From the sequence record OL770310: a DNA stretch of 64,000 nucleotides. One strand, 5' to 3'. How positions within the stretch are numbered: the first letter of the stretch is position 1; each line of letters starts with the position of its first letter. This document shows positions 1-64,000 of this stretch, piece by piece. Made by a program: the position numbers and the translations under genes. The notes under the pieces were generated by a model. That model made no database searches, was not told where the DNA came from, and was given only the letters and a program-made list of their open reading frames with translations. This DNA comes from Escherichia phage PSa2.

Positions 1-271
1 ATTTTATCTCGGCCTATTTCGAGAGTCTTGAGGAAGCTGAAAGTGCGATAAGGGAAGCACGTGAGAAAGTATGTGGTGAGTTCACAAACCACGGTTAATA
101 GCGCTAATTTGAAAATTTTGAAATTTCATAAGATTACACATGCGGATGTGCTCAGTGGGACGGGGGATAGTTAGTAGTCTAATAATCCCCCTGTGTTACT
201 ATTACCATGCTAACTGTTTCATCCTGTAACCATTTTTTAATTACAAGATGAAACTATTTTATTTTTAATTG

Positions 272-1006
272 TTAGGCAACTTTTAATTTATCAATGAATT
301 GTTGCGGTGTGGTACTATATTCCGCGCGTTCTTCCTCGGTCATACCTTCCCAACACATTTTTAAACGGTCGGCTAGGAATTGATAATCATTATCATCATC
401 TAATGATTCATCAATAAAGGTTTCACCTATCAATGTTACCCCGATTGATAGGATATCGTTAACGGCTTGAGCGTCCAGCGTTTTAAATCCAGCATTTGCC
501 GCCGCTGATAATACACCTTTATGATCATCAATCATCGTAAAATCAGCGTTAGGATATAGCTGTTTAAACAGTTCAAAGTAATAAGACTTATATACAGCGT
601 CTTTGCTGTGGTATATTTCGCTAACCTTACCCGCTTCAAAGTATTTATGTAATGTATCGCGGGAAAATACGCGAATATTACTATTTCCGCGCCCTCTTAG
701 ACTTTGTTTACGCAAGAAATAATAATCAGATTTACCCATTAAGCGAGCGGTACAAATAAGGTTTAAGGTATTGGGATCATTCATACATTGGCGCATATAT
801 TCAACCAATGGCAATAAAGAATCCTGCATAATTAAATCATGCTTGCAGGCTTCGCGGGAATATTTATTTAAATCTAAATTCCCGTTATCGTCAAAGCAAG
901 GCGCTACACGATGGAAAGAATTTATAATCGTTCCGTCTAAATCCCAAATCATAACGCGGGAAATATGCGGGAAAGTGCGGGTAATATTCATTTTAACTTG
1001 ATTCAT
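272..1006 (-). CDS. dmp: 5'-deoxyribonucleotidase, HAD-family phosphatase (T5 Dmp-like)
   Basis: 244-aa ORF; N-terminal HAD motif I (WDLDGTII); position at extreme left of the pre-early block as in T5. Confidence 0.65.
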   Translation of the reverse strand: MNQVKMNITRTFPHISRVMIWDLDGTIINSFHRVAPCFDDNGNLDLNKYSREACKHDLIMQDSLLPLVEYMRQCMNDPNTLNLICTARLMGKSDYYFLRKQSLRGRGNSNIRVFSRDTLHKYFEAGKVSEIYHSKDAVYKSYYFELFKQLYPNADFTMIDDHKGVLSAAANAGFKTLDAQAVNDILSIGVTLIGETFIDESLDDDNDYQFLADRLKMCWEGMTEEERAEYSTTPQQFIDKLKVA

Positions 1007-1093
1007 TTGTTACATTCTCCATTTAAGGGATTTAGGTTAATTCAATCTTGCCAGCTAATTATATTAGATTAGCTGGCAATGTTCAATTAACTA

Positions 1094-1486
1094 TTAATTA
1101 GTGAGGCCATACGCTAGCGCGTCACCAATAAAGCTAAGATCTTCACCATGTACGCTAGAACGAATCCCCGCGCAAGTATAAACCATTGCGCTAGCTTCTG
1201 GATTGCAGACCGGACACGGCTTAACAACTGCAAACGCTAGACCGGATTTAAGCGCATCAATAATAATTGTTTGCACTGTCAAAGTATCAGCGTAAACGCC
1301 TTTTGCTTTCGTATGGCTTGCCACTTTGCCGGTATCATAAGCAAAGGTAGTAACCTGCAAAGCGTCGTTATAATTCAGCAAATCAAAATTAACTTGCCCC
1401 GCCTCGACGTGATAACGTTCACCATTAGAATAAACTAGAACGATGGAAGAAGTAGCGCGGTCAAAAGGAATGTTTTGGTTTTTCAT
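1094..1486 (-). CDS. pre-early hypothetical protein (A2 candidate by size and position)
   Basis: 130-aa ORF between dmp-like and A1-like genes; no motif recognised. Confidence 0.45.
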   Translation of the reverse strand: MKNQNIPFDRATSSIVLVYSNGERYHVEAGQVNFDLLNYNDALQVTTFAYDTGKVASHTKAKGVYADTLTVQTIIIDALKSGLAFAVVKPCPVCNPEASAMVYTCAGIRSSVHGEDLSFIGDALAYGLTN

Positions 1487-1522
1487 GTTTATGACTCCAG
1501 ATTATTTAATTACGGGATTAAA

Positions 1523-1783
1523 TTATTTAATACTGATTTGCATTTGATAGCCGGTTAATTCGCCTTTGGTCGGATAATCATTATCATCTAACCATTCCGC
1601 AAAATCAGCGGTATTATTAAAGCAAATAACATCACTATCATTTGAATCTATAACTACAACGCCGTTATTATTTTCTGACTCAGCGGCGAATAAATGCCCG
1701 AATTGATAAACCTTGCCCGATAAAATATCATGAGCGTCTACTAAATCGGATTTATTTATATTCTTTGGTAACACTACATTCAT
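1523..1783 (-). CDS. hypothetical acidic protein
   Basis: 86-aa ORF, same strand, tight packing. Confidence 0.4.
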   Translation of the reverse strand: MNVVLPKNINKSDLVDAHDILSGKVYQFGHLFAAESENNNGVVVIDSNDSDVICFNNTADFAEWLDDNDYPTKGELTGYQMQISIK

Positions 1784-1836
1784 TTAATTTTACCTTTTAT
1801 TAATGGCGGTATATTTCAACCGCCGATTAAATTTAA

Positions 1837-3504
1837 TTATGCAAAGAATTTACCGTTTTTGAAATCAATCAAAGTACGTTGCCCGTTTGCATAGGTAATT
1901 AAATGCGTTTGCGTCCAGCTTGACGCGCCCACGTTGTAACCCATATCGAGACTACCAGCAACGCCAGCGGTATAAACGCCGCCGTAAATGCTAGCCGTAT
2001 GAGTATGACCAGTGTTAAGGCGTCCCAACTTTTTAAACTGCTTAGGATTGCCCCGACTGCCGTTAATGCCATTGTGACCATGTACGCCGCACTCAATTCC
2101 TGCAATCTTGAAAGATTGGTCAGTAGTCAGGAAAATAGCGTTAAATTCGCAACCTGCGACGTTCCGCAAGGCGTAATCTAGCACGTTAAAGGTATCATCC
2201 TTTTCAGCAATAGCGGCGTAAATCGCAGCGTTTAGACGGTGATACAATTCCGCGTTTGCGGGATCGTCTTTAATGTTAGCGTTACGATCATCAAGCCAGC
2301 GTGAAAGAGCTAAATCATGGTTAGATTCCACAATGATTGTTTGAGAGAAATCACGCTCCATAGACTCTAATACGCGGCCCGTATCGATAAGATCATCAAT
2401 AACTTTATCACGTCCGGCGGCGTATTGTTTAGCAAGGAATACACCACTTGCGCGGTTATGGTGATTGCGGGATGTAAAATCATGCACATCATGAATAAAT
2501 TGATATTTCGGTTTAAGAATATCAAGCAAGCTGTTTTCACTAGCCCATGAAGCGACGGCGCAATCATCATCTAGTTTTTCGGCGTGAATATCGCCATATT
2601 GCAAGCCTAGAACATGATCGGACGTTTCAAAACATCCGGTAGGCATAGCGCAAACATTCAAATCATAGAACATTCCGCTTTCATCCATTGTTTCAAGTTG
2701 GCGGCAATAAAATTCTCCGTCGTCGTCAAATTCTACCAGCAAAGCGCCGTAATTATGTAAAGCCTCGGCCTTTTGTCCTGCTTTCTGCTGAATGTAGTTT
2801 TTAAGCGTAGCCGTTCCGGTTGAATACATACGGCGCACTACTTCACCTTTTAACGCTGGTACACTTTCAGCGGTAATTTTTGCCGCACCAATTGCCAGAC
2901 CTTCAATATTTAAAGCCGTGGCGGTTTCTGCGAATCCTGTAAGCGGATAATCTGCCGTTGGTAATACGTTAATTTCAGACATGAAAGCAAAGCGGCGATT
3001 ATTCAGGAAAACATTTTTATCACAGATATATTTATCAAATGCGGGATCGTATTTAATTTTTTCTTTGCTGCCGTCGCCGTTCTGGAATCCATTTTTATTG
3101 TAAATGAATTTACTAACCAGCAATTCACCGCCGATATATTCAGCGAATTTTTCCAGACTTGCTAAAAAGTTTTTATGCGGGAAAGTATTATTTTGAATCG
3201 ACGTTAGAATAAAACGGCGACCGGATTTAACTTCCCATTGTTCCACGGTACTAGAAACAATCCCCGCCGCTTCGGGGCGATCATCATTTTTAATCGCCTT
3301 TTCAGCTTTTGCCGCTTTCGGTTTCGCTGGCTTGTTTGCTTCTAACCAGTCACAAATTGCGGTTGAATGTTTCGTTGTATCGTAAACAGCTTTTGAAATA
3401 TCGTCGCAAACTTCTAATTTAGTAGCGCGCAAACGCTTACCATAGAAATTAAAATCAGCGGCCATTTTCAGAATTTGAGCTTGTTTTTCTGCGGAAATAT
3501 TCAT
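1837..3504 (-). CDS. A1: A1-like pre-early protein with calcineurin-like metallophosphoesterase motifs
   Basis: 555-aa ORF; motifs LQYGDIHAEK, GHNGINGSRGN, GHTHT; size and position match T5 A1. Confidence 0.65.
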   Translation of the reverse strand: MNISAEKQAQILKMAADFNFYGKRLRATKLEVCDDISKAVYDTTKHSTAICDWLEANKPAKPKAAKAEKAIKNDDRPEAAGIVSSTVEQWEVKSGRRFILTSIQNNTFPHKNFLASLEKFAEYIGGELLVSKFIYNKNGFQNGDGSKEKIKYDPAFDKYICDKNVFLNNRRFAFMSEINVLPTADYPLTGFAETATALNIEGLAIGAAKITAESVPALKGEVVRRMYSTGTATLKNYIQQKAGQKAEALHNYGALLVEFDDDGEFYCRQLETMDESGMFYDLNVCAMPTGCFETSDHVLGLQYGDIHAEKLDDDCAVASWASENSLLDILKPKYQFIHDVHDFTSRNHHNRASGVFLAKQYAAGRDKVIDDLIDTGRVLESMERDFSQTIIVESNHDLALSRWLDDRNANIKDDPANAELYHRLNAAIYAAIAEKDDTFNVLDYALRNVAGCEFNAIFLTTDQSFKIAGIECGVHGHNGINGSRGNPKQFKKLGRLNTGHTHTASIYGGVYTAGVAGSLDMGYNVGASSWTQTHLITYANGQRTLIDFKNGKFFA

Positions 3505-3542
3505 AACTAATTCAACTCCTATAAAGGGATAAAGATTAAAGC

Positions 3543-3556
3543 TGGCAATATTGCCA
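3543..3556. promoter_or_regulatory. perfect 14-bp palindrome TGGCAATATTGCCA about 40 bp upstream of the A1-like start
   Basis: read directly; half sites TGGCAAT/ATTGCCA. Confidence 0.3.
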
Positions 3557-3613
3557 AATATAACGCCTTGCCTGAAGTGAGGACAATTTAAAAGGCGTTA
3601 TAATTTGCAACAT

Positions 3614-3838
3614 TTAATTAAGCGGCATTAAACTAGAACAAAAGCCAAATACAATGCCAATTGTAAGAAAGATAATTGACAGATATTTTTGAATGTTCGC
3701 GTTTTTGCGGAAATTATTTGCGGCGTAAACGTTATTAATTCCAATTATTGCCAGAATTGACCTCGTATAATTCAGAATAAAAGCGGCGGCAATAATAAAT
3801 AAACCTAAAATAAACGCTTCGCTAGGATAAAAGATCAA
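3614..3838 (-). CDS. small membrane protein (two hydrophobic segments)
   Basis: 74-aa ORF, hydrophobic stretches. Confidence 0.35.
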   Translation of the reverse strand: MIFYPSEAFILGLFIIAAAFILNYTRSILAIIGINNVYAANNFRKNANIQKYLSIIFLTIGIVFGFCSSLMPLN

Positions 3839-3858
3839 GATTATTCTCCTTTAAGGGT

Positions 3859-3880
3859 TAGCGGGGAATATTCCCCGCTA
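3859..3880. terminator. perfect 22-bp palindrome TAGCGGGGAATATTCCCCGCTA (hairpin, terminator-like)
   Basis: read directly; lies between two minus-strand ORFs; same arms as hairpin at 7308. Confidence 0.35.
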
Positions 3881-3888
3881 GTTAAAAT

Positions 3889-4305
3889 TTATTCACCTGC
3901 GGCCTGTTTTACTTCCTCCGCTACGCCTAACAATTGCGCTACAGCTTCCAGCGTTTCCAGTTTTGCACTTTCCAGACTTGCCAGATCGTCGGCGTCTTTA
4001 ATAACGCCGCTATCAATAGCGTGTTTAGCGATGACGCGCACATAGTGAGCTTTACGGACACTAGACCCGCCGCCAACTTTACGCGGTTTATCGCTTTTCT
4101 GGTATGCTTTTGCGCTTGTCAGTTTAGAACGTACAGAAACAGGACTTGCAGCGCCAACGGCGGCGGCAATTTCTTTCAGGCCGTCACTGTTAGCAAATTC
4201 AATTCCGCTTTTAGCGACCATTTCAGAATACATAGAAACAGCTTTTTCGGTGTTTTCTTCGTTCCAAGAGAATTTTGCGGTTTTTTCGGTTTTAACGTTA
4301 GACAT
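3889..4305 (-). CDS. hypothetical protein
   Basis: 138-aa ORF. Confidence 0.5.
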   Translation of the reverse strand: MSNVKTEKTAKFSWNEENTEKAVSMYSEMVAKSGIEFANSDGLKEIAAAVGAASPVSVRSKLTSAKAYQKSDKPRKVGGGSSVRKAHYVRVIAKHAIDSGVIKDADDLASLESAKLETLEAVAQLLGVAEEVKQAAGE

Positions 4306-4591
4306 AATTTAATACTCCATTCAATTATTAATTAAGGGATTATGATTAACTAAATGTTAATCGCTATATATTCTATTAGCTAGAATATATAACGGAAACA
4401 TTTTATTTTTATTTCCAGTTTCAAGCGGTTTATTAATTCCCGAATATATTTATATTCTCACCTTATCCGGCTTGCCAGAGAATTAATAAGGCAACATTGT
4501 ATTTATACGCTGTTTATTATTCCGTTCACGCTAGGAATATTTCGAGTTATCTTTATTGCCTAACTAAGCATGATATGTAAGGCGCATTAAT

Positions 4592-4843
4592 TTATGCGAT
4601 AGCTTGCCATTTATCATCTTTCTGAATGATTTTTACAACGTCGCCAGATTTAACACGGACGTTATAAATCGGCTTGCCGTTGTTACTGCGTTCCGTTTCC
4701 GCATAGACCGCTTCAATCTTATCAAAGGGATCAAGCGCCGCGCCTTTGATACGTTCGGCTTTTCCGGTTAATTCATCCGTTTTAGTTACAAAAGGAATGA
4801 ATACAGATTGACCTACTTTCGGCGCGGTAATAACGTTTTGCAT
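4592..4843 (-). CDS. hypothetical protein
   Basis: 83-aa ORF. Confidence 0.45.
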   Translation of the reverse strand: MQNVITAPKVGQSVFIPFVTKTDELTGKAERIKGAALDPFDKIEAVYAETERSNNGKPIYNVRVKSGDVVKIIQKDDKWQAIA

Positions 4844-5007
4844 TTTTAATACTCCGGTTTATTGGGGATTATTCCACAATAGCGCCTCGATACTTTGAAA
4901 CGCTATTAGATTATAATCCGCTAGGAGTTAGCCTAAACATTACCGTTATCCAAATTTTTAAAGAGCAGTTACTACAGGGAACATCTTAAAACCTATCGGC
5001 TAGCGTG

Positions 5008-5226
5008 TCAAGCGTTTTTTAAACTTTTTTCGATTTGATGGGAGTTATATAAATCAATCATTATATTACGCCACACCATTTCCAGACCTTGCTGCTTGCC
5101 TTTCTTGTATTGCTTGAATCGGTATTTTATCGATCGTTGCGCTACTGTCAACAAATTTTTTGTTCTGCTATCTAATGCACTAGCAGGTTTCGCACTAATC
5201 ACTAAAGCGTTTTTTGATTTGATCAT
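5008..5226 (-). CDS. small basic protein
   Basis: 72-aa Lys/Arg-rich ORF. Confidence 0.35.
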   Translation of the reverse strand: MIKSKNALVISAKPASALDSRTKNLLTVAQRSIKYRFKQYKKGKQQGLEMVWRNIMIDLYNSHQIEKSLKNA

Positions 5227-5602
5227 TATCGTCGATTCCTTATATTATATAAGTTTACCGCCGATAGGCTTTAAGATGTTCCCTAGTTTTTAAAGAGCGC
5301 GGCGGTAAACTTCCCCGCCGTGTAGTTCGTCATTGCCGCCCTACGTGATAAATAATAGGAGAATACCGAGAAGGGCGCAACCTTATTTTTGTAAAGAAAC
5401 GTAAAGATAAACGCCACTGCACCACGTCCAGCGGCGCACTAAATTTAATGAAACGGGCGCGCGAATAACACCAAAACAACCATTTTAGCAAGTAATTTTT
5501 TCATTTATATTTGCTTTGCCCTACTTGACAAAATCTAAAATCCTCGTGGTGAGGTTTTCTCGGTGTACCCCTTATGATTGCCTATCTTTTCCTTTGAGGC
5601 GC

Positions 5603-5629
5603 TTAGAATGCGTTACAGAGCGTTTTAGA
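5603..5629 (+). repeat. 27-bp direct repeat TTAGAATGCGTTACAGAGCGTTTTAGA, copy 1
   Basis: identical copy at 9681-9707; related TAGAATGCG motifs near 6107 (inverted) and 10778. Confidence 0.6.
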
Positions 5630-5946
5630 CCCTGTTAATAACTTATACAAAAAGCAAAAATGAAATTTAATGAGTTATCCACTTGATTTTTCAAAAAAGT
5701 ATTTTCTGCTATTATTTTTCATTGACAAATAAGTTTAGACGTGCATTGATTGGTTAGCAGACTAACAATCGCTAGGATGATAATCACGCTGGTGGATTGT
5801 AACAGCTGAAACAGTTAGCAGACTATTAATACTCTAAAAACCTATTAGCCAACTAACTATTTCATATTATATAATATACTTATAAATTAAAGAGAAATAA
5901 TAACTATAAGAAACTATCGGCTAAGTGAGAACCACTATCATTTAGG

Positions 5947-5967
5947 TTATTCACAAAGTTATCCACA
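5947..5967 (+). promoter_or_regulatory. two adjacent DnaA-box-like 9-mers (TTATTCACA, TTATCCACA)
   Basis: matches to DnaA box consensus TTATNCACA read directly. Confidence 0.5.
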
Positions 5968-6007
5968 GCACAAAATAACTTGACGCAATAGGTGACGTTT
6001 TGGCGAC

Positions 6008-6016
6008 TTATCCACA
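6008..6016 (+). promoter_or_regulatory. DnaA box TTATCCACA
   Basis: exact consensus 9-mer. Confidence 0.5.
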
Positions 6017-6036
6017 GACTTATATACAGGTTATCC

Positions 6037-6056
6037 TACTGTATAAATATACAGGG
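6037..6056. promoter_or_regulatory. LexA/SOS-box-like palindrome TACTGTATAAATATACAGGG
   Basis: CTGT-N8-ACAG with AT-rich spacer; about 17/20 match to TACTGTATATATATACAGTA. Confidence 0.5.
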
Positions 6057-6303
6057 TAAATAGGTAGCAGTAACAACCGCAATCAAATTTAAGCGGCCTA
6101 GAACGCATTCTAAGCGATTTTCTCACTGCTACCCTTATTATAATAAAGCCTTGTGTACGCTTACATAGAGCTAGAAATAGAAAACGCGCGGTTATCATAA
6201 AAACAGGCAGTAAGCAAGAAATAAAAAACCTTTTCTTTTTTCTTGCCCCTAGTGAACAATTATCTATATCATTCACTCACCGATTAACGAGGGAGACAAA
6301 GAA

Positions 6304-7299
6304 ATGTCTACTGTAAGAATTGCAGTACCAGCAAACGCCACTATTATTAAGGGTAGTTTGCGCAACCTGCTAGACGGATCAAGTCCAGCAAGCCTACAGC
6401 ATACGGCGGCAATGGTTGAAAAGATTCACGATGATATTTTAGATAATAATGATACTCATTATTGTTTAAGTGATTTCACACAACTACTAGACCCTACCCG
6501 CGTTCTAGTGCTTTACAACCGTGACTATCACATCATGCGAAATCAGCGGGGAAGCGATATTGATTTTATCATTGTAGGTCACGACGAAAAAAGCTATATT
6601 GCCCGTGGTTACAATGTACAAGAAAAGGAAATGGTTTTCGCTACTAGCGTAAATGGTATTAATTCCAGCGATGTAGAAGATTTACTATCTAGTATTTGGG
6701 GCGAATTGACAAGCGCCATTAAACGTGCTGATAGTGACGCAATCGAAACAACTGGCGTATTGTGTTTTGAACGCGCTAGCGGTAACATGTTGATCCCTAA
6801 CGATTATTTAGAGTATGGGAATGAATCAAACGTTGCAAACGCTGGATTTACACTTTTACCGCTTGACAATGTAACAAAACAGGATGTAAACTCTCAAACT
6901 TCAAGCGCAAATGCGCAAACTACTGAAAATAAAGGAAATATTATGTCTAAAGTATCTTCTATCGTTGCCGCTAACAAATCTGCCGTTGTAAACGCTGCTA
7001 AACTGGAAGCGGGTAAAATTGCACTAACTCAAATCACAAAAGTAGCGGCTAAAAAAGCGCCGTTTATGATCAAAGGTTATATTGATACTCCGATTGGTCG
7101 CGTAGTGATCGCTAACCTGTTAAGCGTAGCGGTTGACCAGTACGCCCCGACTAATGCGAAAGCGAAAGCGGTAGCAGGCGCAGCAATGGAAGCGGCAATG
7201 CTGGAAATGGTACAGAGTTTCAATATTGCTGAAATGATCGATGAAATGGTAAAAGGTATTGACATTTCTACCTTTACCCAAAACACCGAAACAGAATAA
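6304..7299 (+). CDS. hypothetical protein
   Basis: 331-aa ORF with GAGGGAG RBS; followed by hairpin terminator. Confidence 0.6.
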   Translation: MSTVRIAVPANATIIKGSLRNLLDGSSPASLQHTAAMVEKIHDDILDNNDTHYCLSDFTQLLDPTRVLVLYNRDYHIMRNQRGSDIDFIIVGHDEKSYIARGYNVQEKEMVFATSVNGINSSDVEDLLSSIWGELTSAIKRADSDAIETTGVLCFERASGNMLIPNDYLEYGNESNVANAGFTLLPLDNVTKQDVNSQTSSANAQTTENKGNIMSKVSSIVAANKSAVVNAAKLEAGKIALTQITKVAAKKAPFMIKGYIDTPIGRVVIANLLSVAVDQYAPTNAKAKAVAGAAMEAAMLEMVQSFNIAEMIDEMVKGIDISTFTQNTETE

Positions 7300-7307
7300 T
7301 AATTACT

Positions 7308-7336
7308 AGCGGGGATTATTTCCCCGCTTTACTATT
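7308..7336 (+). terminator. intrinsic terminator hairpin AGCGGGGA-TTATT-TCCCCGCT plus T-rich tail
   Basis: read directly downstream of 6304-7299. Confidence 0.5.
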
Positions 7337-7363
7337 TCCCTGTTAATTGTTAGGAGACTAATT

Positions 7364-7858
7364 ATGTCAGAAGAAAAATATGGCTTTTCGCTAGAAAGTG
7401 TGAATGAAGCTAAACACGATATGATCGTTTTAGTTGATTGTCATACTGGCTATTGCGGGGAGGGCTGGACGGAGGAACATTTTGTTCCCGCTGGCTGTGA
7501 TCTGGACGCTTTCGCAAACGAACACGCATATGATAATGCTTCTCGTTTCGGTAGTGACGGGGAAGAAGATGAAGAAACAGGGGAATGGATTGAAAATGAT
7601 AATGTATATGCGAGTATTTATCATTATCAATTGAGTAAGTCCGGTACTTATGTAAATGGCGGCGATCCTATTAATACCGTTATGAAACTAATTATTAAAC
7701 ACGGTGGCGCGGAAATAATTGGTAACAAGGCGTTATTATACGCAAATCGATTAAAACAGCTTGTTTATATTCCTGATAATTCCCGTTGGGATGAATATGC
7801 CGTTTTACAGAAAGAATTAAAACGCTGTTTCAACATTGAAGCATTAGAAATAGTCTAA
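7364..7858 (+). CDS. hypothetical acidic protein
   Basis: 164-aa ORF. Confidence 0.6.
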   Translation: MSEEKYGFSLESVNEAKHDMIVLVDCHTGYCGEGWTEEHFVPAGCDLDAFANEHAYDNASRFGSDGEEDEETGEWIENDNVYASIYHYQLSKSGTYVNGGDPINTVMKLIIKHGGAEIIGNKALLYANRLKQLVYIPDNSRWDEYAVLQKELKRCFNIEALEIV

Positions 7859-7874
7859 TGTAAAGTTTTGTAAA

Positions 7875-7900
7875 GGTCGCCTATGTTGGCGGCCTTTTTT
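7875..7900 (+). terminator. intrinsic terminator (GGTCGCC-TATGTT-GGCGGCC followed by TTTTTT)
   Basis: 7-bp stem with one G-U, T6 tract. Confidence 0.6.
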
Positions 7901-7965
7901 GTTATAATGCCTTTACACCTAAACGGTGGATTGAAAATTTTCCCTGATTTCTAGGAGGCGTTAAA

Positions 7966-8193
7966 ATGGTGCATTCATCATCTTCTGCAATTTTTAACGG
8001 TATGGAATGGGTATCCGTTCCCGCTATTGTCAGCGTTATGGTTTCTGAATTTGGGATCGGTAAAACTTATGTTACCATTCAGGAGCTTTACGACAACGAC
8101 AAGATTGACCAGCAAACCGCCGGATTTTTGCTGGATGAATTGAAAGCTAACCATTGCACCAAAAAGCAAGCGGCAAAAATTGTTTTAATGTAA
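7966..8193 (+). CDS. hypothetical protein
   Basis: 75-aa ORF with RBS AGGAGG. Confidence 0.5.
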   Translation: MVHSSSSAIFNGMEWVSVPAIVSVMVSEFGIGKTYVTIQELYDNDKIDQQTAGFLLDELKANHCTKKQAAKIVLM

Positions 8194-8200
8194 TTATTAA

Positions 8201-8219
8201 AGGGGATATATTATCCCCT
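8201..8219 (+). terminator. hairpin AGGGGATA-TAT-TATCCCCT (weak T tail)
   Basis: palindrome directly after 7966-8193. Confidence 0.3.
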
Positions 8220-8239
8220 AATTTCTAGGAGCTAATAAA

Positions 8240-8389
8240 ATGGTTATTTTTCGATCTATTCTGGCTAGTATCTTGGGCGCTATTTTATCGCTGTTTGTAA
8301 TAGCTTTCGGCGTTCACGTGGTTATTATTGGAGCAGGTATCGCGGGGTTTTCTTACTTGTTAGGCTGTATGACTGGTAAAGGGGAATAA
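8240..8389 (+). CDS. small hydrophobic membrane peptide (49 aa, below ORF-track cutoff)
   Basis: ATG at 8240 preceded by TAGGAG; MVIFRSILASILGAILSLFVIAFGVHVVIIGAGIAGF. Confidence 0.4.
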   Translation: MVIFRSILASILGAILSLFVIAFGVHVVIIGAGIAGFSYLLGCMTGKGE

Positions 8390-8391
8390 AA

Positions 8392-8604
8392 ATGTTAAAG
8401 AATGTTTCCCTTGCCCGTTCCAAAGGTTTTAAGCTGGTGGATGTTAACACGTTCGAGCGTCCAGATTGTAAAATCGAATATGTAGCACGCAACAAAAACG
8501 CTTTCCGTGTTACAGAAAAGAAATTTGACAAGCGCGGAAATTTGGTAGCCGAAACGGTTAAACACTTTGCCACCTTTTACGCTGCTTTTCGTGGGGTATT
8601 ATGA
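8392..8604 (+). CDS. hypothetical protein
   Basis: 70-aa ORF. Confidence 0.5.
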   Translation: MLKNVSLARSKGFKLVDVNTFERPDCKIEYVARNKNAFRVTEKKFDKRGNLVAETVKHFATFYAAFRGVL

Positions 8605-8713
8605 GATCCTTATATATTGCTCTAGCGTTTGCTACCGTTGGCGTTGTTTGCTCATTCGCTGCATTTGTTTTAAAAATGTACCTGATATTTTCCCAGCTTT
8701 AGGAGGTTGACAA

Positions 8714-9058
8714 ATGGTAATTTATGAGGGTAATCGTTTTGTTACTAATTGCCGTCCGGCATTATTAGCAAACTATTTAAATCAGCTTTCACCAGTTTAT
8801 AAAGGCGTAGTTAATATCTATGAGGGCAAAGCACATTATAAGATTAATGCCATTGTTGCCCGTGAACTAGCGTTTCAATTTTTAACTTTTGGGTCTTGTG
8901 ACGTTCAGGTTATGGGGGAAGCGTTAATAGCGGAAAATGAAAATGAATTTATTGACATTTTCCGCAAAGTATGTACAGAGCGCCTGATTATGAAAGGCGC
9001 ATATATTCAATCAACCGCTGATAGTATTGAAACAGCGTTTCGAAAGGTGGCGCAATGA
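8714..9058 (+). CDS. hypothetical protein
   Basis: 114-aa ORF with AGGAGG RBS. Confidence 0.55.
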   Translation: MVIYEGNRFVTNCRPALLANYLNQLSPVYKGVVNIYEGKAHYKINAIVARELAFQFLTFGSCDVQVMGEALIAENENEFIDIFRKVCTERLIMKGAYIQSTADSIETAFRKVAQ

Positions 9059-9267
9059 AAAAGTTTACTTTAGTTATTAATAATCGTGTAACTATTTCAC
9101 TGGAAGCGGTTACTATAGCCGGTTTTATTGCTAATCTTGCATCGCTAGGGATTTTAAGCGGATACCCTGAATTGTGGGACTGGCTACCTGATGTAAGAAA
9201 CAAGGGAGGCGAATTATACGGAATTACTATTCGCGCAAAATTAACTATAGAGAATTTAAAACCGTGA
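9055..9267 (+). CDS. hypothetical protein
   Basis: 70-aa ORF, start overlaps upstream stop. Confidence 0.5.
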   Translation: MKKFTLVINNRVTISLEAVTIAGFIANLASLGILSGYPELWDWLPDVRNKGGELYGITIRAKLTIENLKP

Positions 9268-9310
9268 ATAGCTGGTGGCGAAAAACACAAAGCCATAAAT
9301 CTAATAATAC

Positions 9311-9341
9311 CGCTGGGAAACATTCCCAGCGTTTACTATTT
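9311..9341 (+). terminator. intrinsic terminator CGCTGGGAAACATTCCCAGCG plus T-rich tail
   Basis: read directly. Confidence 0.5.
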
Positions 9342-9397
9342 GGTAATGGCTTTACAATGATATTGATAATCATTCTCATTCTAGGAGCGATGGCGTT

Positions 9398-9592
9398 ATG
9401 AGTGATAAAATTGTTGTAACTAAAACTACTGTTACCGTTGATACTTTCTTTGTGCCTGATACGCTGGAAAATCGGCAAGCGGTGGAGCGTGGCGATTATG
9501 ATATAGTGATTTATGATAACGATGGTTACTACCAACATTTGGTAGACTCCTACGGCGAAAGCGAAAAGATCACACATCGACTACCAGACTAA
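9398..9592 (+). CDS. hypothetical protein
   Basis: 64-aa ORF with AGGAG RBS. Confidence 0.5.
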   Translation: MSDKIVVTKTTVTVDTFFVPDTLENRQAVERGDYDIVIYDNDGYYQHLVDSYGESEKITHRLPD

Positions 9593-9598
9593 TAATAA

Positions 9599-9628
9599 CG
9601 GGGCGCAACTATCGGCCCCGCCTTTTCT
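9599..9628 (+). terminator. intrinsic terminator CGGGGC-N10-GCCCCG followed by CCTTTTCT
   Basis: read directly after last plus-strand cassette gene. Confidence 0.55.
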
Positions 9629-9680
9629 GCCTGCAAACAAATTTCCCCTTATTAAAGTACCTCCTCCAAAAATAAACGCG

Positions 9681-9707
9681 TTAGAATGCGTTACAGAGCG
9701 TTTTAGA
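9681..9707 (+). repeat. 27-bp direct repeat TTAGAATGCGTTACAGAGCGTTTTAGA, copy 2
   Basis: identical to 5603-5629. Confidence 0.6.
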
Positions 9708-9737
9708 GCTATATTAGAGTTATTCACTACGTAGGAA

Positions 9738-9757
9738 TACTGTATAAATATACAGTA
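9738..9757. promoter_or_regulatory. LexA/SOS box TACTGTATAAATATACAGTA
   Basis: 19/20 match to SOS-box consensus; embedded in a ~28-bp element inverted relative to the copy at 6030-6056. Confidence 0.55.
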
Positions 9758-9838
9758 GAATAACCTGTTGATAAGTCTGTTGAAAACGTCTCAAAATCGC
9801 TAGGATTTTGTCAAGTCAAATCGTGCTGTTAATAAACC

Positions 9839-9847
9839 TGTGGATAA
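9839..9847 (-). promoter_or_regulatory. DnaA box (TGTGGATAA on plus)
   Basis: exact reverse complement of TTATCCACA. Confidence 0.45.
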
Positions 9848-9882
9848 CTTAAATAACAGTGTTTCTCACTTCGCTTTGTAAA

Positions 9883-10023
9883 TGCGAGTCATTCTCATTA
9901 TGCGACTCATTCGCATTCCGCCAATCAAATGATAACCATTCTCATTCCTCTTTCTAAACGCGAATCATTCTCATTCGCATTCAACTTCTCAAATGCGAAT
10001 CAATCTCATTATCATTTGCATTT
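9883..10023 (+). repeat. array of about 5 degenerate direct repeats GCGA(A/G)TCATTCTCATT
   Basis: copies near 9883, 9901, 9932, 9960, 9994. Confidence 0.55.
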
Positions 10024-10060
10024 CGGCAGGCAGGGCATTTTCTATTTGCCCTGCGCTTTT

Positions 10061-10663
10061 GTGCAAATCCGACATTTGCCCCCACGGATTACGTGCCAGC
10101 GTGTATGTGCGAATCCGACAATTTTTGGTGGTGTGCAAATCCGATGGGAAATATTTTTATAATGTGCGAATCCGACAATGAATTTTCCTAAAAACTCCAG
10201 CAATCACGAGCGTGGCTCGATTCCTGTGGAATTAGCTAGAATATGTGCAGAACCGACAAGCGTTAAGGTGTGCGAATCCGACAAGATTTTTGTGACTTCG
10301 ATGAGAGGGTGTGTAATTGTGTGAGTTTGGGGAGAAGTGCGAATCCGACGAGGTTTTTGGGAGGAACTATGGAGGGTGCAGCTGTAGTGGTGCTTCAGCA
10401 CCGGTTTGCTGCGTTTTTGGGGATAATGTGGGATGTTTTGGCTAGAATTGAGATTAGTGGAGATAAAGCGAAATTTTTATTAGCAAAATGGGGCAAAATC
10501 GCTTGACAAGTGAAAATTCCTGTGGCTCCAAAAACTCAGGCAATCAAGGGCCTTCGGCCCGAAATAATGCTGCTATTTTCAGGAGAGTATGTGTTCATGA
10601 AAACTTAGGCAATTGTGCAAATCCGACCATAAATTTCTAGAAACACAATGTGCAAATCCGACA
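10061..10663 (+). repeat. array of 9 dispersed direct repeats TGCGAATCCGACA (variants TGCAAATCCGACA, TGCAGAACCGACA)
   Basis: copies near 10061, 10108, 10133, 10164, 10246, 10270, 10338, 10616, 10651, all same orientation, irregular spacing. Confidence 0.65.
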
Positions 10664-10707
10664 GTAATTTCCAGAAATGTGTTTTCAAAAAAATGTTGTC
10701 TAGAAAT

Positions 10708-10779
10708 AACCGCCCTCCCTATAACCGCCCTGTATAGGAAACCGCCCTAGGATATCTATAGTAGGTGAGAAACTGCCCT
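10708..10779 (+). repeat. four direct repeats AACCGCCCT (one AACTGCCCT)
   Basis: copies at 10708, 10723, 10740, 10771. Confidence 0.55.
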
Positions 10780-11197
10780 AGAATGCGTGAGAAACAGATT
10801 TAAAGTTTGATGTAAACTCTAGAGTTAGTGCTCAACTATTCCTAGAAACTTAGGAGTCTAGAGGAAAGTGTTGTGCCATCCTAGCAGATGAGCGGCAACA
10901 GGTGTATCATCTTGAACATAAATATTGCCTTTAAATATTTATAAGGTAAATAAAAGTAAATATACCCCCATTTCATGAGAGTTAGCCCCTCTAGGCGCGT
11001 GCGATTTGATACATCCTCCTGAGTCTCGGGGAGGAAGAACAATTGACGAGAACCTGCAAGCAGAACCGTCATCAAGTGTTTTCCTACGAGGAATGATGTA
11101 AATCTACGGCCTAGAGGTAAAAACAAGTTGATGTTTTTAATCTATGAGATTATTATAACATGCAGCTCAAATAATGTCAAGAAGATTTTATTAACAT

Positions 11198-11584
11198 TTA
11201 TACATCGTGATTGACTTTGAGTATGACTCCCTTCGATGCCATGAAAAGGAATGTTGCTAAGTAAGATGACTCGGAGTTTAGCGCAGAATAATCTACACTT
11301 CCTCTAGGTCTAGTTTCTTGTTTAGTGTCAAGAATTGTTGATATATCAAACTTAACAAAGTTAGCAATCTTTCTAGCTTGCTCGGGATCACGTAAGAGTT
11401 CATAATGCGCTGCATTTAGAATATTAGTGGATTCAATTACATCATCATTAATTATACTTAGATGAACCTGCGCAAGTATCGAGACAATCCCTAGCTTTAA
11501 CTCAGATACAGAAGAATAAGGTGGTTCTACTTTCTTTGTAAGTCTAGGAAGATGATCATATTTACATTGTTTTTGTGGAATCAT
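11198..11584 (-). CDS. hypothetical protein; reading frame stays open upstream to 11917 (possible frameshifted 238-aa gene)
   Basis: 128-aa ORF from ATG 11584; same frame has no stop back to TAA at 11918-11920; ATG at 11927 lies in +1 frame across an A7 run. Confidence 0.4.
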   Translation of the reverse strand: MIPQKQCKYDHLPRLTKKVEPPYSSVSELKLGIVSILAQVHLSIINDDVIESTNILNAAHYELLRDPEQARKIANFVKFDISTILDTKQETRPRGSVDYSALNSESSYLATFLFMASKGVILKVNHDV

Positions 11585-11923
11585 CAGAATGTTGGGATAA
11601 CATTCTAAACATGACTTTGCATTTCCTTCTTTAAAATGTGGGAGTTCTTTATCAGCAAAGACATGGAATGAATCTGCTGAGAATCCTTTAATAGTAGGGT
11701 CAACAGTTTGAATCAGACGACGTAGACTAATGTATGAAGGAGCTAATGTAACTTCTTCTGCATCTTTATTATACTTGGGCTGTCCACTAGCATTAATATA
11801 TGCAGGATAAAACTCTGCACAAAATGCTATTGCATGTGCCTCTAACTCATTAAGCTGAGAAACACATTTTCCATTACAAGCTCTAGCTAATTTAATAATC
11901 TCTGCTAAATTCTTTTTTTATAC

Positions 11924-12232
11924 TCATATATAATCATCCGGTCTGGGTTTAAGTTCTGTTATTGATTTTGCTGAGGGCTCTAACTTAATCCATGTAAATC
12001 CTAGCTGTTCTGATAGGTGAGAGATATTTCTAGGTGTTATCTTTATATCTGGAGGTAATTTAAATACTAGGTCTTTAAGTAACTTCATATCATCTGAACC
12101 AATGAAGAGAATATACTGCATTTCATCTCTTAGTTCATATTCAGATTCACTCAGGGAGCTAACACCAGCAGTAAATTTATTGAGTTGGGCCACTTTGCAG
12201 CGACCCACGGTAAACTGAGTAATTATATCCAT
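11924..12232 (-). CDS. hypothetical protein
   Basis: 102-aa ORF; start overlaps upstream stop, stop overlaps downstream ATG. Confidence 0.5.
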   Translation of the reverse strand: MDIITQFTVGRCKVAQLNKFTAGVSSLSESEYELRDEMQYILFIGSDDMKLLKDLVFKLPPDIKITPRNISHLSEQLGFTWIKLEPSAKSITELKPRPDDYI

Positions 12233-12843
12233 TAACGACCTCTAGCCTTATCTGCATCAATAGCTTCGAATACTTTCGTTAACATTTCTTCAAGCTCTCC
12301 ATCTTTGCTAGGGTTGCTCAGATGAATAGTATATGAGTTCCTAGAAACTCCGGAGTCTTCCTGTGCTCCGCGATCTTTAGCAAAACTCATCATTGTAACA
12401 CCAGCTTTGTTCCACTCATCTACGTTAGACGCTTCCCCAAACTTATATGACTGTGTACTATTTACTATACCACCACACTTAATATTGTGCATATCCGACA
12501 TTAATCTTTTATCAGAATTATTTAACATCGTGATTGGTCCAGACTGCCACGGATCTCGAATAGTCACTGGAGTACTAGGGCGGTTCACCTCAGTCTTCAC
12601 AAGTTTGTATCCAGCATCGATTAGTGAATTAATCAGATTATCAGCCGGGATGCGAGCCGTGCCAAAGATCTTACTAGCATTCATAAGTTTAGCCTGAAAC
12701 TCTTTGCAAGCCTGAAGATCAATGTGCAAAAACGACAGCTGCATAGATTTAAACTGTACTGTAGCAGTCAGATCTTTAAAGTTGTAATCCCATGTATCGA
12801 GTTCATGATCTGCAACTACTTTAATGGTTTGTTGTGTAAACAT
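12232..12843 (-). CDS. hypothetical protein
   Basis: 203-aa ORF; translationally coupled on both sides. Confidence 0.55.
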   Translation of the reverse strand: MFTQQTIKVVADHELDTWDYNFKDLTATVQFKSMQLSFLHIDLQACKEFQAKLMNASKIFGTARIPADNLINSLIDAGYKLVKTEVNRPSTPVTIRDPWQSGPITMLNNSDKRLMSDMHNIKCGGIVNSTQSYKFGEASNVDEWNKAGVTMMSFAKDRGAQEDSGVSRNSYTIHLSNPSKDGELEEMLTKVFEAIDADKARGR

Positions 12844-13028
12844 TATCTATTCTCCAGTTTATCTAACAGCTTACGAGCTGCGATATTGTGTTGTTTAATT
12901 TCTCTGTTAAGAATCTCGTTCTCACAGTTTAACTCTAGATTCTTAGTATTAAGACGACTGCAGATCAGTATCAAGCCTAGAATAGTTAAGAGGGATACGC
13001 CAAGTATTATTAGTAATAAGGTTTCCAT
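12843..13028 (-). CDS. small single-pass membrane protein with coiled-coil tail
   Basis: 61-aa ORF; N-terminal hydrophobic helix LLLIILGVSLLTILGLILI. Confidence 0.45.
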   Translation of the reverse strand: METLLLIILGVSLLTILGLILICSRLNTKNLELNCENEILNREIKQHNIAARKLLDKLENR

Positions 13029-13261
13029 TATTTGATTCCCATGTAACGTTTAAGATAAACAATGAAGTCTTCCGCTGTATGTTCTAGGCTACCTTGAGCC
13101 ACGAATAACTTGAGAGACTCACGTTGTAATTTAAGAGTAGCTATCTCGCCACGTAACTTCACGTTATCGTCAATAATCTTATTAGCTTCACGAGTCTTGT
13201 GCACAGCAGTGTTAATGGCAAAGACTAATACGATTGCTAAGATAATTAATACATATTCCAT
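13028..13261 (-). CDS. small single-pass membrane protein with coiled-coil tail (paralog-like of 12843-13028)
   Basis: 77-aa ORF; N-terminal hydrophobic helix VLIILAIVLVFAI. Confidence 0.45.
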   Translation of the reverse strand: MEYVLIILAIVLVFAINTAVHKTREANKIIDDNVKLRGEIATLKLQRESLKLFVAQGSLEHTAEDFIVYLKRYMGIK

Positions 13262-13548
13262 TAGTTACTCCATATTAGCATCCAGCTCTTGTCGAACGTG
13301 GCTGCTCTATTAATTAATTCGCCCATGGAGACGTTATTGTCGTCTATGGCTTCTTGTACAAACTCTTTACCGAAATCATCTACTAGGTATTCTGTACCAT
13401 TTATAATAATCTTGTAGAGAGCTGGGACTAAAGGATGTTGATGATTAAGAGGACTCTCGTTAACAATTATCTCATTCTTTCCCCATGTCGTCTTGAACAG
13501 TTTGTGGGAGAGTAGAGCTAATGGGTTTGACCAGACTACGTACTCCAT
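13261..13548 (-). CDS. hypothetical protein
   Basis: 95-aa ORF; 5' end overlaps 3' end of 13472-14014 in another frame. Confidence 0.4.
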   Translation of the reverse strand: MEYVVWSNPLALLSHKLFKTTWGKNEIIVNESPLNHQHPLVPALYKIIINGTEYLVDDFGKEFVQEAIDDNNVSMGELINRAATFDKSWMLIWSN

Positions 13549-14014
13549 CTTTCTTTAACTCCTGTTTTAACTTTTGATCTTTATTATACCAAATTATATG
13601 CTCACCGTCAACTACAAATTTGTGGAAAGGTGCTGGTACAGTGTACACTCCATATTCTGTTAAGCGTGTCACAACTTTATGAGCACACAATCGGCAACCA
13701 TGTCCTTCTAAGTGAGACCGTGCAGTTTGCAAGAAGTAACCATCGTGATCTGGACAATAGATCTCAACCTGCTGTTGCATCGTTCTATATTTAACTCTTT
13801 CATACCCAAAGAACTTATCATGTGCTTCAACAGCTCTTCTGATAAAGATAAGATTAAGTGCGTCTTGCTGGAAGTCTGGATGAAGTTGTTTGAGCTTAGT
13901 TCTATTAATAGATCCATCTGATTTAGTGAATCTATTTATGGGGAATTGTAATGCTTCCTCATAAAGTAATTCGTTTATTTTATCTCTCATAGTATACACG
14001 AAAGGCCAGAACAA
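13472..14014 (-). CDS. hypothetical Cys/His-rich protein (possible zinc-binding nuclease)
   Basis: 180-aa ORF; CPDHDG...HLEGHGCRLCAH cluster. Confidence 0.45.
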   Translation of the reverse strand: MFWPFVYTMRDKINELLYEEALQFPINRFTKSDGSINRTKLKQLHPDFQQDALNLIFIRRAVEAHDKFFGYERVKYRTMQQQVEIYCPDHDGYFLQTARSHLEGHGCRLCAHKVVTRLTEYGVYTVPAPFHKFVVDGEHIIWYNKDQKLKQELKKDGVRSLVKPISSTLPQTVQDDMGKE

Positions 14015-14028
14015 TTAAGTCCTGGCCT
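14003..14028 (-). terminator. hairpin AGGCCAG-N12-CTGGCCT
   Basis: inverted repeat downstream of 14036-14458. Confidence 0.3.
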
Positions 14029-14035
14029 CTAGAAA

Positions 14036-14458
14036 TTAGGTAGCGTCAATGCTCACTAAATCCGTTATAAATTCACCTGATTCCATAGGGATAGAGATCG
14101 CAGGGTCACATTCACAGGAGGTTATCCATTCGTCCCATTTACTATCAAGTAAAGAGATAAAGCTATCAGGACTTCCTCTTTCTTTATACCTAGCTAAATA
14201 TTCTTCTTTTAGCTCTCGTTCTGGATAAAGCAGAATAAAATCTATTCCAGCAGCATGAAGAGCATCTCGTACTTCTTTATGGCTAGAAACTAAGATCAGT
14301 TTACCTTCTTCTATAGCTTGTGAAATGTGCTCAATATAGTTCGCTGGAAAGTTATCCTTCGGGAACTTAGAAGAATCTGAATCTAGTACACGTGGAAAAC
14401 ACTTAGTAAAGTAAGTCTTACCACACCCTGGAAAAGCAGATATAACGTTAAATTGCAT
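14036..14458 (-). CDS. small P-loop NTPase (Walker A GCGKT)
   Basis: 140-aa ORF; AFPGCGKTY. Confidence 0.5.
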   Translation of the reverse strand: MQFNVISAFPGCGKTYFTKCFPRVLDSDSSKFPKDNFPANYIEHISQAIEEGKLILVSSHKEVRDALHAAGIDFILLYPERELKEEYLARYKERGSPDSFISLLDSKWDEWITSCECDPAISIPMESGEFITDLVSIDAT

Positions 14459-14468
14459 AATTATTTCC

Positions 14469-14852
14469 TTAGTGAAGTTTCTTGCCGTTTAAGGCCATAT
14501 CAGCAGTTTCTAGAAGAGATTCAGTAATCTCACGAGATACTGAATACTCATTAATTGCATGGCGACGTTTATAAGCATAGGCATTAACAACCAGATCTAC
14601 AGCACCAAGAACATCTTGAACAGTAACTTCTTCACCATTATCAATCTCTTCCTGAGTAATGTCCATTAACTGGCCAACTGCCATTAAGAGACCAATAAGA
14701 TCTGCTGTTTCACCTGCAACGATTGGGTCAACATGGTCTGTAGTAAGATCGAAGGCATGATTAACAATATCTCGACCTTCTAGAGTACCTTCCTCAATCC
14801 GCTTCTCCAACTGCTTCATCTGCTCTAGCACTGGATTTTTCTTTTGTGTCAT
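14469..14852 (-). CDS. hypothetical acidic protein (possible MazG-like pyrophosphohydrolase)
   Basis: track ORF 14469-14918 trimmed to internal Met; Glu/Asp-rich helices. Confidence 0.35.
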   Translation of the reverse strand: MTQKKNPVLEQMKQLEKRIEEGTLEGRDIVNHAFDLTTDHVDPIVAGETADLIGLLMAVGQLMDITQEEIDNGEEVTVQDVLGAVDLVVNAYAYKRRHAINEYSVSREITESLLETADMALNGKKLH

Positions 14853-15261
14853 GATAAAGATTTCCTGTATCAGTTGGAAGGAATGCCGATTGTGCCTTCG
14901 GCGGATGTTGTTTTGCAATCCAGTTGAGGATCAGTACACGGCTAGGAACGATATCAGTATTATACCAGAAGTCATGAACCCAATGTCGTGCATCTTCGAA
15001 CTTACCAAATTTATATGCTTTCTTAAACAATTCAAAACCAAAACAGTCAGGTGCAAAATCTACATCACGATAAGGAATTACCTTAGAACCTGTGAGATCT
15101 TGGATAGCTGCATTAATTTCTGTGTGGGAGTATTTCGACTCATGGAATGTATTGAAGAAGCGATAATTGAAGCGTCCATTTGTTTCGACAAACAACTGAA
15201 TGAATAAATCATTAAATTGTCCATCAAACCAGTAATTCTGTAATCTTTGCAGTGCTGTCAT
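14794..15261 (-). CDS. hypothetical protein
   Basis: 155-aa ORF. Confidence 0.5.
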   Translation of the reverse strand: MTALQRLQNYWFDGQFNDLFIQLFVETNGRFNYRFFNTFHESKYSHTEINAAIQDLTGSKVIPYRDVDFAPDCFGFELFKKAYKFGKFEDARHWVHDFWYNTDIVPSRVLILNWIAKQHPPKAQSAFLPTDTGNLYHDTKEKSSARADEAVGEAD

Positions 15262-15458
15262 TTACGAACTCCATTAATTGCTGCGATAACGCCTTCATAC
15301 ATGAAGGGAAGAACTTGTGAAACGTGGAAATCTTGAATTGTCCAGCCCGCTTCTTGATACATAATGTTAATGATTGCACAACTTAACATAAAAGCGGGTA
15401 GAATTATAAAGTAATCCCACGTTGCTTTCTGCAAGTTAGGGTTATAAAAATTAATCAT
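15258..15458 (-). CDS. small membrane protein
   Basis: 66-aa ORF. Confidence 0.4.
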   Translation of the reverse strand: MINFYNPNLQKATWDYFIILPAFMLSCAIINIMYQEAGWTIQDFHVSQVLPFMYEGVIAAINGVRK

Positions 15459-15558
15459 CTATTTTTAAGTCTCCGTATTACTTTGGCCTGCTCAACGATT
15501 ATGAAAATGGCAACCACTAAACCGAAGATTAGGATTGCCATAACAGTTGTTAAATCAA

Positions 15559-15891
15559 TCAAGGTAGACGCCAAACGTAATGGGCTGTCCAAAGTGTTTC
15601 TGGTTCATCGTCATGATGCATCACTAAGGACTCTGGAGAATAACTATTAGCTAGTTCTTTACGAACCATCTCACGTTCTTCACCAGTTTCAATATTTTTA
15701 ACAATCACTTTCATATTAAGAGGAGTTAACTCAGAAAGCGGTCGCCATAAATCTTCCAGATCTGTTTTAGTTTTATTCTGGATAGATTGAAGGACTTCTA
15801 GTGTCTGGGGGTCTACGTTAATAAACCCACGTTCAGTAACAAAACCTAGAAACTCGTCCAGCAGGGTTAATTCACTAAAATTAAGCTTCAT
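15559..15891 (-). CDS. hypothetical protein
   Basis: 110-aa ORF. Confidence 0.5.
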   Translation of the reverse strand: MKLNFSELTLLDEFLGFVTERGFINVDPQTLEVLQSIQNKTKTDLEDLWRPLSELTPLNMKVIVKNIETGEEREMVRKELANSYSPESLVMHHDDEPETLWTAHYVWRLP

Positions 15892-16126
15892 CTTTCAGAA
15901 TATCCTCGATCATGTCAGAAGATTGCTGTAGTTCGTCTACAATGCGTTTAACGTCAGTTTTTGTCACTTTACCAGCCAACATCGTGAACAGCATTGCAAC
16001 GATGATGATAGGAACTGACAGAACAAACAGTGCTACTTTACCAACGTTCTTCGGGGTCCAGGTATGATACTTAGTAACCAGAACACCAACAATAACCAGA
16101 TAAAAAGCTAAGATAATTAACATCAT
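15881..16126 (-). CDS. small membrane protein
   Basis: 81-aa ORF, two hydrophobic segments. Confidence 0.45.
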   Translation of the reverse strand: MMLIILAFYLVIVGVLVTKYHTWTPKNVGKVALFVLSVPIIIVAMLFTMLAGKVTKTDVKRIVDELQQSSDMIEDILKDEA

Positions 16127-16404
16127 TTCTTAATCTCCGTGATTACCTGAGCGCGCAGGACTTTAATAGGAAGTTTAGTGTTACCAACAAGAGTTTCAAT
16201 ATTCGTTAGCTTTTCTTTAAGAAGATCTGAACGTCTTTGCGTGTCCTCAATATCTTTCTCAGCAGCTATATACTTTTCCCATAGTGCATTGTTGGTGGCC
16301 TTCATTGCTTCCATATTTTTATTAGCATTAATAATACCAATGATTCCACCAATTGCTGCTAAAGTCGTGAGAACCAGTAATCCAATTAAAATTTCTGTAA
16401 TCAT
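16123..16404 (-). CDS. single-pass membrane protein with coiled coil
   Basis: 93-aa ORF. Confidence 0.45.
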   Translation of the reverse strand: MITEILIGLLVLTTLAAIGGIIGIINANKNMEAMKATNNALWEKYIAAEKDIEDTQRRSDLLKEKLTNIETLVGNTKLPIKVLRAQVITEIKK

Positions 16405-16808
16405 TTAAATACTCCATTAGCACACCACATGGATGGTGGGACTTCTTCTACATTTCCATAAAATTTGATCTTAAATAAGACACTACCTTTATTTTGGCAG
16501 AAAATCTTTCCTTCCTCTACCATAATTTTTGCTTGATTTGTGTCACCAGATCTTAAAACATCTATTACTGTAACCCCTGTAAATCTGGAGAATTGTTCAT
16601 CAGCATATTCACCTTGTTGACGGTGTCTCTGCTCCATTTCCATGGCTGCTTTCTTTGCCTCTTCCCATTTATCCTTATGCTGAGTTGGGGCTTCCTTAAC
16701 TTCTACTTTATCACGCTGGTTAAGCATGAAATCGGTAACACCGAGTGTGATAGCTAGAGAGACTAGGGCATTCAGCCCTAGTACAAGTAAGAATTTTCCG
16801 TTAGTCAT
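16401..16808 (-). CDS. membrane-anchored protein
   Basis: 135-aa ORF, N-terminal hydrophobic segment. Confidence 0.5.
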   Translation of the reverse strand: MTNGKFLLVLGLNALVSLAITLGVTDFMLNQRDKVEVKEAPTQHKDKWEEAKKAAMEMEQRHRQQGEYADEQFSRFTGVTVIDVLRSGDTNQAKIMVEEGKIFCQNKGSVLFKIKFYGNVEEVPPSMWCANGVFK

Positions 16809-17077
16809 TATTTCTTACCTTTTAGTTGCTTAACTTCACGCTCAAAAGATGCTGCACGACGTTCGGCGGTTGCCTGATGCTCTTTCGCAAAACGTACTTC
16901 CTGTTTAGCGAGGTTGAATGCCATAGCATTCTTGTTCAGAGAATCATACATCTTTTTCATTGCCGGAATAGACATCTTCATAAGCTGACCTTCAAAACCC
17001 TGCATATCGAGGAGAATTGCCAGAACGTTAGCCATTTCAGTTTTAGTCATGTTTTCCATTAGAATTTCCTCTCTCAT
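16808..17077 (-). CDS. hypothetical protein
   Basis: 89-aa ORF. Confidence 0.5.
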   Translation of the reverse strand: MREEILMENMTKTEMANVLAILLDMQGFEGQLMKMSIPAMKKMYDSLNKNAMAFNLAKQEVRFAKEHQATAERRAASFEREVKQLKGKK

Positions 17078-17091
17078 TAATTTATGAACTT

Positions 17092-17120
17092 ATTATACAG
17101 AATTTTAAAGCTAAAAGCAA
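17092..17120 (-). promoter_or_regulatory. sigma70 early promoter (TTGCTT-17-TGTATAAT on minus strand)
   Basis: -10 complement at 17092-17097, -35 complement at 17115-17120, 17-bp spacer. Confidence 0.6.
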
Positions 17121-17137
17121 CTGAATTTTTTAATTAC

Positions 17138-17569
17138 TTACCAATCGTTAACGAAACCTGAGAACTCAGAAGCAAATACTAGCTCAAATTTCTCAGCAAT
17201 TTCAGGGTGATCTTTACAGATCAGTTCAATGCACTTCTCAGGTTCCATACCATCTTCCTCAGGATCACCGTAATACTTGTCCCAAAGATCATCAGGAATA
17301 ACTTGCTCAGCTAGATCTTGGAAGTTCACTAACTGATAGCGTGGAGTATCCTCATTAATAAAGATCTCATGCAATTCCTCAGATACTTCTCCCTTATAAT
17401 CGGAAATTAGCAGAGCATTGCAAGCAAAACATTCCCACATCATCAAACGCTCAGAAATCGGGTTCGATTTGTCTTGAACATAGGACTGAAAGACTGCCTT
17501 AAAAGTAGCTTTAACTTGCTCAAACTTATCTGCTGTTGCGATTAAAAGTGCTTTATCAATCTTTTGCAT
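17138..17569 (-). CDS. hypothetical protein
   Basis: 143-aa ORF. Confidence 0.55.
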   Translation of the reverse strand: MQKIDKALLIATADKFEQVKATFKAVFQSYVQDKSNPISERLMMWECFACNALLISDYKGEVSEELHEIFINEDTPRYQLVNFQDLAEQVIPDDLWDKYYGDPEEDGMEPEKCIELICKDHPEIAEKFELVFASEFSGFVNDW

Positions 17570-17599
17570 TTTGATTCCTTCTCATCAATTTATAAAGTA

Positions 17600-17627
17600 A
17601 TTATACAGAAAACTAAGCATTTTAGCA
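17600..17627 (-). promoter_or_regulatory. sigma70 early promoter (TTGCTA-17-TGTATAAT)
   Basis: same architecture as promoter family. Confidence 0.55.
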
Positions 17628-17730
17628 AATGAAGTTTTAAAATAAAAGGCCTAAGCCTAGGCCCGTAAAGAAAGAGATAAGAACTACTATCCCTATTGCT
17701 ATAAATATCTCACGAGCCATGCCATCAAAA

Positions 17731-18321
17731 TCAAACATTGATATCTCCCCTCAATACCGCTGCCACATCTTCATCAATTTGGAGTACTTCACCAGTAGTA
17801 CAGTTAACCACTTTATCATAGCTTGTGAATTTGCCAGACACAATATCCTCTAGAGGAATAGGAGTCTTGCTCATCTCAAAAGAGACGTTGATATAACGTG
17901 GGTCACGCACAGAATTAGTATGCACATGTCCGTGAATGTTTAGCCTACCACGAAGTTCTGCTTCATGCAATGGACAATGTGACAGCCAAAACTTCTTGCC
18001 ACCACCTGTTTGCTTACCTAGAGCCTGAATATCATCATAAACGTCTATAAGATCTTTAATATGCAGACCCTGACGCTCAGCATCGTGGTTTCCCATAATT
18101 AGTTGGTTAGGCACGTTGTGGATAACCGACTTCAACTTGGCCAACCCTTCTCGCCCCACGGCACTATCTCCTAGCAGCACAAGTTTTGTACGCTTGCCAA
18201 TGTGCTTGGACAAAGTATCTAGGATATACTCATCGTGCTCTTTCATGTTCTTAAACCAGGGGCGAAAACGAAGAATCCCTGGGTGGTCTAAGTGGAGTTC
18301 ACTCCAGAATTTAACTTTCAT
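17731..18321 (-). CDS. calcineurin-like metallophosphoesterase
   Basis: 196-aa ORF; motifs LGDSA, GNHD, HGHVH. Confidence 0.6.
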   Translation of the reverse strand: MKVKFWSELHLDHPGILRFRPWFKNMKEHDEYILDTLSKHIGKRTKLVLLGDSAVGREGLAKLKSVIHNVPNQLIMGNHDAERQGLHIKDLIDVYDDIQALGKQTGGGKKFWLSHCPLHEAELRGRLNIHGHVHTNSVRDPRYINVSFEMSKTPIPLEDIVSGKFTSYDKVVNCTTGEVLQIDEDVAAVLRGDINV

Positions 18322-18527
18322 TATTTATTCCTTACACATGTGGATGTAATAGTATAACTATCGTAGAATATACCTTTTGTGAGTCCAATTTGAATACTGG
18401 AATAATCTAGCTCACCTCCAGCTACATCACATAAGTGTTTTGTATCTTCTGCAGTAAATCTCATATTATCGTCGTAGGAATCACATCCAGCTAACAGTAA
18501 TGTAGATAAGAATACCAGCTTTTTCAT
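18321..18527 (-). CDS. small lipoprotein
   Basis: 68-aa ORF; signal peptide with lipobox LLAGC. Confidence 0.5.
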   Translation of the reverse strand: MKKLVFLSTLLLAGCDSYDDNMRFTAEDTKHLCDVAGGELDYSSIQIGLTKGIFYDSYTITSTCVRNK

Positions 18528-18826
18528 TAATACCTCTTTTTAGTTAACCAATACATATTGTGCTCATATTGATAGCGATTCCACTTATCTTTAAATTCAT
18601 TCATATGATTAAAGATATGTTTGGCTAAATCGTTAGCATTCTCTAGTGTTTTAGCGTAAAGTTTTACTGGTTCGCCATTTTCATATGAGATAATAATAAA
18701 GAGCCTATTATCTTCTTCAAATGCGGGGGATATAGAACGTATCCCCTTAACATCAATAAAGCCAGCCCAGCCTAGAGACTCAAAGTTACAATACTTAGTA
18801 ATTGTTGGTATAATAGGTTTTTCCAT
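18527..18826 (-). CDS. hypothetical protein
   Basis: 99-aa ORF. Confidence 0.5.
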   Translation of the reverse strand: MEKPIIPTITKYCNFESLGWAGFIDVKGIRSISPAFEEDNRLFIIISYENGEPVKLYAKTLENANDLAKHIFNHMNEFKDKWNRYQYEHNMYWLTKKRY

Positions 18827-19704
18827 TACAGAATCCTCTGTACACCACAGCTATCATTTTTATCTGTGGTAAATGTCATGATCTTACCGGCTTCATCATT
18901 AACTTGCGCAACCGTCAACTGCCCGTTGAAAACACCGCCAGTATCGAGATAAACACGGTTCTTGTACAGAATTGGGTAAGGAACACCAGTGTGGCCATGG
19001 AATACGAAATCTACACTTTCAACTTCTGGCACTTCCACAGTCAGTTCATCTTTAAATCCTGCATAACGCTGGAAATAGGGGTGCTCTGCACCTTGCTTAG
19101 ACAGATGAAAACCAATTTCCTGAATTACATCACGATCCCATAGATACGGCTCAATGTAATAGCTAGGATGATCATTAGGATCATTTTCACTTGCAGCGAT
19201 ATGATCAATAATATCATCCCAATTAGGTGTATGTACATCGAATCCAGCATCTTTATACTGAAACGGTATTCCGCCATGAACAACACCGTATTTCTTGCCA
19301 CGATGGAGTACGGTCATGAATACAGGCATTTTAGCTGCCATATCTTCTGCGATACCTTTAATTGTATCGGTATCCAGATCATTCATTGCCCACATCCCTC
19401 CATTATACATCCAGTTGGCATAGTCACCCGCAATCATAAACTGATCATGGTTGCCACGAACGCTACGGAAGCGTGGGTTATATAAGAATTTGGCTAGGAC
19501 CTGTAAGTTCTGCGGGCCACGGTCAATTAAGTCGCCAACACAGACAACATAGTCACGCTTTTCTTTATATCCTGCTAGTTTAAGAGCATCTTCCAGCATA
19601 TCATTACAGCCGTGAATATCTCCTACGAAGAACAGGTTAACATCGTCTGGTACTACTAACATTTCGTGCAGGTTAAATTCTTTTTTCATTATCGAGTCAT
19701 CCAA
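18826..19704 (-). CDS. Ser/Thr protein phosphatase (PPP-family metallophosphatase)
   Basis: 292-aa ORF; GDIHGC, GDLIDRG, GNHD, HGHTG motifs. Confidence 0.7.
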   Translation of the reverse strand: MDDSIMKKEFNLHEMLVVPDDVNLFFVGDIHGCNDMLEDALKLAGYKEKRDYVVCVGDLIDRGPQNLQVLAKFLYNPRFRSVRGNHDQFMIAGDYANWMYNGGMWAMNDLDTDTIKGIAEDMAAKMPVFMTVLHRGKKYGVVHGGIPFQYKDAGFDVHTPNWDDIIDHIAASENDPNDHPSYYIEPYLWDRDVIQEIGFHLSKQGAEHPYFQRYAGFKDELTVEVPEVESVDFVFHGHTGVPYPILYKNRVYLDTGGVFNGQLTVAQVNDEAGKIMTFTTDKNDSCGVQRIL

Positions 19705-20069
19705 TTAGTGTGTTTTTCAGCTTCTGTATCATTTGGCTCAAAGACAACGTGACAGTCTACTACTTCCCAGAAAGATTGACGGATGATAGCATTTTGTTCT
19801 GCAATATCCAATCCTTCCCATTCTTCAAGTGTTTCTAGATCTGTATCAACTTCGGTATCACAGCCCACCAGCCCCAAAGTAACAACAATAGTAACACGGC
19901 CTTCACGTTCTTCGGGATAAACTTCAGCATATTCCCAAGCAGCCTGTTCAACATAGTATTCTTGCTCCGATTTAGACAAAGAGTTATACTTTTCTTCTGT
20001 GATTCCCATCTCTACAGCACGAGTACCACAGACCACGTTGTTATGTATTATAAGATATGCGTAATTCAA
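19689..20069 (-). CDS. hypothetical acidic protein
   Basis: 126-aa ORF. Confidence 0.5.
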   Translation of the reverse strand: MNYAYLIIHNNVVCGTRAVEMGITEEKYNSLSKSEQEYYVEQAAWEYAEVYPEEREGRVTIVVTLGLVGCDTEVDTDLETLEEWEGLDIAEQNAIIRQSFWEVVDCHVVFEPNDTEAEKHTNWMTR

Positions 20070-20100
20070 TGTGATACTCCCCTCATCAATTTATACATAT

Positions 20101-20130
20101 ATTATATCAAAATTTTTAGCAGAAAGCAAG
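20101..20130 (-). promoter_or_regulatory. sigma70 early promoter
   Basis: promoter family motif. Confidence 0.5.
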
Positions 20131-20132
20131 TA

Positions 20133-20164
20133 ATAAAAAACCCAGATCAGCTAAGATCTGGGTT
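20133..20164 (-). terminator. intrinsic terminator AACCCAGATC-AGCTAA-GATCTGGGTT with U6 tail on minus strand
   Basis: 10-bp stem, A6 on plus immediately 5' of hairpin. Confidence 0.65.
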
Positions 20165-20171
20165 AGATTTA

Positions 20172-20462
20172 TTAATCTTCTGGATTATCTTCCAGGAAGT
20201 TTTTGATTGCGTCATGCATAGTTTCTTTACGAAGTTGACGACCAATCAGAATGTGGTTGGCTTCCACACGACCATTAGGGAGACGATCTGCTAGAACTAC
20301 TACAGGAACCTGACGAACGCCAAATTTCTGCATAAGTTCTGCATTATCAGTCTCTTTATGAACTTCTAGACTGTAGTCCTGTACTACTTTATCGAATACA
20401 GGCTCGAACATTTTGCACGGATTGCAGGTAGATCCCTTCAATAGATATACTAATTTACTCAT
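20172..20462 (-). CDS. thioredoxin/glutaredoxin-like protein
   Basis: 96-aa ORF; CNPC redox motif. Confidence 0.5.
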   Translation of the reverse strand: MSKLVYLLKGSTCNPCKMFEPVFDKVVQDYSLEVHKETDNAELMQKFGVRQVPVVVLADRLPNGRVEANHILIGRQLRKETMHDAIKNFLEDNPED

Positions 20463-20865
20463 GTTTATTAACTGCCTCTAAAAACGCACGCATCACTTTT
20501 ACTGTTGCAGTGCTAAGATCTAAGGTAGCACCTAAGCACTCAGATACAGCAGCCTGATAAGGGGCTTTTAGCCTGCCTTCCGGTACTTGTACTTTCTTAT
20601 AGGTTTTCTTTTTGACTTTATCCAGCATCGTTTCAAGAACATTGAGAGGCAACTTCTGACCTTCAATATTCACGCCAAGCTCTTCCATTAGCATGGTATT
20701 TAAGTCAATACGAGTAAGTTTCTTGCCCTTGCTAGACATACGAATTCCCGCCTTTTTCTCAAGTTTTGCACGCTCTGGTGAATCGAGGTCACGTAATGCG
20801 ATGTTCAATTCATACGGAGCCATATTGTAATGGTTAGCCATCTGAGTGTAGTAACGATCTGACAT
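20455..20865 (-). CDS. hypothetical protein
   Basis: 136-aa ORF. Confidence 0.5.
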   Translation of the reverse strand: MSDRYYTQMANHYNMAPYELNIALRDLDSPERAKLEKKAGIRMSSKGKKLTRIDLNTMLMEELGVNIEGQKLPLNVLETMLDKVKKKTYKKVQVPEGRLKAPYQAAVSECLGATLDLSTATVKVMRAFLEAVNKHE

Positions 20866-20898
20866 TTGTGAAACTCCTCTGATTCAATTTATACAAAT

Positions 20899-20928
20899 AT
20901 TATATAAAAATTTCAGCGGAAAGTCAAC
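20899..20928 (-). promoter_or_regulatory. sigma70 early promoter (TTGACT-17-TATAAT)
   Basis: promoter family motif. Confidence 0.5.
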
Positions 20929-20940
20929 TACTTTTTTATA

Positions 20941-21357
20941 TTAATGTGCTTGATGTGGGAATCTCTTCCTAACTAGGTACATTGTTATTGGATATATTGA
21001 ATACATAAGTATAGGGGAGAAAAGGGTGAAATAAGCCGTGACTCCCCCAGCTAACATCAGTGGTATCAATGCTAGAGTAAGGGCCATAAGAATCATACCG
21101 AATGAGACAGCCAGGGCTACTGTTATGCAGTTCTCTAACTCCATCCAAAGCCAACAATATTTCGTATTTCTCTGGCAGTTGCATTTGCAAACGCCGAATG
21201 TGCCCATAATTATATACTCTAGCCCATGAACGACTTTCTTTAATGTGTCATTTTGGGTAACTAGTGCGACAACCGTAAGAATTATCATTAAAATGAAAAC
21301 TACTAGGCTTATCTTCCATATTCCTAGTAACATCATGGTGAATAGTTCTGCAAACAT
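20941..21357 (-). CDS. membrane protein (lysis-associated candidate)
   Basis: 138-aa ORF with several hydrophobic segments, downstream of endolysin. Confidence 0.45.
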   Translation of the reverse strand: MFAELFTMMLLGIWKISLVVFILMIILTVVALVTQNDTLKKVVHGLEYIIMGTFGVCKCNCQRNTKYCWLWMELENCITVALAVSFGMILMALTLALIPLMLAGGVTAYFTLFSPILMYSIYPITMYLVRKRFPHQAH

Positions 21358-21432
21358 GGCTTTCTCCTATCATTAAGTTTTTAAAGCCCCCTTTGCTTTA
21401 AAAGGCGGGAATTACCCCACCTTGATTTATTA

Positions 21433-21846
21433 TCAGACTAATTCTACGTGACCACCGTCGTAAGTACCACGATCGATCTCATCATGATAATCACCAGAAC
21501 TATTCCAGTCGGCACCAAAACGAAGTTTGACACCAAGTTCCTTACCAGCTTGTTCAAAAGCCTTCTTAACAGCCCAAAATGCTTCCAGATCTTTCCAATC
21601 AATCTTACCATTAATATATGGTGCAAAATCGATAGCGTCTCCAGTTACATGCTTACTTTTGCTAGGGTCTTTCAAAAATGAAGTACCATTAGCAATGTTT
21701 TGGGCACTTTGTGCTACTGTACGAATACCTTGTACGATTGTGAAATCATATGGGGATAGTTCTAAAGCCCTACGAGCTACCTTTTGTAGCTCGGGCTTAA
21801 CAGTTGCTAATTGTTTTTCGCTATTTTTACCAAATTTAAAACTCAT
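21433..21846 (-). CDS. lys: endolysin, L-alanyl-D-glutamate peptidase (T5 Lys-like)
   Basis: 137-aa ORF; His/Asp zinc-peptidase residues; size and neighbourhood match T5 endolysin. Confidence 0.7.
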   Translation of the reverse strand: MSFKFGKNSEKQLATVKPELQKVARRALELSPYDFTIVQGIRTVAQSAQNIANGTSFLKDPSKSKHVTGDAIDFAPYINGKIDWKDLEAFWAVKKAFEQAGKELGVKLRFGADWNSSGDYHDEIDRGTYDGGHVELV

Positions 21847-22499
21847 ATAGATCTACCTAATGATCTTTGCTGCGGTGAGCAAAGCTTTGTTAAGTACTCC
21901 TTAAATTGTTCCGAGTCAGCTGTATCTACGGGTTTATCCTTCCAGGCAATACCTATGTATCCAGCATAGATATTATTTAGGTTGAAATACGGACAAGTAT
22001 AGACGTAATTAAAAGTAACGTTCTTAAACGCGGGTATATTTGACCCCATATATTTATTTACTTTTACACTTAAATCCGAAGCGTAGTTAAAGCCTTCCAG
22101 GTGACGTCTATAAAGTTCAGACGTCTTGTTTACTGCTTTATCGGCCAAGTCAGCCCTATCCAATTGCGCATTGCTTTCCCATGCAATAATGTTCGAATAA
22201 TCGTTTATAGCATCGGGTTTATACTTGACTACAAAAACAGCATCCGCACCCGTCTGAGAGAAAAGAACCATGCTCTTTTCTCGTGCTACATTAGGAAAGT
22301 TATCTATCCTTTGGGTTTGAACATCCTGTAAAACCGCAGACGTGGAGAAAGTCTTTAAAAATGACATCACCTCGCTAGTGTTACTTACAAACAAGAAAAT
22401 AATGACAGCAACTAAGATAGTTAGCAGACGTTTTAGTAGCGAAGCTGGATCTTTCGCTTCTTGGAGCAGTACCGTTAATAGTTGTAGAAACTTTTCCAC
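21843..22499 (-). CDS. holin candidate
   Basis: 218-aa ORF directly upstream of endolysin; TM segment LLTILVAVIIFLFV. Confidence 0.5.
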   Translation of the reverse strand: MEKFLQLLTVLLQEAKDPASLLKRLLTILVAVIIFLFVSNTSEVMSFLKTFSTSAVLQDVQTQRIDNFPNVAREKSMVLFSQTGADAVFVVKYKPDAINDYSNIIAWESNAQLDRADLADKAVNKTSELYRRHLEGFNYASDLSVKVNKYMGSNIPAFKNVTFNYVYTCPYFNLNNIYAGYIGIAWKDKPVDTADSEQFKEYLTKLCSPQQRSLGRSI

Positions 22500-22607
22500 T
22501 TGTAACCTCCTCTAACCATTACCATTATACTAATTCTAGAGGAAAATTACAACGTGTTTTTAAAGATCACTTCTGGAGCATAATTTTTTGTCGTTGTCAA
22601 GAAGAAT

Positions 22608-22647
22608 TTTAGGCAAAAGAAAAGCCAGAGTCGTTAAACTCTGGCTT
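22608..22647 (-). terminator. intrinsic terminator AGCCAGAGT-CGTTAA-ACTCTGGCT with U-rich tail
   Basis: read directly downstream of ClpP-like gene. Confidence 0.55.
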
Positions 22648-22655
22648 AAAACTAC

Positions 22656-23255
22656 TTACACTTCTCCATGTTCTTCTGGATGCGGAGCTTGAGCTTTACT
22701 ATATTGCTCTTTGCGATAATTCGCCAAAATTTCAATACGCTTATTGATTTCTTTACTGTTGAGGTAGATATTCTTATTCTCTTTTACCATGTCCTCGATC
22801 TCGTCAATAGAGAAGAACGGGAAGTAAACATCGAGCATCATATCTTCTACAAACTGGTTGTAAGATTCATAGGCTTTCTTGATTTCTTGACCTTTCTCAC
22901 AGAATCCGCCAGAGAACGTATGTCCCATAAGCGTAGCATGTGGATGTACAACCCAACCGTGGCAAGACAGGAAGATTGTGCAGTAAGCAGAAGCACTAGG
23001 ACCGAGCAGGTGTCCAATAACCGTTCCACGACAGTTAGCGATTAGGTTAGATAGTTGTGCAGCAGTATCAACGTAACCACCAGGCCCATTAATCATCAGA
23101 TTAATTTCATCATCTTCACCAGCCTGCATCAGTATCATGGATAGGTCACGATACTCATCCGGTGAGCCTAATTCTTCATCAAAGAAAAAGGTATATTCGT
23201 TAGATTGGCGAACAGTGTGAAACAGGTTAGTCTTTTCTTCTTTCTTATTAGTCAT
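22656..23255 (-). CDS. ClpP-like serine protease
   Basis: 199-aa ORF; NGPGG, GPSASAYC, HPHATLMGH resemble ClpP catalytic motifs. Confidence 0.6.
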   Translation of the reverse strand: MTNKKEEKTNLFHTVRQSNEYTFFFDEELGSPDEYRDLSMILMQAGEDDEINLMINGPGGYVDTAAQLSNLIANCRGTVIGHLLGPSASAYCTIFLSCHGWVVHPHATLMGHTFSGGFCEKGQEIKKAYESYNQFVEDMMLDVYFPFFSIDEIEDMVKENKNIYLNSKEINKRIEILANYRKEQYSKAQAPHPEEHGEV

Positions 23256-23267
23256 AGTGATCCTTAA

Positions 23268-24020
23268 TTATCCAACTAGTGGTTCTAGCTCTAAGTCACA
23301 GAAGTGGTACACATCGGTACGAAGTGCATCAAGTCCGTTGAAGGTATTCTCAAATTTATGAGAAATGTATTTTTCAGGAATACCGCTTTCAGACGGATGA
23401 TCTGTCTCGATGCGATACTTATTAGTAATACCAGATTCAACCTTAATAAGCATGGAATCCATATCTAGAGTATTGGTTTCCATGATTAGCTCTCCCTCAT
23501 TGGGGAAACGCACATCGGTAACGATTGCGACGTCTGGGTCGTCTTTATCGATGGATTGCTCCAGAATTATGAGCCAAATGCGTTCATGCACCAGCTGCCT
23601 TCCTAACTCAGTACCTACAAGCTGTAGCATTTTTCTTGGGGAGATAAATACGCTATACAGCGCATCATCAGCTTGCCCAATTAACTGCTGAGGATCAAGG
23701 TATTTTCCTTCAAAAATCGGCCAAACGTACGAGAAGTCCTCAAACTTATCGATACCATACTTAAACCATACGTCTCTAGCTCGCTCCAATTGAGATTGTG
23801 TGACTGTAAACCATTGGTCAATCTCTTTTCCCCTGCGCTCTCCCAGAAACTCTGGAGTTACCCCGAGGATTACGGATGCAAGTTCGTAAACGGGTTTAGC
23901 AAAACTGTAACTACGGGATAAACACGTTGGGAACGTGTCATTACACCAGTCAATCATTAATTCTGCAACGGTATCTTTTCCCGCACCAGCCTCACCATGT
24001 AAACCGACTAATACTGACAT
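23268..24020 (-). CDS. dnk: deoxynucleoside monophosphate kinase
   Basis: 250-aa ORF; Walker A GEAGAGKDT. Confidence 0.55.
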   Translation of the reverse strand: MSVLVGLHGEAGAGKDTVAELMIDWCNDTFPTCLSRSYSFAKPVYELASVILGVTPEFLGERRGKEIDQWFTVTQSQLERARDVWFKYGIDKFEDFSYVWPIFEGKYLDPQQLIGQADDALYSVFISPRKMLQLVGTELGRQLVHERIWLIILEQSIDKDDPDVAIVTDVRFPNEGELIMETNTLDMDSMLIKVESGITNKYRIETDHPSESGIPEKYISHKFENTFNGLDALRTDVYHFCDLELEPLVG

Positions 24021-24373
24021 TAATCTTTCCTATTTGTAATGGGTGGATAGTAAACTAAGCAACGTTTTTCTTGTAAATCTTGACGATAGAAGCAAACCAT
24101 ACCGGTCAGTCGTGAAATGTAAGAGTAAACTGCTTCCTCGCATTTTGCTTTTGCATTCCAATCTTTGTAAGGTACAACAACTACTACGCCATCTTCACCA
24201 TTTGTAGCTAATTTCTTTTCGAATTTGAAATCAAAGCTACACGGCTGAAGTCCTTTAGGCCAGTCAACATGAGCTTGTTTTAACTCATGGGATGGCTCCG
24301 GTTTTATTTCTTCTGCACAGCCTGTGATTGTGATTGCGGCTGCGAGCAGTACTCCAAGTTTCCAGTTAAACAC
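24020..24373 (-). CDS. lipoprotein (o-spanin candidate)
   Basis: 117-aa ORF; signal peptide with lipobox ITGC; 5' end overlaps 3' end of 24304-24753. Confidence 0.45.
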   Translation of the reverse strand: MFNWKLGVLLAAAITITGCAEEIKPEPSHELKQAHVDWPKGLQPCSFDFKFEKKLATNGEDGVVVVVPYKDWNAKAKCEEAVYSYISRLTGMVCFYRQDLQEKRCLVYYPPITNRKD

Positions 24374-24753
24374 GCTAATCTTTCCTCGAACTCTTTATTC
24401 TGCTTTTTAGCAATTAATGTTACCAATCCAGGCTTTGCAGCGATAACATCTTGACGACTAAGAGCTTTATCTAACTGCTTAATCTTTTTGTCTAGATCTG
24501 CTTGCGAAATATTATTCATTGTGAAATACTGGTTCATTCGAGTCTCACGAAGTTCACTCTCAGTTTTCACTTTATTAAGATAAGTCTCTAGAGTGGAGAT
24601 CTTTTTAGTCGCAACTGCAAGATCTCCCGCTAAAGTTTCAACCTTATTTACTAAATGATAAGCACCGAATCCGATACCTATCGCAAGACCAGCTCCCAGG
24701 ATATACCACTTACCTTGCCATATTCCTGAAAGAAGTTTTTGTATCAAATCCAT
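24304..24753 (-). CDS. N-terminal TM plus coiled-coil protein (i-spanin candidate)
   Basis: 149-aa ORF; TM helix YILGAGLAIGIGFGAY then helical region. Confidence 0.45.
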   Translation of the reverse strand: MDLIQKLLSGIWQGKWYILGAGLAIGIGFGAYHLVNKVETLAGDLAVATKKISTLETYLNKVKTESELRETRMNQYFTMNNISQADLDKKIKQLDKALSRQDVIAAKPGLVTLIAKKQNKEFEERLACLTGNLEYCSQPQSQSQAVQKK

Positions 24754-25408
24754 GTGCTGCTAACCTGTCTTTATCTGATACGGTAATCATATCAGGCTCA
24801 CCAGTTCCTAGTACACCGAAGATATACTGTTCGAGAACTTGGTGTAAACGGTATAAGTTACTTTCAATTTCCTGCCACGGAATACCTGACTGATGGAAAC
24901 GAATGTTTGTCTGAATTACGAAGTTACGAATATCATCGTTATCGTTCTTCTTAATACCTTTCACATATGCAATTGGTACGCGCAGTTCAGATAAGATACG
25001 TTCTGCTTTAGGTTTTGCTTCAACCAACATATCTCGCATGGTTTCACGAACATCACCACGATTCTTGTCTAGTAAGTAAGAACGGGCATGTAATCCCATT
25101 TCTTCCATTTTATCAAATACAGCATCGATGTTGAACGTTTTGAAACTGAATGCCGGATGCCAGCAGGACAGCTCATGTAACCAGTAAACTTCACCTGCAA
25201 TAAACAGCGGATTTACTGAGTATTCGAAATCACCACGGAAGGATAAGGAACCTTCACGAAACACCTGACGATTATGAACAATATTCTTTTCTACATCGTC
25301 GGTTACTTTTACTAGCAGCTCTTCAGTTTTACGCTCCCAGACACGATCTGGATCAAATAAACTATTCTGCAAATCGTATACATCATTGAACTTTGAAATG
25401 ATTCTCAT
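24710..25408 (-). CDS. hypothetical protein
   Basis: 232-aa ORF. Confidence 0.55.
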   Translation of the reverse strand: MRIISKFNDVYDLQNSLFDPDRVWERKTEELLVKVTDDVEKNIVHNRQVFREGSLSFRGDFEYSVNPLFIAGEVYWLHELSCWHPAFSFKTFNIDAVFDKMEEMGLHARSYLLDKNRGDVRETMRDMLVEAKPKAERILSELRVPIAYVKGIKKNDNDDIRNFVIQTNIRFHQSGIPWQEIESNLYRLHQVLEQYIFGVLGTGEPDMITVSDKDRLAAHGFDTKTSFRNMAR

Positions 25409-25437
25409 AAATTATCCTTTTGCCTCAATCTATAAAC

Positions 25438-25468
25438 ATATTATATAATACTTGTGGCGTCTGAGCAA
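25438..25468 (-). promoter_or_regulatory. sigma70 early promoter
   Basis: promoter family motif. Confidence 0.45.
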
Positions 25469-25554
25469 CTGAAATTTTATTACAAAAAATAGCCCAGCCT
25501 GCAATTTTGCGACTGGGCTTTGTCATTATTATTCTTGCTAGGAGGTGATTATCA

Positions 25555-25944
25555 TCACTCTTGTTTACTTAATTCTCTAGCACGACGTAGCGATCCAGCG
25601 GTTCTCCATAGTTTAATGTCGTCAATAACTTCTTTGTAAGGAGCAATAGTAAGACCTAGCGGTCCTGCTACCAACAGTCCAAAGAAACCAATTACACGCA
25701 TGTATAGCAAGCATTCTTTGGGAGTCATTGACTGGACAGCCTGCCTTTCCTCATCACTGTCGAACTCGTATTCTTGATCGTCTAAACGTAGGTACTTAAT
25801 AAACCATTCAGCAGAATATTCATCCAGATGACTAATAACTGCAATAGCATAGCCTAAACCAATAATAAACCATGCTGCTACAATGAATAAAATAAAGCTC
25901 ATGATATCTCCAGTTAAAGTTGAGGTCCGCGACCAACTCACCAC
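25555..25944 (-). CDS. membrane protein
   Basis: 129-aa ORF. Confidence 0.5.
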   Translation of the reverse strand: MVSWSRTSTLTGDIMSFILFIVAAWFIIGLGYAIAVISHLDEYSAEWFIKYLRLDDQEYEFDSDEERQAVQSMTPKECLLYMRVIGFFGLLVAGPLGLTIAPYKEVIDDIKLWRTAGSLRRARELSKQE

Positions 25945-26018
25945 TTACCGCACTAAGGGGCACGACTCCCTTATCCGTAACAGTTGCAGGTGACGCAACT
26001 CGGTCCTACGCGAGTTCT

Positions 26019-26303
26019 TTACTTGCTCTGCATTTCAGCACGGAATTTTTTCATCTTACGAGTTTTACGGAAGAAGAAATAAGTAGCTACTGGCCCGAAC
26101 AAGGTGTCCATAATAAGCATACCTGACATGATGAATTTGAACATCTTTTCATCGTCAAATTCTGCTAATTCTGGTGGACGATATTTGTTTATAACATAAA
26201 GAATAACATCTTTATTTTTAGAGATATACAGATCATCAATCAGACTGTAAATCGCGACAACTGCACCAATAACAAACCACAAAGCAAATGGAGAGATAAT
26301 CAT
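26019..26303 (-). CDS. membrane protein
   Basis: 94-aa ORF. Confidence 0.45.
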   Translation of the reverse strand: MIISPFALWFVIGAVVAIYSLIDDLYISKNKDVILYVINKYRPPELAEFDDEKMFKFIMSGMLIMDTLFGPVATYFFFRKTRKMKKFRAEMQSK

Positions 26304-26596
26304 TTAAGATCCTTTTCATCAATTAGAATAGTAACAAACAAGGGTACACAACCTGGGCACAAATCTTTACCAAACTTTTCCATTACATCCCAAAGTGGTA
26401 AGGTAATCATATCATTCTTAACTCTAGGATCTGTATACTCAGCTATTCGTTTATCCGCGAATGTTATTGCACTAGAAGTTTCTTCGTACTGTTCTGCATA
26501 GTTAGTCCAGAACTTAATATGTTCCTGTTTGAGGAAGCCTAGTACAGCATCAGTTGCTGGAATCTGTACTAGACTGTTGAGATTTAGCTCTTTCAC
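26300..26596 (-). CDS. hypothetical protein
   Basis: 98-aa ORF. Confidence 0.5.
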   Translation of the reverse strand: MKELNLNSLVQIPATDAVLGFLKQEHIKFWTNYAEQYEETSSAITFADKRIAEYTDPRVKNDMITLPLWDVMEKFGKDLCPGCVPLFVTILIDEKDLK

Positions 26597-27047
26597 GTTC
26601 TGCTCTCCGACGTTTGCGTTCTTTCATCATGTAAGCTGCTACAACTTCATGATAGTAGTCATTAATGTTATCTTCTGGCAAGAAATGTTTAATTGTTTCT
26701 AGCTGACAGATAACACGGTAAAGATGTTTATTTGGCAAACATAATTTCATGCCCATAACAAATCCAGAGAAACCTGGAACACTGAACGTGGGTTGGGCTT
26801 CTACGTTGCCCTCGGGATTGATACTAAGTTCAATCGAGATACCCATTTTCATACTATAAAGCTGACAACCCTCACCATTACCGAATTTTGACCAAACAGT
26901 GAAATCCTCATCGATTTGATCTTGGATTTCTTCGACTGCAAGTTTAATTCTAGGGTCTAAATTACTCATCTTCACCTTCAAAGCCGCAGTCATAACGGCA
27001 AGTAAAAGAATCAGAACTATTAGTACGTTGAGTAGTGATTTCACCAC
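26550..27047 (-). CDS. hypothetical protein
   Basis: 165-aa ORF. Confidence 0.5.
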   Translation of the reverse strand: MVKSLLNVLIVLILLLAVMTAALKVKMSNLDPRIKLAVEEIQDQIDEDFTVWSKFGNGEGCQLYSMKMGISIELSINPEGNVEAQPTFSVPGFSGFVMGMKLCLPNKHLYRVICQLETIKHFLPEDNINDYYHEVVAAYMMKERKRRRAERERAKSQQSSTDSSN

Positions 27048-27327
27048 GTTTACTAACAGTAATAGCCGGAGTAGAGAAGTTTTTATTAGTATATATTTCT
27101 ACTTTGCCATTACGTTCTTTTACATCACGTACTTTACCATATTCGGTGGTAATGCCATTCTGCTGAACTTTAACATTACCATTTTTCATAGAAACTTTGG
27201 TAGATGCCAGAGAACCGAAACTAACTGCTGAGATTACTAGAGCAATAATAAACTTATTCATCTTCATCGTCCTCTTTACAGTCACGGCATACATCATAAT
27301 CATTGAAAGAATGTTCGTGAGCTTCAC
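26962..27327 (-). CDS. secreted protein (signal peptide)
   Basis: 121-aa ORF. Confidence 0.45.
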   Translation of the reverse strand: MKLTNILSMIMMYAVTVKRTMKMNKFIIALVISAVSFGSLASTKVSMKNGNVKVQQNGITTEYGKVRDVKERNGKVEIYTNKNFSTPAITVSKRGEITTQRTNSSDSFTCRYDCGFEGEDE

Positions 27328-27553
27328 ACCACCAAGAACAAGAATCGCACAAGAAAATTTCTGTTTTCTCTATTGCCTGTCCAAGCAGTTCGTCTGCTTC
27401 ATCTTCGGTGATTTTCAAACTACAAACATCAGCAACACGTTTAACAATCATTCTGCCTGCTTCATGATAGGACATACAAGTCCCAACAACATCATGCTCA
27501 AGTACATGAACAGCACAGTCTAAGCGAGTTTTCATTTCAAAGCTCCTTATCAA
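27254..27553 (-). CDS. Cys-rich small protein
   Basis: 99-aa ORF. Confidence 0.45.
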   Translation of the reverse strand: MIRSFEMKTRLDCAVHVLEHDVVGTCMSYHEAGRMIVKRVADVCSLKITEDEADELLGQAIEKTEIFLCDSCSWWCEAHEHSFNDYDVCRDCKEDDEDE

Positions 27554-27564
27554 TTTATATAAAT

Positions 27565-27593
27565 ATTATACCAAGAAAAGAGGGTTTTAGCAA
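27565..27593 (-). promoter_or_regulatory. sigma70 early promoter
   Basis: promoter family motif. Confidence 0.55.
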
Positions 27594-27610
27594 ATGAATT
27601 ATTTACGAAA

Positions 27611-27967
27611 TTAGTCGTAGCACCACCATAATCCTTTCTTTCTCAGATCATGGTCTCGGTTATAGTCATAATTATCCGGATCTTTTAATACGCGGTGTAG
27701 TTCAATACGATTGCTCTGACGTACCAGTTTGTTTGAGTGCCACTTAACACTCTTACTAATGGAATTCCACCAGTGCCCATCCTTCTTCTCGTTATTAACG
27801 ATGCCTCTTTGAATCTCAGCATCAATCTCATCCCATGAGAGTACTTCGAATTCTTTTACTTCACAAAATCTAATTCTAGCGCACATATTAATACGGTAGT
27901 TCCACTTAGAACGATGTGCATCACGCCAGTGACGATTACCAGATTGTTTACGATATGTACGGCTCAT
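27611..27967 (-). CDS. hypothetical basic protein
   Basis: 118-aa ORF. Confidence 0.5.
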   Translation of the reverse strand: MSRTYRKQSGNRHWRDAHRSKWNYRINMCARIRFCEVKEFEVLSWDEIDAEIQRGIVNNEKKDGHWWNSISKSVKWHSNKLVRQSNRIELHRVLKDPDNYDYNRDHDLRKKGLWWCYD

Positions 27968-28025
27968 ATTACCTCCATTAAGTCTTTTAAATTAACTTAA
28001 TGTGGACGAACTTCAAAATATAACA

Positions 28026-28211
28026 TTAGTAATCTCCGTTGTCGTTGTATACTACCCCACTGCTAGGGAGTTCTTCTACTGTCAGATTCTCGAATTCTAT
28101 AGAACTTCTATGATTTCTAGCCAGTTCGATTGCTTCTTCCGCAGTTTCCGCAACAACAATAGCTGTACCACCTAACCACAGGCCGCTATAGTTCACTTTA
28201 AAAATTTTCAT
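28026..28211 (-). CDS. hypothetical protein
   Basis: 61-aa ORF. Confidence 0.4.
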   Translation of the reverse strand: MKIFKVNYSGLWLGGTAIVVAETAEEAIELARNHRSSIEFENLTVEELPSSGVVYNDNGDY

Positions 28212-28229
28212 TTCGAAAATCCTATATAC

Positions 28230-28270
28230 AAGAAAACCCCAGACTACGTATTCAATAGCTGGGGTTTATT
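28230..28270 (-). terminator. hairpin AAACCCCAG-N16-CTGGGGTTT
   Basis: 9-bp inverted repeat downstream of 28276-28575. Confidence 0.45.
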
Positions 28271-28275
28271 ATTAA

Positions 28276-28575
28276 TTAGATAATTTCGACAATATCCTGA
28301 GTTACAAAACCGTCGAATTCATCAGAGATACCACCTGTAAAGGTGATGCCCATAATCATTGCATCCATCTTTTTAATCTCCGAAATTTTCATGCCTGCTT
28401 TACTATTCTTATAGTATTTGCGAGGATTCCCACACATCCAACAAGAACAGATGCAAGGAGTGGTAGTGATAATGCCTAACCTCTTAGGGCTTTCTTCATG
28501 TGGGAAGACTGTCCAATACTTCTTGCGATTGTTTTTCACACGTTGCCGATGATGGCGTCTTAATGCTCGATCCAC
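28276..28575 (-). CDS. Cys-rich small protein
   Basis: 99-aa ORF. Confidence 0.45.
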   Translation of the reverse strand: MDRALRRHHRQRVKNNRKKYWTVFPHEESPKRLGIITTTPCICSCWMCGNPRKYYKNSKAGMKISEIKKMDAMIMGITFTGGISDEFDGFVTQDIVEII

Positions 28576-28656
28576 ACATTTCTCCTAAAACTTGGGAGAT
28601 AAATGGAGTTTGCTCGACTACTTTGCGTAGCTGGGAGAAATCGTATCCAAACCCCA

Positions 28657-29025
28657 TTATATCGCCTGAGTAAATGTACGACTAATAACGTCGTTCTGTT
28701 GTTCACGCGTCAGTGCATTAAATCGAACAGCATAGCCAGAGACACGAATGGTCAACTGAGGGTATTTTTCAGGATGTTTCTGTGCATCCAAAAGCTGATC
28801 ACGACTTAACACATTGACATTTAGGTGCTGACCTCCCTCGACCTGAGGAATTACTTCAACATCTACGATGCGAAAGGCTTCAGGATCAAAGTGAGGTGTA
28901 ATACCTTCTAGATCTTCAACTAGAACTTTTTGTTTAAGTTCACCATCTTTAGAGTATAATTGAATGATCTGATTGTCATGAACAAGGTTAATTACGCCGG
29001 ATTTAAGGTTTTGGTACGCTTTCAT
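28657..29025 (-). CDS. hypothetical protein
   Basis: 122-aa ORF. Confidence 0.5.
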
Positions 29026-29208
29026 TAGATCTCCCTGATGTTAGAATTTGGCTCAGCTTTTTGTTAACCCAGAAGCAAGATAAAAACTGGGAGGCAGGCT
29101 GTTTATTAAGTGAATACCCGATAATCGCTCGTAGTCCGGCTTGTGGATTGATAGTCCCATTCAGTTTAATAAACACAGAGATCTGGCACAAAGGCCTGAT
29201 CTTATCTT

Positions 29209-29284
29209 TGGTAGTTAGTAGTGGATTTGAACCACTGTAGTCGCTCCGTATGAAGGAGGTGCATAACCTCTCTGCCAACTAACT
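29209..29284 (-). tRNA. tRNA, anticodon CAU (Met / fMet / Ile2 type)
   Basis: hand-folded: acceptor 7/7 Watson-Crick, T-arm AGTGG-TTCAAAT-CCACT, anticodon loop UUCAUAC, CCA encoded. Confidence 0.55.
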
Positions 29285-29380
29285 ATTATGTTTTACTAGA
29301 CTAAGTAAGTATTCTTTATACTCTTTAGACCAATTAGCTTTTTTAAACTTTCCTGGACGCATAGTCTTACTTCCTAAATT

Positions 29381-29457
29381 TGGTACTCCAGGAGGGATTT
29401 AAACCCCCGATCTCTCGGTTATCAGCCGAGTGCTTTAGATCGCTAAGCTACCGAAGC
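29381..29457 (-). tRNA. tRNA-Ile (GAU)
   Basis: hand-folded: anticodon arm CUCGG-CUGAUAA-CCGAG; acceptor stem has 3 G-U pairs. Confidence 0.5.
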
Positions 29458-29458
29458 A

Positions 29459-29665
29459 TTAACATTTAATTACAGAACGTTTACCATTTCTAGGCGCACC
29501 TGGAAGTCGTGCACGTTCTGCCATTCTTCGCTTAATCTTTGGGATATTTTCTAGTGTTTGTTCTTCAGGCTTAATACCTGAAACACTACACCACTGATTA
29601 CCATCCCATGCGGTAATGATCATAACACCATTACCCATAATCTTTTCTGTGAAAGTAATTCTCAT
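29459..29665 (-). CDS. hypothetical protein
   Basis: 68-aa ORF. Confidence 0.4.
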   Translation of the reverse strand: MRITFTEKIMGNGVMIITAWDGNQWCSVSGIKPEEQTLENIPKIKRRMAERARLPGAPRNGKRSVIKC

Positions 29666-29958
29666 TATAACAACTCGTCTAAGTAAGAGGTATACTGGTA
29701 TTTAGCTTCACCAGTTTTATCTACTTCGACTTCTGTTCTAGGTACTTTTCGTACCAGACCGTGAATCATCTTATATTGAATAGATTTAGATGGTTCGTGA
29801 TCTTTAGGAAAGACCTGCTTAACTGTAACTACTTTAAATCCCTCACGTGGTGTTAGTACAACAACTTGATCACCTTCTTTGATTTTCCAAGACTCAGGAA
29901 ATTCATAAGTGTAGCGTTGACCACCGGTAAGGAATATAACAGAAAGATAACGTTTCAT
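29665..29958 (-). CDS. hypothetical protein
   Basis: 97-aa ORF. Confidence 0.45.
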   Translation of the reverse strand: MKRYLSVIFLTGGQRYTYEFPESWKIKEGDQVVVLTPREGFKVVTVKQVFPKDHEPSKSIQYKMIHGLVRKVPRTEVEVDKTGEAKYQYTSYLDELL

Positions 29959-29988
29959 TTGGTTTTCCTCTCATTAATTTATACAAAC

Positions 29989-30018
29989 ATTATATCAAGA
30001 AATAAGAGGAAAGGCAAA
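29989..30018 (-). promoter_or_regulatory. sigma70 early promoter
   Basis: promoter family motif. Confidence 0.5.
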
Positions 30019-30032
30019 TGAATTTTTAAATT

Positions 30033-30107
30033 TGGTGCTCCCACCAGGAATCGAACCCGGTTCAGATGCTTACAAGGCAACTGCATCGCCAGCAATGCTT
30101 TAGGAGC
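30033..30107 (-). tRNA. tRNA-Thr (UGU)
   Basis: hand-folded: T-arm CCGGG-TTCGATT-CCTGG, loop CUUGUAA. Confidence 0.55.
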
Positions 30108-30274
30108 AATAAACCCGTTATTTCAACGGGATTTCTTTTTCAAATACAGGAGACTTATCAGACATTACTGTCATAGCCAACTGCTGTAGAAATTCGAATG
30201 AGAGTTTTAAACGTTCTTCGCCCAACTCAACCTCAACGCGCTTCATTCGTTTATCTACCTTTATCTTTAGATTA

Positions 30275-30496
30275 TCAGCCATCTTCGGGTTCTCTTTGCT
30301 CAGCTATTGCTAGCCAGTCTGGTAAAAGAAACTTAGTACGAAATTCTTCATATGTTTCTTCCGGATGAAAGCTATAGCCTTGCTTTTCATCATTTAATAA
30401 AACCGAACCGTCTTCCTGCTCATAAGCTCGGTATGTTTCACCAATAATTAAAACTCGCCTATTAGGGTTTTTATTACGAAACTCAAAAACGTCCAT
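30275..30496 (-). CDS. hypothetical protein
   Basis: 73-aa ORF. Confidence 0.4.
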   Translation of the reverse strand: MDVFEFRNKNPNRRVLIIGETYRAYEQEDGSVLLNDEKQGYSFHPEETYEEFRTKFLLPDWLAIAEQREPEDG

Positions 30497-30511
30497 AACG
30501 TTTCCTTAAAT

Positions 30512-30586
30512 TGGTGCGGGATACGAGAGTCGAACTCGTGTCTACTGGTTGGAAGCCAGTTATTCTAGCCACTGAACTAATCACGC
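30512..30586 (-). tRNA. tRNA-Gly (UCC)
   Basis: hand-folded: anticodon arm ACUGG-CUUCCAA-CCAGU; 3' half resembles bacterial tRNA-Gly. Confidence 0.6.
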
Positions 30587-30592
30587 ATAAAT

Positions 30593-30668
30593 TGGCTGGA
30601 GAAGGAGGAATCGAACCTACCATTAACGGAGTCAAAGGCCGTTGTGCTAACCGTTACACTACTCTCCA
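30593..30668 (-). tRNA. tRNA-Gln (UUG)
   Basis: hand-folded: loop CUUUGAC, 3' end CCAGCCA as in bacterial tRNA-Gln. Confidence 0.55.
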
Positions 30669-30674
30669 AGTATT

Positions 30675-30750
30675 TGGCTGGGATGCCACGGATCGAACGT
30701 GGAACCTTCGGAGTCAGAGGCCGACGATCTGCCAATTGATCTACATCCCA
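30675..30750 (-). tRNA. tRNA-Gln (CUG)
   Basis: hand-folded: acceptor 7/7, loop CUCUGAC. Confidence 0.55.
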
Positions 30751-30758
30751 ATAATTTT

Positions 30759-30959
30759 TTATTCTTCAGGAACCGTGGCTATTGGATCTGGTTCTTCTAG
30801 ACGTTTACCATTATGATCGACACGAATAATGCCACAACCTTCACAGATTACAACAGCACCATAGCCTTCTTTAACTTCGGCTTCTGTAATCAGACCAGAT
30901 AAATCACCAGTATCTTTGCCCCACATATCAATAGAGCATTCTTTGCAGAAATCAGCCAT
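30759..30959 (-). CDS. zinc-ribbon-like small protein (CxxC...CxxC)
   Basis: 66-aa ORF. Confidence 0.4.
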   Translation of the reverse strand: MADFCKECSIDMWGKDTGDLSGLITEAEVKEGYGAVVICEGCGIIRVDHNGKRLEEPDPIATVPEE

Positions 30960-30983
30960 ATTTTATTTCCTATTTAAGTTAAT

Positions 30984-31058
30984 TGGTGCATCCTCAGGGA
31001 ATCGAACCCCGATCGTAAAGTTCGTAGCTTTACATTCTTTCCGTTGAAATAAGGACGC
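30984..31058 (-). tRNA. tRNA-Arg (ACG)
   Basis: hand-folded: anticodon arm UAAAG-CUACGAA-CUUUA. Confidence 0.6.
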
Positions 31059-31064
31059 AATATT

Positions 31065-31141
31065 TGGGGTGGCTAGTGGAATTCGAATCCACATAGGCCT
31101 GATTCACAATCAGGATCATTAACCAATTATGATATAGCCAC
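31065..31141 (-). tRNA. tRNA-His (GUG)
   Basis: hand-folded: anticodon arm CCUGA-UUGUGAA-UCAGG, discriminator C. Confidence 0.6.
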
Positions 31142-31502
31142 AATTGAAAACTCGTAGGGTTAGCGAAACCATCCTCAAATAGTATTTTCTAGAATACTAA
31201 TCAAGTTATCTCCTATTGCACGAAGCTCAAGACGAGTACGAATTTTCAATTGTGGCGGCTCTCCGAAACTCATCACACTAACAACTAGTTGATTACACCT
31301 GGATTCTCGCCCAGGAAATTCTCTAGAAAGGTGCACCGTTACTCTTTGAGCCATTGAATATCAAGAAGCAGAAGGACTTGAACCTTCATGAGATAGACCA
31401 TTTATCTCAGCCTCGTTTTCGGGTATCTTATGAGGAGTGGATGTTCCCCTTACGCCCTTTAGGAAGCCCCGTCTACCGATTCCGGCATACTTCAAGAATT
31501 AT

Positions 31503-31706
31503 TTAAAACTTGTAACCTTCGGGAACCTTATCCTTAACACCAATATACTCAGCTTGGATGTAGTATGTTGGCACATGATCTTTAGGTAGATCTTTATTTA
31601 CATCATTAACTTCCATCAAGGCTTCGGCCTCGGTGTCAAATGGACGATACCAGATTTCACCACCCCAGCCACGTTCGCTTTCGGTATACTTAACAATGTG
31701 TTTCAT
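31503..31706 (-). CDS. hypothetical protein
   Basis: track ORF 31503-31757 trimmed to internal Met so it does not overlap the tRNA. Confidence 0.4.
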   Translation of the reverse strand: MKHIVKYTESERGWGGEIWYRPFDTEAEALMEVNDVNKDLPKDHVPTYYIQAEYIGVKDKVPEGYKF

Positions 31707-31724
31707 AAGGTTTTCCTTATTAGT

Positions 31725-31814
31725 TGGAGGAAGGTAATGGAGTCGAACCATCACCATATCGCTACAGCGGGCAGGTTTTCAAGACCTGTTACATACCACT
31801 ATGTCCTACCTTCC
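31725..31814 (-). tRNA. tRNA-Ser (UGA), long variable arm
   Basis: hand-folded: acceptor 7/7, loop CUUGAAA, ~90 nt. Confidence 0.55.
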
Positions 31815-31821
31815 AGTTGTT

Positions 31822-31914
31822 TGGCGGAAGAAGAGAGATTCGAACTCTCAAGCCTGCTTTCACAAGTCAGCCACTTTCCAAGCGGTTTTCGTCACCTAAT
31901 CGATTTGCTCTTCC
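31822..31914 (-). tRNA. type II tRNA, anticodon tentatively GGA (Ser)
   Basis: acceptor and T-arm (GAGAG-TTCGAAT-CTCTC) clear; anticodon arm assignment uncertain. Confidence 0.4.
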
Positions 31915-32088
31915 GTAGATCTTAGGATTAAATCATAAACCTCATTAGCGCATACTGGAAGTATGAGATTGTACATCTTTTGGTCGTACCTCTGACCATA
32001 TTCTATAAACACATACTCTTTAGTTAATGTATTAATAGCCAACCAGATATCAGTTACAGGAGTTTTCATCGTGATTTAATCCAATGTT

Positions 32089-32169
32089 TGGTAGGGATGG
32101 AGGGACTCGAACCCACACCCGAAGACTAGAACCTAAATCTAGCGCGTCTGCCAATTTCGCCACATCCCC
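32089..32169 (-). tRNA. tRNA-Leu (UAG)
   Basis: hand-folded: anticodon arm CUAGA-UUUAGGU-UCUAG. Confidence 0.45.
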
Positions 32170-32176
32170 ATTTTAT

Positions 32177-32395
32177 TTAGTTAGAAATAAATAATAATCC
32201 CGCAACAATGGAACCTACGCCACTGAATACCATTATCAGCATAGCTTCTAAGCTGATAAAGCGGACAGTATATGGAGCGCCCCAAGAATAATCAGTAAAG
32301 AAAGTTTTCTTTTCTTTAGCTAAATCTTTAACAATTCTAAAATAGATAGCTAGTGCTAAAGCTGCAAGAACTACAGAGGCTGCTAAGAATACCAT
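32177..32395 (-). CDS. small membrane protein
   Basis: 72-aa ORF, two hydrophobic segments. Confidence 0.4.
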   Translation of the reverse strand: MVFLAASVVLAALALAIYFRIVKDLAKEKKTFFTDYSWGAPYTVRFISLEAMLIMVFSGVGSIVAGLLFISN

Positions 32396-32415
32396 ATTAT
32401 TTCCTTAATTTGTTT

Positions 32416-32490
32416 GGTGGAGTCACTCAGAATTGAACTGAGTTCCACTGCTTGCAAGGCAGTAAGTTTAACCAAATAACCTATGACCCC
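32416..32490 (-). tRNA. tRNA-Ala (UGC)
   Basis: hand-folded: G3-U70 pair present, loop CUUGCAA. Confidence 0.55.
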
Positions 32491-32496
32491 GAATTT

Positions 32497-32570
32497 TGGT
32501 GGAGAAAGAGGGAGTTGAACCCTCGTCTTCTGCGTGCAAAGCAGATGTTCTACCATTAAACTATATCCCC
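32497..32570 (-). tRNA. tRNA, anticodon UGC by simplest fold (Ala-like, second copy)
   Basis: hand-folded: anticodon arm UCUGC-UUUGCAC-GCAGA, G3-U70; one acceptor mismatch. Confidence 0.45.
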
Positions 32571-32925
32571 AAAATCTTTAAGTTTACTAAGGCTATTAGC
32601 TCGGTGTGCGTACTGCCCTCAGACATTAGCCAGTAGAGAACAGCCGCTCTTCACAAACCCGATACACTATTCAGTTGCCGCTGAATCTAGTGGACTAATC
32701 TAGAACTTATTGCAAAGTATCCCCCGCCATTAGGGGTCTAATTGCAACTGTGCTTGTTGGCAGCCAGTCCTAGGTCGAGCTAATACCTTAGTGAACTAAA
32801 TTGATGGATATCAGACTAATTTTGCTACGGCGTTTATCCTGAGGATCTCTTTTTCGGTAGCTCTGCTAGTGTAGACGTCATACACCTGATATCTAGGCAG
32901 CTATTTTCACATCAATTTATATAAA

Positions 32926-32955
32926 TATTATAACAAGAAATTAAGCATCAAGCAA
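32926..32955 (-). promoter_or_regulatory. sigma70 early promoter
   Basis: promoter family motif. Confidence 0.5.
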
Positions 32956-33307
32956 GTACATTTTTAGCAATTTCTTGTAGTTCCTTAACGTCACTAACGA
33001 AAAGGTAGTCAGAGCTTCCAGAGTGCATACTCTGCATAACCACACCACCATCCGGTGCATCTTCTTTCAAGGTAAGTCCTAACCAGAACTCGGCAAAACT
33101 AGGTGTTACCTCACCTTGACTTGCCTTGAACACATCGCCTTCTGTGATCTCTTGACCAGTGGAGAGTCCCATGTATGGTACGTTCAGATCAATATCTTTG
33201 TAGAACTCAGCTAGATCTTGCTCGAAATCCCAACCTTTAGAGATAGCGAACTCCATTGTTACATGACCGAAATAGCCTTGAACCTTGCTTGATAATTGCA
33301 TTTGCAA
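32948..33307 (-). CDS. hypothetical protein
   Basis: 119-aa ORF. Confidence 0.5.
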   Translation of the reverse strand: MQMQLSSKVQGYFGHVTMEFAISKGWDFEQDLAEFYKDIDLNVPYMGLSTGQEITEGDVFKASQGEVTPSFAEFWLGLTLKEDAPDGGVVMQSMHSGSSDYLFVSDVKELQEIAKNVLA

Positions 33308-33326
33308 TTCCTTATTTTGAGTTAAT

Positions 33327-33400
33327 TGGTACTCGGTGATAGAATCGAACTATCGCAACCGCCGTGTAAAGACGGGGTTCTCCCATTAAACTAACCGAGC
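33327..33400 (-). tRNA. tRNA-Val (UAC)
   Basis: hand-folded: T-arm GATAG-TTCGATT-CTATC, loop UUUACAC. Confidence 0.55.
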
Positions 33401-33404
33401 AATT

Positions 33405-33482
33405 TGGTGGATTGCCTGGGATTCGAACCCAGAACTGACGGATTAAAGGTCCGCTACTCTTATCCAGTTGAGCTAGCAATCC
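33405..33482 (-). tRNA. tRNA-Lys (UUU)
   Basis: hand-folded: acceptor 7/7, loop CCUUUAA (C at position 33). Confidence 0.5.
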
Positions 33483-33868
33483 AATTTTTCTACTAATAAT
33501 TTAAAAGCATCTAGTACAGGTACTTCAAACCATTCTCCAGATACTCTATAATCTTTAAGAAGATTATGTAATTCTTTCTCTGTACGTCTTTTATCCGACG
33601 AAAATCTGAAATGGTATAGCTTGTAGTCTCTATTAGGTGAATAAGTTTGATAACTTGTTAACCTCTCATTCACATCTATAGTCATACCTATTTTATACAT
33701 GCCTGGCCATGCTGGATTACCAATTACATATACAAAACCTTCCGTTATAGGTATTTTATGCTCCCTTTTATACTTTAAGAGATTTAAGGCTGCCATTCGA
33801 TAACAGAATCTAAACTCTGAAGTTTTTAACTTACCTTCTTTACCTGAAATTTCGTTATATTTGCTCAT
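33473..33868 (-). CDS. T5orf172 / GIY-YIG-like domain protein
   Basis: 131-aa ORF; GFVYVIGNPAWPGMYKIGMT ... GEWFE pattern. Confidence 0.55.
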   Translation of the reverse strand: MSKYNEISGKEGKLKTSEFRFCYRMAALNLLKYKREHKIPITEGFVYVIGNPAWPGMYKIGMTIDVNERLTSYQTYSPNRDYKLYHFRFSSDKRRTEKELHNLLKDYRVSGEWFEVPVLDAFKLLVEKLDC

Positions 33869-34122
33869 ATAAGCTCTTATGAGCTTATCATCTATAATGA
33901 AGTTATCAGGAAGGTTTAAGGCAGCTAAAAACTTTATTAATTAGCATAGACTTCTTTAATAGAGTAAACTTTTAAGTAAGGATGATTAATACCAAATTCC
34001 GCCATCACTTCATTTTCATCTTTACCGTAATAGGCTAATGGATACTTCTTACGATCTTTACTAGAACGTAAATCACTTACTTTTAAACGAAATAATTTCA
34101 TTTCGAAATCCTTCTATTAAAT

Positions 34123-34200
34123 TGGAAGCGGGTGCAGGAATCGAACCTACCTCTTTCTAGCTTATGAGACTAGAGATCTCTACCAGAGATCTAACCCGCA
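34123..34200 (-). tRNA. tRNA-Met (CAU)
   Basis: hand-folded: D-arm GATC/GATC, loop CUCAUAA; one acceptor mismatch. Confidence 0.5.
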
Positions 34201-34206
34201 ATTGTT

Positions 34207-34284
34207 TGGTCTCCGTGGGAGGATTTGAACCCACGACCCTATCGCCCCAAACGAAACGCTCTGGCCAAACTGAGCTACACGGAG
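34207..34284 (-). tRNA. tRNA-Pro (UGG)
   Basis: hand-folded: acceptor 7/7, loop UUUGGGG. Confidence 0.55.
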
Positions 34285-34317
34285 AATATTCTTTGTTAAC
34301 TCACTTTATAAAATATA

Positions 34318-34346
34318 TTATACAGAGAATTAAGCTAAATAGCAAC
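34318..34346 (-). promoter_or_regulatory. sigma70 early promoter
   Basis: promoter family motif. Confidence 0.5.
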
Positions 34347-34593
34347 TACATTTTTTAATAAATTTACTTATTAGGTAAGTCACCGAGCTATCAACTCATG
34401 CTAGCGAGAAAGTTTGCGAGACCTTCTTTAAGTACTAGAACACACCCGCCGATGTGTCGGACTTACTTAATAAGTAAACTTTCGTTTACTTACACCTACC
34501 TGGTCGGGAGGATTTTCAGCGACTAGAACCGGCCGGAAACTCATCGCCTTGTTTATCTAGGAGTCCGTTCTCTAGGAAGCAGAAACCTAAATT

Positions 34594-34667
34594 TGGTGCG
34601 GTCGGAGGGAATCGAACCCTCAACTTTTGGTTGGCAACCAAAAATTATACCTTTTAACTACGAACGC
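34594..34667 (-). tRNA. tRNA-Gly (GCC)
   Basis: hand-folded: anticodon arm UUUGG-UUGCCAA-CCAAA. Confidence 0.55.
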
Positions 34668-34669
34668 AT

Positions 34670-34880
34670 AATAAGTCAATCTAGGCAGGACTTGAACCTG
34701 CTATCACTTGTGCGGATTTACGAGAACCATTCTTTCACTCGAATCGAACGAGCTTCTACCCTCGGCAAGCTGGTGTCCCCTCTCCACCACGCTAGAATGA
34801 TAATTAATGCCTGCTCCTTTGAATCAAGAAGTCCACCCCGGACTTTGGGTCTTTGCAGTACATCACGCTGCTCTGATGTT
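34670..34880 (-). other. tRNA-like segment: two canonical T-arm motifs but no pairing acceptor stems found
   Basis: minus-strand GCAGG-TTCAAGT-CCTGC and GCTCG-TTCGATT-CGAGT without matching 5' acceptor strands. Confidence 0.3.
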
Positions 34881-34956
34881 TGGTACACCCACTAGGACTT
34901 GAACCTAGAACCCTCCGCTTAAGAGGCGGTAGCTCTAACCATTGAGCTATGGATGT
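34881..34956 (-). tRNA. tRNA, anticodon CUU by simplest fold (Lys-like)
   Basis: hand-folded: T-arm CTAGG-TTCAAGT-CCTAG, loop CUCUUAA. Confidence 0.45.
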
Positions 34957-35032
34957 ATTATTATGTTTTGCAGTGCTCTAAATATAGACACTTCCCACGC
35001 GGTGGTTATCTATACCAGCGTCCTGCAAAAAT

Positions 35033-35109
35033 TGGCGCGACCGATGGGATTCGAACCCACATTTTCTCCCGTGACAGGGGAGTACCATTACCAAGCCAGC
35101 CCCGATCGC
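35033..35109 (-). tRNA. tRNA-Asp (GUC)
   Basis: hand-folded: anticodon arm CUCCC-CUGUCAC-GGGAG. Confidence 0.6.
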
Positions 35110-35118
35110 ATAATTTAT

Positions 35119-35304
35119 TTACTCAGTTTTGAGTTTTTCGATAGCTTCCTCAACCTCTTTTAGAGCTTCACGACGGGCATTCTGTTGCTGCATATCTTGA
35201 ATTAATGTCAGTTTTTGGTTTTCAATTTCTTGATCCCAAACCTTAATATTATTAATCAGACTATCACGATCAGCTTCTAGTCGAGCAATTGCACGAGTTG
35301 TCAT
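35119..35304 (-). CDS. small coiled-coil protein
   Basis: 61-aa ORF. Confidence 0.4.
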   Translation of the reverse strand: MTTRAIARLEADRDSLINNIKVWDQEIENQKLTLIQDMQQQNARREALKEVEEAIEKLKTE

Positions 35305-35405
35305 ATCTATTTCCTCAGTTATTAATGAAAATGGTATCTGTGACTGAATTCAATATCAGTAATGATAGCTGGTTGGCTACCGGTTTACTTAACTCTACAC
35401 AGAAT

Positions 35406-35488
35406 ATGGCGGGCCGTGTAGGATTCGAACCTACGTTGTCTTTCGACATGGATTAACAGTCCACCGCCAAACCGCTTGGCTAACGACC
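35406..35488 (-). tRNA. tRNA with anticodon GUU (Asn) and an unusual 13-nt variable arm
   Basis: hand-folded: anticodon arm GUGGA-CUGUUAA-UCCAU; variable hairpin GTCGAAAGAC. Confidence 0.4.
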
Positions 35489-35495
35489 CTAAAAT

Positions 35496-35571
35496 TTGGA
35501 CGACCGCATGAGATTCGAACTCACATAAGGAGGTTTTGCAGGCCTCCGCCTAAGCCATTCAGCCAACGGTC
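35496..35571 (-). tRNA. tRNA, anticodon tentatively GCA (Cys), enlarged anticodon loop
   Basis: acceptor and T-arm clear; anticodon stem GGAGG/CCTCC encloses a 9-nt loop. Confidence 0.35.
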
Positions 35572-35750
35572 GAGTTATCTTGCTTTTCGAGATTAGTAAA
35601 CTCTAGATCTTTAGAATGTCCTATAGATCTAGCATAATAGCCATCTCCAGCATCATAGCCTGATTTACCACACTTACACATCTTAAACTCGCGTAAACGT
35701 GTAAATATATGTTCAGAACCACAACACTTAAATTTAACTAGCTTTTTCAT
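35559..35750 (-). CDS. Cys-rich small protein
   Basis: 63-aa ORF; 3' end overlaps tRNA, true extent uncertain. Confidence 0.35.
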   Translation of the reverse strand: MKKLVKFKCCGSEHIFTRLREFKMCKCGKSGYDAGDGYYARSIGHSKDLEFTNLEKQDNSTVG

Positions 35751-35989
35751 CCAACACGCTCCGGCAGGTCTTCCAGTTTATATTCAGTAGCCACATTAGC
35801 AGCATCTAGTAACAAACCCATATGTTTAAGAATTCTAGTGATAGCCTCGCCTTCTGCTTCTTCTACAAAGCAGCGTAGTTGCATGAAGTCAATACCACCA
35901 TCCATACCAGAGAAAATGTTAAGTAAGCGAAGCATTACCAGCTTACGTTCTTTCAATTCTTGTTCTGTCATGTTGCTTCTCCAGTTCAA
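35747..35989 (-). CDS. hypothetical protein
   Basis: 80-aa ORF. Confidence 0.45.
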   Translation of the reverse strand: MNWRSNMTEQELKERKLVMLRLLNIFSGMDGGIDFMQLRCFVEEAEGEAITRILKHMGLLLDAANVATEYKLEDLPERVG

Positions 35990-36000
35990 TTTATGAAATA

Positions 36001-36030
36001 ATTATACAGAACTTTAAGCGGTTAAGCAAC
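36001..36030 (-). promoter_or_regulatory. sigma70 early promoter
   Basis: promoter family motif. Confidence 0.55.
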
Positions 36031-36309
36031 TACATTTTTCAGAAATATGATGCCTTTCTTTTTCTTCTTATACTTCCACGTTAACGGGTTCTGTCTATTA
36101 TGAACGCTTGAGATCTTTGTCTCGTCAAAGTTCTTCAATACCATGTAATCACAGGCCAACTGTTCTAGTGGAATGTGATCTCCGTCAAAAGCGTAAACGT
36201 AAGGCTGTTGACTGGCACGATAATGATAGACTTTGTTAATTCTGCGTTTCAGTGACTTATCCGCACAGTAAATAAAGAAGTTTTCAGGATGCATCAGCAT
36301 CTCCTTCAA
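36022..36309 (-). CDS. hypothetical protein
   Basis: 95-aa ORF. Confidence 0.45.
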   Translation of the reverse strand: MKEMLMHPENFFIYCADKSLKRRINKVYHYRASQQPYVYAFDGDHIPLEQLACDYMVLKNFDETKISSVHNRQNPLTWKYKKKKKGIIFLKNVVA

Positions 36310-36311
36310 AT

Positions 36312-36386
36312 TGGTGCACCCTGTTCGAATTGAACGAACCTCTCAAGCTCTTCAGGCAAGCGCTAATCCATCTCAGCTAAAGGTGC
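36312..36386 (-). tRNA. tRNA-Phe (GAA)
   Basis: hand-folded: T-arm GTTCG-TTCAATT-CGAAC, loop CUGAAGA; weak anticodon stem. Confidence 0.45.
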
Positions 36387-36392
36387 AAATAT

Positions 36393-36470
36393 TGGCAAAC
36401 CTACTAGGACTCGAACCTAGACCGTACGGTTTTGGAGACCGACATGCTGTCCAGTAACACTCTAGGAATG
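36393..36470 (-). tRNA. tRNA-Trp (CCA) candidate
   Basis: anticodon arm UCGGU-CUCCAAA-ACCGU resembles bacterial tRNA-Trp; acceptor pairing poor, 5' end uncertain. Confidence 0.35.
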
Positions 36471-36477
36471 CAGAAAT

Positions 36478-36554
36478 TGGCGTCCTGTGCGGGGATCGAA
36501 CCCGCAAATCCTACCTTGAAAGGGTAGTGACTTTACCAGTTTGTCTAACAGGAC
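36478..36554 (-). tRNA. tRNA-Glu (UUC)
   Basis: hand-folded: acceptor 7/7, T-arm GCGGG-TTCGATC-CCCGC, loop CUUUCAA. Confidence 0.6.
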
Positions 36555-36561
36555 TTAAATT

Positions 36562-36652
36562 TGGTGTTGGATGATGGAGTCGAACCACCCGAGACCCTTC
36601 CGAGTCGGCAGATTTACAGTCTGCTTCGCTACCTCTACGATACTAATCCAAC
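36562..36652 (-). tRNA. tRNA-Tyr (GUA), long variable arm
   Basis: hand-folded: acceptor 7/7, anticodon arm GCAGA-CUGUAAA-UCUGC. Confidence 0.6.
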
Positions 36653-36777
36653 ATATTTGAATGAAAAGTAAGTCGGTTAAACTCAAGGTGGAATATTTCA
36701 GGATTTCCTGACTTTACCCATAAAAGTAACTCGCTTAGTTACTTCTCATTCAGATATGTTTTCCAAATTAGATAACT

Positions 36778-36807
36778 ATTATATCAAGTTTTGAAGGACT
36801 GAGCAAG
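36778..36807 (-). promoter_or_regulatory. sigma70 early promoter
   Basis: promoter family motif, degenerate. Confidence 0.4.
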
Positions 36808-36842
36808 TCAAATTTTAAAGAACTTGCTCAGTGCTACATCAG

Positions 36843-37118
36843 TTACTCGAAGCTAGGAGTGACACTCAGTTTGAATGGAAGCTCGAACACTTCTTCATAA
36901 TCATCATTGAGCGTAATTACACGACCTTCTAGCTTAGTCATGGTGATTTCGATATCAGCCCTTGCATCAGGAGCCATACCAGCTTCCACACATTTAGCTT
37001 TAACTTCCGGCAGAAGTTCTACATCGTAGAAATAAAGCCATTCAATCTCACCTTCCCAGCCACCCCAGGATTTACAAACAGCACTTTCAACACCAGTTGC
37101 AGTAACACGTTTTGACAT
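36843..37118 (-). CDS. hypothetical acidic protein
   Basis: 91-aa ORF. Confidence 0.5.
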   Translation of the reverse strand: MSKRVTATGVESAVCKSWGGWEGEIEWLYFYDVELLPEVKAKCVEAGMAPDARADIEITMTKLEGRVITLNDDYEEVFELPFKLSVTPSFE

Positions 37119-37148
37119 TCGTTAACTCCTTCATCAATTTATATAACT

Positions 37149-37179
37149 ATTATAACAGAAATCTTAAGTAAAAAGCAAG
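37149..37179 (-). promoter_or_regulatory. sigma70 early promoter
   Basis: promoter family motif. Confidence 0.5.
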
Positions 37180-37208
37180 TACATTTTTAAAATTTCTGCT
37201 TGGAGGAG

Positions 37209-37460
37209 TTAAACTCCTGATTCTTCAGCCAGATCAAGCCCAACCAACGTGATTGCCATAATAGCCGCGCCATGTTCTTTCTCTCCTAGCTCTTTGGCTT
37301 GAGTGAGAATATTAAGGAATTGCTTTTGAAAATCTGCAACTTCTTCTGTCATGCCTGCTTCAGCAATGATTCCTTTCAGCATAAAGCGTTGTGCCGTAAT
37401 TTCAGAATTAGCCATTTGTTTTCTCCAGTTGTTTAGAATGTAAGCCAAACTTAGGATCAT
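37209..37460 (-). CDS. hypothetical protein
   Basis: 83-aa ORF. Confidence 0.45.
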   Translation of the reverse strand: MILSLAYILNNWRKQMANSEITAQRFMLKGIIAEAGMTEEVADFQKQFLNILTQAKELGEKEHGAAIMAITLVGLDLAEESGV

Positions 37461-37566
37461 AGCGATCGTAAGTAGTACCGTTAGTTGAAGCCTTGATGCT
37501 ATGAAAACGACAGTACATAAATTTACGTAGTGCTTTCTTAATAGCTTTCATTTTATTTCCTTAATT

Positions 37567-37643
37567 TGGTAGGGGTGGTGGGATTCGAACCCACAAAACC
37601 TGAATTTTAAGTCCAGTACCTATGCCAATTCGATTACACCCCC
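37567..37643 (-). tRNA. class I tRNA with anticodon UAA by simplest fold (Leu-decoding)
   Basis: hand-folded: T-arm GTGGG-TTCGAAT-CCCAC, anticodon arm CUGGA-CUUAAAA-UUCAG, short variable loop. Confidence 0.4.
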
Positions 37644-37651
37644 ATGTAATC

Positions 37652-38005
37652 TTAGCGAATCTCTAAACCCTGGAAATATCGAGGGAATGGAGAGCCAACT
37701 TCAAAATTGATGCCCCAATTAAGTTCAACGAGTTCAGATTTATTAAGATCTAGGCCATTACCTTCAAAGATATAGCCGTAAACCGCAGGGAACATAGCTG
37801 CTAGATCTTCCATATCGGAATGAGCATTGTGTTCTTCACGGAACTGCTCAAACTCTTCAAAGAACTTTTCTAGGAAGAACTCAGGTACGATGAACGTTAC
37901 CACATCAGTAGAATCATCGGTACGATACACCGTAGCTTGGAACAAGCCAACACCTAAAAGGTTTATTGCCGGAGTAGTAAAAATATCCATCTTAGCCTCG
38001 CTCAA
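37652..38005 (-). CDS. hypothetical protein
   Basis: 117-aa ORF. Confidence 0.5.
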   Translation of the reverse strand: MSEAKMDIFTTPAINLLGVGLFQATVYRTDDSTDVVTFIVPEFFLEKFFEEFEQFREEHNAHSDMEDLAAMFPAVYGYIFEGNGLDLNKSELVELNWGINFEVGSPFPRYFQGLEIR

Positions 38006-38177
38006 TGTCTAGACAAATTGCATATTCAGGGTTGATACCAGTACCTTTACATGTAGGACATTCCCATTCTCTACAGAAAATATCCCCAGGTTCTGCATCA
38101 TCCTGCCTACCACCACCATGACAATCCTTACACCGACATTCTTCTAAGGCTTTCTTCATTTCATAGAATCTAGACAT
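37992..38177 (-). CDS. zinc-finger-like small protein
   Basis: 61-aa ORF; CRCKDCHG ... CPTCKGTG. Confidence 0.4.
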   Translation of the reverse strand: MSRFYEMKKALEECRCKDCHGGGRQDDAEPGDIFCREWECPTCKGTGINPEYAICLDIERG

Positions 38178-38194
38178 ATAGTCTCCTAGTTAAT

Positions 38195-38272
38195 TGGTGG
38201 CTCCCGGAGGATTCGAACCTACCTACCTTTCGCTTATGAGGCGACGGCTCATACCAAATGAGCTTGAGAACC
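38195..38272 (-). tRNA. tRNA, anticodon CAU (Met / fMet / Ile2 type)
   Basis: hand-folded: D-arm GCTC/GAGC, loop CUCAUAA. Confidence 0.5.
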
Positions 38273-38277
38273 AAATT

Positions 38278-38371
38278 TGGAGGAAGATGCCAGATTCGAA
38301 CTGGCACACCGTGTCTCCACAGCTACTGGCTGTTTAGCAAACAGCTCCCTTACCTTTAGGGTTAATCTTCC
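38278..38371 (-). tRNA. tRNA-Ser (GCU), long variable arm
   Basis: hand-folded: acceptor 7/7, anticodon arm GCUGU-UUGCUAA-ACAGC. Confidence 0.5.
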
Positions 38372-38386
38372 GAATTTATGAATATA

Positions 38387-38414
38387 TTATACAGAAAATT
38401 TCGGCATTAAGCAA
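38387..38414 (-). promoter_or_regulatory. sigma70 early promoter
   Basis: promoter family motif. Confidence 0.55.
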
Positions 38415-38422
38415 GTGAAATT

Positions 38423-38719
38423 TTACTGAACACTGCACTGATACACTTGTTTGATACGTGTCACTGACTTCTTAGTTGGATTGATAGAAGAACCTTGCCA
38501 CCAACGTGATTCTGAGCTGAGAACAGCACCAGGAACAGCTTGTTCTTTTGGCAGAACAATATCAAAACATTGCTCACCCATATTATCTTTAATGTGTGAC
38601 CAAATATCCAAAGTAAATCGTTCTAACTTATTACAAACCTGAACTTGACAAAGTTCCTGTTGCGGAGCAGCAAATACAGAAGTAGATACTAGAGTCAATG
38701 CAAGTACAGTGCGTTTCAT
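38423..38719 (-). CDS. secreted small protein (signal peptide)
   Basis: 98-aa ORF. Confidence 0.45.
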   Translation of the reverse strand: MKRTVLALTLVSTSVFAAPQQELCQVQVCNKLERFTLDIWSHIKDNMGEQCFDIVLPKEQAVPGAVLSSESRWWQGSSINPTKKSVTRIKQVYQCSVQ

Positions 38720-38749
38720 GTTTGATTCCTCTCTCGAATTTATAAATAT

Positions 38750-38778
38750 ATTATACAGAAATTTTCTATATTAAGCAA
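38750..38778 (-). promoter_or_regulatory. sigma70 early promoter
   Basis: promoter family motif. Confidence 0.55.
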
Positions 38779-38795
38779 GTGAAAATTTCTGTATA

Positions 38796-38818
38796 ATAGC
38801 CCTCTAAGCGAGGGCTAT
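38796..38818 (-). terminator. hairpin ATAGCCCTC-TAAGC-GAGGGCTAT downstream of pnuC-like gene
   Basis: 9-bp inverted repeat. Confidence 0.45.
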
Positions 38819-38825
38819 AACTACT

Positions 38826-39518
38826 TTATTTGTTAACGCGTACAAAGTATCCTTTATAAGCTCCAAGAATAGAGTTGCCTAAGAATACTAGCCACATTGC
38901 TAGGATTGCGTAAGATGCACCTGTAGATTGAGCAGTTACAAGCCAAATATATACAGTACCAATATTAATAGCAATCCAGATCAGCCACTGCTCGGCGTAC
39001 TGCTTAACCATAAGCCACATAGCGATCACACTACCTACCGCAGTAAATGCATCCAACATTGGGAATGGATCAGCCGTAGTAGCTAAGAAACTACCATACC
39101 CTAACGTGGCTACTGCTAGAATCCCTAGAGTTAGCAAAGCTTGGGCTTTAGTCAGAATCTTAGTTGGAACATCCGGCAGATTACTTGGCTTATTTTTATG
39201 CCATAAGTACATTCCATAAAACTGCATAGGAACGTAGTATAGCAGGTTTAGTGCAGCGTTACCATAAAGATCTGCGTTTAAAGCTGTAATACCATATGTA
39301 AGAACACCCACTAAGCCCCAAATATAGTTGGAAACACGTCCTTTTGCAACCAGAATAACACAAACCACATTGGTTATTGCAGTAGCCCAATCTAGAGCTG
39401 TACCATTATAGTTTGCTAAACTAATAAAGGCGACTGCTATAAACAGCCACAGATATTCCAGAGGTTTCCAGTTTTTAAAGTCATTTACGAGATAGTTAGT
39501 CATATTAAAACTCTCCAA
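38826..39518 (-). CDS. pnuC: nicotinamide riboside transporter PnuC-like
   Basis: 230-aa polytopic membrane ORF with PnuC-like pattern. Confidence 0.65.
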   Translation of the reverse strand: MESFNMTNYLVNDFKNWKPLEYLWLFIAVAFISLANYNGTALDWATAITNVVCVILVAKGRVSNYIWGLVGVLTYGITALNADLYGNAALNLLYYVPMQFYGMYLWHKNKPSNLPDVPTKILTKAQALLTLGILAVATLGYGSFLATTADPFPMLDAFTAVGSVIAMWLMVKQYAEQWLIWIAINIGTVYIWLVTAQSTGASYAILAMWLVFLGNSILGAYKGYFVRVNK

Positions 39519-40578
39519 CGTTAAAGTGATGAATCAGCCAGTCTACTGCGTTTACTGCTTCGTCCATACGAACTTTGTAGTCCGGAGAGTCGATGTAAAC
39601 AGTACGCCCTTCAGGGAACTGATTTGGAAATTCTTTCTTCATCTGCTCGAACAGTTCAGAAGTAATTGAACGATCGGAGTTAATACGTAAACCATCATCT
39701 ACCCACTTGACAGTAGGCGCTAGAACAATTACTAAATCGTAATGTTCTTCTTTTGCAATTGCTGTAACCACAGGGTTCTTACTATGTTCATAAAGTCTGT
39801 GGTAGAACTCAGTAATAAAAGCATTTGTATCCACAAACATGATCTTATTTGCAGTACGTTCTGCTTCAAACTCTAGCTCTTTGTGTCTGAACGCAATTTT
39901 ACTATAGTCTTCGCTGGTAAGCAGATTTTCGTTACCAACTAGATCAACTTCACAATACGTTCGGCCATATTCTTCTACCCACGAAGTGTTGTATAGCTTC
40001 GCAAGGTATTTTGTTAAAGTAGTCTTTCCTGAGCTTTCAGTCCCAATGATTACAACCTTACGCACGTAATCTTTACGAACTACGCTAGGAAGAAACTCCC
40101 AATACTTCATAAGATCATTACGAATCATTGTAGCTGAGACTGGAACACGAGTCCGATCAGAATCTACAATATAATGACCAAACTTCGGCAGATATTTCTT
40201 ATATTCTGCATCATAGTCTAGTTCGCTAGAGAAAATGGTGATCTCAGGCAAATGTCCGTAATTTTCATTAAGGATTCTAGCATATTCCGGCCAACCATTC
40301 GGATATTCAGGAATATCATCTTCAATAATGTACTCTACCGAAATGTGCTCAATATCCGCGTAAGTTTGTTCTAACCAACGAAGTCGATTCTTTAACTGTA
40401 ATACTTCCTGATCACGTGTGTTCTGCTTATCCAGCCAACGATTATCATGACTAACTACAATAATAACTCGTTCACACATAGTTGCTGCTGTGTTTATTAG
40501 GTTAATATGACCACGCGTTAATGGCGCGAACTTACCAATTACTAGACCAGTCTTAATCATATTTGATTCCTCTCTCAA
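39505..40578 (-). CDS. nadR: NadR-like bifunctional NMN adenylyltransferase / ribosylnicotinamide kinase
   Basis: 357-aa ORF; N-terminal GKFAPLTRGH motif, C-terminal Walker A GTESSGKTT. Confidence 0.65.
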   Translation of the reverse strand: MREESNMIKTGLVIGKFAPLTRGHINLINTAATMCERVIIVVSHDNRWLDKQNTRDQEVLQLKNRLRWLEQTYADIEHISVEYIIEDDIPEYPNGWPEYARILNENYGHLPEITIFSSELDYDAEYKKYLPKFGHYIVDSDRTRVPVSATMIRNDLMKYWEFLPSVVRKDYVRKVVIIGTESSGKTTLTKYLAKLYNTSWVEEYGRTYCEVDLVGNENLLTSEDYSKIAFRHKELEFEAERTANKIMFVDTNAFITEFYHRLYEHSKNPVVTAIAKEEHYDLVIVLAPTVKWVDDGLRINSDRSITSELFEQMKKEFPNQFPEGRTVYIDSPDYKVRMDEAVNAVDWLIHHFNVGEF

Positions 40579-40590
40579 ATTTATAAATAT

Positions 40591-40619
40591 ATTATACAGA
40601 TAATTTAGCGTTCAAGCAA
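40591..40619 (-). promoter_or_regulatory. sigma70 early promoter
   Basis: promoter family motif. Confidence 0.55.
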
Positions 40620-40776
40620 TCGAATTTTTAAACTTTTTAGTGGAAAAATCTCAAGGCATTTAGTGGTAGCACGTTGTTGCTACAATAATAGTATATGATT
40701 CTAAAGAATTAAAGAATTAAATACTAAAGACCTTAGTTGAATAACTTATGGGCTTTTCTTTTGCCTTAAATACAGA

Positions 40777-40808
40777 AAAGCCCGCGCTCTCGGAGGAAAC
40801 GCGGGCTT
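40777..40808 (-). terminator. hairpin AAAGCCCGCG-N13-CGCGGGCTT
   Basis: GC-rich inverted repeat downstream of SPFH gene. Confidence 0.5.
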
Positions 40809-40831
40809 GGTTCGAAGATTACGTGTAACTA

Positions 40832-41776
40832 TTACTTGTTACGCATATCCATGATCATTTGACCATCGTAGCCAGTACCAACAACAGTCTGCGGTACACC
40901 ACCTTGGTATTTTTCAGCACGAAGCATTTCAACTTCCAGCTGCTTCCAACGAATCATTTCAGGAGTAATGGTACGTTGCAGAGCGGCGTTAGCTTCAGCC
41001 TCTTTCTTAGCTGCGTACAGTTTAGCATCTGCGTCACGTTCGTTAGCTACTGCCATGTTTTCACGAGCGGAACGATCTGCCTCAGCTTGCTTAACTTTCT
41101 GCTGTGCTTCTTGTTCAACACGAGCCAGTTCAGCTTTTGCAGCGTTAACTTGTTCTTCACGAACTTTGGTGTTCTGTACCTGTTCCATGATTACCGGTGG
41201 CAGAGTAATATCCTGAAGGAATACTTGCTTAACGGTGTAACCATAAGGACGCGCATACTCTTCTACTTCTTGCTGAATAGCGGTTTGCAGTTGAGCCTGA
41301 ATCTTAGCGTCGAACAGATCTTGTGCTTTTGGTACAGACTTACCAAACTCACGAATCGTAGATAGCATCTTCTCTTCAACGTACTTGTTCAGAGCTTGAT
41401 CCTGAGTACCTGCGTTAACACGGTTCATAGGAGCTTTAGCTCCATCAAACTGCAACATAACGGTAATGTCAACAGTAGACTTAAACTTATCCTGGCTAGG
41501 AACCTGAAGTTTATCCAGTTTCATAGAAATATCTTTCGTACTAAAAGTATCAAAAGAAGCAAATGGGTTAACAATATGGAAGCCTGGCAATACAGGATTA
41601 GGGCTAACTTTACCCAGGAAAGTTTGGGTCTTAACAGTACCATCCTGAACAACTGTATAGGAATTGAGAGCCAGAATAAGAGCACCAAGACCAACAGCAG
41701 CACCAACACCCCAACGTTTAATAGTACGAATTACTTTTTGCTCAGAAGTCAGTTCTTTAGTGTTTTTAGTAAACAT
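40832..41776 (-). CDS. SPFH/band-7 (prohibitin/HflC-like) domain membrane protein
   Basis: 314-aa ORF; N-terminal TM, SPFH-like core, Ala/Glu/Gln-rich coiled coil. Confidence 0.55.
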   Translation of the reverse strand: MFTKNTKELTSEQKVIRTIKRWGVGAAVGLGALILALNSYTVVQDGTVKTQTFLGKVSPNPVLPGFHIVNPFASFDTFSTKDISMKLDKLQVPSQDKFKSTVDITVMLQFDGAKAPMNRVNAGTQDQALNKYVEEKMLSTIREFGKSVPKAQDLFDAKIQAQLQTAIQQEVEEYARPYGYTVKQVFLQDITLPPVIMEQVQNTKVREEQVNAAKAELARVEQEAQQKVKQAEADRSARENMAVANERDADAKLYAAKKEAEANAALQRTITPEMIRWKQLEVEMLRAEKYQGGVPQTVVGTGYDGQMIMDMRNK

Positions 41777-41787
41777 ATATTTCCTTA

Positions 41788-41988
41788 TTATTTAGAAGAG
41801 TTAGCTACTACAGTTACTTTAGTTGCAGAAATAAACAGGCTAGCATCCACAGCAAATTCAGGAGCTTTGATATCTCCATTATGAAATATGACTATACCGG
41901 AGACTACTTCAAATGCTAGTGCTGTAACATCGGTGGTATTTACTTGTGAATGTTCACCTACTACTTTTACTATATATCGTGTTTTCAC
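41788..41988 (-). CDS. hypothetical protein
   Basis: 66-aa ORF. Confidence 0.4.
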   Translation of the reverse strand: MKTRYIVKVVGEHSQVNTTDVTALAFEVVSGIVIFHNGDIKAPEFAVDASLFISATKVTVVANSSK

Positions 41989-42014
41989 TTTATTTTCCTA
42001 GCAGTTAATAAAAT

Positions 42015-42089
42015 TGGCCGAGGTGACAGGATTCGAACCTGCATAAAGGAATTTAGAAGACTCCTGCCTATCCCTTAGACTACACCCCG
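42015..42089 (-). tRNA. tRNA-Arg (UCU)
   Basis: hand-folded: D-arm GUCU/AGGC, anticodon arm GGAGU-CUUCUAA-AUUCC. Confidence 0.55.
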
Positions 42090-42099
42090 TTTAGGTATT

Positions 42100-42900
42100 T
42101 TTAAGAACTCTCGTAAAAGTCCTTAAAGATACCCGACGGTAGGTAGGGTCAGCCCCCTCAGATTAAGCTCTGCAGCCCTTCCGTCAGACAATATCTTCCA
42201 GTTTAAGTCAAGGTGACTTTGTGGTTATGTTCTCCGTATGTGAAGAACTCGGTTAGGCTTAGGTCATGACTCCCAGCCTACTGCTGCCGCTCAACAGGAA
42301 TTATCGCGAATTACCTGTACTATTGGGCACCATTAGTGACATCTCTCATGTCAGCGTTTCCCACTCTCATATTCACGCGGTCTGTTAGAATCGCACCTCC
42401 GATTTTCGATGCGAAGCTGGATGCCTAGTCTCAGGTTAAACGGGGTACACACTAGGCAGTGATCCCGAGTTCCGAGTTTGGTTGAGGCCGTCAGGTTTCC
42501 TCGTGGTTTAGCTGTTTCGATTCTAACCTAATACTGATCAGGCGGCGTACCTCCTGAACCGTCATAGTATGTACTCCAGCAGCGAATGCTTATCCGGTAT
42601 AAGCCCGAGTTATCCGATTCTTTCCAGAAGGAGCAGTGAAGCTCAATGTCAGCCTGTGAGCATCTGGCAGTGTTATCACATAAGTCAGTTCGACACCCCA
42701 CTAACATAAACTAGAGAAGAGTTTACGAGATTTCGGGACAGCTCCCGAGTTTTCCACAGATTTTCAGTTCCCTATCAATAGCAATAAGCGTTAGCTCGTA
42801 GCCTCTCTCAGAGTACTTACTAGTCTCCAACTCACCGACTCTATTCAGTGGAATAGCTATCCTACTAGGAATCACTAAACTCACTCAGCGTAATCGGCTC
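42100..42900 (-). other. ORF-free, GC-richer 0.8-kb transcribed leader (candidate structured RNA)
   Basis: no ORF of 60 aa or more on either strand; between promoter at 42914-42942 and tRNA-Arg. Confidence 0.35.
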
Positions 42901-42913
42901 GCTGTTCTCTAAT

Positions 42914-42942
42914 TTATGAATCTATTATACAGAATTTTAAAG
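42914..42942 (-). promoter_or_regulatory. sigma70 early promoter
   Basis: promoter family motif. Confidence 0.55.
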
Positions 42943-42960
42943 CATTTAGCAAATCAATTT

Positions 42961-43404
42961 TTAATTAAATTCGCCAGCAACCTGAGCAGCAATGCCACCG
43001 TCGTAACGACCAGGAAACTCTTCCTTAATCGCTTTCATCAGCATACCCTTTGTAATCCCAGGATTCAGCTTAACTAATTCTGCGAAGTATTTGCGAATCT
43101 CAGAATCAGATAGCTGAGGAGGCAAATACTGCTGTAACCATTTGTTCAGTATATATTCATACTGAGCAGACTGCAAGCTATAATTATCAAGGTCTTGACC
43201 GTGAAGTTTAGCTTTTGTCTGATTAATGCTTTTCAGTTGAGCTTTTAGATAAGATACAAACTGTTCAGAAGTAATGAAGTCTTTATCAACACGCTGAAGA
43301 TCTCCGATTATGGTTTGGTAGCTTTTAGCTACTTCTTTATCAGAACCATCAACCTTAGATTCCTGCAAAGCCCTACGCAAAACATCTAGAATATTCTCTT
43401 CCAT
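42961..43404 (-). CDS. GatB/YqeY-domain-like protein
   Basis: 147-aa ORF; C-terminal pattern resembles YqeY family. Confidence 0.45.
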   Translation of the reverse strand: MEENILDVLRRALQESKVDGSDKEVAKSYQTIIGDLQRVDKDFITSEQFVSYLKAQLKSINQTKAKLHGQDLDNYSLQSAQYEYILNKWLQQYLPPQLSDSEIRKYFAELVKLNPGITKGMLMKAIKEEFPGRYDGGIAAQVAGEFN

Positions 43405-43574
43405 TATTTAATTCCCAGTGCTTGGTTAAAAGATTGTTCTGTCATAACTGCCGAGACTTTAGCGAAATCAAACTTCTTAGGGTTTGTAGTAATTTCAGCA
43501 ACGTTAGTAGTTTTAACTGTTTTCGTAGTACGGATACCACGAGTATTAACACCAATAATTACAACTGATTTCAT
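43405..43574 (-). CDS. small protein (56 aa, below ORF-track cutoff)
   Basis: stop immediately abuts ATG of 42961-43404. Confidence 0.35.
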
Positions 43575-43606
43575 ATTTCGCTTCCTCTCATTAATTTATG
43601 AAAGTA

Positions 43607-43634
43607 TTATACAGAAATTTAAGGCTTTAAGCAA
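43607..43634 (-). promoter_or_regulatory. sigma70 early promoter
   Basis: promoter family motif. Confidence 0.55.
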
Positions 43635-43642
43635 TCGAATTT

Positions 43643-44110
43643 TTAAGTTTTCTTAACCACAGGCTTGTAGAACGTATGGCCTTGAATCTTCGTTGTTTTC
43701 TTAAACTTCTTTGTCCAGTACGGTTTATCTTTACCACTATGGAAGTATAACGCTCCATGTGTTGGATCTTGTGGTAAATCAACGTAGTATATCACTCTAG
43801 CTAAATTCTTAGCAACTTGCCAAGCCTCATCGGTTTTATCAACTTTTGGTCTCTTGGCCACCCAAGAGAACTGGTTAGACTGATATACTACTTTACAGTA
43901 AGAATCAGGAAAAGTACCAGAGTTAACACGGTTTTTAGTAACCTGTGCAACTGCGATCATTCCTTTAGTGCCCTCACCTCGTGCTTCGAAGTAGATATTT
44001 TTTGCAATGCAATCAATCTGCTTTGAGTCGTAGGTCGCATGACTATTGAAGCTATAGGTTAGGGCAGCTATTAAAAGCAAAGCTGCCTTCATTTTATTTA
44101 CTCCGGCCAA
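43643..44110 (-). CDS. secreted cell-wall hydrolase, SleB/Hydrolase_2-like
   Basis: 155-aa ORF; signal peptide; NIYFEARGEG and VAQVTKNR motifs. Confidence 0.5.
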   Translation of the reverse strand: MAGVNKMKAALLLIAALTYSFNSHATYDSKQIDCIAKNIYFEARGEGTKGMIAVAQVTKNRVNSGTFPDSYCKVVYQSNQFSWVAKRPKVDKTDEAWQVAKNLARVIYYVDLPQDPTHGALYFHSGKDKPYWTKKFKKTTKIQGHTFYKPVVKKT

Positions 44111-44415
44111 TCGTACTCAATACGATTAGGGCTTTCTTGATACCCTTCGTCTAAGAGATCATTACGCATGGTCTCTTTAGCTACTGGGTTCGAGGTTACT
44201 AGTACCACTTTCTTGGGTCTCTGACCAAATTCTAGGAGTAAACGAAGAATTTGATAACCTTCCATACCCTCTACAGCCAGATCGTTATCCATATAAACGA
44301 AATGACCTGTGGTATCGGTTTTATTCAGAAACTCAACAGCGGCTTCGGGGGTTCTAATGATAATGTCCATTCCATGAAGGTTACGCACATCATCAATCAG
44401 AATATGAAAAATCAT
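44098..44415 (-). CDS. hypothetical protein
   Basis: 105-aa ORF. Confidence 0.45.
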   Translation of the reverse strand: MIFHILIDDVRNLHGMDIIIRTPEAAVEFLNKTDTTGHFVYMDNDLAVEGMEGYQILRLLLEFGQRPKKVVLVTSNPVAKETMRNDLLDEGYQESPNRIEYDWPE

Positions 44416-44445
44416 AATAGCCTCGTCTCATCAATTTAAAAATAT

Positions 44446-44473
44446 ATTATACAGAAAACTAAACTAATTAGCA
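44446..44473 (-). promoter_or_regulatory. sigma70 early promoter
   Basis: promoter family motif. Confidence 0.55.
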
Positions 44474-44858
44474 AATACATTTTTAAATTGAGAGACTAGT
44501 AAACCGATAAACAGCCTAGAGGCGCCACAGGCCATATCTTATGAGCCATGTACCTTTGATCTAGGGTTTGAATCATCAACGAATACTTTGCATCTTTTAG
44601 CTTTAGAAGGTTAGAAGTTTGAGTGCTTTTAACTTTTCAGCTTTCATACTTGAGCGTTGATCTTTGAAGTTGTGTTGGTACTACCAACGACCTTTTGTTT
44701 TTACGTGTCAGATTAAATGTCTGATGTAATAAACATAATCTCCAATAGATTATACTTTATAGTATGGTCAGCGGTCTTATTTAACCTCGTATTTCAACCG
44801 CTGCTGCGAGGTAAGATGCTTGGGCTTTCGTCTACCGATTTACTAGTCTTTTAAATTA

Positions 44859-45497
44859 TTACTCTACTTCGATAAAAGTAGAGGCGTTGGACTCAGACAG
44901 AACAAAGTCAACGTTAGTTGCAAAGTCCTGGTATTCTTCGTCGTGTTGCTTGATCAGCTTTTCCAGCTCCAGCGGATCGATCAGGAACGGAGTGTTCTTG
45001 AGTTCCAGCAGGTTAAGCTGCATCTTAACTTCATCCTCGGAAGTCTTCTTGTCGCGGGTAGCCATGGTATCCTGCAAACGCTCATACTTGGCATCAAACT
45101 GAGCCTTCTGAGTGTTAAACTTAACAGTAGCAGCATGGAACTGCTTACGCATGTTAGCCAGCAACTGAGCCTTGAGTTCCATAGAACGCTTAGCTTCGAT
45201 TGCTTCCGCAACAGTCATAGAGCGAGAGCCGATCTCTACAACAGTTTCAGCATTGCTCTTGATCAGCGCAGCTTTCAGACGATCACGCTGGGACATCATA
45301 TCCAGCAGAGACTGGAAATCAGTCTTAATACGAGTAGACAGAGCATCTACTTCGATTGCAGCGCCAACTACAACTTGGTTCTTGTCCTTACCTTCACCAA
45401 CAGCAATCAAAAGCTGTTGTTCAGTAGCTTTACGGATTTTAGCTTCCAGAGACTTGATAGTTGCCAGAGCACGAGTTTTAGAGATACGAGTAGTCAT
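44859..45497 (-). CDS. coiled-coil protein
   Basis: 212-aa ORF, helical, Ala/Lys/Glu-rich. Confidence 0.5.
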   Translation of the reverse strand: MTTRISKTRALATIKSLEAKIRKATEQQLLIAVGEGKDKNQVVVGAAIEVDALSTRIKTDFQSLLDMMSQRDRLKAALIKSNAETVVEIGSRSMTVAEAIEAKRSMELKAQLLANMRKQFHAATVKFNTQKAQFDAKYERLQDTMATRDKKTSEDEVKMQLNLLELKNTPFLIDPLELEKLIKQHDEEYQDFATNVDFVLSESNASTFIEVE

Positions 45498-45550
45498 TAT
45501 TTGCTTCCTTATACGAAGTTTGAGATTTGAATTTGTTTTAAAATGGTCTA

Positions 45551-45733
45551 TTACAGACCGATTGCCAGCAGAGTGCGCAGAACAGTATCAGAACTGTTAT
45601 CAATATTCGTATTAGCGCGATTCAGCACGTTAAAGATTTTCTGGATGCCGGACTGACGCTCAGCCATACGACGCAGACCCAGGTTACGTTTTGCTACTTT
45701 ACCATTTTTACGGACGTTTTTAGATACTGGCAT
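45551..45733 (-). CDS. small basic protein
   Basis: 60-aa ORF. Confidence 0.35.
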   Translation of the reverse strand: MPVSKNVRKNGKVAKRNLGLRRMAERQSGIQKIFNVLNRANTNIDNSSDTVLRTLLAIGL

Positions 45734-45773
45734 AATTATTTTCCTTTTGTTGTTCTCTCAAATTTATGAATAT

Positions 45774-45802
45774 ATTATACAGAATTTTGGAGCTGAAAGC
45801 AA
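45774..45802 (-). promoter_or_regulatory. sigma70 early promoter
   Basis: promoter family motif. Confidence 0.55.
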
Positions 45803-45803
45803 A

Positions 45804-46505
45804 TCAAATTTTGATTTTTTCGATCATGATGGCTACACAATAACTTTCAACTAAAGCATCGAATGCGGGATCATGTTTCACTGGATAGATTCCATAACGA
45901 ATGGTATCCATCTTTTCCATTTTAGCTTTTGCCCAGCTAGCACCTTCGGCTTCTAGATCTTTATAGCTATAACCAGCTTGCATCCACTGATTACGGAAAG
46001 ATCGAACGTTACCTAAGTTCCAGAATTTCCACGGAACTATTTCTTCATGGGTTCCGGCATGGAACGTATTTGCAGAGTAGATTGTCATATCAAACTCTGG
46101 GCCATTGCCGTAATACAGAGCATTATCTCCTAGAGACAATTCCATAATGTTCTGAGCCATAGAGAAGGCAGCATAATTAGAGCCTACGTCATTAGTGCAG
46201 TGATGCTTACCATCACGGAAGGCAATCAGTTTAGGATTACGACCATTTAGAGCCTCCATAATATGGAGCGCAGATGGACTGTTTTTAGCTTGATCCATCC
46301 AGAATGCAATAGTAGAGGCAGTTACCTTAGCACCCGCATTAAGCTGATCTTGAACGTCTAGAGTAACGAATACCAGATCAGGATCTTTATCAATTCCGTG
46401 CATCGCTACAAAAGCGAAAGAAGGCATTGCAATATGAGTAGTACCGCAATTTCCTGGAGTACCTAGAGATTCAATGTCCAGCATACCAAAGGGCTTGAAT
46501 TTCAT
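45804..46505 (-). CDS. hypothetical protein (possible DEDD-type exonuclease)
   Basis: 233-aa ORF; N-terminal MLDIESLG resembles exonuclease motif I. Confidence 0.4.
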   Translation of the reverse strand: MKFKPFGMLDIESLGTPGNCGTTHIAMPSFAFVAMHGIDKDPDLVFVTLDVQDQLNAGAKVTASTIAFWMDQAKNSPSALHIMEALNGRNPKLIAFRDGKHHCTNDVGSNYAAFSMAQNIMELSLGDNALYYGNGPEFDMTIYSANTFHAGTHEEIVPWKFWNLGNVRSFRNQWMQAGYSYKDLEAEGASWAKAKMEKMDTIRYGIYPVKHDPAFDALVESYCVAIMIEKIKI

Positions 46506-46535
46506 AATTATGTCCTTTATTGTTGTAGAAAACTA

Positions 46536-46748
46536 TTAAAGAGCTGTCTCTTTAATAGACTCCCACTGTTTGGGGTCTTTCAGAGGAAGTTCCTCTTCTT
46601 CAAACAGGTCTGTTCCATTTTCACTAACATCCCAGTTTTCTTCCATGATTTCTTCTAGAAGCTCATGTTTAGAAAGACGAGTGTAGTCTCTAGCAGACTT
46701 GTGAGTGCTAGCACGGTTAAAATCATTCTTTGCAACGAAGTTACGCAT
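46536..46748 (-). CDS. hypothetical protein
   Basis: 70-aa ORF. Confidence 0.45.
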   Translation of the reverse strand: MRNFVAKNDFNRASTHKSARDYTRLSKHELLEEIMEENWDVSENGTDLFEEEELPLKDPKQWESIKETAL

Positions 46749-46763
46749 AGTTTCTCCAAATAA

Positions 46764-46781
46764 GAGGGGCTTTCGCCCCCT
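46764..46781 (-). terminator. intercistronic hairpin GAGGGGC-TTTC-GCCCCC
   Basis: same hairpin core as 47043-47058. Confidence 0.4.
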
Positions 46782-46789
46782 GATTTAAA

Positions 46790-47059
46790 TTACTTGCCAA
46801 GCAGTTTAAGGATATTTTCCTTAATAGTTTGAGCAGATTTTTCACTCTTATTGGTTTCAGCCAGTTTCAGAGCGAGTTCTTCCTGCTGTTTCTGAATATC
46901 AGCAGCAGTTTTCTGATCAGCTTCAATACGAGCTTGAAGTTCGTCAGTAATAGTGGTAAAGGAAGCAACGATTTCAGTAACGGAACGTGGTTTCTTAGAG
47001 AACATAAAATATCCTTGATTAGTCAGAGAAAGAGTTAGTATATGGGGCTTTCGCCCCAT
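46790..47059 (-). CDS. coiled-coil small protein
   Basis: track ORF begins at TTG 47062; ATG at 47059. Confidence 0.45.
   Translation of the reverse strand: MGRKPHILTLSLTNQGYFMFSKKPRSVTEIVASFTTITDELQARIEADQKTAADIQKQQEELALKLAETNKSEKSAQTIKENILKLLGK
47043..47058 (-). terminator. intercistronic hairpin TGGGGC-TTTC-GCCCCA
   Basis: overlaps start region of 46790-47059. Confidence 0.35.
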
Positions 47060-47065
47060 CAATCA

Positions 47066-47590
47066 TTACTTCGCTTTACGCTTACGAGCAGGTTTAGCGG
47101 ATTTAGCGGATTTACGATCAGAAGCACCAGTAAACTTAATACCGATACCATAGCACAGAGCGCGAACGTTGTCACGGCTATACTCTACCCCGAAGATATT
47201 CGGTTTAATGGAGCCAAACTGTCCACGGGATTCACGCATTACGTCGGCCATTGGCTTACGCTTCTGATTGACTGCTTTTTCGTAGTCTTTCAGAGCCATA
47301 CCGTTGCGGGCGAACATCTCAGCACCGCCGTTAAAGCTCAGAGTTACCGGTACAGACTTATGACCTTCACCCTTGATGAACACAACCTGCTTAGCAGTTG
47401 CGCGAGTAGAGTTCTTGGCCTTCGGCTTCTGGCGAACCGGAGCCGCAGACTTCAGGGCAGTCTGAGCCTGAGCATCAGTAGGATGCTTACGCAGATGACG
47501 TTCCAGACGAGCCTTACGATTGGCTTCGGTCTGAGCGAAAGTTTTAACTGCCGGAGCTGCCTGAGTTTTTGCGTTTTTCTGCTTAGCCAT
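47066..47590 (-). CDS. basic Lys/Ala-rich protein (possible nucleic-acid-binding)
   Basis: 174-aa ORF. Confidence 0.5.
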   Translation of the reverse strand: MAKQKNAKTQAAPAVKTFAQTEANRKARLERHLRKHPTDAQAQTALKSAAPVRQKPKAKNSTRATAKQVVFIKGEGHKSVPVTLSFNGGAEMFARNGMALKDYEKAVNQKRKPMADVMRESRGQFGSIKPNIFGVEYSRDNVRALCYGIGIKFTGASDRKSAKSAKPARKRKAK

Positions 47591-47628
47591 TATTTGTTTT
47601 CCTTTTTGTTGATCAATTTATGAGATAT

Positions 47629-47657
47629 ATTATACGAAATTTTGAAGCGTTTAGCAA
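47629..47657 (-). promoter_or_regulatory. sigma70 early promoter
   Basis: promoter family motif. Confidence 0.55.
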
Positions 47658-47673
47658 ATGAATTTTTTAAAAA

Positions 47674-47952
47674 TTATCTGCCGATCATCTTAGCTTGTTC
47701 CTCACTGAAAACGTACTGATAACCACCCTTGTTATATGCAGGAGCAGTACACAGTTTCTTGCGCTCAATTTCTTCTTGAGCTTTGCGTTCCCTTTCGGCT
47801 AATTCTTCATCTAGGTAAACTAGACGTTGCTCCGGAGGTGGTGGAAGCCTAGTTTCTGGCTCACCAATATTTGCCTTTCTGATCTGACGCGGAGATTGTG
47901 CGCGTTTTCTCAAAGGTTTAAATCCTAATGAATTTGAGTTGTAAATTCGCAT
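47674..47952 (-). CDS. hypothetical protein
   Basis: 92-aa ORF. Confidence 0.45.
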   Translation of the reverse strand: MRIYNSNSLGFKPLRKRAQSPRQIRKANIGEPETRLPPPPEQRLVYLDEELAERERKAQEEIERKKLCTAPAYNKGGYQYVFSEEQAKMIGR

Positions 47953-47978
47953 AAAGCCCTCCTCACTTTCAATACGAA

Positions 47979-48008
47979 TATTATACTAAATTCGAGGGCT
48001 TTAAGCAA
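47979..48008 (-). promoter_or_regulatory. sigma70 early promoter
   Basis: promoter family motif. Confidence 0.5.
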
Positions 48009-48028
48009 GTGAATTTTTAAATTATTTA

Positions 48029-48517
48029 TTACATCTCAGCAAGTTCTTGCTCAGTAATTACAGTATTGCATAGAGCATCAACTTCTTCATTACCACGAAT
48101 ACCTGAGTGACCTTTAACCTTAACAAAGGTTGGATTGGTATCATGGAAGTTAATATACTGTTGAGTTAGTTTAAATGCTTCTTGCCAGAGTTCTAGATTA
48201 AGAGGAGTTTCACCATCTCCCTTCTTCCAGCCTTTCTTCTGCCAAGACCACATCCAGCTTTCCATACCATTTTTGCAGTAAGCAGAATCAGTATAGATAA
48301 TTACTGGACGATTATCTTTCTTAGTAGACCAACGAAGAACTTCTACAATTGCAGTGAGTTCCATTTCGTTATTAGTAGTTTTAGGACTGAAGCCGGATTT
48401 AGATCCGATACGATCATCATTATCATTATAGACAACGAATCCCCATGCACCTAACCCAGGATTGCCTTTACATGCACCATCTGTATATATGTGGAAAACT
48501 GACATTATTTGCTCCAA
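48029..48517 (-). CDS. rnhA: ribonuclease HI
   Basis: 162-aa ORF; TDGACKGNPG, NNEMEL, TDS pattern collinear with E. coli RNase HI. Confidence 0.75.
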   Translation of the reverse strand: MEQIMSVFHIYTDGACKGNPGLGAWGFVVYNDNDDRIGSKSGFSPKTTNNEMELTAIVEVLRWSTKKDNRPVIIYTDSAYCKNGMESWMWSWQKKGWKKGDGETPLNLELWQEAFKLTQQYINFHDTNPTFVKVKGHSGIRGNEEVDALCNTVITEQELAEM

Positions 48518-48774
48518 TCAATTTCAAGCCAAAAACCTTCACGCTGCTCATACTTAGCTTCCACAACATAACCTAGTTTACTAAGTTTTTGCATGACGCT
48601 ATTTCTAGCGTTTTCTGAGTATTCAGTCAGTCCCTGGATGTGGCAATTAAATTCTTTATCTTTGATGGCTTTGTCAATCTCTACGGCAATAAGTGACTCT
48701 AAGTCAATTACTTCCTTTTTAATACTAGCAATAGTATTTTGTTTTGCTTCTAAAGCAGATAAAAGAATAGACAT
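48505..48774 (-). CDS. hypothetical protein
   Basis: 89-aa ORF. Confidence 0.45.
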   Translation of the reverse strand: MSILLSALEAKQNTIASIKKEVIDLESLIAVEIDKAIKDKEFNCHIQGLTEYSENARNSVMQKLSKLGYVVEAKYEQREGFWLEIDWSK

Positions 48775-48776
48775 AT

Positions 48777-49355
48777 TTATTCTCCAATTACTAAAACATC
48801 ATGTTGGGAAGATACACCACACATATAATCTGCACAATGCGTAAAAGCCAGATCAATGATTTCAAATATATCATCTACATCTAAATCTGTGGCTCGACAA
48901 TCCGCAATAGCTAAACCTGTACGAATACTGGAAAGTACATCTTCTCCTCCACAGCCTACACCGGCATATTCAACTTCTAGAATAGAAGCATTAGATTGGA
49001 AAATAAAGATTCTTCCTTTGTAGAGCATAATAAATTGTCCCAGATTAGGTTCAGCATATTTTTCATTTTTCTTTTCGCCAAAGTCTTTCTGGTTAAACAT
49101 ATCACGTAATTTAGGTACTATTTCCGTATATAAATATTTATCATCGGAAATATCTGCTAAACGTGGTGGTACAGTAAAGCTATGCTCTAGTAATTGTCCC
49201 ATGTAGAAGGAACTAGTGTATCCGAAGTACAAATCATCAGAGATTTTGAATACTTTCGGATTTTTAACCAGCAGTTTCGTATAGCCATTAGAACCCATAC
49301 GATCACCAGCTAAGTATACTTTATCTTTATATTTAAATGCTACTATGGCTGTCAT
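48777..49355 (-). CDS. hypothetical protein, possible Ntn-hydrolase (HslV/proteasome beta-like) fold
   Basis: 192-aa ORF; N-terminus MTAIVAFKYKDKVYLAGDR resembles HslV start. Confidence 0.35.
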   Translation of the reverse strand: MTAIVAFKYKDKVYLAGDRMGSNGYTKLLVKNPKVFKISDDLYFGYTSSFYMGQLLEHSFTVPPRLADISDDKYLYTEIVPKLRDMFNQKDFGEKKNEKYAEPNLGQFIMLYKGRIFIFQSNASILEVEYAGVGCGGEDVLSSIRTGLAIADCRATDLDVDDIFEIIDLAFTHCADYMCGVSSQHDVLVIGE

Positions 49356-49386
49356 TATTAAATCCTTCTGTCAAATTAGAAGTATA

Positions 49387-49415
49387 TTATATTTGAATTT
49401 CACTCAGTAAGCAAA
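49387..49415 (-). promoter_or_regulatory. sigma70 early promoter
   Basis: -10 complement at 49387-49392, -35 complement at 49410-49415, 17-bp spacer. Confidence 0.55.
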
Positions 49416-49431
49416 TGAAATTTAAATATAA

Positions 49432-49449
49432 TAGCCCCGAAGGGCTATT
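49432..49449 (-). terminator. hairpin ATAGCCCC-GAA-GGGGCTAT with U-rich tail
   Basis: read directly downstream of 49454-49807. Confidence 0.5.
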
Positions 49450-49453
49450 TGAA

Positions 49454-49807
49454 TTAGATTATAATCAAGATTATTAGAGCGTATGTCAGATAATGCAGTA
49501 ACTGATCAAATCCTAAAGCTATCCAAAACTTAGCATCGCTTATAGCGTATTTACAGCGTTGTGCTTTCCAATAATCTATAATAAAGTGTAGAATTAATTC
49601 CATAATAGCTAAAGCTATAGACATTCCTGGTGATGTGAATAGGATTAGAATTGCAAATGTTAATCCAGCATGTACTAGCGAATGGGTTAATAATGGAAGT
49701 TTCCACCCTATTTTATGCGTCTTTCTTAGCATATATGGTGTTTGGAGTGGATAATCGGCCATAAAATGTTTTAGAAAGAATATGACAAATAATAGTATAA
49801 TTAACAT
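49454..49807 (-). CDS. membrane protein
   Basis: 117-aa ORF, multiple hydrophobic segments. Confidence 0.45.
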   Translation of the reverse strand: MLIILLFVIFFLKHFMADYPLQTPYMLRKTHKIGWKLPLLTHSLVHAGLTFAILILFTSPGMSIALAIMELILHFIIDYWKAQRCKYAISDAKFWIALGFDQLLHYLTYALIILIII

Positions 49808-49810
49808 ATG

Positions 49811-50665
49811 CTACACCGTAAATGGATATGCAATAGCAGGATGGTGTTCATAGCCACGAACAGTAAAATCATCCTTACTTACCCACGTTAATACATCATC
49901 CAAAGTTCTAATATTTGGATTGATTTCTAAAGTAGGAGGTGCAAAAGGTTCACGATCGAATTGCTTGTGCTCCATCAGAACATTATACTGATCTTCATAG
50001 ATATGAAGATTGATAATCTTTTGACGAGCAATACCTGGCTTAAGACCTGTAATCTGTGCCATAATAGCTAGAAGTGCATAGCATTGTACCATATTAAATA
50101 CTTGGCCCAGCAAGAAATCATTAGACCTCTGGAAAGAGTTTAGGTATAGTGTATCACCTAAAATAGAGAATTGATGGGTATGCATACACGGACGTAGGCA
50201 TCCTTTACGAAATTCCCCAGGGTTCCAAAAAGTTAAAATTTCTCCACGATCGTCAATCCCTCTTTTCAAATTATGATAGACTTTGGCTAACTGATCAAAT
50301 ACCATACCATCAGAATTAGTCCAATGACGTCCTTGAACACCATAGACTCGTCCCATATCATCTTCGCCTTTACGGAATGGATTACCTAGCCAGGCAATAT
50401 TTTCATTTGCATTAGCATTCCATGTATTAACACCAATAGCGCGGAATTGTGCTGCTGAGTCGTACCCACGGAGATATCCGATCATTTCCATTATTGCTTG
50501 TTTAGCAAATGCTTTACGAGTAGTTACTAGCGGCAGTTCTCCTGCTCCTACGTTAAAGGTAAAGTCTGCATCAATAATGGTTAGGCAACGAACCCCCGTT
50601 CTAGGATTCGTTACCCATACACCCTCTTCTAGAATACGTTTTCCAGTTTCAATATATTGCTTCAT
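49811..50665 (-). CDS. thyA: thymidylate synthase
   Basis: 284-aa ORF collinear with E. coli ThyA incl. catalytic Cys region [10 protein letters not shown]. Confidence 0.85.
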
Positions 50666-51192
50666 TTAAATATCACCAATTCTTGTAAGAAAGAAAGTGT
50701 TTTATCTGCATTCTGTCCTGCTACATAGTCCATTCTAGTTGCCATTGAATTAGTTAAAGTAATGTGATGATGCAGATGTACATCAGCAGATAATGGTGTA
50801 GCTGAAGTAATAGTAGAGATATACGCCATATCTAGATGATTTTTGACATACATTTCAAGAAGCAGAGTTGCTCCCCCTAATACTACAGTTACTTCTTCCT
50901 TGAGGAAATCAGGTAGACTGTATCCAATGTTACTTATGCGTGTGGCTGATCCTACAGAGTTAGGTAGTGGTCTATTTGCATAAATAAATAGGTCAGAATC
51001 TCCTAGTATTCTTTTTTGCAGAGTCTCAGGGAATGCTAACCAAGTTCCTGCTCCTACAATAATATTGTCAGGTGCTAGAGAATCCAAAGTAGCATAGAAG
51101 ATATCTAGTTCTTCTTTGAAAGAACCCCAAGGGAGCTTACCATTGAGGCCGAACTCCCCATTCGGCCCAGTTGCATAGATTGCTGCTATCAT
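50662..51192 (-). CDS. folA: dihydrofolate reductase
   Basis: 176-aa ORF; N-terminus [22 protein letters not shown] resembles DHFR; overlaps thyA start. Confidence 0.65.
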
Positions 51193-52337
51193 TAGAACAT
51201 ATCCTCAAATTCGTTGCCAAGATCTTTCAGAGTATCAGCAGAGGTTTCAGTTACTTGACCTACACGGTACGCTGCACCAATCTGAATCTCTTGCGGAGCA
51301 GGTTGTAAAGATGTAGTATCCAACCAGTTCATAATCCACGGAATAGGGTTCTTAGTAATTACAGGTAAGTGGCTTGGCCATTCTACACCAATGTGCATAA
51401 ATGCGTTACGTCCTACAAAGTAAAGGTATTCTTCAAGCAGTTCTGCATTCAAACCAATCAGACTGCGGCCTTTAAAAATAAAGTGACCCCATTCAATCTC
51501 AGTTTTCAGAGTTTTCAGGAGTTGTGCTGGTGCTTTAGCTAATGCTTCATCTACCAGATCTTTATCAAACTGCTGGAACATAATCTGGATGATAGCTTTA
51601 GACATTTGAGTATGCAGAGCTTCATCTTTAGCGATTAATTGCAGGTTCTTAGCAATACCTTGCAGAATATCGTTCTCTGCTAGAGCAAAGGTACATGCAA
51701 AAGATGCGTAGAACTGCATTGCTTCCAGACCGTAGATTGCAAAGTAAGCATCTAACAGCTTAGCCTGAGTTTCACGTTTAACTTCAGGGAACTCAGTTTC
51801 TGGATAAGTATTATCACCCTGATGATCACGTACTGCAAGGAAATACTGACCTAACAGATACAATTCATCAAACAGTTCAACAGAATCTGCGATACGTGCA
51901 AATGCTTCTTGGTTTTTAGTTACAGAATCAATAAATTCTGCTGGGTCAGTCAGAACGTTACGAATAATGTTACTATACGCACGGCTATGTAGATCTTCGA
52001 AGTAGCTCCACTGCTTGAGCATACCTTCCAATTCAGGACGGCTTACAAGTGGCATAATAGCTGCCTCAGGAGCACGACTAATGAAAGAATCTGTTTGAGT
52101 TTGCCACGCTAAGTTCAGGAGAGTAATTTCCTGGATATCACGCGGAAGGTTTGGCCATTGTTTCTTATCAGCTTCCAGACTGATTTCAGTTTCAGTCCAA
52201 AATTGAGAACGTTGCAGAAGTGCTAGACGCTCAAGTTCAGGATGTGCTACACGAACGTAATCTGCGATACCAAGAGAATCGCCCAGGAAAAGGTCAGCGT
52301 TAGTATGATCCCAATTCAGGTTTAGTAAAGTAGTCAT
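51192..52337 (-). CDS. nrdB: ribonucleotide reductase small subunit
   Basis: 381-aa ORF adjacent to nrdA, ferritin-like helices. Confidence 0.75.
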   Translation of the reverse strand: MTTLLNLNWDHTNADLFLGDSLGIADYVRVAHPELERLALLQRSQFWTETEISLEADKKQWPNLPRDIQEITLLNLAWQTQTDSFISRAPEAAIMPLVSRPELEGMLKQWSYFEDLHSRAYSNIIRNVLTDPAEFIDSVTKNQEAFARIADSVELFDELYLLGQYFLAVRDHQGDNTYPETEFPEVKRETQAKLLDAYFAIYGLEAMQFYASFACTFALAENDILQGIAKNLQLIAKDEALHTQMSKAIIQIMFQQFDKDLVDEALAKAPAQLLKTLKTEIEWGHFIFKGRSLIGLNAELLEEYLYFVGRNAFMHIGVEWPSHLPVITKNPIPWIMNWLDTTSLQPAPQEIQIGAAYRVGQVTETSADTLKDLGNEFEDMF

Positions 52338-52367
52338 TGATTTTCCTCTTTCTCACTATTTCAGGAA

Positions 52368-52397
52368 TATTATAGCAAATCTGGTAGCGATTAGCAA
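52368..52397 (-). promoter_or_regulatory. sigma70 early promoter
   Basis: promoter family motif. Confidence 0.5.
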
Positions 52398-52404
52398 GTA
52401 AAAT

Positions 52405-52440
52405 TTCAAAGAAAAAGGAGACCCGAAGATCTCCTTGTTT
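52405..52440 (-). terminator. intrinsic terminator AAGGAGA-N8-TCTCCTT flanked by A/T runs (bidirectional)
   Basis: read directly downstream of nrdA. Confidence 0.6.
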
Positions 52441-52443
52441 TTA

Positions 52444-54834
52444 TTACAGGTTACAACCACCTGATGCACAACCTGCTGCTTCTTCACCAGCTCCACCACC
52501 ATTTTCAGTGTTGAAGTTAGCGTAGTACCAAGTTTTCCAACCGTACTTAACAGCAGTCATGAAATCACGAACTACTACTGGACCAGGAATGATTTCATTC
52601 TCAAACTTGGTGTAGTCATAGTACATATTTGTACTGATAGACTGACTGAAAAATTTCTGCATGGTTGCTACCCATTTGATCCACTCGATACGATCTACAT
52701 CATAAGCCAGTTTATAGCTCATTAATGTATCCCAATTAGTTGCACCTGGAGCAATTGCAATTACTTTATTCACTGCACTACCCTTGATAGATACGATCTT
52801 ACGAGGCGGTTCGATAGAGTTAGTAACACCTAGCAGTACAGAGGAACTTTCACCTGGCATCTGAGCAGTCAGAACAGAGTTACGCATACCATATTTCAGA
52901 ATATCTGCACGCAGAGATTCCCAATCCATTTCTAGACCTACAGTTACCAGTTCATCAACAGTTTTCTTATACGTGTCGATTACCAGAGTTCCTTGTGAAG
53001 GCTTAGTACGATTAAACCAGTCACATGCACCCTGTTCTTTGGCCAGACGTACAGAGGCTTTGTGCAGGAAGTAGGACAGCTTTTCAGCTTCACGGTGAAT
53101 CCAGTTACGTGCTTCAACACCTTCGTAAGCCAAACCTTCTGCTGCCATTGCACCTGCTGCGTTCATCAGACCAATACCAACGTTACGACGTTTCTTAGCC
53201 GTGTATTCCATAGTTGGGAATGGATAATCCTGAATCTCAATGATTGTATCAACGAATTTCAGAAGGATGTAGCAAGTTTTCTCCCATTCAGCCAGAGATT
53301 CCATGCGGCCTAGTACAACACCACCTAAGTTACACAGAGATACTTCACCAATATCTTCTGGACGCATATCGTCTAACTGATCTTGGGTTTTATACAGTTC
53401 CGTAACGTGATGGAATGGACGGGTTGGCTGAGTAATTTCAACACAAAGGTTGGTCATACGAATCGGGTCAAGGAAGTTACCATGACGGTTAGATTCACCA
53501 ATGTGATGAGCATACATACGCCCTGTTTCCATACGGATACGTAACCAAGTATCTAGGATTTCTTTTGCAGAGATTCTAGGAGCTGCTGGAATTGTTTTTC
53601 CTTCGTGGTCGATCTTTGTAAGAGATGCCACACGTTTCTCCGCTGCCACGTAGATTTCTTCAAACTTAGCCTCATCTTCACCATAAAACGCTTCATGAAC
53701 TTCTGGTGCGTAGAAGTAGGACATTAGCGTAATATCTTCGTTTTTCAGGTAACGTTTTAACAGAAGGTTGTTAAAGCTCAGAGAATAATCCATCTTATCG
53801 ATTTTATTCTCGTCTGTAGCACGTTGCTGCTTAACCTGCATCAACTGAATGATTTCAGGATCGAAGTATGGATAAGACACAGTAGCAGAACCGCCACGGG
53901 TTTGCTGAGTGTTAGCTTTTACTGAACGGTCAATGTGTCGATAATATGGCAGTTTTCCGGAATGCGGGAATGCCCCATTTCGCACCGGATCAGCAATTGA
54001 TCGGCTTTCAAGATGATACCCGATTCCCGCTCTGGCTGCGACCATTTTGAAGACGATATGCTCGGCTGTGTCGATTGAATCGAGGGTATCAGTACTATCA
54101 ACAAGACAACAAGAAGCAAAACCGCGGTCGCTGCTCCTAAGACCCACGAGAGGTGGAGTCGGCACGTTGATTTTATGGAGTGACATTGCGTTGTAGAGGT
54201 CGATTGCATCGAGAATTGTCCAGTTAGGTTGAGATAACATCGCCATTGCCATACCCATATAGGCAAACTGCGGGGTTTCATAAATTTCACCAGTTGCAAT
54301 ATTACGACGAGAATACTTGTCGAAGAACTGTTTCAGTCCACCACTGGTGAATAAACGATCACGATCATGATCAATAACTTGGTTCAGAGCGTCAAACTGA
54401 TCATCGCTAATCCATGCACTCATGTCTTCCCAAGCGCCTGCACGAACCATATGATCGTGGAAGAAACGCAGAGAAGGAGGTTCAAAGGAATCATATAGGC
54501 GTTTACGCATCTGCGCAAGACGTAATTCCTTTGCTACAGTATCATATGCTGGGTTGTCTTTGATAAGACCTTCAGCGGCTTTAATTAACACATCTTGGAG
54601 TGTATCGGAGTCTACAACACCTTTGGGTAGATTTTTCAGGGCAGCCATAACTACGGCAGACCAACTTACGTCAGTATCTTTACATGCCCATGCAGCCCAA
54701 TCATTGAGTTTTTCAGGAGCAAAGTCCTGAACAGTACCGTCACGTTTAATTACTTTTTCGATGCGATGGCTCATTTGGCTTTCCTTTTTGTAGTTATCAG
54801 GATTTAGGAAATATTCTACTTTGTTTTGGGTCAT
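52444..54834 (-). CDS. nrdA: ribonucleotide reductase large subunit (class Ia)
   Basis: 796-aa ORF; N-terminal ATP-cone (VIKRDGTVQDF), RNR core. Confidence 0.85.
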   Translation of the reverse strand: MTQNKVEYFLNPDNYKKESQMSHRIEKVIKRDGTVQDFAPEKLNDWAAWACKDTDVSWSAVVMAALKNLPKGVVDSDTLQDVLIKAAEGLIKDNPAYDTVAKELRLAQMRKRLYDSFEPPSLRFFHDHMVRAGAWEDMSAWISDDQFDALNQVIDHDRDRLFTSGGLKQFFDKYSRRNIATGEIYETPQFAYMGMAMAMLSQPNWTILDAIDLYNAMSLHKINVPTPPLVGLRSSDRGFASCCLVDSTDTLDSIDTAEHIVFKMVAARAGIGYHLESRSIADPVRNGAFPHSGKLPYYRHIDRSVKANTQQTRGGSATVSYPYFDPEIIQLMQVKQQRATDENKIDKMDYSLSFNNLLLKRYLKNEDITLMSYFYAPEVHEAFYGEDEAKFEEIYVAAEKRVASLTKIDHEGKTIPAAPRISAKEILDTWLRIRMETGRMYAHHIGESNRHGNFLDPIRMTNLCVEITQPTRPFHHVTELYKTQDQLDDMRPEDIGEVSLCNLGGVVLGRMESLAEWEKTCYILLKFVDTIIEIQDYPFPTMEYTAKKRRNVGIGLMNAAGAMAAEGLAYEGVEARNWIHREAEKLSYFLHKASVRLAKEQGACDWFNRTKPSQGTLVIDTYKKTVDELVTVGLEMDWESLRADILKYGMRNSVLTAQMPGESSSVLLGVTNSIEPPRKIVSIKGSAVNKVIAIAPGATNWDTLMSYKLAYDVDRIEWIKWVATMQKFFSQSISTNMYYDYTKFENEIIPGPVVVRDFMTAVKYGWKTWYYANFNTENGGGAGEEAAGCASGGCNL

Positions 54835-54897
54835 TTTGCAAGTACAATTTTACAGATAAAAAGAGCCCGGATATTTTCATACCCAGGCTCGTCTGTC

Positions 54898-55140
54898 TTA
54901 CCATTTAAGTTTATCGGCTTGATCAAGTAACTGCTGTCGTATTTCTCGGTTAAAGAGAATATCTACAGAAGTACTTAGTTCATTATAGTTGAAAGGCCGA
55001 TTTGGATTAGAGGCTACAATTTTCCACGCTAGGGTAGTCTTAGGACTTTCTTCCCCTTCCTTACGTGTAATCATATTAGCAGCACTCAATGAAGTACGGT
55101 GGATCTTAGTTTTGCGGTGCAGATGTACGACGTTTCCCAT
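54898..55140 (-). CDS. hypothetical protein
   Basis: 80-aa ORF. Confidence 0.4.
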   Translation of the reverse strand: MGNVVHLHRKTKIHRTSLSAANMITRKEGEESPKTTLAWKIVASNPNRPFNYNELSTSVDILFNREIRQQLLDQADKLKW

Positions 55141-55141
55141 A

Positions 55142-55903
55142 TTACACCTTCCCCATATCCTTAAAGATATCGTAGAATGCTTTAGACTCTGGTGAGCGAA
55201 CGTTGTCGATCAGTTCGATCATAGAGAAAGGAGAGTTTTCGTACTTCTCATAGACTTCCATAAGAAGTGCTAGACCTGAATCACCCTTGATGTCTTTCTG
55301 AGCTATATCCCCACAGATAATTAAACGACAATCTTGTCCTACACGAGTCAGGAGACAGATCATTGCTTCAACGGAGATATTCTGAGCTTCATCGACAATA
55401 ACATAGGAGTTGTTGAAAGTTCGGCCACGGGCATGTTCGATAGCCAGGAATTTGATTTTCTGACGTTCGACATATCCTTTGTAGGCGTGATCACCGATTG
55501 CCCATTTCATGCCATCGGCTATTGGTTCCAACCAAGGCTCTAGCTTTTCTGCTAGATCACCTGGGAGCATACCAAGAGATTTACCTAGAGGTTCGTTCGG
55601 ACGCACGAGGATCACTTGCTCAATATCTGAGTGAATGTCTACGAGTTCCTGAGCTGCAATAACGGATGGAATAAAGGTTTTACCAGTACCTGGTTCACCA
55701 ATACCCACAGTCACTGTGTTGTTCTTGATCATATTGATATATGATTTTTGCTCACGGTTTTTACCAACTAGGGATTTAGCAACTGGATTGGCGTAATCAC
55801 CAGAGAAATCTGCTTGAATTACGTTACTCTCATACTTGTTGCCACGCTTTCTTGAACCATTGCGGTTCTCTCTTTTTTGACGTGCTTTTCCCATAAATAA
55901 CAC
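55142..55903 (-). CDS. phoH: PhoH-like ATPase
   Basis: 253-aa ORF; Walker A GEPGTGKT, PhoH-like core. Confidence 0.8.
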   Translation of the reverse strand: MLFMGKARQKRENRNGSRKRGNKYESNVIQADFSGDYANPVAKSLVGKNREQKSYINMIKNNTVTVGIGEPGTGKTFIPSVIAAQELVDIHSDIEQVILVRPNEPLGKSLGMLPGDLAEKLEPWLEPIADGMKWAIGDHAYKGYVERQKIKFLAIEHARGRTFNNSYVIVDEAQNISVEAMICLLTRVGQDCRLIICGDIAQKDIKGDSGLALLMEVYEKYENSPFSMIELIDNVRSPESKAFYDIFKDMGKV

Positions 55904-55967
55904 TCCTATAGTGTACTTCGCTAACAGAGGATCAACAAAAAGATCTTGTTTATCAACTTACAAATAT

Positions 55968-55997
55968 ATTATACCAATATATGCGGGAGAAAGCAAC
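55968..55997 (-). promoter_or_regulatory. sigma70 early promoter for phoH operon
   Basis: -10 complement at 55968-55973, -35 complement at 55991-55996. Confidence 0.55.
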
Positions 55998-56188
55998 TAC
56001 AATTTTAAATAAGCCTATGATATTGCATTTAAATAAAAAATTTGCTTGCTTTTATTGGGAGATGTATGGTACTAGATAATCATTTTATATCGCGTACACG
56101 GGCGCGTGATTATACTATTTTTAATAGAGGTTGGCAAATAAAATTTTTTGACTCAGATCAATTTACAGAATGTTATAGTAAAATATTG

Positions 56189-56217
56189 TTGACATCCGCC
56201 TTCGAATGAGTTATAAT
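56189..56217 (+). promoter_or_regulatory. consensus sigma70 promoter TTGACA-17-TATAAT for nrdD
   Basis: TTGACA at 56189-56194, TATAAT at 56212-56217. Confidence 0.65.
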
Positions 56218-56246
56218 AGTAGTCTTAGTTAGAGAAGGAGGGTATA

Positions 56247-58121
56247 ATGAATCGCAATGAAGAACTAAAGTATAAAGGAATGCAGTCCTTGATTCGAAAC
56301 TGCAAAGAAATTATCGAAGGTTCAGCAGATGAAGAACTGCTGTTTAATAATGCCAATAAGCCCTCAGAACGTTTCCCTACACAAAGGGACATGCTTGCAG
56401 GGGAATTGAGTAAATATCTGATTCTGGAAGAAATGCCAATCCAGATTCGAAATGCTCACATGATTGGTGATATTCACTTCCATGATGCTGATTACGCTGC
56501 GTTAGGTATGACTAACTGTTGCCTGGTTGCTTTGGAAGATATGTTGAAAAACGGTATGAAGGTTGGTAATGCTGAAATCAGTACGCCAAACTCCATTACT
56601 ACTGCGGCTGCTATTACAGCTCAGATTATTACTCAGGTTAGCTCCCATCAATATGGTGGTACTTCTGTAGACCGATTAGATGAAGTACTGGCTCCTTATG
56701 TTCGTAAGTCTTATGATAAGAATCATGCGTTTGCAAAGCGTTGGACTAAGGATGAAGCCAAAGCATCTGTAATGGCTACGGAAATGACTGAGAAAGAAGT
56801 TTACGATGCCTGTCAAGGTCTAGAGTATGAAATCAATACGATGTTCAACTCTAATGGTCAGAGTCCATTTATTACCTTTGGTTTTGGTCTAGGAACTTCC
56901 TGGGAAGCACGTCTTGTACAGAAAGCAATCTTAGAAGTGCGTATGGATGGTTTGGGTATCAATAAACGTACAGCTATCTTCCCTAAACTGGTATTTGTTT
57001 TGCGTGATGGCGTAAACATGAAACCTGGTGATGTTAACTATGATATCAAGAAGTTAGCTATGAAATGTACTGCTGAACGTATGTATCCTGACTACATCAG
57101 TTATGATAAGGTTGTAGAAGTTACGGGAGACTACAAAGTCTCTATGGGCTGTCGTTCATTCCTGGCTGCTGCGGAAGATGGTGAAACTTCTGGTCGTAAC
57201 AACTTAGGCGTTGTTTCCGTAAACCTTCCTCGAATCGCTATCGAAGCGGAAGGAAATATTGATCTATTCTTCGATCTGCTTGAGCTGCGTGTGGATACCG
57301 CGTTAAAAGCATTGGAGTGGAGGGTTGATCGCTTAAAATACATTCAAGCTAAAGCTGCGCCCATCCTCTATATGTCAGGAGCCTTTGGATTACGTCTGGG
57401 ACCCGATGAATATGTATTTGATCATTTCTACAAGCGTGCTTCTGTATCTCTAGGATATATTGGTTGCCACGAAATGTTGCAGCTCATGTTTGGTAAAGAT
57501 GTAGATACAATGTCTGAGTCTTGTATCAAGTTCGTTCAACGTGTGCTACAATATATGCGTGATCGTGCTGATCAGAAGAAGGAAGAGACTCAATTAGGTT
57601 ATAGTCTGTATGCTACACCATCTGAATCTCTATGTGATCGCTTTTGTCGCCTAGACCGTGAGTATTTCCCAGAGCATGAAGATATTCTGGCTAAAGGATA
57701 TTACACTAACTCCCATCACCTTGATGTAGAACGTAAGGTTGCTCCAAACGTGAAGTTTGATTATGAGTCTAACTTTACCCCTATTGCTTCTGGTGGGTGC
57801 ATTTCCTATGTGGAACTACCGGATATGAAACGATTCCCAGATGCGCTGGAATGGGTTATTAACTATGCCGCAAGTAAAGTTCATTACTTCGGTATTAATA
57901 CTCCAGTAGACTCTTGTGGGGAATGTGGGTTCTTGGGTGAAACTATAGCTTCTGAGGATGGTTTCAAATGCCCTATTTGTGGCAACCATGATCCTGAGAC
58001 TCTTGAGGTAACTCGTCGAGTTTGTGGCTATCTTGGAAATCCAGGTGCTCGTCCGTTTAACCCAGGTAAACAACATGAGGTTATGGGTCGAGTGAAACAT
58101 CAGGACATTCGCGCTAAATAA
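56247..58121 (+). CDS. nrdD: anaerobic ribonucleoside-triphosphate reductase
   Basis: 624-aa ORF; C-terminal glycyl-radical motif RRVCGYLG; RBS AGGAGGG. Confidence 0.85.
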   Translation: MNRNEELKYKGMQSLIRNCKEIIEGSADEELLFNNANKPSERFPTQRDMLAGELSKYLILEEMPIQIRNAHMIGDIHFHDADYAALGMTNCCLVALEDMLKNGMKVGNAEISTPNSITTAAAITAQIITQVSSHQYGGTSVDRLDEVLAPYVRKSYDKNHAFAKRWTKDEAKASVMATEMTEKEVYDACQGLEYEINTMFNSNGQSPFITFGFGLGTSWEARLVQKAILEVRMDGLGINKRTAIFPKLVFVLRDGVNMKPGDVNYDIKKLAMKCTAERMYPDYISYDKVVEVTGDYKVSMGCRSFLAAAEDGETSGRNNLGVVSVNLPRIAIEAEGNIDLFFDLLELRVDTALKALEWRVDRLKYIQAKAAPILYMSGAFGLRLGPDEYVFDHFYKRASVSLGYIGCHEMLQLMFGKDVDTMSESCIKFVQRVLQYMRDRADQKKEETQLGYSLYATPSESLCDRFCRLDREYFPEHEDILAKGYYTNSHHLDVERKVAPNVKFDYESNFTPIASGGCISYVELPDMKRFPDALEWVINYAASKVHYFGINTPVDSCGECGFLGETIASEDGFKCPICGNHDPETLEVTRRVCGYLGNPGARPFNPGKQHEVMGRVKHQDIRAK

Positions 58122-58127
58122 TGAATC

Positions 58128-58162
58128 AGCCAGGTTGCTAGTCGACCTGGCTTTTATTTTAT
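58128..58162 (+). terminator. intrinsic terminator AGCCAGGT-N9-ACCTGGCT plus TTTTATTTTATTT
   Basis: read directly after nrdD. Confidence 0.65.
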
Positions 58163-58219
58163 TTGCTTTCTAGCTAAAACTTATGTATAATTGATTTATA
58201 AATTTGAGAGGAGAAAGCT

Positions 58220-58501
58220 ATGAGTGAATTGCTTCCTAAAGTAGATGTTTCCCATCTTGGAGAGCCTAGTGAAGAACGTAAGGCTCTAGATTGGTTGGGC
58301 GGATTTGATTATCGTCGTGTTGTTGCAACATGGAATGATAAGAAAGTTAAGAAGTTTCGGGTACATTATGTAGGTAAAGACAAGTGGCTCTGGATTGATT
58401 ATGAAGAATCGAAGGGGTCTACTAAGGCTGTGAAAATTTATCGTATGTATGGGTATTATTATGCTCACTGTGATAAGAATGAATTTACAGTACAGAACTA
58501 A
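58220..58501 (+). CDS. hypothetical protein
   Basis: 93-aa ORF with GAGAGGAG RBS. Confidence 0.5.
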   Translation: MSELLPKVDVSHLGEPSEERKALDWLGGFDYRRVVATWNDKKVKKFRVHYVGKDKWLWIDYEESKGSTKAVKIYRMYGYYYAHCDKNEFTVQN

Positions 58502-58510
58502 GGAACAAGA

Positions 58511-58714
58511 ATGAAAAACGTAAAACATCTCAAATATCGCTTAATTTACAACGGACGTATGGAAACAGAAGATCTAGCTCAGCTAGCGATCAATTCAGAT
58601 GAAGTTACAGTTCGTGCTTTGTCCATCGAGAAGCTGCGTGCTTCTTACGAAAATCGTATTATGGAATTGGAGGAAAAACTTTATGGACTTCTTGAATCAG
58701 AATCTAAAAAGTAA
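58511..58714 (+). CDS. hypothetical protein
   Basis: 67-aa ORF. Confidence 0.45.
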   Translation: MKNVKHLKYRLIYNGRMETEDLAQLAINSDEVTVRALSIEKLRASYENRIMELEEKLYGLLESESKK

Positions 58715-58877
58715 TTTAGAAAATATGCTCATGGAGCAGTGGAATGCTGGGTATAATGCTGGAGTAGCTACCTGTATTGCTGGTTTGGATATGCTTATTA
58801 AGCAAGAGAAGGTTCGCCCAGAAGAAGCAATTCTGCTCCAAAATATCATCGAAGGATTCAAGCAAGGAATCGTATAA
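58683..58877 (+). CDS. hypothetical protein
   Basis: track ORF 58599-58877 trimmed to internal Met preceded by GGAGGA. Confidence 0.4.
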   Translation: MDFLNQNLKSNLENMLMEQWNAGYNAGVATCIAGLDMLIKQEKVRPEEAILLQNIIEGFKQGIV

Positions 58878-59092
58878 TGCGTAGACTAATCGTTGTTAGT
58901 GGTGCAGGTTTGAGTGTAGATAGTGGTGTTCGTGCTTTCCGTACTGATACTGCTAGTGGGAAATCCTTGTGGGATGAGTACGATCTAGAGGAAGTATGTA
59001 ATATTCATGCCTTTCGTGGTAATTTTACCATAAAACTCATATGTTTTACAACAAACGTCGTGAAGAGTTACAAACTGTTGAACCTAACCTAG
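58877..59092 (+). CDS. Sir2-family NAD-dependent deacylase, N-terminal fragment (frame-interrupted)
   Basis: VVSGAGLSVDSGVRAFR matches sirtuin GAGIS..SGI..FR motif; ORF ends soon after a T4 run. Confidence 0.5.
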   Translation: MRRLIVVSGAGLSVDSGVRAFRTDTASGKSLWDEYDLEEVCNIHAFRGNFTIKLICFTTNVVKSYKLLNLT

Positions 59093-59691
59093 CTCATTTG
59101 CGTATTGGTGAATGGTATAAACGGTATCCAAATCAAGTGGTAAACCTTACTACCAATGTTGATGATCTAATCGAACGTGCTGGAGTGCCGAGAGAAGATA
59201 TACTCCATATTCATGGATATCTGAAAGAAATTATTGTAGAGCATGCGTTCGACCAGACACGTGATGTTATTGATATTGGGTATAGTTCTATTGATCCAGA
59301 TGACTTTGATTGGGTTAAACCTAACGTTATCTTCTTTGGTGAGGTTGCTCCTGCCTATAAAACAATGTATGAGGTTTTTGATGGTATCACCAGTCATGAT
59401 ATGATCATCATTGTTGGGTGCTCTAACCAAGTAATTAACTTCTACTGGGAGCTATTTCCTGTTCTGAATCTTACTGCTGCAAAACTTATGGTAGTTAACT
59501 ATTACGATAGTGCAGTAGCTATGGAACCAGGCTATCAGGGCATGACTCGTAGTGAAATGTATCAGTTAGAAGAACGTGGTATTCCTTACTGGAGTAAAGG
59601 TGCTGTGGATGCCTTTAGTGATCCCGATTTTATTGCTCGTGTGGAAGCTCATCTAGAAGGTAAACCCTATGTTCAACAAAAGCATGTGTGA
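59041..59691 (+). CDS. Sir2-family NAD-dependent deacylase, C-terminal part
   Basis: FYNKRREEL, NVDDLIERAG, HIHG, VIFFGE collinear with CobB-type sirtuins; frame is -1 relative to N-terminal fragment. Confidence 0.55.
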   Translation: MFYNKRREELQTVEPNLAHLRIGEWYKRYPNQVVNLTTNVDDLIERAGVPREDILHIHGYLKEIIVEHAFDQTRDVIDIGYSSIDPDDFDWVKPNVIFFGEVAPAYKTMYEVFDGITSHDMIIIVGCSNQVINFYWELFPVLNLTAAKLMVVNYYDSAVAMEPGYQGMTRSEMYQLEERGIPYWSKGAVDAFSDPDFIARVEAHLEGKPYVQQKHV

Positions 59692-59851
59692 TCTTTTAGT
59701 GTGGCCGGATGGTAGTTGGTGCTACCGTTTCGAATTTGCTACCGATGATTTCTCATGGAAGAGTGATGATTTCTGTGTTATCTATGAAGATACAGCAGAA
59801 TGGAAAGAGTTCCTTATTAAGGAGGGAGAATATGGTGAAGAAGATTTTTAA
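59669..59851 (+). CDS. hypothetical acidic protein
   Basis: 60-aa ORF. Confidence 0.35.
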   Translation: MFNKSMCDLLVWPDGSWCYRFEFATDDFSWKSDDFCVIYEDTAEWKEFLIKEGEYGEEDF

Positions 59852-60017
59852 GGGTATCTGGAAAGGTCTAGTATGGTTTGTCAACCTAATCGGTATGATT
59901 ACCATTTATTCTCTGTTCCTATCTGTTATGTGGGGTAAAGGTGAGCTGAAGGTTCCAGTTCCTTTTACTGATGAAGTTAAAGTCTGGACGTGGGATGCTA
60001 CTGGTGGAAATAAGTAA
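59832..60017 (+). CDS. small membrane protein
   Basis: track ORF 59709-60017 trimmed to Met preceded by AGGAGGGAG. Confidence 0.45.
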   Translation: MVKKIFKGIWKGLVWFVNLIGMITIYSLFLSVMWGKGELKVPVPFTDEVKVWTWDATGGNK

Positions 60018-60510
60018 TACTCCTATAATTTTCCTGGATATTGATGGGGTGCTCAATTCGAGCATCTCTCACCATCATGCTCCAGATAGTGAAAAGCTAT
60101 TCTTTGGTAGTGATTGGGTTTATAAGCCATTACTCCAGGCTTTTCAGAACTTCCTTAAACCTTCTCCAATAATGATTGTTGGGGTATCTTCATGGTTTTC
60201 TGTACGAAACGAGATGGAGAACGTCCAGATTATGACCGGACTCGGTTTGATCGATCGTTTCCTTGGTACAACAGATTTTACTGGAGGTGGTTTATCTCGA
60301 GGTAATTCTGTCTTACGTTTCGTAGAAAAACATAAGCTCAAGCATTGGTGCGTCCTAGATGATGCTGGTGCTATGATGTACCAATTTCCTACTGTTATTG
60401 TAAATGGCAGGACTGGAATAAACCTTCAAGATTTAAATACTATCAGCTATATGCTGGAATTTAGTCCAGATCTTGAAATGTGTAAGGCTCTTCAGAAACT
60501 CAAGGTGTAA
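59971..60510 (+). CDS. HAD-like phosphatase
   Basis: 179-aa ORF; HAD motif I FLDIDGVLN; exact start uncertain. Confidence 0.5.
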   Translation: MKLKSGRGMLLVEISNTPIIFLDIDGVLNSSISHHHAPDSEKLFFGSDWVYKPLLQAFQNFLKPSPIMIVGVSSWFSVRNEMENVQIMTGLGLIDRFLGTTDFTGGGLSRGNSVLRFVEKHKLKHWCVLDDAGAMMYQFPTVIVNGRTGINLQDLNTISYMLEFSPDLEMCKALQKLKV

Positions 60511-60512
60511 AT

Positions 60513-60941
60513 ATGTTCGATAATCTTTTCATGAAAGAGGTAAATCCTATGCTCCTCAACTTCTGGCGTTCTCTCCCTAATGGTATGTATAATGAAACCA
60601 TCAATCTGCTCAAGATTTGGTGTGAGAATAACGATATCTTCTTATCCTTTAAAGGCCCACTAGAGGAAGCTCCGTGTATTGGAGTTAGCGTGGATTTAGG
60701 GGAGGGAGTAGAAGAGATTGTAGACTGGAAAGAACTCGATGAAATGGGTCTGGTTTTTGCCTTGAACCATAAGCTGTTTATGCCTGCAAATCACCGTCTT
60801 ATTGTAAATTATCGCACTGGTGAAGCTCCTGCTTTCCAGGTAAATGAACGTGAGGGCTGGTCATATTCGCCCGAGGAAGTAAATGAGGGGATTCAGAAAC
60901 TTCGTCGTTTCGGGTATATGATCCCAGGTTTAACTGCTTAA
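60513..60941 (+). CDS. hypothetical protein (paralog pair member 1)
   Basis: 142-aa ORF; shares WxELxxMGL...TGExP...PGL pattern with next ORF. Confidence 0.5.
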   Translation: MFDNLFMKEVNPMLLNFWRSLPNGMYNETINLLKIWCENNDIFLSFKGPLEEAPCIGVSVDLGEGVEEIVDWKELDEMGLVFALNHKLFMPANHRLIVNYRTGEAPAFQVNEREGWSYSPEEVNEGIQKLRRFGYMIPGLTA

Positions 60942-60950
60942 GGAGGCAGA

Positions 60951-61346
60951 ATGGAACAAGTATTTTGGCGTCAGATAGATCCTAGTTTGGTAGAGCGTGC
61001 TGAGGGGCTCCTTGCACGTTGGTTGGGGGTTGACAAGGTTAGTGTAACATTTCCGTTTACTTCTGTAACAGACCCTAGTGTAGGTGTCTTTGTGGACGAA
61101 GATGAAGATGATGGTTGGGAAGCTGACTGGAATGAATTGTCCAGCATGGGCTTGATTGTTGCCCTCAACTTCTCTATATTCCACCCACGTGGTTTAGCTA
61201 TTACACGTGATCCCGAAACCGGTGAATCCCCTTATCTTTTGCAAGTAGAAGATGATATTTGGGAGTACACCGAAGGTATTCTCGAAGAAGCTAAAGGTCA
61301 ATTAAATCGTATTGGGATCTATGTCCCGGGCCTAAATGATGATTGA
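60951..61346 (+). CDS. hypothetical protein (paralog pair member 2)
   Basis: 131-aa ORF with AGGAGG RBS. Confidence 0.5.
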   Translation: MEQVFWRQIDPSLVERAEGLLARWLGVDKVSVTFPFTSVTDPSVGVFVDEDEDDGWEADWNELSSMGLIVALNFSIFHPRGLAITRDPETGESPYLLQVEDDIWEYTEGILEEAKGQLNRIGIYVPGLNDD

Positions 61347-61369
61347 TTTTCATTAGCTCAATCCTGATT

Positions 61370-61397
61370 ACCGAGTCATTTTGGCTCGGTTTTCTCT
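61370..61397 (+). terminator. hairpin ACCGAG-N9-CTCGGT followed by TTTCTCT
   Basis: read directly after 60951-61346. Confidence 0.45.
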
Positions 61398-61437
61398 GTG
61401 CTCAAAGACACTGATAGCACCTTCGGAAAAATTTTAC

Positions 61438-61466
61438 TTGCAGGATGCTCAAAATCTTGATATAAT
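61438..61466 (+). promoter_or_regulatory. sigma70 promoter TTGCAG-17-TATAAT
   Basis: TTGCAG at 61438-61443, TATAAT at 61461-61466. Confidence 0.5.
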
Positions 61467-61962
61467 ATTTATATTGAATTGAGAGACATTAGTAAAAATT
61501 GATTTTGCTAATTTTTCTTGTTTACAATCCGCAATACGGAACAGTTAGGCTGCCCCATTAAGGGTTGTTTTAACTATTACTAGTGTTTATACTGCATTAG
61601 TTAATTATCAATTAAGTGATCTGCGTACCCTGAATTCGGAAAGGTAAATCCAAACCGTGCATATTTAGCTCGTTATATAGGCAGAGCTTTATATGGGGGT
61701 GCGAACGAAAAGAGCAGCGAATGGTGACACGTCCAGTAGCCACCTACCAATAGGATAGTGAGGGCAATCAGAATCGGCTTAGCGGCCAATGACCTAGGTT
61801 CTGATCTGGATAAGAGTTAAGAGAGCGCAGCACTGAGGTATGATAACTTATTCATACTGCTTGATGATGATTAATGTTTGTGTAAATGGTAGTAATAGTT
61901 GTTCTATTCTTTTGAATAGTCCTAAAGAAAGATATTCGAATAACCAACATAGGAGTATTGTT

Positions 61963-64000
61963 GTGTTCTCAATCCTACAAGGCCACGCAGGATTTTCCAG
62001 AGATAAAGCTACTGGCATCTGGAAAGAGATCAAAGTGGAAGATTATACCTTTGCAAAGCGATTCTCTAAAGAGCATCCAGAAGGTAAACCAGCTTCCATG
62101 CCCTTCAAATTTGATGTACTTGAAGAACTTGACCCGCAAAACCTTGCTGAAATGTTACCTATCATGCGTCGTCTTACCAAAGACCCGCATATTGTAGCTA
62201 TTCGGGGTAAATGTCTAGCTCCAAAAGATAATGTGCGTCGTACCAGGGGAAACTTTAACGTATCCAATCCTAGTCATATTATTGCTATGGACGTGGATGG
62301 TATTGTAGATACTGGTGGCTATGACAAGTTTAATCTTGTTGGCATGGCACGTCATATTATTAAGATGTTGAATAGTATTAGTGAGGATATGTTTCCTCTT
62401 GATGCAGGGTTTATTGCCCATGCATCGTCTTCGGCTGGGTTAAAACCAGGTATCCGAATGCACTTAATGCTAGAATCTAATGTCAAGGTAACGCAGGGAC
62501 AGTTAAAGTTCTTATTTACATCTATCAATGATAGTAGTAAGCAAAAGTACGGCTTTGATATTGCTGACTTAGCTTATTATTCTTCTGTTCAGCTTCACTA
62601 TTTCGCAGATCCCTTATTTGATGATGGTATAGTCGATCCGTTTAAAGCGGAGAATAAACCACGTCTTGTGTATGTTAAGGGTTCGAAGGTAAATCTACCT
62701 AATAACCTAGTTGACTTTGAAACAACTAGAGGTGAGTTTAAAGAAGAGTTCTACTCCTTACTTGACCAAATTAAAGGCAAGAAGGCTGCATCTGATAAAG
62801 TGGAAGAAACCATCAGCGAACTAGAAGAAGCTGAGGATGGAGTGTACCTGCGTATTATTCCAAAACTTTATCACAGAGCGTTAGAAGATGGTGTTGACTT
62901 TACGTGGTTAGAACGTGAGATTAAACCAGCTTTATCTGAGTATATTGCGACTAAAGATAATAGTCGTAATATTCAAGATTACTTTAATAACGGTCGTAAG
63001 CAGGCTCTCAAAGCCTTTGTAAATAACTCCAAACGTGAGATTCCACCAAACTTAAAAGGTGTACCATTAAAACGTCTAGACACAGATTCTCCACCAGAAG
63101 TTCCATACCTGAAAATTAACATTGTACCACCAAAAGGACATTTAACATTTGTTAAGGCAAGTCTTGGTACGGGTAAAACTACAGCAGTAACTAAGTGGCT
63201 AGATGCAGGTGTTCTTCCAGGGAACTTTATTGCAATCACAAATACTAGAGCACTTGTATCTTCTAACGCGAAGAAATTCGGTGCTGGCCAGTATGATAAG
63301 TCAGTTGATATGCTGAACTTCAAACGTGGTGCTATTGATCGTATGTCTTCAACTATTCACTCTATCCATAAGTTCAAGAGCTTTGTGGGTCAGATTGATA
63401 CGATCTTTATTGATGAATGTGACGCAGTAATGAATGATCTGTTATTCGCTCCGGTTGTTAAAAACCGTCGTGAATGTATTCAGGTTCTTCGTGATATCCT
63501 TATTACTGCTAAAACTGTTATCTTATCTGATGGTGATATCAGTGCAGAAACGATTGAAGCCTATGGTTCTTTGATTGATTTTGATAAACCAGTTGCATTC
63601 TATAATCATCACCGTAAAATGCTGGCGAAAGCTCACGCTTATGAATTCCCTGACGAATCCAGTATTTGGGTTGCACTTCAAACATCTCTAGAGATGGGTG
63701 AGAAGTCAATCCTAGTATCTGACTGTGGACCAGATGAACTGAATGAAAAGGGAATGGCGTTACGTCGTAATACTGGTGCGTTAGTTAAAGAAATTCACTC
63801 AAACTCTACGTCTGATATAGATATCCGACGTATTCTGGATTATACAACTAATGAGCTAATTGATCAACAGATTGATTGTTTGTTATGTAGTCCATCTGTA
63901 ACGAGTGGTGTTGACTTTAACTATTTTGATAACGTATTCGTAATCACTAGAACCTCAAACCAAGCGCCAAACATGCGTTTTCAAGCAATCAGGCGCGACC
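61963..64000 (+). CDS. replication protein, P-loop NTPase (primase/helicase-like), 5' partial in window
   Basis: open frame from GTG 61963 preceded by AGGAG, runs to window end (>675 aa); Walker A LGTGKTT, Walker B IFIDECD. Confidence 0.5.
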   Translation, partial: MFSILQGHAGFSRDKATGIWKEIKVEDYTFAKRFSKEHPEGKPASMPFKFDVLEELDPQNLAEMLPIMRRLTKDPHIVAIRGKCLAPKDNVRRTRGNFNVSNPSHIIAMDVDGIVDTGGYDKFNLVGMARHIIKMLNSISEDMFPLDAGFIAHASSSAGLKPGIRMHLMLESNVKVTQGQLKFLFTSINDSSKQKYGFDIADLAYYSSVQLHYFADPLFDDGIVDPFKAENKPRLVYVKGSKVNLPNNLVDFETTRGEFKEEFYSLLDQIKGKKAASDKVEETISELEEAEDGVYLRIIPKLYHRALEDGVDFTWLEREIKPALSEYIATKDNSRNIQDYFNNGRKQALKAFVNNSKREIPPNLKGVPLKRLDTDSPPEVPYLKINIVPPKGHLTFVKASLGTGKTTAVTKWLDAGVLPGNFIAITNTRALVSSNAKKFGAGQYDKSVDMLNFKRGAIDRMSSTIHSIHKFKSFVGQIDTIFIDECDAVMNDLLFAPVVKNRRECIQVLRDILITAKTVILSDGDISAETIEAYGSLIDFDKPVAFYNHHRKMLAKAHAYEFPDESSIWVALQTSLEMGEKSILVSDCGPDELNEKGMALRRNTGALVKEIHSNSTSDIDIRRILDYTTNELIDQQIDCLLCSPSVTSGVDFNYFDNVFVITRTSNQAPNMRFQAIRRD

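What the first reader, a model, noticed from the sequence alone, without database searches (positions are those of the whole stretch)
3543..3880. Perfect palindromes in the A1 upstream region
A perfect 14-bp palindrome TGGCAATATTGCCA lies about 40 bp upstream of the A1-like start, and a perfect 22-bp palindrome TAGCGGGGAATATTCCCCGCTA lies at 3859-3880. The second shares its arms with the terminator hairpin at 7308-7328. These are candidate operator or terminator elements of the pre-early unit.
Basis: seen in the sequence. Interest (0 to 1): 0.35.

Follow-up and report, generated by a model that had tools for sequence, protein, structure and literature searches.

The report
RNA hairpins punctuating T5-like pre-early operon
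The two palindromes are real, but they are best read as RNA stem-loops between genes of a T5-like phage's first-expressed operon: one is an ordinary gene-end hairpin, and the other is the foot of a larger conserved hairpin just before the A1 gene, not a protein-binding operator.

Summary
Both palindromes exist exactly as described, in the left (pre-early) end of a T5-like phage. The genes dmp, A1, a small membrane ORF and A2 lie on the minus strand.

**The 22-mer (3859-3880)** sits 8 nt after the A2 stop codon.
- In relatives its stem covaries strictly (C:G to T:A) while its loop drifts.
- About a third of relatives carry an unrelated hairpin at the same place.
- Stitch and Sepoy annotate it as a terminator.
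- It lacks a proper U-tract on the sense strand, and the essential A1 gene lies downstream.
- It is therefore a gene-end mRNA hairpin, or at most a leaky terminator.

**The 14-mer (3543-3556)** is no commoner than chance as a palindrome.
- It is the 3' foot of a conserved, about 23-rung imperfect hairpin (3547-3614, minus-strand RNA) that fills the gap between the membrane ORF and A1.
- RNAalifold finds this hairpin independently.
- 98.7% of cells pair, and five pairs show compensatory changes.
- The architecture recurs with unrelated sequence in a Proteus phage.
- A sister hairpin precedes dmp.

I infer an mRNA processing or stability role, possibly as an RNase III substrate; this is untested. 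The operator reading is not supported. Novelty and interest are modest.

The parts
3543..3556 (-). The 14-bp perfect palindrome TGGCAATATTGCCA. Ten of its bases (3547-3556) form the 3' foot of the long hairpin. On its own it could form a weak 6-bp hairpin (-6.6 kcal/mol).
   Evidence: The self-hairpin shows no covariation. Its equilibrium probability is 0.02 or less in most relatives.
3547..3614 (-). Long imperfect RNA hairpin in the intercistronic region between ORF74 and A1. It has an outer helix of 8 bp, an A.G mismatch, 2 bp, a U.U mismatch, an inner helix of 10-11 bp and a variable loop. The stop codon of ORF74 (3616-3614) abuts its 5' base.
   Evidence: the repeat finder I2. MFE -25.8 kcal/mol, z -3.0. 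RNAalifold predicts the same 20 pairs. 98.7% of cells are paired and 5 pairs have changes on both sides, reached by 0 of 500 shuffles.
3859..3880 (-). The 22-bp perfect palindrome. As RNA it is a 9-bp GC-rich stem with a 4-nt loop, 8 nt after the A2 stop codon and just before the ORF74 ribosome-binding site.
   Evidence: Fold -17.9 kcal/mol, z -3.9. Stem covariation and loop drift in relatives. Annotated as a terminator in Stitch and Sepoy.
7308..7328 (+). Sister hairpin AGCGGGG-ATTATTT-CCCCGCT after the T5.011-like ORF of the rightward pre-early unit. It is followed by UUUACUAUUU.
   Evidence: Annotated as a terminator in Sw2 and EASG3. KKP_3831 has a U.G variant consistent with plus-strand RNA.
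1036..1091 (-). Second long bipartite hairpin (21 bp), in the gap between the T5.002-like ORF and dmp.
   Evidence: the repeat finder I1. Folds in window and T5. Compensatory variants in 25 distinct relatives. Same architecture in Sugarlandvirus and Enterobacter phages.
1804..1825 (-). Short GC hairpin CGGCGGU..ACCGCC, 12 nt after the A1 stop codon, with no U-tract.
   Evidence: Equivalent hairpins after A1 in T5, Klebsiella and Enterobacter phages.
1837..3504 (-). A1-like gene (555 aa).
   Evidence: 99.5% identical to Sepoy A1.
3614..3838 (-). Small membrane-protein ORF (74 aa, TTG start), the homologue of T5.005.
   Evidence: Annotated as a membrane protein in T5 and Stitch.
3889..4305 (-). 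A2-like DNA-binding protein gene (138 aa).
   Evidence: Annotated A2 in relatives.
7872..7897 (+). Canonical intrinsic terminator, listed for contrast: AAAGGTCGCC..GGCGGCCTTT followed by TTTGTT.
   Evidence: The homologous site is annotated as a putative rho-independent terminator in T5.

Best explanation
Both palindromes are the DNA image of RNA stem-loops in the leftward polycistronic pre-early mRNA (A2, membrane ORF, A1, ..., dmp) of a T5-like phage.

The 22-mer is a short GC-rich gene-end hairpin placed right after the A2 stop. It most likely acts as a barrier to 3' exonucleases, or as a leaky attenuator that lets A2 outnumber the downstream cistrons. It does not act as a full stop.

The 14-mer is not a unit of its own. 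Its 5' half and centre pair with sequence about 60 nt upstream, at the ORF74 stop codon. Together they form a two-turn, about 23-rung imperfect hairpin that fills the gap between ORF74 and A1. A sister hairpin precedes dmp.

I infer that these long hairpins are mRNA processing or stability elements. The most likely role is as substrates for host RNase III, as in the T7 early operon. Such cleavage would uncouple the A1 and dmp cistrons from upstream RNA and set their 5' ends.

Shown here: the structures, their conservation and covariation, and their position relative to genes. Inferred: sense-strand RNA as the active form, and the processing or stability mechanism.
For: **Long hairpin**
- It was detected independently by the repeat finder, RNAfold and RNAalifold on 24 distinct relatives.
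- 98.7% of cells are paired. Five pairs carry changes on both sides, 0 of 500 shuffles reach this, and slid controls pair at 30-54%.
- A G.U pair is retained in 17 of 24 sequences, and U.G intermediates occur in the inner helix. These would be mismatches on the other strand; the plus-strand RNA does not fold into the long hairpin.
- The Enterobacter phage has matching 1-nt deletions on both arms. The Klebsiella phage has a U-A to A-U swap in the outer helix. Both changes destroy the 14-mer palindrome but keep the long helix.
- Proteus phage Stubb (A1 only 42% identical) has the same 7 / 1x1 / 2 / 1x1 / 10 architecture with unrelated sequence.
- Helix height is 22-25 rungs in most relatives.
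- The arms are 89-94% identical among relatives and the loop 56%.
- The sister hairpin before dmp also shows compensatory variants.

**22-mer**
- The stem covaries strictly and the loop is not conserved.
- Unrelated hairpins sit at the same position in 11 of 31 relatives and in Sugarlandvirus.
- There is no sense-strand U-tract, whereas a canonical terminator with a U-run exists elsewhere in the region.

**Operon context**
- dmp, A1 and A2 are described as likely one operon, with the known promoters upstream of A2 (T5 record).
- The pre-early genes form two inversely oriented transcription units (PMC10644984).
Against: - No transcript-end or cleavage data exist for this region in any paper I could search.
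- Rfam has no matching family.
- 12 of the 20 pairs never vary, so much of the signal is sequence conservation. That would also fit a sequence-specific protein or DNA site.
- The sequences are related, so the shuffle control overstates significance.
- Counted as evolutionary events and not as cells, G.U pairs (sense) and A.C pairs (which would be G.U on the antisense strand) are about equally frequent. The strand assignment is therefore only moderately supported.
- The invariant GCC just 3' of the long helix, which is the far arm of the 14-mer, is not explained by the long hairpin alone.
- A Stubb-like contig (L091) lacks the inner hairpin, so the element is dispensable at least there.
Confidence: 0.6

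Rival explanations
1. The 22-mer is an efficient, possibly bidirectional, intrinsic terminator that ends an A2 transcription unit. A1 would then be transcribed from its own promoter in or near the ORF74-A1 gap.
For: - The stem is strong (-17.9 kcal/mol).
- It is annotated as a terminator in Stitch and Sepoy.
- The tail in most relatives is UAUAAUUUCCCUUU, which is moderately U-rich.
- The plus-strand tail passes the simple U-rule.
- In this window a 9/12 sigma-70-like match (TTGTCC, 18 nt, TATATT; 3586-3557, minus strand) lies in the enlarged loop of the long hairpin. It would start RNA at the 14-mer.
Against: - The sense tail in this window is ACCCUUAAAGG.
- The candidate promoter lies inside a lineage-specific loop insertion and is absent from T5 and most relatives.
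- No promoter is annotated or experimentally known between A2 and A1.
- Hairpins after A1 in four genera also lack U-tracts.
Confidence: 0.13
2. The 14-mer and the long hairpin are two alternative folds of a translation-coupled switch. A ribosome terminating at the ORF74 stop covers the 5' arm of the long hairpin. That frees GGCAAUAUU to pair with the downstream UUGCCA (the 14-mer hairpin), which alters attenuation, or the stability or translation of the toxic A1 cistron.
For: - The upstream stop codon lies within or no more than 3 nt from the base of the long hairpin in Tequintavirus, Epseptimavirus, Sugarlandvirus, Enterobacter and Proteus phages.
- The far arm UUGCC is as invariant as the helix, although the long hairpin does not use it.
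- My1-like and L089 contigs keep a longer second hairpin with different sequence and G.U pairs.
- The minus-strand 14-mer hairpin followed by CUUUAAUCUU is flagged as weakly terminator-like.
Against: - The 14-mer helix shows no compensatory change.
- Its equilibrium probability is 0.02 or less in most sequences.
- The sequence after it is not conserved and is not U-rich in T5.
- The second hairpin is weak or absent in Sugarlandvirus, Enterobacter and Proteus phages.
Confidence: 0.15
3. The palindromes are double-stranded DNA operators bound by a dimeric protein (the A2 DNA-binding dimer, A1 or a host factor). Binding would shut off or tune pre-early transcription.
For: - Both palindromes have perfect dyad symmetry and share a central AATATT.
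- A2 is a DNA-binding dimer, and A1 is needed for shut-off of pre-early genes (T5 record notes).
- The primary sequence of the arms is highly conserved.
Against: - The centre and spacing are not conserved. There is a 1-nt insertion in 8 of 24 relatives, the 22-mer loop varies, and the site is wholly replaced in 11 of 31.
- Changes are compensatory across the dyad and do not preserve half-sites.
- The conserved partner of the 14-mer's left half is about 60 nt away, not its own right half.
- No conserved promoter overlaps either site.
- A1 is reported to act through RNA polymerase.
Confidence: 0.06
4. The palindromes have no function: they are chance palindromes or relics of recombination junctions between mosaic modules.
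For: - The 14-mer is within chance expectation as a palindrome.
- Module boundaries (class A versus class B sequence after A2, and the loop insertion or deletion) coincide with the hairpins.
- One contig lacks the inner hairpin.
Against: - Conservation equals that of the essential coding sequence.
- Compensatory changes occur.
- The same architecture with unrelated sequence is found in distant genera.
Confidence: 0.05

Closest known systems
Rho-independent (intrinsic) transcription terminators
   Same: The 22-mer has a GC-rich 9-bp stem and a 4-nt loop and sits directly after a stop codon. Homologous sites are annotated as terminators in Stitch and Sepoy, and the twin site in Sw2 and EASG3.
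   Different: There is no U-tract on the transcribed strand in this window. It lies inside an operon, upstream of an essential gene. The region's clear terminator (7872-7897) looks quite different, with a U-run.
Intercistronic mRNA-stabilising hairpins (3'-exonuclease barriers such as REP elements in malE-malF or the Rhodobacter puf hairpins; from my own knowledge)
   Same: These are short GC-rich stems placed right after the stop codons of selected cistrons (A2, A1, the T5.011-like ORF), without termination signals.
   Different: No decay or abundance data exist here. The arms are not a dispersed repeat family; only two copies occur in 64 kb.
RNase III processing sites of phage early polycistronic mRNAs (T7 R0.3-R1.3, lambda N leader; from my own knowledge)
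   Same: The long hairpins are about two helical turns (20-24 bp, 22-25 rungs). They carry conserved internal mismatches and sit in intercistronic gaps just upstream of a cistron in a host-RNAP-transcribed early operon.
   Different: There is no sequence similarity and no Rfam model. The mismatches are symmetric 1x1, unlike the asymmetric internal loops of T7. Cleavage has never been shown for T5, and I found no paper linking T5 to RNase III.
Palindromic repressor operators
   Same: Both sites have perfect dyad symmetry in this genome.
   Different: Symmetry, centre and spacing are not conserved, the changes are compensatory, and there is no overlapping promoter.
Named repeats and palindromes of the T5 terminal repeat (palC to palJ and IRC/IRD in the injection-stop region; Davison, bioRxiv 10.1101/866236)
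   Same: They lie in the same terminal repeat, and they too are conserved non-coding inverted repeats in T5-like phages.
   Different: Those lie in the untranslated repeat regions at about 4.7-6.2 kb and 9.2-10.4 kb and are discussed as DNA-level sites (DnaA boxes, injection stop). The elements here are intercistronic, within the coding operon at 3.5-3.9 kb, and are not mentioned in that paper.

Membership tests
Intrinsic terminator (22-mer) | GC-rich stem of 5-14 bp with a 3-8 nt loop | tested here: met
   9 bp with 6 G-C pairs, loop 4, -17.9 kcal/mol, z -3.9.
Intrinsic terminator (22-mer) | U-rich tract immediately 3' of the stem on the transcribed strand | tested here: not met
   The sense tail in the window is ACCCUUAAAGG. 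The scan flags only the antisense strand, in both the window and T5. Relatives have a borderline UAUAAUUUCCCUUU.
Intrinsic terminator (22-mer) | Lies at the end of a transcription unit | tested here: not met
   ORF74, A1 and dmp follow on the same strand. No promoter is annotated or conserved between A2 and A1.
Intrinsic terminator (22-mer) | Measured termination in vitro or in vivo | not testable with these tools
   No transcript-end data were found.
Palindromic operator (14-mer and 22-mer) | Half-site sequence and spacing conserved among relatives | tested here: not met
   The exact 14-mer is present in 8 of 24 distinct relatives; 8 of 24 have one extra T at the centre; it is non-palindromic in Sugarlandvirus and Enterobacter phages. 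The 22-mer centre varies, and the site is replaced in 11 of 31.
Palindromic operator (14-mer and 22-mer) | Overlaps or adjoins a promoter it controls | tested here: not met
   There is only a 9/12 match inside a lineage-specific loop insertion, and no equivalent in T5.
Palindromic operator (14-mer and 22-mer) | Specific binding by a cognate protein | not testable with these tools
   This needs EMSA or footprinting.
RNase III processing site (long hairpins 3547-3614 and 1036-1091) | About two turns (at least 20 bp) of mostly double-stranded RNA, with internal loops tolerated | tested here: met
   20-24 bp and 22-25 rungs in most relatives.
RNase III processing site (long hairpins 3547-3614 and 1036-1091) | Structure maintained by selection on the transcribed strand | tested here: met
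   Compensatory changes plus retained G.U pairs. The strand assignment is only moderately supported.
RNase III processing site (long hairpins 3547-3614 and 1036-1091) | rnc-dependent cleavage at a defined site | not testable with these tools
   No data exist. No paper links T5 pre-early RNA with RNase III.
Any curated RNA family (Rfam 15) | Score at or above the family gathering threshold | tested here: not met
   The best hits score 21 bits or less against thresholds of 37-142.

The most novel reading that the evidence does not exclude
T5-like phages punctuate their pre-early operon with a conserved set of two-turn RNA hairpins: before A1, before dmp, and after A2 in some lineages. Each abuts the stop codon of the preceding ORF. 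On this reading they form an undescribed post-transcriptional control layer, either RNase III-type processing or a ribosome-sensitive structural switch involving the 14-mer. That layer would set the dose and timing of the toxic nuclease-associated protein A1 relative to A2, and hence the timing of host DNA destruction and second-step DNA transfer.
Probability: 0.25. Interest if true: 0.5.

Novelty: new member of a known kind. Interest (0 to 1): 0.3.

Why it matters
A1 and A2 control the two-step DNA injection that is T5's hallmark. A1 is toxic and essential, yet how the pre-early genes are balanced is unknown beyond three mapped promoters.

This analysis shows that the flagged palindromes are parts of conserved RNA structures and not operators. 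That redirects experiments from DNA-binding assays to RNA-end mapping and rnc hosts. It also gives phage engineers precise non-coding elements to preserve or to test when they edit this region.

The 22-mer itself is ordinary and is already annotated in relatives.

Tried and rejected
- **Rfam scan of 3300-4100 at E up to 10:** only sub-threshold noise.
- **Sigma-54 resemblance (TGGCA..TTGC):** rejected on inspection of the sequence, because the GG-to-GC spacing is 9-10 nt and not 12.
- **A 25-codon ORF starting at the ATG right after the ORF74 stop:** rejected. The ATG is ATA in Sepoy-type phages, and loop indels that are not multiples of 3 change the frame.
- **A conserved sigma-70 promoter spanning the hairpin:** rejected, because loop length varies from 4 to about 23 nt and T5 has no match.
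- **The 14-mer as a repeated motif elsewhere:** there is one copy in the window, one in the T5 terminal repeat, and one per related locus, always upstream of A1.
- **Literature:** Davison's 2015 review is not held. His 2020 preprint discusses only the injection-stop repeats. No paper links T5 with RNase III. The available RNA-seq papers give no transcript-end resolution.
- **A2 and A1 as candidate operator-binding proteins:** this could not be tested computationally.

Full report
**1. Context**

The window is the left, pre-early end of a T5-like phage (Demerecviridae). It is closest to the Epseptimavirus Salmonella phages: the 3400-4400 segment is 97.6% identical to phages Ob_P and 1-19, and A1 is 99.5% identical to Sepoy A1.

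On the minus strand lie dmp (272-1006), two small ORFs, A1 (1837-3504), a 74-aa membrane ORF homologous to T5.005 (3614-3838, TTG start) and A2 (3889-4305) (T5 and Stitch annotations).

The literature describes the pre-early genes as two inversely oriented transcription units (PMC10644984). It describes dmp, A1 and A2 as probably one operon, with the experimentally known promoters (P_H22, P_D/E20) upstream of A2 (bioRxiv 10.64898/2026.04.02.716235; T5 record).

**2. The observation**

- Both palindromes are present exactly as stated and are unique in the window.
- The 14-mer lies 39 nt upstream of the A1 ATG.
- The 22-mer lies between the A2 stop (3889-3891) and the ORF74 ribosome-binding site.
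- It shares the arms AGCGGGG/CCCCGCT with the hairpin at 7308-7328. These are the only two such hairpins in 64 kb.
- As a palindrome the 14-mer is not remarkable: 4 perfect palindromes of at least 14 bp were observed against 5.1 expected.
- The 22-mer is remarkable: 1 observed against 0.03 expected.

**3. The 22-mer**

I took 31 distinct relatives anchored on the A2 protein, so the sample is unbiased with respect to the palindrome. The sequence directly after the A2 stop falls into three classes.

- **Class A (18 sequences).** The form is TAG[C/T]GGGG-A[A/T]TA[T/A/C]T-CCCC[G/A]CTA.
  - The fourth stem pair is always either C:G or T:A, never mixed.
  - The centre is AATATT, AATAAT, AATACT or ATTATT.
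  - The perfect palindrome is therefore incidental, and a 9-bp stem with a 4-nt loop is what is kept.
- **Class B (11 sequences).** An unrelated bipartite hairpin of about 21 bp sits at the same place.
- **Sugarlandvirus.** A third kind of hairpin sits there.

Keeping a hairpin at one position while its sequence turns over, with a compensatory change in the stem, is the signature of a nucleic-acid structure and not of a protein-binding site.

Stitch and Sepoy annotate the site as a terminator. The twin at 7308-7328 is annotated likewise in Sw2 and EASG3, and KKP_3831 has a U.G variant there on the sense strand.

Several points argue against efficient termination:
- The sense-strand tail in this window is ACCCUUAAAGG.
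- The consensus scan flags the site only on the antisense strand, in both the window and T5.
- Hairpins after A1 in four genera also lack U-tracts.
- The region's clear terminator (7872-7897, homologous to the T5 site annotated as a putative rho-independent terminator) has a proper U-run.
- The essential A1 gene lies downstream.

I conclude that the 22-mer is a gene-end mRNA hairpin: at most a leaky attenuator, and plausibly a 3'-exonuclease barrier. That last step is inference.

**4. The 14-mer**

The alignment showed that the 14-mer belongs to a block that is far better conserved than the adjacent ORF. Mean pairwise identity is 94% for 3543-3569 and 89% for the 5' arm region (3593-3622). It is 56% for the loop between them and 81% for ORF74.

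On the minus strand the whole gap between ORF74 and A1 folds into one long imperfect hairpin, 3614 to 3547. It consists of an outer helix of 8 bp, an A.G mismatch, 2 bp, a U.U mismatch, an inner helix of 10-11 bp and a loop of 4 to about 23 nt.

Three methods find it independently:
- The repeat finder (I2, 23-nt arms);
- RNAfold (-25.8 kcal/mol, z -3.0);
- RNAalifold on 24 distinct sequences, which returns exactly these 20 pairs.

Pair counts support it:
- 98.7% of cells form a standard pair.
- Five pairs have changes on both sides.
- None of 500 shuffles reaches this.
- Slid controls pair at 30-54%.

The informative variants are these:
- The inner pairs go from C-G and U-A to U-A and G-C through U.G intermediates.
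- The 2-bp mini-helix goes from A-U to G-C in one sequence.
- The Klebsiella phage has a U-A to A-U swap in the outer helix.
- The Enterobacter phage has matching 1-nt deletions on both arms.

The last two destroy the 14-mer palindrome while keeping the long helix.

Proteus phage Stubb, whose A1 is only 42% identical, has the same 7 / 1x1 / 2 / 1x1 / 10 architecture with unrelated sequence. Helix height is 22-25 rungs in most relatives.

The 14-mer's own hairpin does much worse:
- It is weak (-6.6 kcal/mol).
- It shows no compensatory change.
- Its equilibrium probability is 0.02 or less in most sequences, against about 0.9 for the long hairpin.
- The exact 14-mer occurs in 8 of 24 distinct relatives.
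- Eight of 24 have an extra T at its centre.

**5. A pattern in the operon**

A second long bipartite hairpin (1036-1091, 21 bp) fills the gap before dmp.
- It keeps its outer helix and swaps inner helices among relatives (UUGCCAGCUAAU, UUACCCGCU, UUGCCCGCU, UAGCCCACUAAU, with U.G intermediates).
- It recurs with other sequences in Sugarlandvirus and Enterobacter phages.

The leftward operon thus has two kinds of intercistronic hairpin:
- short GC-rich ones right after the stops of A2 and A1;
- long AU-rich two-turn ones right before A1 and dmp.

In every lineage examined, the stop codon of the preceding ORF lies within or no more than 3 nt from the base of the long hairpin.

**6. Mechanism**

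- **Shown:** the structures, their conservation, their covariation and their position.
- **Moderately supported:** the sense-strand RNA is the active form. A G.U pair is retained in 17 of 24 sequences, and the plus-strand RNA does not adopt the long fold. Counted as independent events, however, G.U and A.C changes are about equally frequent.
- **Inferred:** the function. A two-turn imperfect helix in the intercistronic gaps of a phage early operon transcribed by host polymerase most resembles RNase III processing sites (T7 early RNA, lambda N leader; from my own knowledge). I therefore commit to mRNA processing or stabilisation that sets the 5' end and the expression of A1 and dmp. I put about 0.3 on RNase III specifically, within about 0.6 for the overall RNA-hairpin reading.
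- **Main rival for the 14-mer:** a ribosome-sensitive switch. A ribosome terminating on the ORF74 stop would cover the 5' arm and free GGCAAUAUU to pair with the invariant UUGCCA. This would explain why the far arm is conserved. It lacks covariation and lacks a conserved downstream signal.
- **Operator model:** disfavoured for the reasons in sections 3 and 4, and because A1 is reported to act through RNA polymerase.

**7. Comparison with what is known, and novelty**

- The 22-mer is already annotated, as a terminator, in related GenBank records, so it is ordinary.
- The long A1-leader hairpin and its dmp sister are not in Rfam.
- They are not mentioned in the T5 papers I could read, which discuss only the injection-stop repeats.
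- They are new members of a familiar kind, the intercistronic mRNA hairpins of phage early operons.
- Interest is modest. The main value is to redirect experiments from DNA-binding assays to RNA-end mapping in rnc hosts, and to mark non-coding elements that matter when this region is edited.

**8. Limits**

- No transcript-level data exist for this region.
- The relatives are closely related, so the shuffle statistics are generous.
- 12 of the 20 pairs never vary.
- One Stubb-like contig lacks the inner hairpin.
- My one metagenome scan was wasted on chance hits.

Noticed in passing
window 1036-1091 (minus strand): A second long bipartite hairpin (7 bp, 1x1 mismatch, 2 bp, 2x2 loop, 12 bp) fills the gap between the T5.002-like ORF and dmp. 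Relatives keep the outer helix and swap inner helices with compensatory and U.G changes. Sugarlandvirus and Enterobacter phages have the same architecture with other sequences.
   Followed up: partly
window 3505-3530, 1007-1030, 3839-3858 and the other pre-early gene starts: Almost every pre-early gene start is preceded by a WTCCC(T)T..GGAG motif, for example ATCCCTTTATAGGAG before A1 and ATCCCTTAAATGGAG before dmp. RNAalifold pairs the CC with the GG of the Shine-Dalgarno sequence, which suggests a recurrent weak hairpin that masks the ribosome-binding site.
   Followed up: no
L004, L011, L012, L018, L020, L022, L025, L026, L029, L030, L032 (about 1915-1990 in each): In 11 of 31 distinct relatives the hairpin after A2 is replaced by an unrelated bipartite hairpin of about 21 bp (ATAGTTATA..TTGCCCCCTT..GAGGGGGCAA..TATAACTGT). 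A hairpin is kept at this position while its sequence turns over completely.
   Followed up: partly
window 3836-3858: The T5.005 homologue in this phage starts with TTG, and the spacer between the 22-mer and its ribosome-binding site is shortened and rewritten compared with all relatives (ACCCTTAAAGGAGAATAATCTTG against TATAATTTCCCTTTGACYGGAGTTATTAAAATG). This removes the U-rich tail that relatives have.
   Followed up: no
window 3570-3592: The loop of the long hairpin carries a 16-nt insertion shared with Sepoy, Stitch and a few others. It creates a 9/12 sigma-70-like match (TTGTCC, 18 nt, TATATT) that would start RNA at the 14-mer. The match is absent from T5-type sequences.
   Followed up: partly
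window 7364-7858: A 164-aa ORF lies between the T5.011-like gene and the canonical terminator at 7872-7897. T5 has no gene there, so the 7308-7328 hairpin has no counterpart in T5.
   Followed up: no
L044 about 3165-3226 (Enterobacter phage KKP_3711): After the A1 stop this phage has TAGCGGGAATTAATATTCCCGCTA, nearly the same module as the window's 22-mer but at a different gene end. The TAGCGGG..CCCGCTA hairpin therefore appears to be a reusable unit in these phages.
   Followed up: no
L091 (IMG/VR contig 2974611114, Stubb-like), about 780-900: This contig lacks the small membrane ORF and the inner part of the A1-leader hairpin that are present in Proteus phage Stubb. The element is therefore dispensable in at least one natural genome.
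   Followed up: no
window 8202-8224 and 1804-1825: Two more short GC hairpins lie directly after stop codons: AGGGGATATATTATCCCCT after the 75-aa ORF, and CGGCGGTTGAAATATACCGCC after A1. Terminator-like sites number 19 in 1-9000 against 9.4 expected.
   Followed up: partly

What the first reader, a model, noticed from the sequence alone, without database searches (positions are those of the whole stretch)
5603..9757. Plus-strand gene cassette bracketed by inverted SOS-box elements and a 27-bp direct repeat
The only plus-strand genes in the left 55 kb (6304-9592) are flanked on each side by the same 27-bp sequence TTAGAATGCGTTACAGAGCGTTTTAGA (5603, 9681) and by a ~28-bp element containing CTGTATAAATATACAG in opposite orientations (6030-6056 and 9738-9766). 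The right copy TACTGTATAAATATACAGTA is a 19/20 match to the E. coli LexA box. This suggests either host SOS/LexA control of this region or a bounded, formerly mobile or invertible cassette.
Basis: seen in the sequence. Interest (0 to 1): 0.6.

Follow-up and report, generated by a model that had tools for sequence, protein, structure and literature searches.

The report
T5-type inverted repeats with LexA boxes
The repeats around this gene block are the long-known inverted repeats of the first-injected end of T5-like phage genomes, but their core palindrome is a near-perfect binding site for the host SOS repressor LexA, conserved next to DnaA boxes from E. coli phages to Vibrio phages, which gives a testable lead on how these phages pause DNA injection.

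Summary
The window is the left terminal-repeat (pre-early) end of a T5-like Epseptimavirus. The two "28-bp elements" are the inner tips of a 148-bp inverted repeat (5920-6067 / 9727-9874). This repeat is orthologous to T5's annotated IR C-spacer-IR D and IR D'-spacer-IR C', and the right copy lies inside T5's annotated "injection stop signal". The palindrome is T5's annotated "palindrome D". The 27-bp repeat belongs to a four-copy family (T5 IR B/B') and does not bracket the block symmetrically.

All 31 distinct relatives examined have both arms around a gene block of variable content. No recombinase is present. In Sugarlandvirus the block is inverted.

The LexA reading holds by sequence. Heterology index is 0.95 for the right box, better than any E. 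coli K-12 site, and 4.76 for the left box, about equal to recA. Palindrome and adjacent DnaA boxes are the only invariant stretches from Escherichia to Vibrio phages. Neither box overlaps a convincing promoter, so classical SOS control is not supported.

Best reading: conserved host-factor (DnaA plus LexA) docking elements on first-step-transfer DNA, with function still unproven. The architecture is already known. I found no mention of the LexA assignment in the literature I could search.

The parts
5603..5629 (+). 27-bp repeat, copy 1. It corresponds to T5 'inverted repeat B' and is made of three ~10-bp phased units of the form GCGTTNNAGA.
   Evidence: T5 annotation IR B 5285-5310.
5920..6067 (+). 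Left arm of the large inverted repeat, orthologous to T5 IR C-spacer-IR D (Repeat Region 2).
   Evidence: I1. 80% identical to T5 6022-6159. Aligned in 31 loci.
5947..5967 (+). DnaA box pair TTATTCACA / TTATCCACA, 3 bp apart.
   Evidence: The pairing rule is described in Davison, bioRxiv 10.1101/866236.
6008..6028 (+). DnaA box TTATCCACA plus variant box TTATATACA, 3 bp apart.
6037..6056 (.). Left LexA-box-like palindrome TACTGTATAAATATACAGGG (HI 4.76).
6091..6116 (-). Inverted copy of the 27-mer family, corresponding to T5 IR B'. It forms an inverted pair with 9681-9707 just inside the two arms.
   Evidence: (I5, I9). T5 IR B' 6184-6209.
6243..6272 (+). Promoter-like site TTGCCC-18-TATCAT for the rightward block, at the position of T5's putative pre-early promoter T5P4.
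   Evidence: T5 annotation 6331-6420. Consensus match only.
6304..9592 (+). Variable pre-early ORF block: DUF7566 protein, phrog_6741, the T5.015-type Ung-dependent AP-site nickase at 8392-8604, the T5.016 homologue at 8714-9058, and others.
9599..9628 (+). Terminator-like GC hairpin followed by a T run, at the end of the block (position of T5 palindrome C / terminator).
   Evidence: Read from the sequence. T5 annotation 9194-9213. The scan did not list it because its loop exceeds 8 nt.
9681..9707 (+). 27-bp repeat, copy 2.
9727..9874 (-). Right arm of the large inverted repeat, orthologous to T5 IR D'-spacer-IR C'. It lies inside the 'injection stop signal' annotated in T5 st0.
   Evidence: 91% identical to T5 9319-9464..
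9738..9757 (.). Right LexA-box-like palindrome TACTGTATAAATATACAGTA (HI 0.95), corresponding to T5 'palindrome D'.
9766..9786 (-). Pair of variant DnaA boxes, TTATCAACA / TTTTCAACA, 3 bp apart.
9827..9847 (-). Variant box TTATTAACA plus consensus DnaA box TTATCCACA, 3 bp apart.
10765..10804 (+). Fourth, degenerate copy of the TAGAATGCGT motif, flanked by two GTGAGAAAC motifs. GTGAGAAAC also forms the outer tip of the right arm.
   Evidence: (D4, I6).

Best explanation
This is the standard non-coding architecture of the first-step-transfer (pre-early, terminal-repeat) DNA of T5-like phages. It is not a mobile element and not an SOS-regulated operon.

Two ~150-bp inverted arms bracket the variable rightward pre-early gene block. 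In T5 nomenclature they are IR C-spacer-IR D and IR D'-spacer-IR C'. Each arm is a composite of host-factor sites: two pairs of DnaA boxes and, at the end nearest the block, a near-consensus LexA operator. A small family of 10-bp-phased GCGTTNNAGA repeats lies beside them.

Inferred mechanism: as the leftmost ~8% of the genome enters, host DnaA and LexA occupy these very strong sites within seconds. They assemble two nucleoprotein complexes in non-transcribed DNA at the borders of the pre-early transcription units. The right-hand complex lies in the region genetically and physically assigned to the injection stop signal. These complexes act in cis in the pause, anchoring or restart of two-step DNA transfer, or as insulators of the pre-early units. 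They do not work by SOS-responsive repression.

Shown: the orthology, the anatomy, the conservation and the LexA-site quality. Inferred: LexA and DnaA occupancy, and any role in DNA transfer. The long arms also allow rare homologous inversion and exchange of the enclosed block, which explains its flipped orientation in Sugarlandvirus and its variable content.
For: Identity of the region. The region is ~93% identical to Epseptimavirus genomes. A1 is 99.5% identical to phage Sepoy, whose predicted terminal repeat is 1-10295. The inner boundary of the terminal repeat maps to about window 10.52 kb.

Orthology with T5 features. GenBank record AY587007 annotates IR B, C, D, B', palindrome D, IR D' and IR C' at the homologous positions. 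Record AY692264 annotates 'injection stop signal' across the right arm. Davison (bioRxiv 10.1101/866236) describes the same 131-bp inverted repeats with eight DnaA boxes in pairs 3 bp apart. The window has exactly this pairing.

Conservation. Both arms are present in all 31 distinct loci, around blocks of 1.4-3.9 kb with variable gene content.

LexA-site quality. A heterology-index matrix re-derived from 140 published E. coli K-12 sites reproduces their values with rmse 0.0002. It gives 0.95 for the right box and 4.76 for the left. The best K-12 site scores 2.35, recA 4.31 and sulA 4.65. The next-best site in the window scores 13.06. All 31 right-arm boxes have HI of 3.3 or less.

Deep conservation. 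Proteus phage Stubb, Vibrio phages phi 3, Cilsick and D415, and Klebsiella Sugarlandvirus all keep the palindrome beside DnaA boxes. In the alignment across these phages the invariant columns are CTGTA..ATATACAGT and the DnaA box. Over the same phages A2 falls to 33-40% identity and A1 to 33-42%.

Pattern of variation. Changes among the phage sites fall where LexA tolerates them (Spearman -0.93, p 1e-4). They are not compensatory, so the constraint is on sequence rather than on a hairpin.

The sequence is a working operator elsewhere. The same 20-mer sits 18-55 bp upstream of DinI-like, UmuD-like and Tum-like genes in unrelated viral contigs.
Against: No experiment here or in the searchable literature shows LexA or DnaA bound to T5 DNA. 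The DnaA/injection-stop model is itself an untested preprint hypothesis.

The whole arm is well conserved among close relatives, so conservation of the palindrome within Markadamsvirinae is not specific to it. Only the distant phages single it out.

Four of 31 left-arm sites have ACAA in place of ACAG, which should cripple one LexA half-site. The left box is therefore dispensable in some phages.

All known hosts share the same LexA motif, so no host-motif covariation test was possible. The Rhizobium A1-like phage is not T5-like.

From my own knowledge, not tested here: T5 grows on recA1 laboratory strains such as DH5alpha, so LexA cleavage cannot be required. LexA may therefore be only modulatory.
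Confidence: 0.55

Rival explanations
1. The palindrome is the site of a phage-encoded protein, for example the dimeric DNA-binding A2 or the A1-A2 complex needed for second-step transfer. Its likeness to a LexA box is incidental or secondary.
For: A2 is a conserved DNA-binding pre-early protein (phrog_1725 'DNA binding protein'). It is described as a dimer binding double-stranded DNA and required for second-step transfer. A symmetric site suits a dimer. The arms lie where A1/A2 are proposed to act.
Against: The 16-bp core is identical in the window and in Vibrio phage phi 3, while A2 is only 33% identical. Such invariance fits a host protein with fixed specificity better. The match is better than any chromosomal LexA site and the tolerated changes track LexA's tolerance. 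Chance convergence on HI below 1 is very improbable. LexA would in any case compete for the site. No sequence specificity is reported for A2 in the text I read.
Confidence: 0.2
2. Classical SOS control: LexA represses a promoter overlapping each box. That promoter would drive the block, an antisense RNA or a small ORF, so that pre-early expression responds to host DNA damage.
For: The box quality is that of strong operators. A weak promoter-like TTATCA-16-TATATT overlaps the right box and faces into the block. An open frame of 24-62 codons follows it in most relatives.
Against: The left box is ~190 bp upstream of the block's promoter-like site and the right box is beyond its terminator-like hairpin. 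The overlapping hexamers score only 9/12, and the homologous left-arm stretch did not pass the scan. The region's 33 promoter-like hits against 18.9 +/- 5.4 in shuffles show that such matches are common. The ORF has a GTG start, no Shine-Dalgarno sequence visible, variable length, and no third-position excess (13/11/11 variable columns). It is absent in Sugarlandvirus. In genuine phage operators the same 20-mer lies 18-55 bp from a start codon, which is not the case here.
Confidence: 0.1
3. The arms work as DNA structure, not as protein sites. Hairpins or cruciforms, or pairing of the two arms, would physically stall DNA translocation. This is the classical secondary-structure view of the injection stop signal.
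For: The region is full of palindromes and repeats. The palindrome alone folds better than its shuffles (z -4.8). The AAAT/ATTT centre flips without intermediates look like hairpin-loop inversions.
Against: The whole arms do not fold unusually well (z -1.4 and -1.7). The hairpin is weak (-4.9 kcal/mol). Stem changes in relatives (GTACAG, CTGTGT, ATCCAG, CTGTAAT) are never compensated. What is invariant are the exact consensus bases of two host proteins.
Confidence: 0.1
4. A bounded mobile or actively invertible cassette whose inverted repeats are recombination sites.
For: Inverted repeats bracket a block of highly variable content. The block is inverted in Sugarlandvirus with three colinear homologues.
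Against: No integrase, invertase or transposase is found in or beside the block. There is no symmetric target-site duplication. The arms are fixed in every T5-like genome at the same place, and the right arm occurs alone in Vibrio phage phi 3. The 28 other relatives examined have the window's orientation. Orthologous arms are more alike between genomes (78-98%) than the two arms are within a genome (72-83%), so exchange between arms is rare.
Confidence: 0.05

Closest known systems
Bacteriophage T5 left-terminal-repeat Repeat Regions 2 and 3: IR C-spacer-IR D, IR D'-spacer-IR C', IR B/B', palindrome D, injection stop signal (GenBank AY587007 and AY692264; Davison, bioRxiv 10.1101/866236)
   Same: Position relative to dmp-A1-A2 is the same, and so are the order and orientation of all elements. 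The arms are 80% and 91% identical. There are eight DnaA or variant boxes in pairs 3 bp apart. Palindrome D is identical. The rightward block between the arms is variable in both.
   Different: [quoted passage not shown] Its IR B copy happens to be 27/27 identical to the copy beside the right arm, whereas T5's is not. The gene content of the block differs. The sources I could read do not call palindrome D a LexA site.
LexA operators (SOS boxes) of Gammaproteobacteria and their temperate phages, for example upstream of dinI-, umuD- and tum-type genes
   Same: The sequence class is the same, CTGT-N8-ACAG with TA flanks. HI is 0.95 and 4.76, within or better than the range of proven operators. 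The identical 20-mer is used in front of DinI-like, S24 peptidase and Tum-like genes in other viral contigs.
   Different: Here the boxes are not promoter-proximal, no gene starts beside them, they abut DnaA boxes, and the phage is virulent. Regulation by DNA damage is neither shown nor suggested by the geometry.
Invertible segments flanked by inverted repeats (Mu G, P1 C, Salmonella Hin)
   Same: A gene block sits between inverted repeats and is found in both orientations across related genomes.
   Different: There is no invertase gene, and from memory no resemblance to hix/gix sites. The orientation is fixed within each lineage sampled. The inversion is best explained as rare homologous recombination between the ~150-bp arms.

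Membership tests
T5-type terminal-repeat inverted repeats (IR C/D - IR D'/C', iss region) | Located in the pre-early terminal-repeat region of a T5-like phage, next to dmp, A1 and A2. | tested here: met
   dmp at 272-1006, A1 at 1837-3504 and A2 at 3889-4305, all on the minus strand. A1 is 99.5% identical to Sepoy. The region is ~93% identical to Epseptimavirus genomes. The terminal-repeat boundary maps to ~10.52 kb.
T5-type terminal-repeat inverted repeats (IR C/D - IR D'/C', iss region) | A ~130-150-bp inverted repeat pair flanking the rightward pre-early ORF block, homologous to T5's. | tested here: met
   Arms at 5920-6067 and 9727-9874. They are 80% and 91% identical to T5 6022-6159 and 9319-9464.
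T5-type terminal-repeat inverted repeats (IR C/D - IR D'/C', iss region) | Eight DnaA or variant boxes, in pairs separated by 3 bp, two pairs per arm. | tested here: met
   Pairs at 5947/5959, 6008/6020, 9766/9778 and 9827/9839. The rule is stated.
T5-type terminal-repeat inverted repeats (IR C/D - IR D'/C', iss region) | Acts in cis as the signal that stops DNA injection after the first ~8%. | not testable with these tools
   Only the annotation and hypothesis papers bear on this. It needs blender or shear experiments with site mutants.
LexA operator (SOS box) | A 20-bp CTGT-N8-ACAG palindrome with a heterology index in the range of proven binding sites. | tested here: met
   HI is 0.95 and 4.76, against 2.35 for the best K-12 site, 4.31 for recA and 8.32 for lexA box 2.
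LexA operator (SOS box) | Overlaps or abuts a promoter, so that LexA represses a downstream gene. | tested here: not met
   No strong promoter-like site overlaps either box. The left box is ~190 bp from the block's promoter-like site. The adjacent open frame is non-coding by the codon-position test. In true operators elsewhere the box lies 18-55 bp from a start codon.
LexA operator (SOS box) | Bound by LexA in vitro or in vivo and released on DNA damage. | not testable with these tools
   Needs EMSA, footprinting or ChIP.
Mobile or site-specifically invertible cassette | A recombinase (invertase, integrase or transposase) encoded in or beside the element. | tested here: not met
   Pfam and PHROG searches of A2, two adjacent leftward ORFs and seven of the block's ORFs gave only DUFs, a DNA-binding protein (A2) and the T5.015-type nickase.
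Mobile or site-specifically invertible cassette | Present or absent, or in both orientations, among close relatives; direct repeats as target duplications at the outer ends. | tested here: not met
   The arms are present in 31/31 loci. Orientation is the same in all except the distant Sugarlandvirus. The 27-bp repeat lies outside the left arm but inside the right arm.

The most novel reading that the evidence does not exclude
LexA, together with DnaA, is a host factor deliberately recruited by all Demerecviridae onto first-step-transfer DNA. Palindrome D would be a super-consensus LexA operator, conserved from Escherichia to Vibrio phages, that forms part of the long-sought injection stop/restart signal or of pre-early insulation. 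This would be a non-transcriptional use of the SOS repressor by a virulent phage.
Probability: 0.35. Interest if true: 0.7.

Novelty: already known. Interest (0 to 1): 0.45.

Why it matters
How T5 stops after injecting 8% of its DNA, and how it restarts, has been open since the 1960s. The cis signal has never been dissected. The current model rests only on the DnaA boxes.

This analysis adds three points:
- The best-conserved element of the signal region is a better-than-chromosomal LexA operator. It is kept next to DnaA boxes across phage genera whose A1 and A2 proteins share only a third to two-fifths of their residues.
- This points to a second candidate host partner and to a short list of decisive, cheap experiments: EMSA, point mutants, and lexA or recA hosts.
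- The "cassette" is not a mobile element, so the finding should not be pursued in that direction.

Tried and rejected
1. SOS-regulated small ORF beside the right box. An open frame of 24-62 codons is conserved, but it has a GTG start, no Shine-Dalgarno sequence visible, variable length, and no third-position excess (13/11/11 variable columns). Rejected.

2. Covariation test with a host whose LexA motif differs. The Rhizobium phage carrying an A1-like gene is not T5-like in architecture, so the test was impossible.

3. Structured RNA. No Rfam match (best E 0.88), and the arms fold no better than shuffles.

4. Target-site-duplication reading of the 27-bp repeat. Rejected because placement is asymmetric, there are four family members, and the 27/27 identity is specific to this phage. 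The close relative L002 has 26/38 over the wider window and T5 has a different IR B.

5. Site-specific invertase system. No recombinase was found.

6. LexA cleavage as the timer that releases injection. I considered it because A1 triggers host DNA degradation. I set it aside because, from my own knowledge, T5 plates on recA1 strains. This was not tested here.

7. Literature. Davison's 2015 paper and Heusterspreute et al. 1987 could not be retrieved. I therefore cannot exclude that the LexA likeness was noted there. Five searches turned up no discussion linking LexA to T5 or its relatives.

Full report
**Observation.**
- The 27-mer occurs exactly twice, at 5603 and 9681. None of 100 shuffles gave a match.
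- CTGTATAAATATACAG is at 6039 and 9740.
- The right 20-mer is 19/20 to the LexA consensus and the left is 17/20. No other site in the 64 kb lies within three mismatches.
- The repeat finder shows that the "28-bp elements" are the inner tips of a 148-nt inverted repeat, 5920-6067 / 9727-9874.
- The 27-mer has a third, inverted copy at 6091-6116 and a degenerate fourth at 10778. Exact TAGAATGCGT occurs four times, only between 5.6 and 10.8 kb.
- The left 27-mer lies outside the left arm and the right one inside the right arm. The pair is therefore not a symmetric bracket.

**What the window is.**
- The region is ~93% identical to many Salmonella and Escherichia Epseptimavirus genomes.
- The minus-strand ORFs to its left are dmp, A1 and A2. 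A1 is 99.5% identical to phage Sepoy.
- The predicted terminal-repeat ends of Sepoy and T5 both map to about window 10.52 kb.
- The finding therefore lies in the pre-early, first-step-transfer DNA of a T5-like phage.

**Already described.**
- T5's GenBank record AY587007 annotates, at the homologous places, inverted repeats B, C, D and B', palindrome D (TACTGTATAAATATACAGTA, identical to the window's right box), and inverted repeats D' and C'.
- The T5 st0 record annotates an "injection stop signal" across the right arm. It also annotates the classical promoters P-D/E20 and P-H22 for the leftward genes.
- Davison's preprint describes these 131-bp inverted repeats in 25 phages. Each has eight DnaA boxes in pairs 3 bp apart, flanking a poorly conserved ORF block. 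He proposes that membrane-bound DnaA holds the DNA.
- The window has exactly that arrangement: pairs at 5947/5959, 6008/6020, 9766/9778 and 9827/9839.
- Four of the ten consensus DnaA boxes in the 64 kb lie in the ~300 bp of the arms.

**Comparison with relatives.**
- An A2-based scan gave 40 IMG/VR loci. Together with the window and T5 these make 31 distinct arm pairs.
- Every one has both arms. The enclosed block is 1.4-3.9 kb, and only the T5.015 and T5.016 homologues are present throughout the close relatives.
- The block encodes DUF proteins and the Ung-dependent AP-site nickase. No recombinase is found.
- In Sugarlandvirus-type loci, three homologues lie colinearly on the opposite strand between arms of unchanged orientation. 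They match DUF7566 (E 8e-48), the 164-aa protein (E 2e-19) and the T5.016-like protein (E 4e-8). The block was therefore inverted at least once in evolution.
- Orthologous arms are more alike between genomes than the two arms are within one genome. Exchange between the arms is therefore rare.

**The LexA question: site quality.**
- I re-derived the heterology-index matrix from 140 E. coli K-12 sites with published HI values (PMC12527982, Table S1). The additive model reproduces them with rmse 0.0002.
- The right box scores 0.95, better than any K-12 site (best 2.35).
- The left box scores 4.76, against 4.31 for recA and 4.65 for sulA.
- The next-best site in the window scores 13.06.
- All 31 right-arm boxes score 3.3 or less.

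**The LexA question: conservation.**
- Distant Demerecviridae keep the palindrome beside DnaA boxes: Proteus phage Stubb (HI 3.27 and 7.34), Vibrio phage phi 3 (5.59, core identical to the window's), Cilsick (3.27), D415 (three sites) and a Klebsiella phage (0.95 and 2.01).
- In an alignment of seven phages the invariant columns are essentially CTGTA..ATATACAGT and a DnaA box.
- Over the same phages A2 is only 33-40% identical.
- Variability per position among the phage sites anticorrelates with LexA's penalty per position (Spearman -0.93, p 1e-4). This figure is not corrected for phylogeny.
- Changes in the stem are never compensated. This argues for base-specific recognition by an invariant host protein rather than by a hairpin or a co-evolving phage protein.
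- The same 20-mer lies 18-55 bp upstream of DinI-like, S24 (UmuD-like) and Tum-like genes in unrelated viral contigs, without DnaA boxes nearby. It is thus a working operator sequence elsewhere.

**What it is not.**
- The boxes are not placed like operators. The left one is ~190 bp upstream of the block's promoter-like site (6243-6272). The right one lies beyond the terminator-like hairpin.
- The only overlapping promoter-like match scores 9/12, in a region where such matches are common.
- The open frame next to the right box has no coding signature.
- No Rfam family matches, and the arms have no unusual fold.

**Mechanism, with its limits.**
- The best-supported reading is that the arms are docking elements for host DnaA and LexA on DNA that enters first. 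They sit in non-transcribed DNA at the borders of the pre-early units.
- The right arm lies in the region assigned to the injection stop signal.
- Occupancy and function are inferred, not shown.
- Four left-arm sites carry a crippling ACAA.
- From my own knowledge, T5 grows on recA1 strains. LexA cleavage therefore cannot be essential.

**Novelty.** The architecture is already known and annotated. The LexA assignment of palindrome D, its conservation into Vibrio and Proteus phages, and the Sugarlandvirus inversion were not mentioned in anything I could search. Two key older papers were not retrievable.

Noticed in passing
window 6044-6047 and 9745-9748; the same positions in loci L001-L041: The four central bases of the palindrome read AAAT or ATTT, which are reverse complements. 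All four left/right combinations occur among relatives. Several closely related pairs differ, for example L039 and L040. None of about 70 sites shows the one-step intermediates ATAT or AATT. This looks like repeated hairpin-loop inversion rather than stepwise point mutation.
   Followed up: partly
L039 6036-9779, L040, L044 6147-9005 (Klebsiella Sugarlandvirus): The pre-early block between the arms is inverted relative to A1/A2. Three colinear homologues of window ORFs 6304-7299, 7364-7858 and 8714-9058 lie on the other strand.
   Followed up: yes
window 10060-10661 (and 12486): Ten copies of a 13-bp repeat, TGTGCAAATCCGA, correspond to T5 'direct repeat D'. They straddle the inferred inner boundary of the terminal repeat (~10.52 kb). 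One tail length (~0.7 kb) beyond the shear point would fall about here.
   Followed up: no
window 9859-10031: A tandem family of ~35-47-bp units ending in CATTCTCATT, with internal palindromes (T5 direct repeats C/E), lies immediately right of the right arm.
   Followed up: no
window 10050-10057: CCTGCGCT matches the sequence at T5's annotated major 7.9% single-strand nick (T5 9661-9668), ~180 bp beyond the right arm.
   Followed up: no
window 4976-5000 / 5260-5284, and 4983-5011 and 5124-5151 (minus strand): A 25-nt, 96% inverted repeat (T5 IR A/A') encloses the two best sigma-70 matches of the region, TTGACA-17-TAAGAT and TTGACA-16-TAAAAT. These lie at the positions of the classical T5 promoters P-D/E20 and P-H22.
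   Followed up: partly
window 5603-5629 and 9681-9707; L046 10890-10940: The 27-mer is three 10-bp-phased units of the form GCGTTNNAGA, an iteron-like arrangement. A similar motif, CTTAGAATCGCTTACAG, lies directly beside a palindrome in Vibrio phage D415, so this family is also deeply conserved. Its binding partner is unknown.
   Followed up: partly
IMG/VR loci L052-L131 that are not T5-like, e.g. L072, L122, L060: The exact 20-mer TACTGTATAWWTATACAGTA is common in 5-50-kb viral contigs. There it lies 18-55 bp upstream of DinI-like, Tum-like (DinI C-terminal domain) and S24-peptidase (UmuD-like) ORFs.
   Followed up: partly
window 1-230: The window starts about 160 bp to the left of the position homologous to the predicted physical left end of phage Sepoy. 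The source record may be permuted or have a differently called end.
   Followed up: no
window 9581-9727 (minus strand): A GTG-initiated open frame, VNNSNI.LKR..., is kept open for 24-62 codons in nearly all close relatives. It has no ribosome-binding site and no codon-position bias. It is probably a by-product of conserved non-coding DNA.
   Followed up: yes

What the first reader, a model, noticed from the sequence alone, without database searches (positions are those of the whole stretch)
9640..10880. Repeat-dense non-coding block with three iteron-like arrays at the end of the pre-early region
Within 1.2 kb there are about five GCGA(A/G)TCATTCTCATT repeats, nine same-orientation TGCGAATCCGACA repeats with irregular spacing, and four AACCGCCCT repeats, next to a DnaA box and a consensus LexA box. 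Spacing is not CRISPR-like. This is the architecture expected for an origin or protein-binding array, and its position matches where T5 is reported to have its injection-stop locus with DnaA boxes. The ORFs called here in the six-frame track read through the repeats and are probably not genes.
Basis: partly seen in the sequence, partly recalled or inferred. Interest (0 to 1): 0.65.

Follow-up and report, generated by a model that had tools for sequence, protein, structure and literature searches.

The report
T5-type injection-stop repeat region
This repeat-packed, gene-free stretch is the already-described "injection stop signal" region at the right end of the long terminal repeat of T5-like phages; it is real and conserved across the whole phage family, but how it works is still unknown.

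Summary
Each of the three repeat arrays clusters far beyond chance, alongside a near-perfect LexA-type palindrome and DnaA-type boxes. The window is an EPS7-like member of the T5 family. The block is 81% identical to T5 over 9616-10923 and collinear with T5's annotated injection stop signal (iss, "Repeat Region 3"), described in the published T5 and Davison analyses.

It is non-coding. ORFs break in relatives, and the survivors show no codon periodicity.

It straddles the terminal-repeat end, which maps to 10528|10529 in four annotated genomes. Two DRD copies and the AACCGCCCT array therefore lie in unique DNA.

The same ordered module recurs in 16 phages of Escherichia, Salmonella, Klebsiella, Pectobacterium and Vibrio. 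The LexA-type palindrome and paired DnaA boxes stay constant. Array 1 and the 3' half of the DRD change with phage lineage. This suggests host-factor sites plus phage-factor sites.

An origin reading is not supported: no GATC and no unwinding element.

The mechanism is unresolved. I could not find the LexA operator mentioned in the literature I could search. A conserved leftward promoter with a structured RNA lies next to the block.

The parts
9600..9626 (+). GC-rich hairpin plus T-run (GGGGCGCAACTATCGGCCCCGCCTTTT). It is the terminator of the rightward pre-early operon, whose last ORF is 9398-9592.
   Evidence: Read directly. It is positionally equivalent to T5's annotated rho-independent terminator at NC_005859 9275-9296. 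The same element is seen in My1, Roth49 and VspSw_1.
9727..9874 (.). IRD'-spacer-IRC', one arm of a long-range inverted repeat. Its partner, IRC-spacer-IRD (Repeat Region 2), lies at 5920-6067.
   Evidence: A 148-nt inverted repeat, 72% complementary (I1). Mean identity to the window is 0.93 across 12 phages. Nomenclature follows Davison.
9738..9757 (.). LexA-operator-type palindrome TACTGTATAAATATACAGTA (CTGT-N8-ACAG with an all-A/T spacer).
   Evidence: It has 1 mismatch to the 20-mer consensus, with 0 expected by chance. It is one of only two CTGT-N8-ACAG sites in 64 kb; the other sits in the inverted partner at 6039. The arms are 100% conserved in 12 phages. It is present in all 16 phages of 5 host genera with 3 mismatches or fewer.
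9766..9786 (-). DnaA-type box pair 1: TGTTGATAA-gtc-TGTTGAAAA. Each box is 1 mismatch from TTWTNCACA on the minus strand.
   Evidence: The pair with its 3-bp gap is conserved in all lineages and was described by Davison.
9827..9847 (-). DnaA-type box pair 2: TGTTAATAA-acc-TGTGGATAA. The box at 9839-9847 is an exact consensus TTATCCACA.
   Evidence: The pairs start 61 bp apart, as in T5 and My1 (D7, D9).
9876..10020 (+). Array 1 (T5 DRE/DRC): five dyad-symmetric units. The family consensus is AAATGaGAATcATTCTCATTCgcaTTC, with unit spacings of 18, 29, 29 and 35 bp.
   Evidence: It is present in T5, My1, Roth49 and VspSw_1. In Vibrio phage Ceto an unrelated repeat takes its place.
10031..10053 (.). 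GC-rich palindrome CAGGGCA...TGCCCTG immediately left of the nick site.
   Evidence: The arms are conserved.
10053..10057 (-). GCGC site-specific nick context. T5's major single-chain interruption maps by homology to 10056|10057 on the minus strand.
   Evidence: The T5 annotation places the nick at 9748/9749 on the minus strand. GCCCTGCGCTTTTGTGCAAATCCGACA is 100% conserved in 12 phages. The GCGC-plus-first-DRD arrangement is kept in Roth49, Ceto and VspSw_1. The nick itself cannot be tested here.
10060..10350 (+). DRD cluster A: seven same-orientation copies of TGTGCRAATCCGACA, each followed by a T-tract.
   Evidence: There are 7-10 copies per phage and none on the opposite strand. The units are more conserved than the spacers: 0.92 against 0.84, p = 4.6e-9.
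10190..10211 (+). Internal near-duplicate of the sequence that starts right after the terminal-repeat end (AAAAACTCnnGCAATCA plus a small hairpin).
   Evidence: D9 (82% identical to 10530-10551). The same pair occurs in T5 (D11).
10290..10480 (+). G-rich, C-poor tract (G 69, C 18) with TTTGGGG-type runs.
   Evidence: The same compositional feature is seen in T5, My1, Roth49, Ceto and VspSw_1.
10475..10585 (.). Terminal-repeat-end block: GGGGCAAAATCGCTTGACAAGTGAAAATTCCTGTGGCTC|CAAAAACTCAGGCAATCA plus a GGGCCTTCGGCCC hairpin. The last base of the terminal repeat is 10528.
   Evidence: Annotated repeat ends of T5, EscoHU1, SIY1lw and Shivani all map to 10528. Mean identity is 0.945. A homologous block is present in My1 and Roth49. 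In Ceto the repeat end falls 20 nt after the start of TTGACAA.
10614..10663 (+). DRD cluster B: two further same-orientation DRD copies, located in unique DNA past the repeat end.
   Evidence: A DRD cluster downstream of the repeat end is conserved in all lineages.
10708..10779 (+). AACYGCCCT array: three exact copies plus one variant.
   Evidence: Between 1 and 5 copies occur in relatives, including My1 and Roth49.
10837..10917 (.). Highly conserved non-coding block of unknown role (CCTAGAAACTTAGGAGTCTAGAGG...GCGGCAACAGGTGTATCATCTTGAAC). It is the right edge of the homology with T5.
   Evidence: Mean identity is 0.94. Homology with T5 ends at 10923.
5920..6067 (.). Distant partner (Repeat Region 2) with a mirrored DnaA-box cluster (5947, 5959, 6008, 6020) and a second LexA-type core at 6039-6054.
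10960..11180 (-). An adjacent element that travels with the module; whether it belongs to it is uncertain. It comprises a perfect leftward sigma-70 promoter (TTGACA-17-TATAAT with TG, 11180 to 11152) and a structured RNA of about 190 nt (11146 to about 10960) ending in a hairpin plus a U-rich tail.
   Evidence: z = -6.0; z = -6.8. The same plan recurs in T5, Roth49, My1, Ceto and VspSw_1. One-nucleotide indels among close relatives rule out the overlapping 81-aa ORF.

Best explanation
SHOWN
- It lies at the right end of the long terminal repeat of a T5-like (EPS7-like) phage and runs about 390 bp past the repeat end (10528|10529) into unique DNA.
- It is conserved as DNA, not as protein, across the family Demerecviridae.
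- It is an ordered composite:
  1. terminator
  2. LexA-type palindrome
  3. two pairs of DnaA-type boxes, mirrored 3.7 kb to the left
  4. array of dyad units
  5. GC palindrome plus the GCGC nick site
  6. seven same-orientation DRD repeats
  7. G-rich tract
  8. genome-end block
  9. two more DRD repeats
  10. AACCGCCCT repeats

INFERRED
- It works as a cis-acting landing pad for several proteins.
- The LexA-type and DnaA-type sites stay constant in phages of five host genera. They are read by host proteins whose specificity is the same in all these hosts.
- The dyad units and the 3' half of the DRD change with phage lineage. They are read by phage-encoded proteins. The candidates are A2, a Myb/GcrA-like helix-turn-helix protein needed for the second transfer step, or the small terminase subunit.
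- During infection the left part enters the cell. The host-protein/DNA complex, possibly helped by the palindromes, arrests DNA transfer with the DRD1-2 region at the cell surface.
- A1 and A2, made from the transferred DNA, then release or pull in the rest.
- The DRD repeats bracketing the repeat end may also mark the site where genome ends are cut during packaging.
For: Identity:
- 94% identical to EPS7.
- 80.7% identical to T5 over 9616-10923, collinear with T5's annotated iss, terminal repeat and nick.
- The named T5 repeat families are recovered one for one.

Non-coding:
- Most ORFs carry frameshifts or stops in relatives.
- Surviving ORFs have flat codon-position variability (24/21/23, 27/20/27, 18/19/18). 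Flanking genes show 23/10/72 and 24/22/46.
- No Pfam or PHROG hits.

Repeat end: four annotated genomes agree on 10528.

Binding-site footprints:
- DRD units are more conserved than their spacers (p = 4.6e-9).
- The LexA arms are invariant.
- All DRD copies share one orientation in 12 phages.

Deep conservation of order: seen in Klebsiella, Pectobacterium and two Vibrio lineages, although A1 is only about 32% identical.

Host/phage split:
- The LexA-type 20-mer has 3 mismatches or fewer and an all-A/T spacer in 16 of 16 phages. In VspSw_1 the spacer differs while the CTGT/ACAG core arms are kept.
- Array 1 is replaced in Ceto, and the DRD 3' half drifts in Vibrio phages.

Literature:
- The shear point falls in DRD2 and the region is proposed as the iss.
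- The mechanism is still open in 2026.
Against: - No binding has been shown for any of these sites, here or in the papers I could read.
- A cluster of four DnaA-type boxes is not statistically unusual on its own; 16 of 200 shuffles reach it.
- No promoter overlaps the LexA-type site, so it is not a classical SOS operator.
- Proteins binding DNA that is already inside the cell would be expected to help entry, not stop it.
- In vitro, T5 ejects its whole genome into FhuA proteoliposomes (cited). The arrest therefore needs a cell factor, but which one is unknown.
- Some relatives carry a homing endonuclease gene of about 0.6 kb inside DRD cluster A. Precise geometry across the array is therefore not required.
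Confidence: 0.8

Rival explanations
1. Packaging and genome-end site. The DRD repeats are recognition sites for the small terminase subunit. They bracket the cut that creates the right genome end, like the repeated boxes around P1 pac or SPP1 pac or the short-repeat arrays at the T7 concatemer junction. On this reading the arrays have little to do with injection arrest. This is compatible with the best explanation for the left part of the block.
For: - DRD clusters lie on both sides of the repeat end in every lineage. In the window, seven copies lie 180-468 bp before it and two lie 86-133 bp after it.
- The end block is among the most conserved stretches, at 0.945.
- A near-duplicate of the end sequence sits inside cluster A (D9, D11).
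- The left end enters the cell first. By general knowledge of tailed phages, the right end is therefore likely packaged first, so packaging would start here.
Against: - There are no DRD copies at the other repeat boundary in T5.
- Distances from the DRD copies to the end vary between lineages. A 0.6-kb gene insertion inside cluster A is tolerated.
- Nothing is known about T5 terminase recognition in the papers I searched.
- It does not explain the LexA/DnaA module or its mirrored copy.
Confidence: 0.3
2. Transcriptional control region. The LexA-, DnaA- and Fur-like sites are ordinary operators. They tune or terminate pre-early transcription and the convergent leftward transcript, and the repeats are regulatory sites.
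For: - The block lies between convergent transcription units. The rightward operon ends at the 9600-9626 hairpin, and a perfect leftward promoter sits at 11180.
- The mirrored copy lies in the divergent promoter region of the pre-early genes in T5.
- Fur-consensus-like sites are enriched in the terminal repeat: 14 against 1.7 expected.
Against: - No promoter overlaps the LexA-type site. The promoter scan found nothing above 9 of 12 matches inside the block.
- The copy in the mirrored partner is about 200 bp from the nearest annotated T5 promoter.
- Nine same-orientation asymmetric repeats spread over 600 bp are not a typical operator layout.
Confidence: 0.15
3. Replication origin. It would be either DnaA-dependent and oriC-like, or iteron-type.
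For: There are DnaA-type boxes and direct repeats.
Against: - There is no GATC in 9600-10920, against about 5 expected.
- There is no AT-rich 13-mer unwinding element.
- DRD spacing is irregular (25-278 bp) and there is no adjacent initiator gene.
- Skew changes only follow gene orientation.
- The literature places T5 origins near the genome centre, and replication genes are not in the first-transferred DNA.
Confidence: 0.04
4. A cluster of small protein-coding genes, as several GenBank records of relatives annotate here.
For: Some records 'hypothetical proteins' across the region. Three short ORFs stay open in most relatives.
Against: - The surviving ORFs show no third-position excess.
- Frameshifting indels occur between close relatives.
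- The closest relative, EPS7, has a stop in ORF 10178-10324.
- No Shine-Dalgarno sequence is visible upstream (read).
- There are no family hits.
- Careful annotations such as T5 RefSeq, EscoHU1 and HASG4 call nothing here.
Confidence: 0.02

Closest known systems
Phage T5 injection stop signal / 'Repeat Region 3' of the left terminal repeat (Heusterspreute 1987 and Wang 2005 as cited by Davison; Davison bioRxiv 10.1101/866236)
   Same: - Orthologous sequence (81% identical) at the same position.
- The same named elements in the same order: IRD'spacerIRC' with paired DnaA boxes, DRE/DRC units, about nine DRD copies, the GCGC nick site and the repeat end inside the region.
- The same mirrored partner in Repeat Region 2.
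   Different: Only in detail.
- Array 1 has diverged (0.78 identity).
- One DRD copy (10336) is absent from T5, and one T5 copy is degenerate here.
- This genome lacks T5's HNH insertion between Repeat Regions 1 and 2.
- The LexA-type reading of the palindrome is not mentioned in Davison's preprint.
E. coli oriC-type DnaA-box cluster
   Same: Several DnaA-type 9-mers lie close together, including an exact TTATCCACA.
   Different: - There is no AT-rich unwinding element and no GATC cluster; the block has no GATC at all.
- The boxes come in 3-bp-spaced pairs with a mirrored copy 3.7 kb away.
- The locus is not where T5 replication starts.
Terminase recognition sites with repeated boxes around the cut (P1 pac, SPP1 pac, lambda cosB) and the short-repeat arrays at the T7 concatemer junction (from my own knowledge)
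   Same: Short repeated motifs lie on both sides of a precisely positioned genome end, and the end sequence itself is highly conserved.
   Different: Terminase binding is untested. The repeats occur at only one of the two repeat boundaries. Distances to the cut vary.
LexA operators (SOS boxes) of Gammaproteobacteria
   Same: 19 of 20 matches to TACTGTATATATATACAGTA. The arms are invariant and the spacer is AT-rich and free to vary across relatives.
   Different: It is not placed over a recognisable promoter. It sits in a virulent phage's non-coding terminal region, duplicated in an inverted partner. Binding is untested.
Plasmid and phage iteron arrays
   Same: Multiple same-orientation copies of a 13-15 bp asymmetric motif, each with a flanking T-tract. 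The copies are more conserved than their spacers.
   Different: The spacing is irregular (25-278 bp). There is no adjacent initiator gene. The array is split by a genome end, and some relatives carry a homing endonuclease gene within it.

Membership tests
T5 iss / Repeat Region 3 | Lies at the right end of the left terminal repeat, after the rightward pre-early operon, and overruns the repeat end. | tested here: met
   The last pre-early ORF is 9398-9592, followed by the terminator at 9600-9626. The repeat end maps to 10528 by four annotated genomes. The block continues to about 10917.
T5 iss / Repeat Region 3 | Sequence homology to the T5 region. | tested here: met
   80.7% identity over window 9616-10923. 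The 12-phage alignment is collinear throughout.
T5 iss / Repeat Region 3 | IRD'spacerIRC' carrying two pairs of DnaA-type boxes with 3-bp gaps, and an inverted partner in Repeat Region 2. | tested here: met
   The pairs lie at 9766/9778 and 9827/9839 and start 61 bp apart, as in T5. The 148-nt inverted partner lies at 5920-6067 with mirrored boxes.
T5 iss / Repeat Region 3 | DRE/DRC units and a series of about nine DRD direct repeats. | tested here: met
   Five dyad units lie in 9884-10010. Nine DRD copies are present, all on the + strand.
T5 iss / Repeat Region 3 | Major site-specific nick in the minus strand. | not testable with these tools
   The sequence context GCCCTGCGC|TTTT is 100% conserved and maps to 10056|10057. 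The nick is a property of virion DNA.
T5 iss / Repeat Region 3 | Arrests DNA transfer at about 8% of the genome until A1 and A2 are made. | not testable with these tools
   A1 and A2 homologues are encoded in the window (1837-3504 and 3889-4305, minus strand). The function itself needs infection experiments.
oriC-type origin | AT-rich unwinding element and a GATC cluster next to the DnaA boxes. | tested here: not met
   There are zero GATC in 9600-10920, against 4.0 per kb in the window. No 13-mer-type AT-rich repeats are present.
oriC-type origin | DnaA-box density above chance. | tested here: inconclusive
   There are 10 exact boxes in the window against 7.9 expected. A cluster of 4 within 85 bp is reached by 16 of 200 shuffles. 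The arrangement is conserved family-wide.
Iteron-type origin | Regularly spaced iterons next to an initiator gene. | tested here: not met
   Spacings range from 25 to 278 bp. No initiator gene is adjacent. Neighbouring ORFs have no family hits.
LexA operator (SOS box) | CTGT-N8-ACAG palindrome with an AT-rich spacer, close to the 20-mer consensus. | tested here: met
   19 of 20 matches, with 0 expected by chance. It is conserved in 16 of 16 phages, and in VspSw_1 the spacer varies while the CTGT/ACAG core arms are kept.
LexA operator (SOS box) | Overlaps or adjoins a promoter that it represses, and binds LexA. | tested here: inconclusive
   The consensus scan finds no convincing promoter at the site. 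Binding cannot be tested here.
Terminase pac/cos-type site | Repeated recognition elements flanking a defined cleavage position. | tested here: met
   DRD clusters lie on both sides of 10528|10529 in all lineages. This is geometry only.
Terminase pac/cos-type site | Bound and cut by the phage terminase. | not testable with these tools
   No data.
Fur operator (considered for array 1) | Match to the 19-bp Fur box or the 7-1-7 motif across the repeat copies. | tested here: not met
   Only one copy (9930) is within 2 mismatches of the 7-1-7 motif. None is in the Klebsiella phage array. A separate site at 9359-9377 matches 17 of 19.
CRISPR array | Repeats of 28-37 nt with regular unique spacers. 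| tested here: not met
   The repeats are 13-16 nt with irregular spacing.

The most novel reading that the evidence does not exclude
The invariant core of the injection-stop region in all Demerecviridae is a consensus LexA operator fused to paired DnaA boxes, present twice in inverted orientation 3.7 kb apart. On this reading, host LexA together with DnaA is a working part of the two-step injection mechanism. It could act as the tether or plug that halts transfer. It could instead act as an SOS-linked checkpoint that is lifted when A1-driven host DNA breakdown triggers LexA cleavage. The lineage-specific DRD repeats would be the A2-loaded restart ratchet. I found no mention of a LexA site here in the literature I could search.
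Probability: 0.15. Interest if true: 0.7.

Novelty: already known. Interest (0 to 1): 0.3.

Why it matters
T5's two-step DNA injection has lacked a mechanism since 1968. Papers from 2026 still call it poorly understood. The region itself is not new.

The comparison made here sorts its parts into two classes:
- Sites that stay constant across phages of five host genera: the LexA-type palindrome and the DnaA pairs.
- Sites that change with the phage lineage: the dyad units and the DRD 3' half.

The comparison also places the genome end inside the DRD array. Together these give concrete, cheap experiments: host lexA and dnaA mutants, point mutations in the palindrome, and A2 or terminase footprinting.

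For annotation, the 'hypothetical proteins' called across this block in many GenBank records should be removed.

Tried and rejected
1. Fur-operator reading of array 1.
   - The T5 units look Fur-like (TGAGAATCATTATCA is 14 of 15 to the 7-1-7 motif).
   - In this window only one copy comes within 2 mismatches. None does in the Klebsiella phage.
   - Rejected for the array and kept as a side note for 9359-9377.

2. Origin reading. Rejected because there is no GATC and no unwinding element, and because of the literature.

3. Coding reading. Rejected.

4. Known RNA families. Rfam gave no hit at E of 1 or below in 8500-12500.

5. Exact-pattern scan of IMG/VR for the LexA-plus-DnaA composite. It returned a single contig and was not useful for prevalence.

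6. DnaA-box enrichment. It is not significant on its own.

7. Helical phasing of the DRD copies. No consistent phase was found.

8. Covariation test of the adjacent RNA.
   - There is one clean compensatory pair, and 8 pairs have double changes.
   - Many pairs are broken in the divergent variant, and the outer stems are invariant.
   - The result is inconclusive.

9. DRD copies at the other repeat boundary in T5. None were found.

10. A2 against solved structures by sequence. No hit. The fold search gave only modest matches.

11. Davison 2015 review. It is not held in the library.
Full report
**What the window is**

The 2-kb stretch around the finding is 94% identical to Escherichia phage EPS7 and matches more than 500 T5-like phage records. 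The window is therefore an Epseptimavirus-type member of the family Demerecviridae.

Its first 148 bases match the end of T5's unique region just before the right terminal repeat. The assembly therefore carries one collapsed copy of the long terminal repeat, from about 149 to 10528.

**Checking the observation**

All the elements are present, and their clustering is far from chance.

| Element | Copies and position | Against chance |
|---|---|---|
| GCGARTCATTCTCATT | 5 copies in 9884-10010, plus 1 at 9365 | 8 in the window against 1.39 expected; local cluster of 5 against a shuffle maximum of 2 |
| TGTGCRAATCCGA | 9 copies in 10060-10661, all on the + strand; spacings 46, 26, 31, 81, 25, 67, 278, 35 bp | cluster of 9 against a shuffle maximum of 2 |
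| AACCGCCCT | 3 exact copies plus 1 variant within 72 bp | cluster of 4 against a shuffle maximum of 2; the genome-wide count is at chance |
| TACTGTATAAATATACAGTA (9738-9757) | 1 mismatch from the LexA 20-mer consensus | 0 expected |
| DnaA-type boxes | 1 exact box (9839-9847) plus 3 one-mismatch boxes, in two 3-bp-spaced pairs | not unusual on its own (16 of 200 shuffles) |

The LexA-type site is one of only two CTGT-N8-ACAG sites in 64 kb. The DnaA-box element is credible because of its conservation, not its density.

**What it is**

The T5 reference record annotates the homologous stretch as "injection stop signal (iss)" inside the left terminal repeat. It carries a terminator, a major single-strand nick and the repeat end.

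The window aligns to T5 at 80.7% identity over 9616-10923. T5 shows the same repeat families.

Davison's preprint describes this as "Repeat Region 3". It comprises IRD'spacerIRC' with paired DnaA boxes 3 bp apart, two DRE repeats, nine DRD repeats and DRA repeats. It has an inverted partner in Repeat Region 2. In the window that partner is the 148-nt inverted repeat 5920-6067 / 9727-9874. The partner has a mirrored four-box cluster and a second copy of the LexA-type core.

**Non-coding status**

Most mechanical ORFs are frameshifted or interrupted in relatives. The three that stay open show flat variability over codon positions: 24/21/23, 27/20/27 and 18/19/18. Flanking genes show the expected third-position excess: 23/10/72 and 24/22/46. 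None has a Pfam or PHROG match.

**Anatomy and the repeat end**

In a 12-phage alignment the block is conserved from about 9650 to 10917. Mean identity to the window by sub-block:

| Sub-block | Mean identity |
|---|---|
| IRD'spacerIRC' | 0.93 |
| Block around the repeat end | 0.945 |
| 10837-10917 | 0.94 |
| Array 1 | 0.78 |

The annotated repeat ends of T5, EscoHU1, SIY1lw and Shivani all map to window 10528 (CTGTGGCTC|YAAAAAC). Seven DRD copies therefore lie inside the repeat. Two DRD copies and the AACCGCCCT array lie in unique DNA.

T5's nick maps to 10056|10057 on the minus strand, within a 27-nt stretch that is 100% conserved.

DRD units are more conserved than their spacers (0.92 against 0.84, p = 4.6e-9). 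They never occur on the opposite strand in 12 phages.

Array 1 units are dyad-symmetric, with the family consensus AAATGaGAATcATTCTCATTCgcaTTC.

A G-rich, C-poor tract (G 69, C 18) precedes the repeat end. A near-duplicate of the post-end sequence sits inside the DRD array (D9, D11).

**Deep comparison**

The same ordered module is present in four distant lineages:
- Klebsiella phage Roth49
- Pectobacterium phage My1, a different subfamily
- Vibrio phage Ceto
- Vibrio phage VspSw_1

In the Vibrio phages the A1 protein is only about 32% identical.

Across 16 phages the LexA-type 20-mer has 3 mismatches or fewer to the consensus and an all-A/T spacer. In VspSw_1 the spacer sequence differs while the CTGT/ACAG core arms are kept. 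A DnaA-type pair always follows.

In contrast, array 1 is replaced by an unrelated repeat in Ceto. The DRD keeps GTGCRAA but changes its 3' half in both Vibrio phages.

LexA and DnaA have the same specificity throughout Gammaproteobacteria (established knowledge). This pattern therefore fits host-factor sites next to sites for phage-encoded, co-evolving binders.

**Mechanism**

What is shown is identity, non-coding status, position relative to the genome end, and binding-site-like conservation. How it works is inferred.

The published models are Lanni's descriptive model and Davison's proposal. Davison suggests that membrane-bound DnaA holds the DnaA boxes and that A1/A2 cut the DNA free. Papers from 2026 state that the mechanism is still unknown and that A2 may act on viral DNA.

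My best reading is a composite landing pad:
1. Host LexA and DnaA bind the invariant left module.
2. Transfer arrests with DRD1-2 at the cell surface, where the shear point was mapped.
3. Phage proteins acting on the lineage-specific repeats restart transfer.

A serious partial rival is that the DRD copies bracketing the genome end are terminase recognition sites.

An origin is unlikely. The block has no GATC, no unwinding element and no initiator gene, and T5 origins are mid-genome.

**Adjacent element**

Just right of the block, a perfect leftward sigma-70 promoter (11180 to 11152) would drive an RNA of about 190 nt. That RNA folds far better than shuffles (z = -6.0 and -6.8).

The same plan recurs in five other lineages with unalignable sequences: T5, Roth49, My1, Ceto and VspSw_1 (z from -2.3 to -7.3). 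The plan is a near-consensus promoter, a 5' hairpin, a long hairpin, and a 3' hairpin with an A/U-rich tail.

One-nucleotide indels among close relatives exclude the overlapping ORF. Covariation is inconclusive. I found no description of this RNA.

**Verdict**

The element is already known as the T5-family iss / Repeat Region 3.

The extra value here is:
- the exact placement of the repeat end
- the split between host-type and phage-type sites
- the LexA-type operator, apparently unremarked in what I could search (the 1987 and 2015 papers were not readable)
- the neighbouring candidate RNA

Noticed in passing
window 10960-11180, minus strand: A perfect sigma-70 promoter (TTGACA-17-TATAAT with an upstream TG) points leftward into the non-coding block. 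It is followed by a strongly structured RNA of about 190 nt (z about -6 to -7) ending in a hairpin plus a U-rich tail. The same promoter-plus-hairpin plan recurs in T5, Klebsiella, Pectobacterium and two Vibrio phages, although the sequences cannot be aligned. It is a candidate small RNA. There is no Rfam hit and no description in the papers searched.
   Followed up: partly
window 381-395, 1572-1586, 6445-6463, 9359-9377: Sites matching the Fur-box consensus are enriched and concentrated in the terminal repeat (14 matches to the 7-1-7 motif against 1.7 expected). They include a perfect TGATAATCATTATCA at 381 and a 17-of-19 match at 9359-9377, just upstream of the last pre-early ORF (9398-9592). 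The consensus was taken from memory and binding is untested.
   Followed up: partly
window 1-148: The first 148 bases match the end of T5's unique region just before the right terminal repeat. This assembly therefore holds one collapsed copy of the terminal repeat (about 149-10528), as in a concatemer junction.
   Followed up: yes
L006 (Salmonella phage Shivani) 1683-2222; also phages SE7, falkor and KKP_3831: An HNH homing endonuclease gene is inserted inside DRD cluster A in several relatives. It adds about 0.6 kb between the nick site and the terminal-repeat end. Exact spacing across the array is therefore not essential.
   Followed up: partly
window 10290-10480: The top strand has a G-rich, C-poor tract (G 69, C 18) with TTTGGGG-like runs immediately before the genome-end block. 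The composition, though not the sequence, is conserved in all lineages examined. In the Klebsiella phage it contains a canonical four-run G-quadruplex motif.
   Followed up: no
window 9600-10920: The tetranucleotide GATC is completely absent from 1.3 kb, whereas the window averages 4.0 per kb. T5 does have a few GATC sites in its copy, so this may be chance.
   Followed up: no
window 10837-10917: An 81-bp block is about 94% conserved across Tequintavirus and Epseptimavirus, with no ORF, no clear promoter and no repeat. It marks the right edge of the homology with T5. Its function is unknown.
   Followed up: no
[not shown]
   Followed up: partly
GenBank records of relatives, e.g. L014 (GEC_vB_N3) 1166-2683 and L012 (Roth49) 2149-3436: Many deposited genomes annotate 2-9 'hypothetical proteins' across this non-coding block. 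These calls are very likely spurious.
   Followed up: yes
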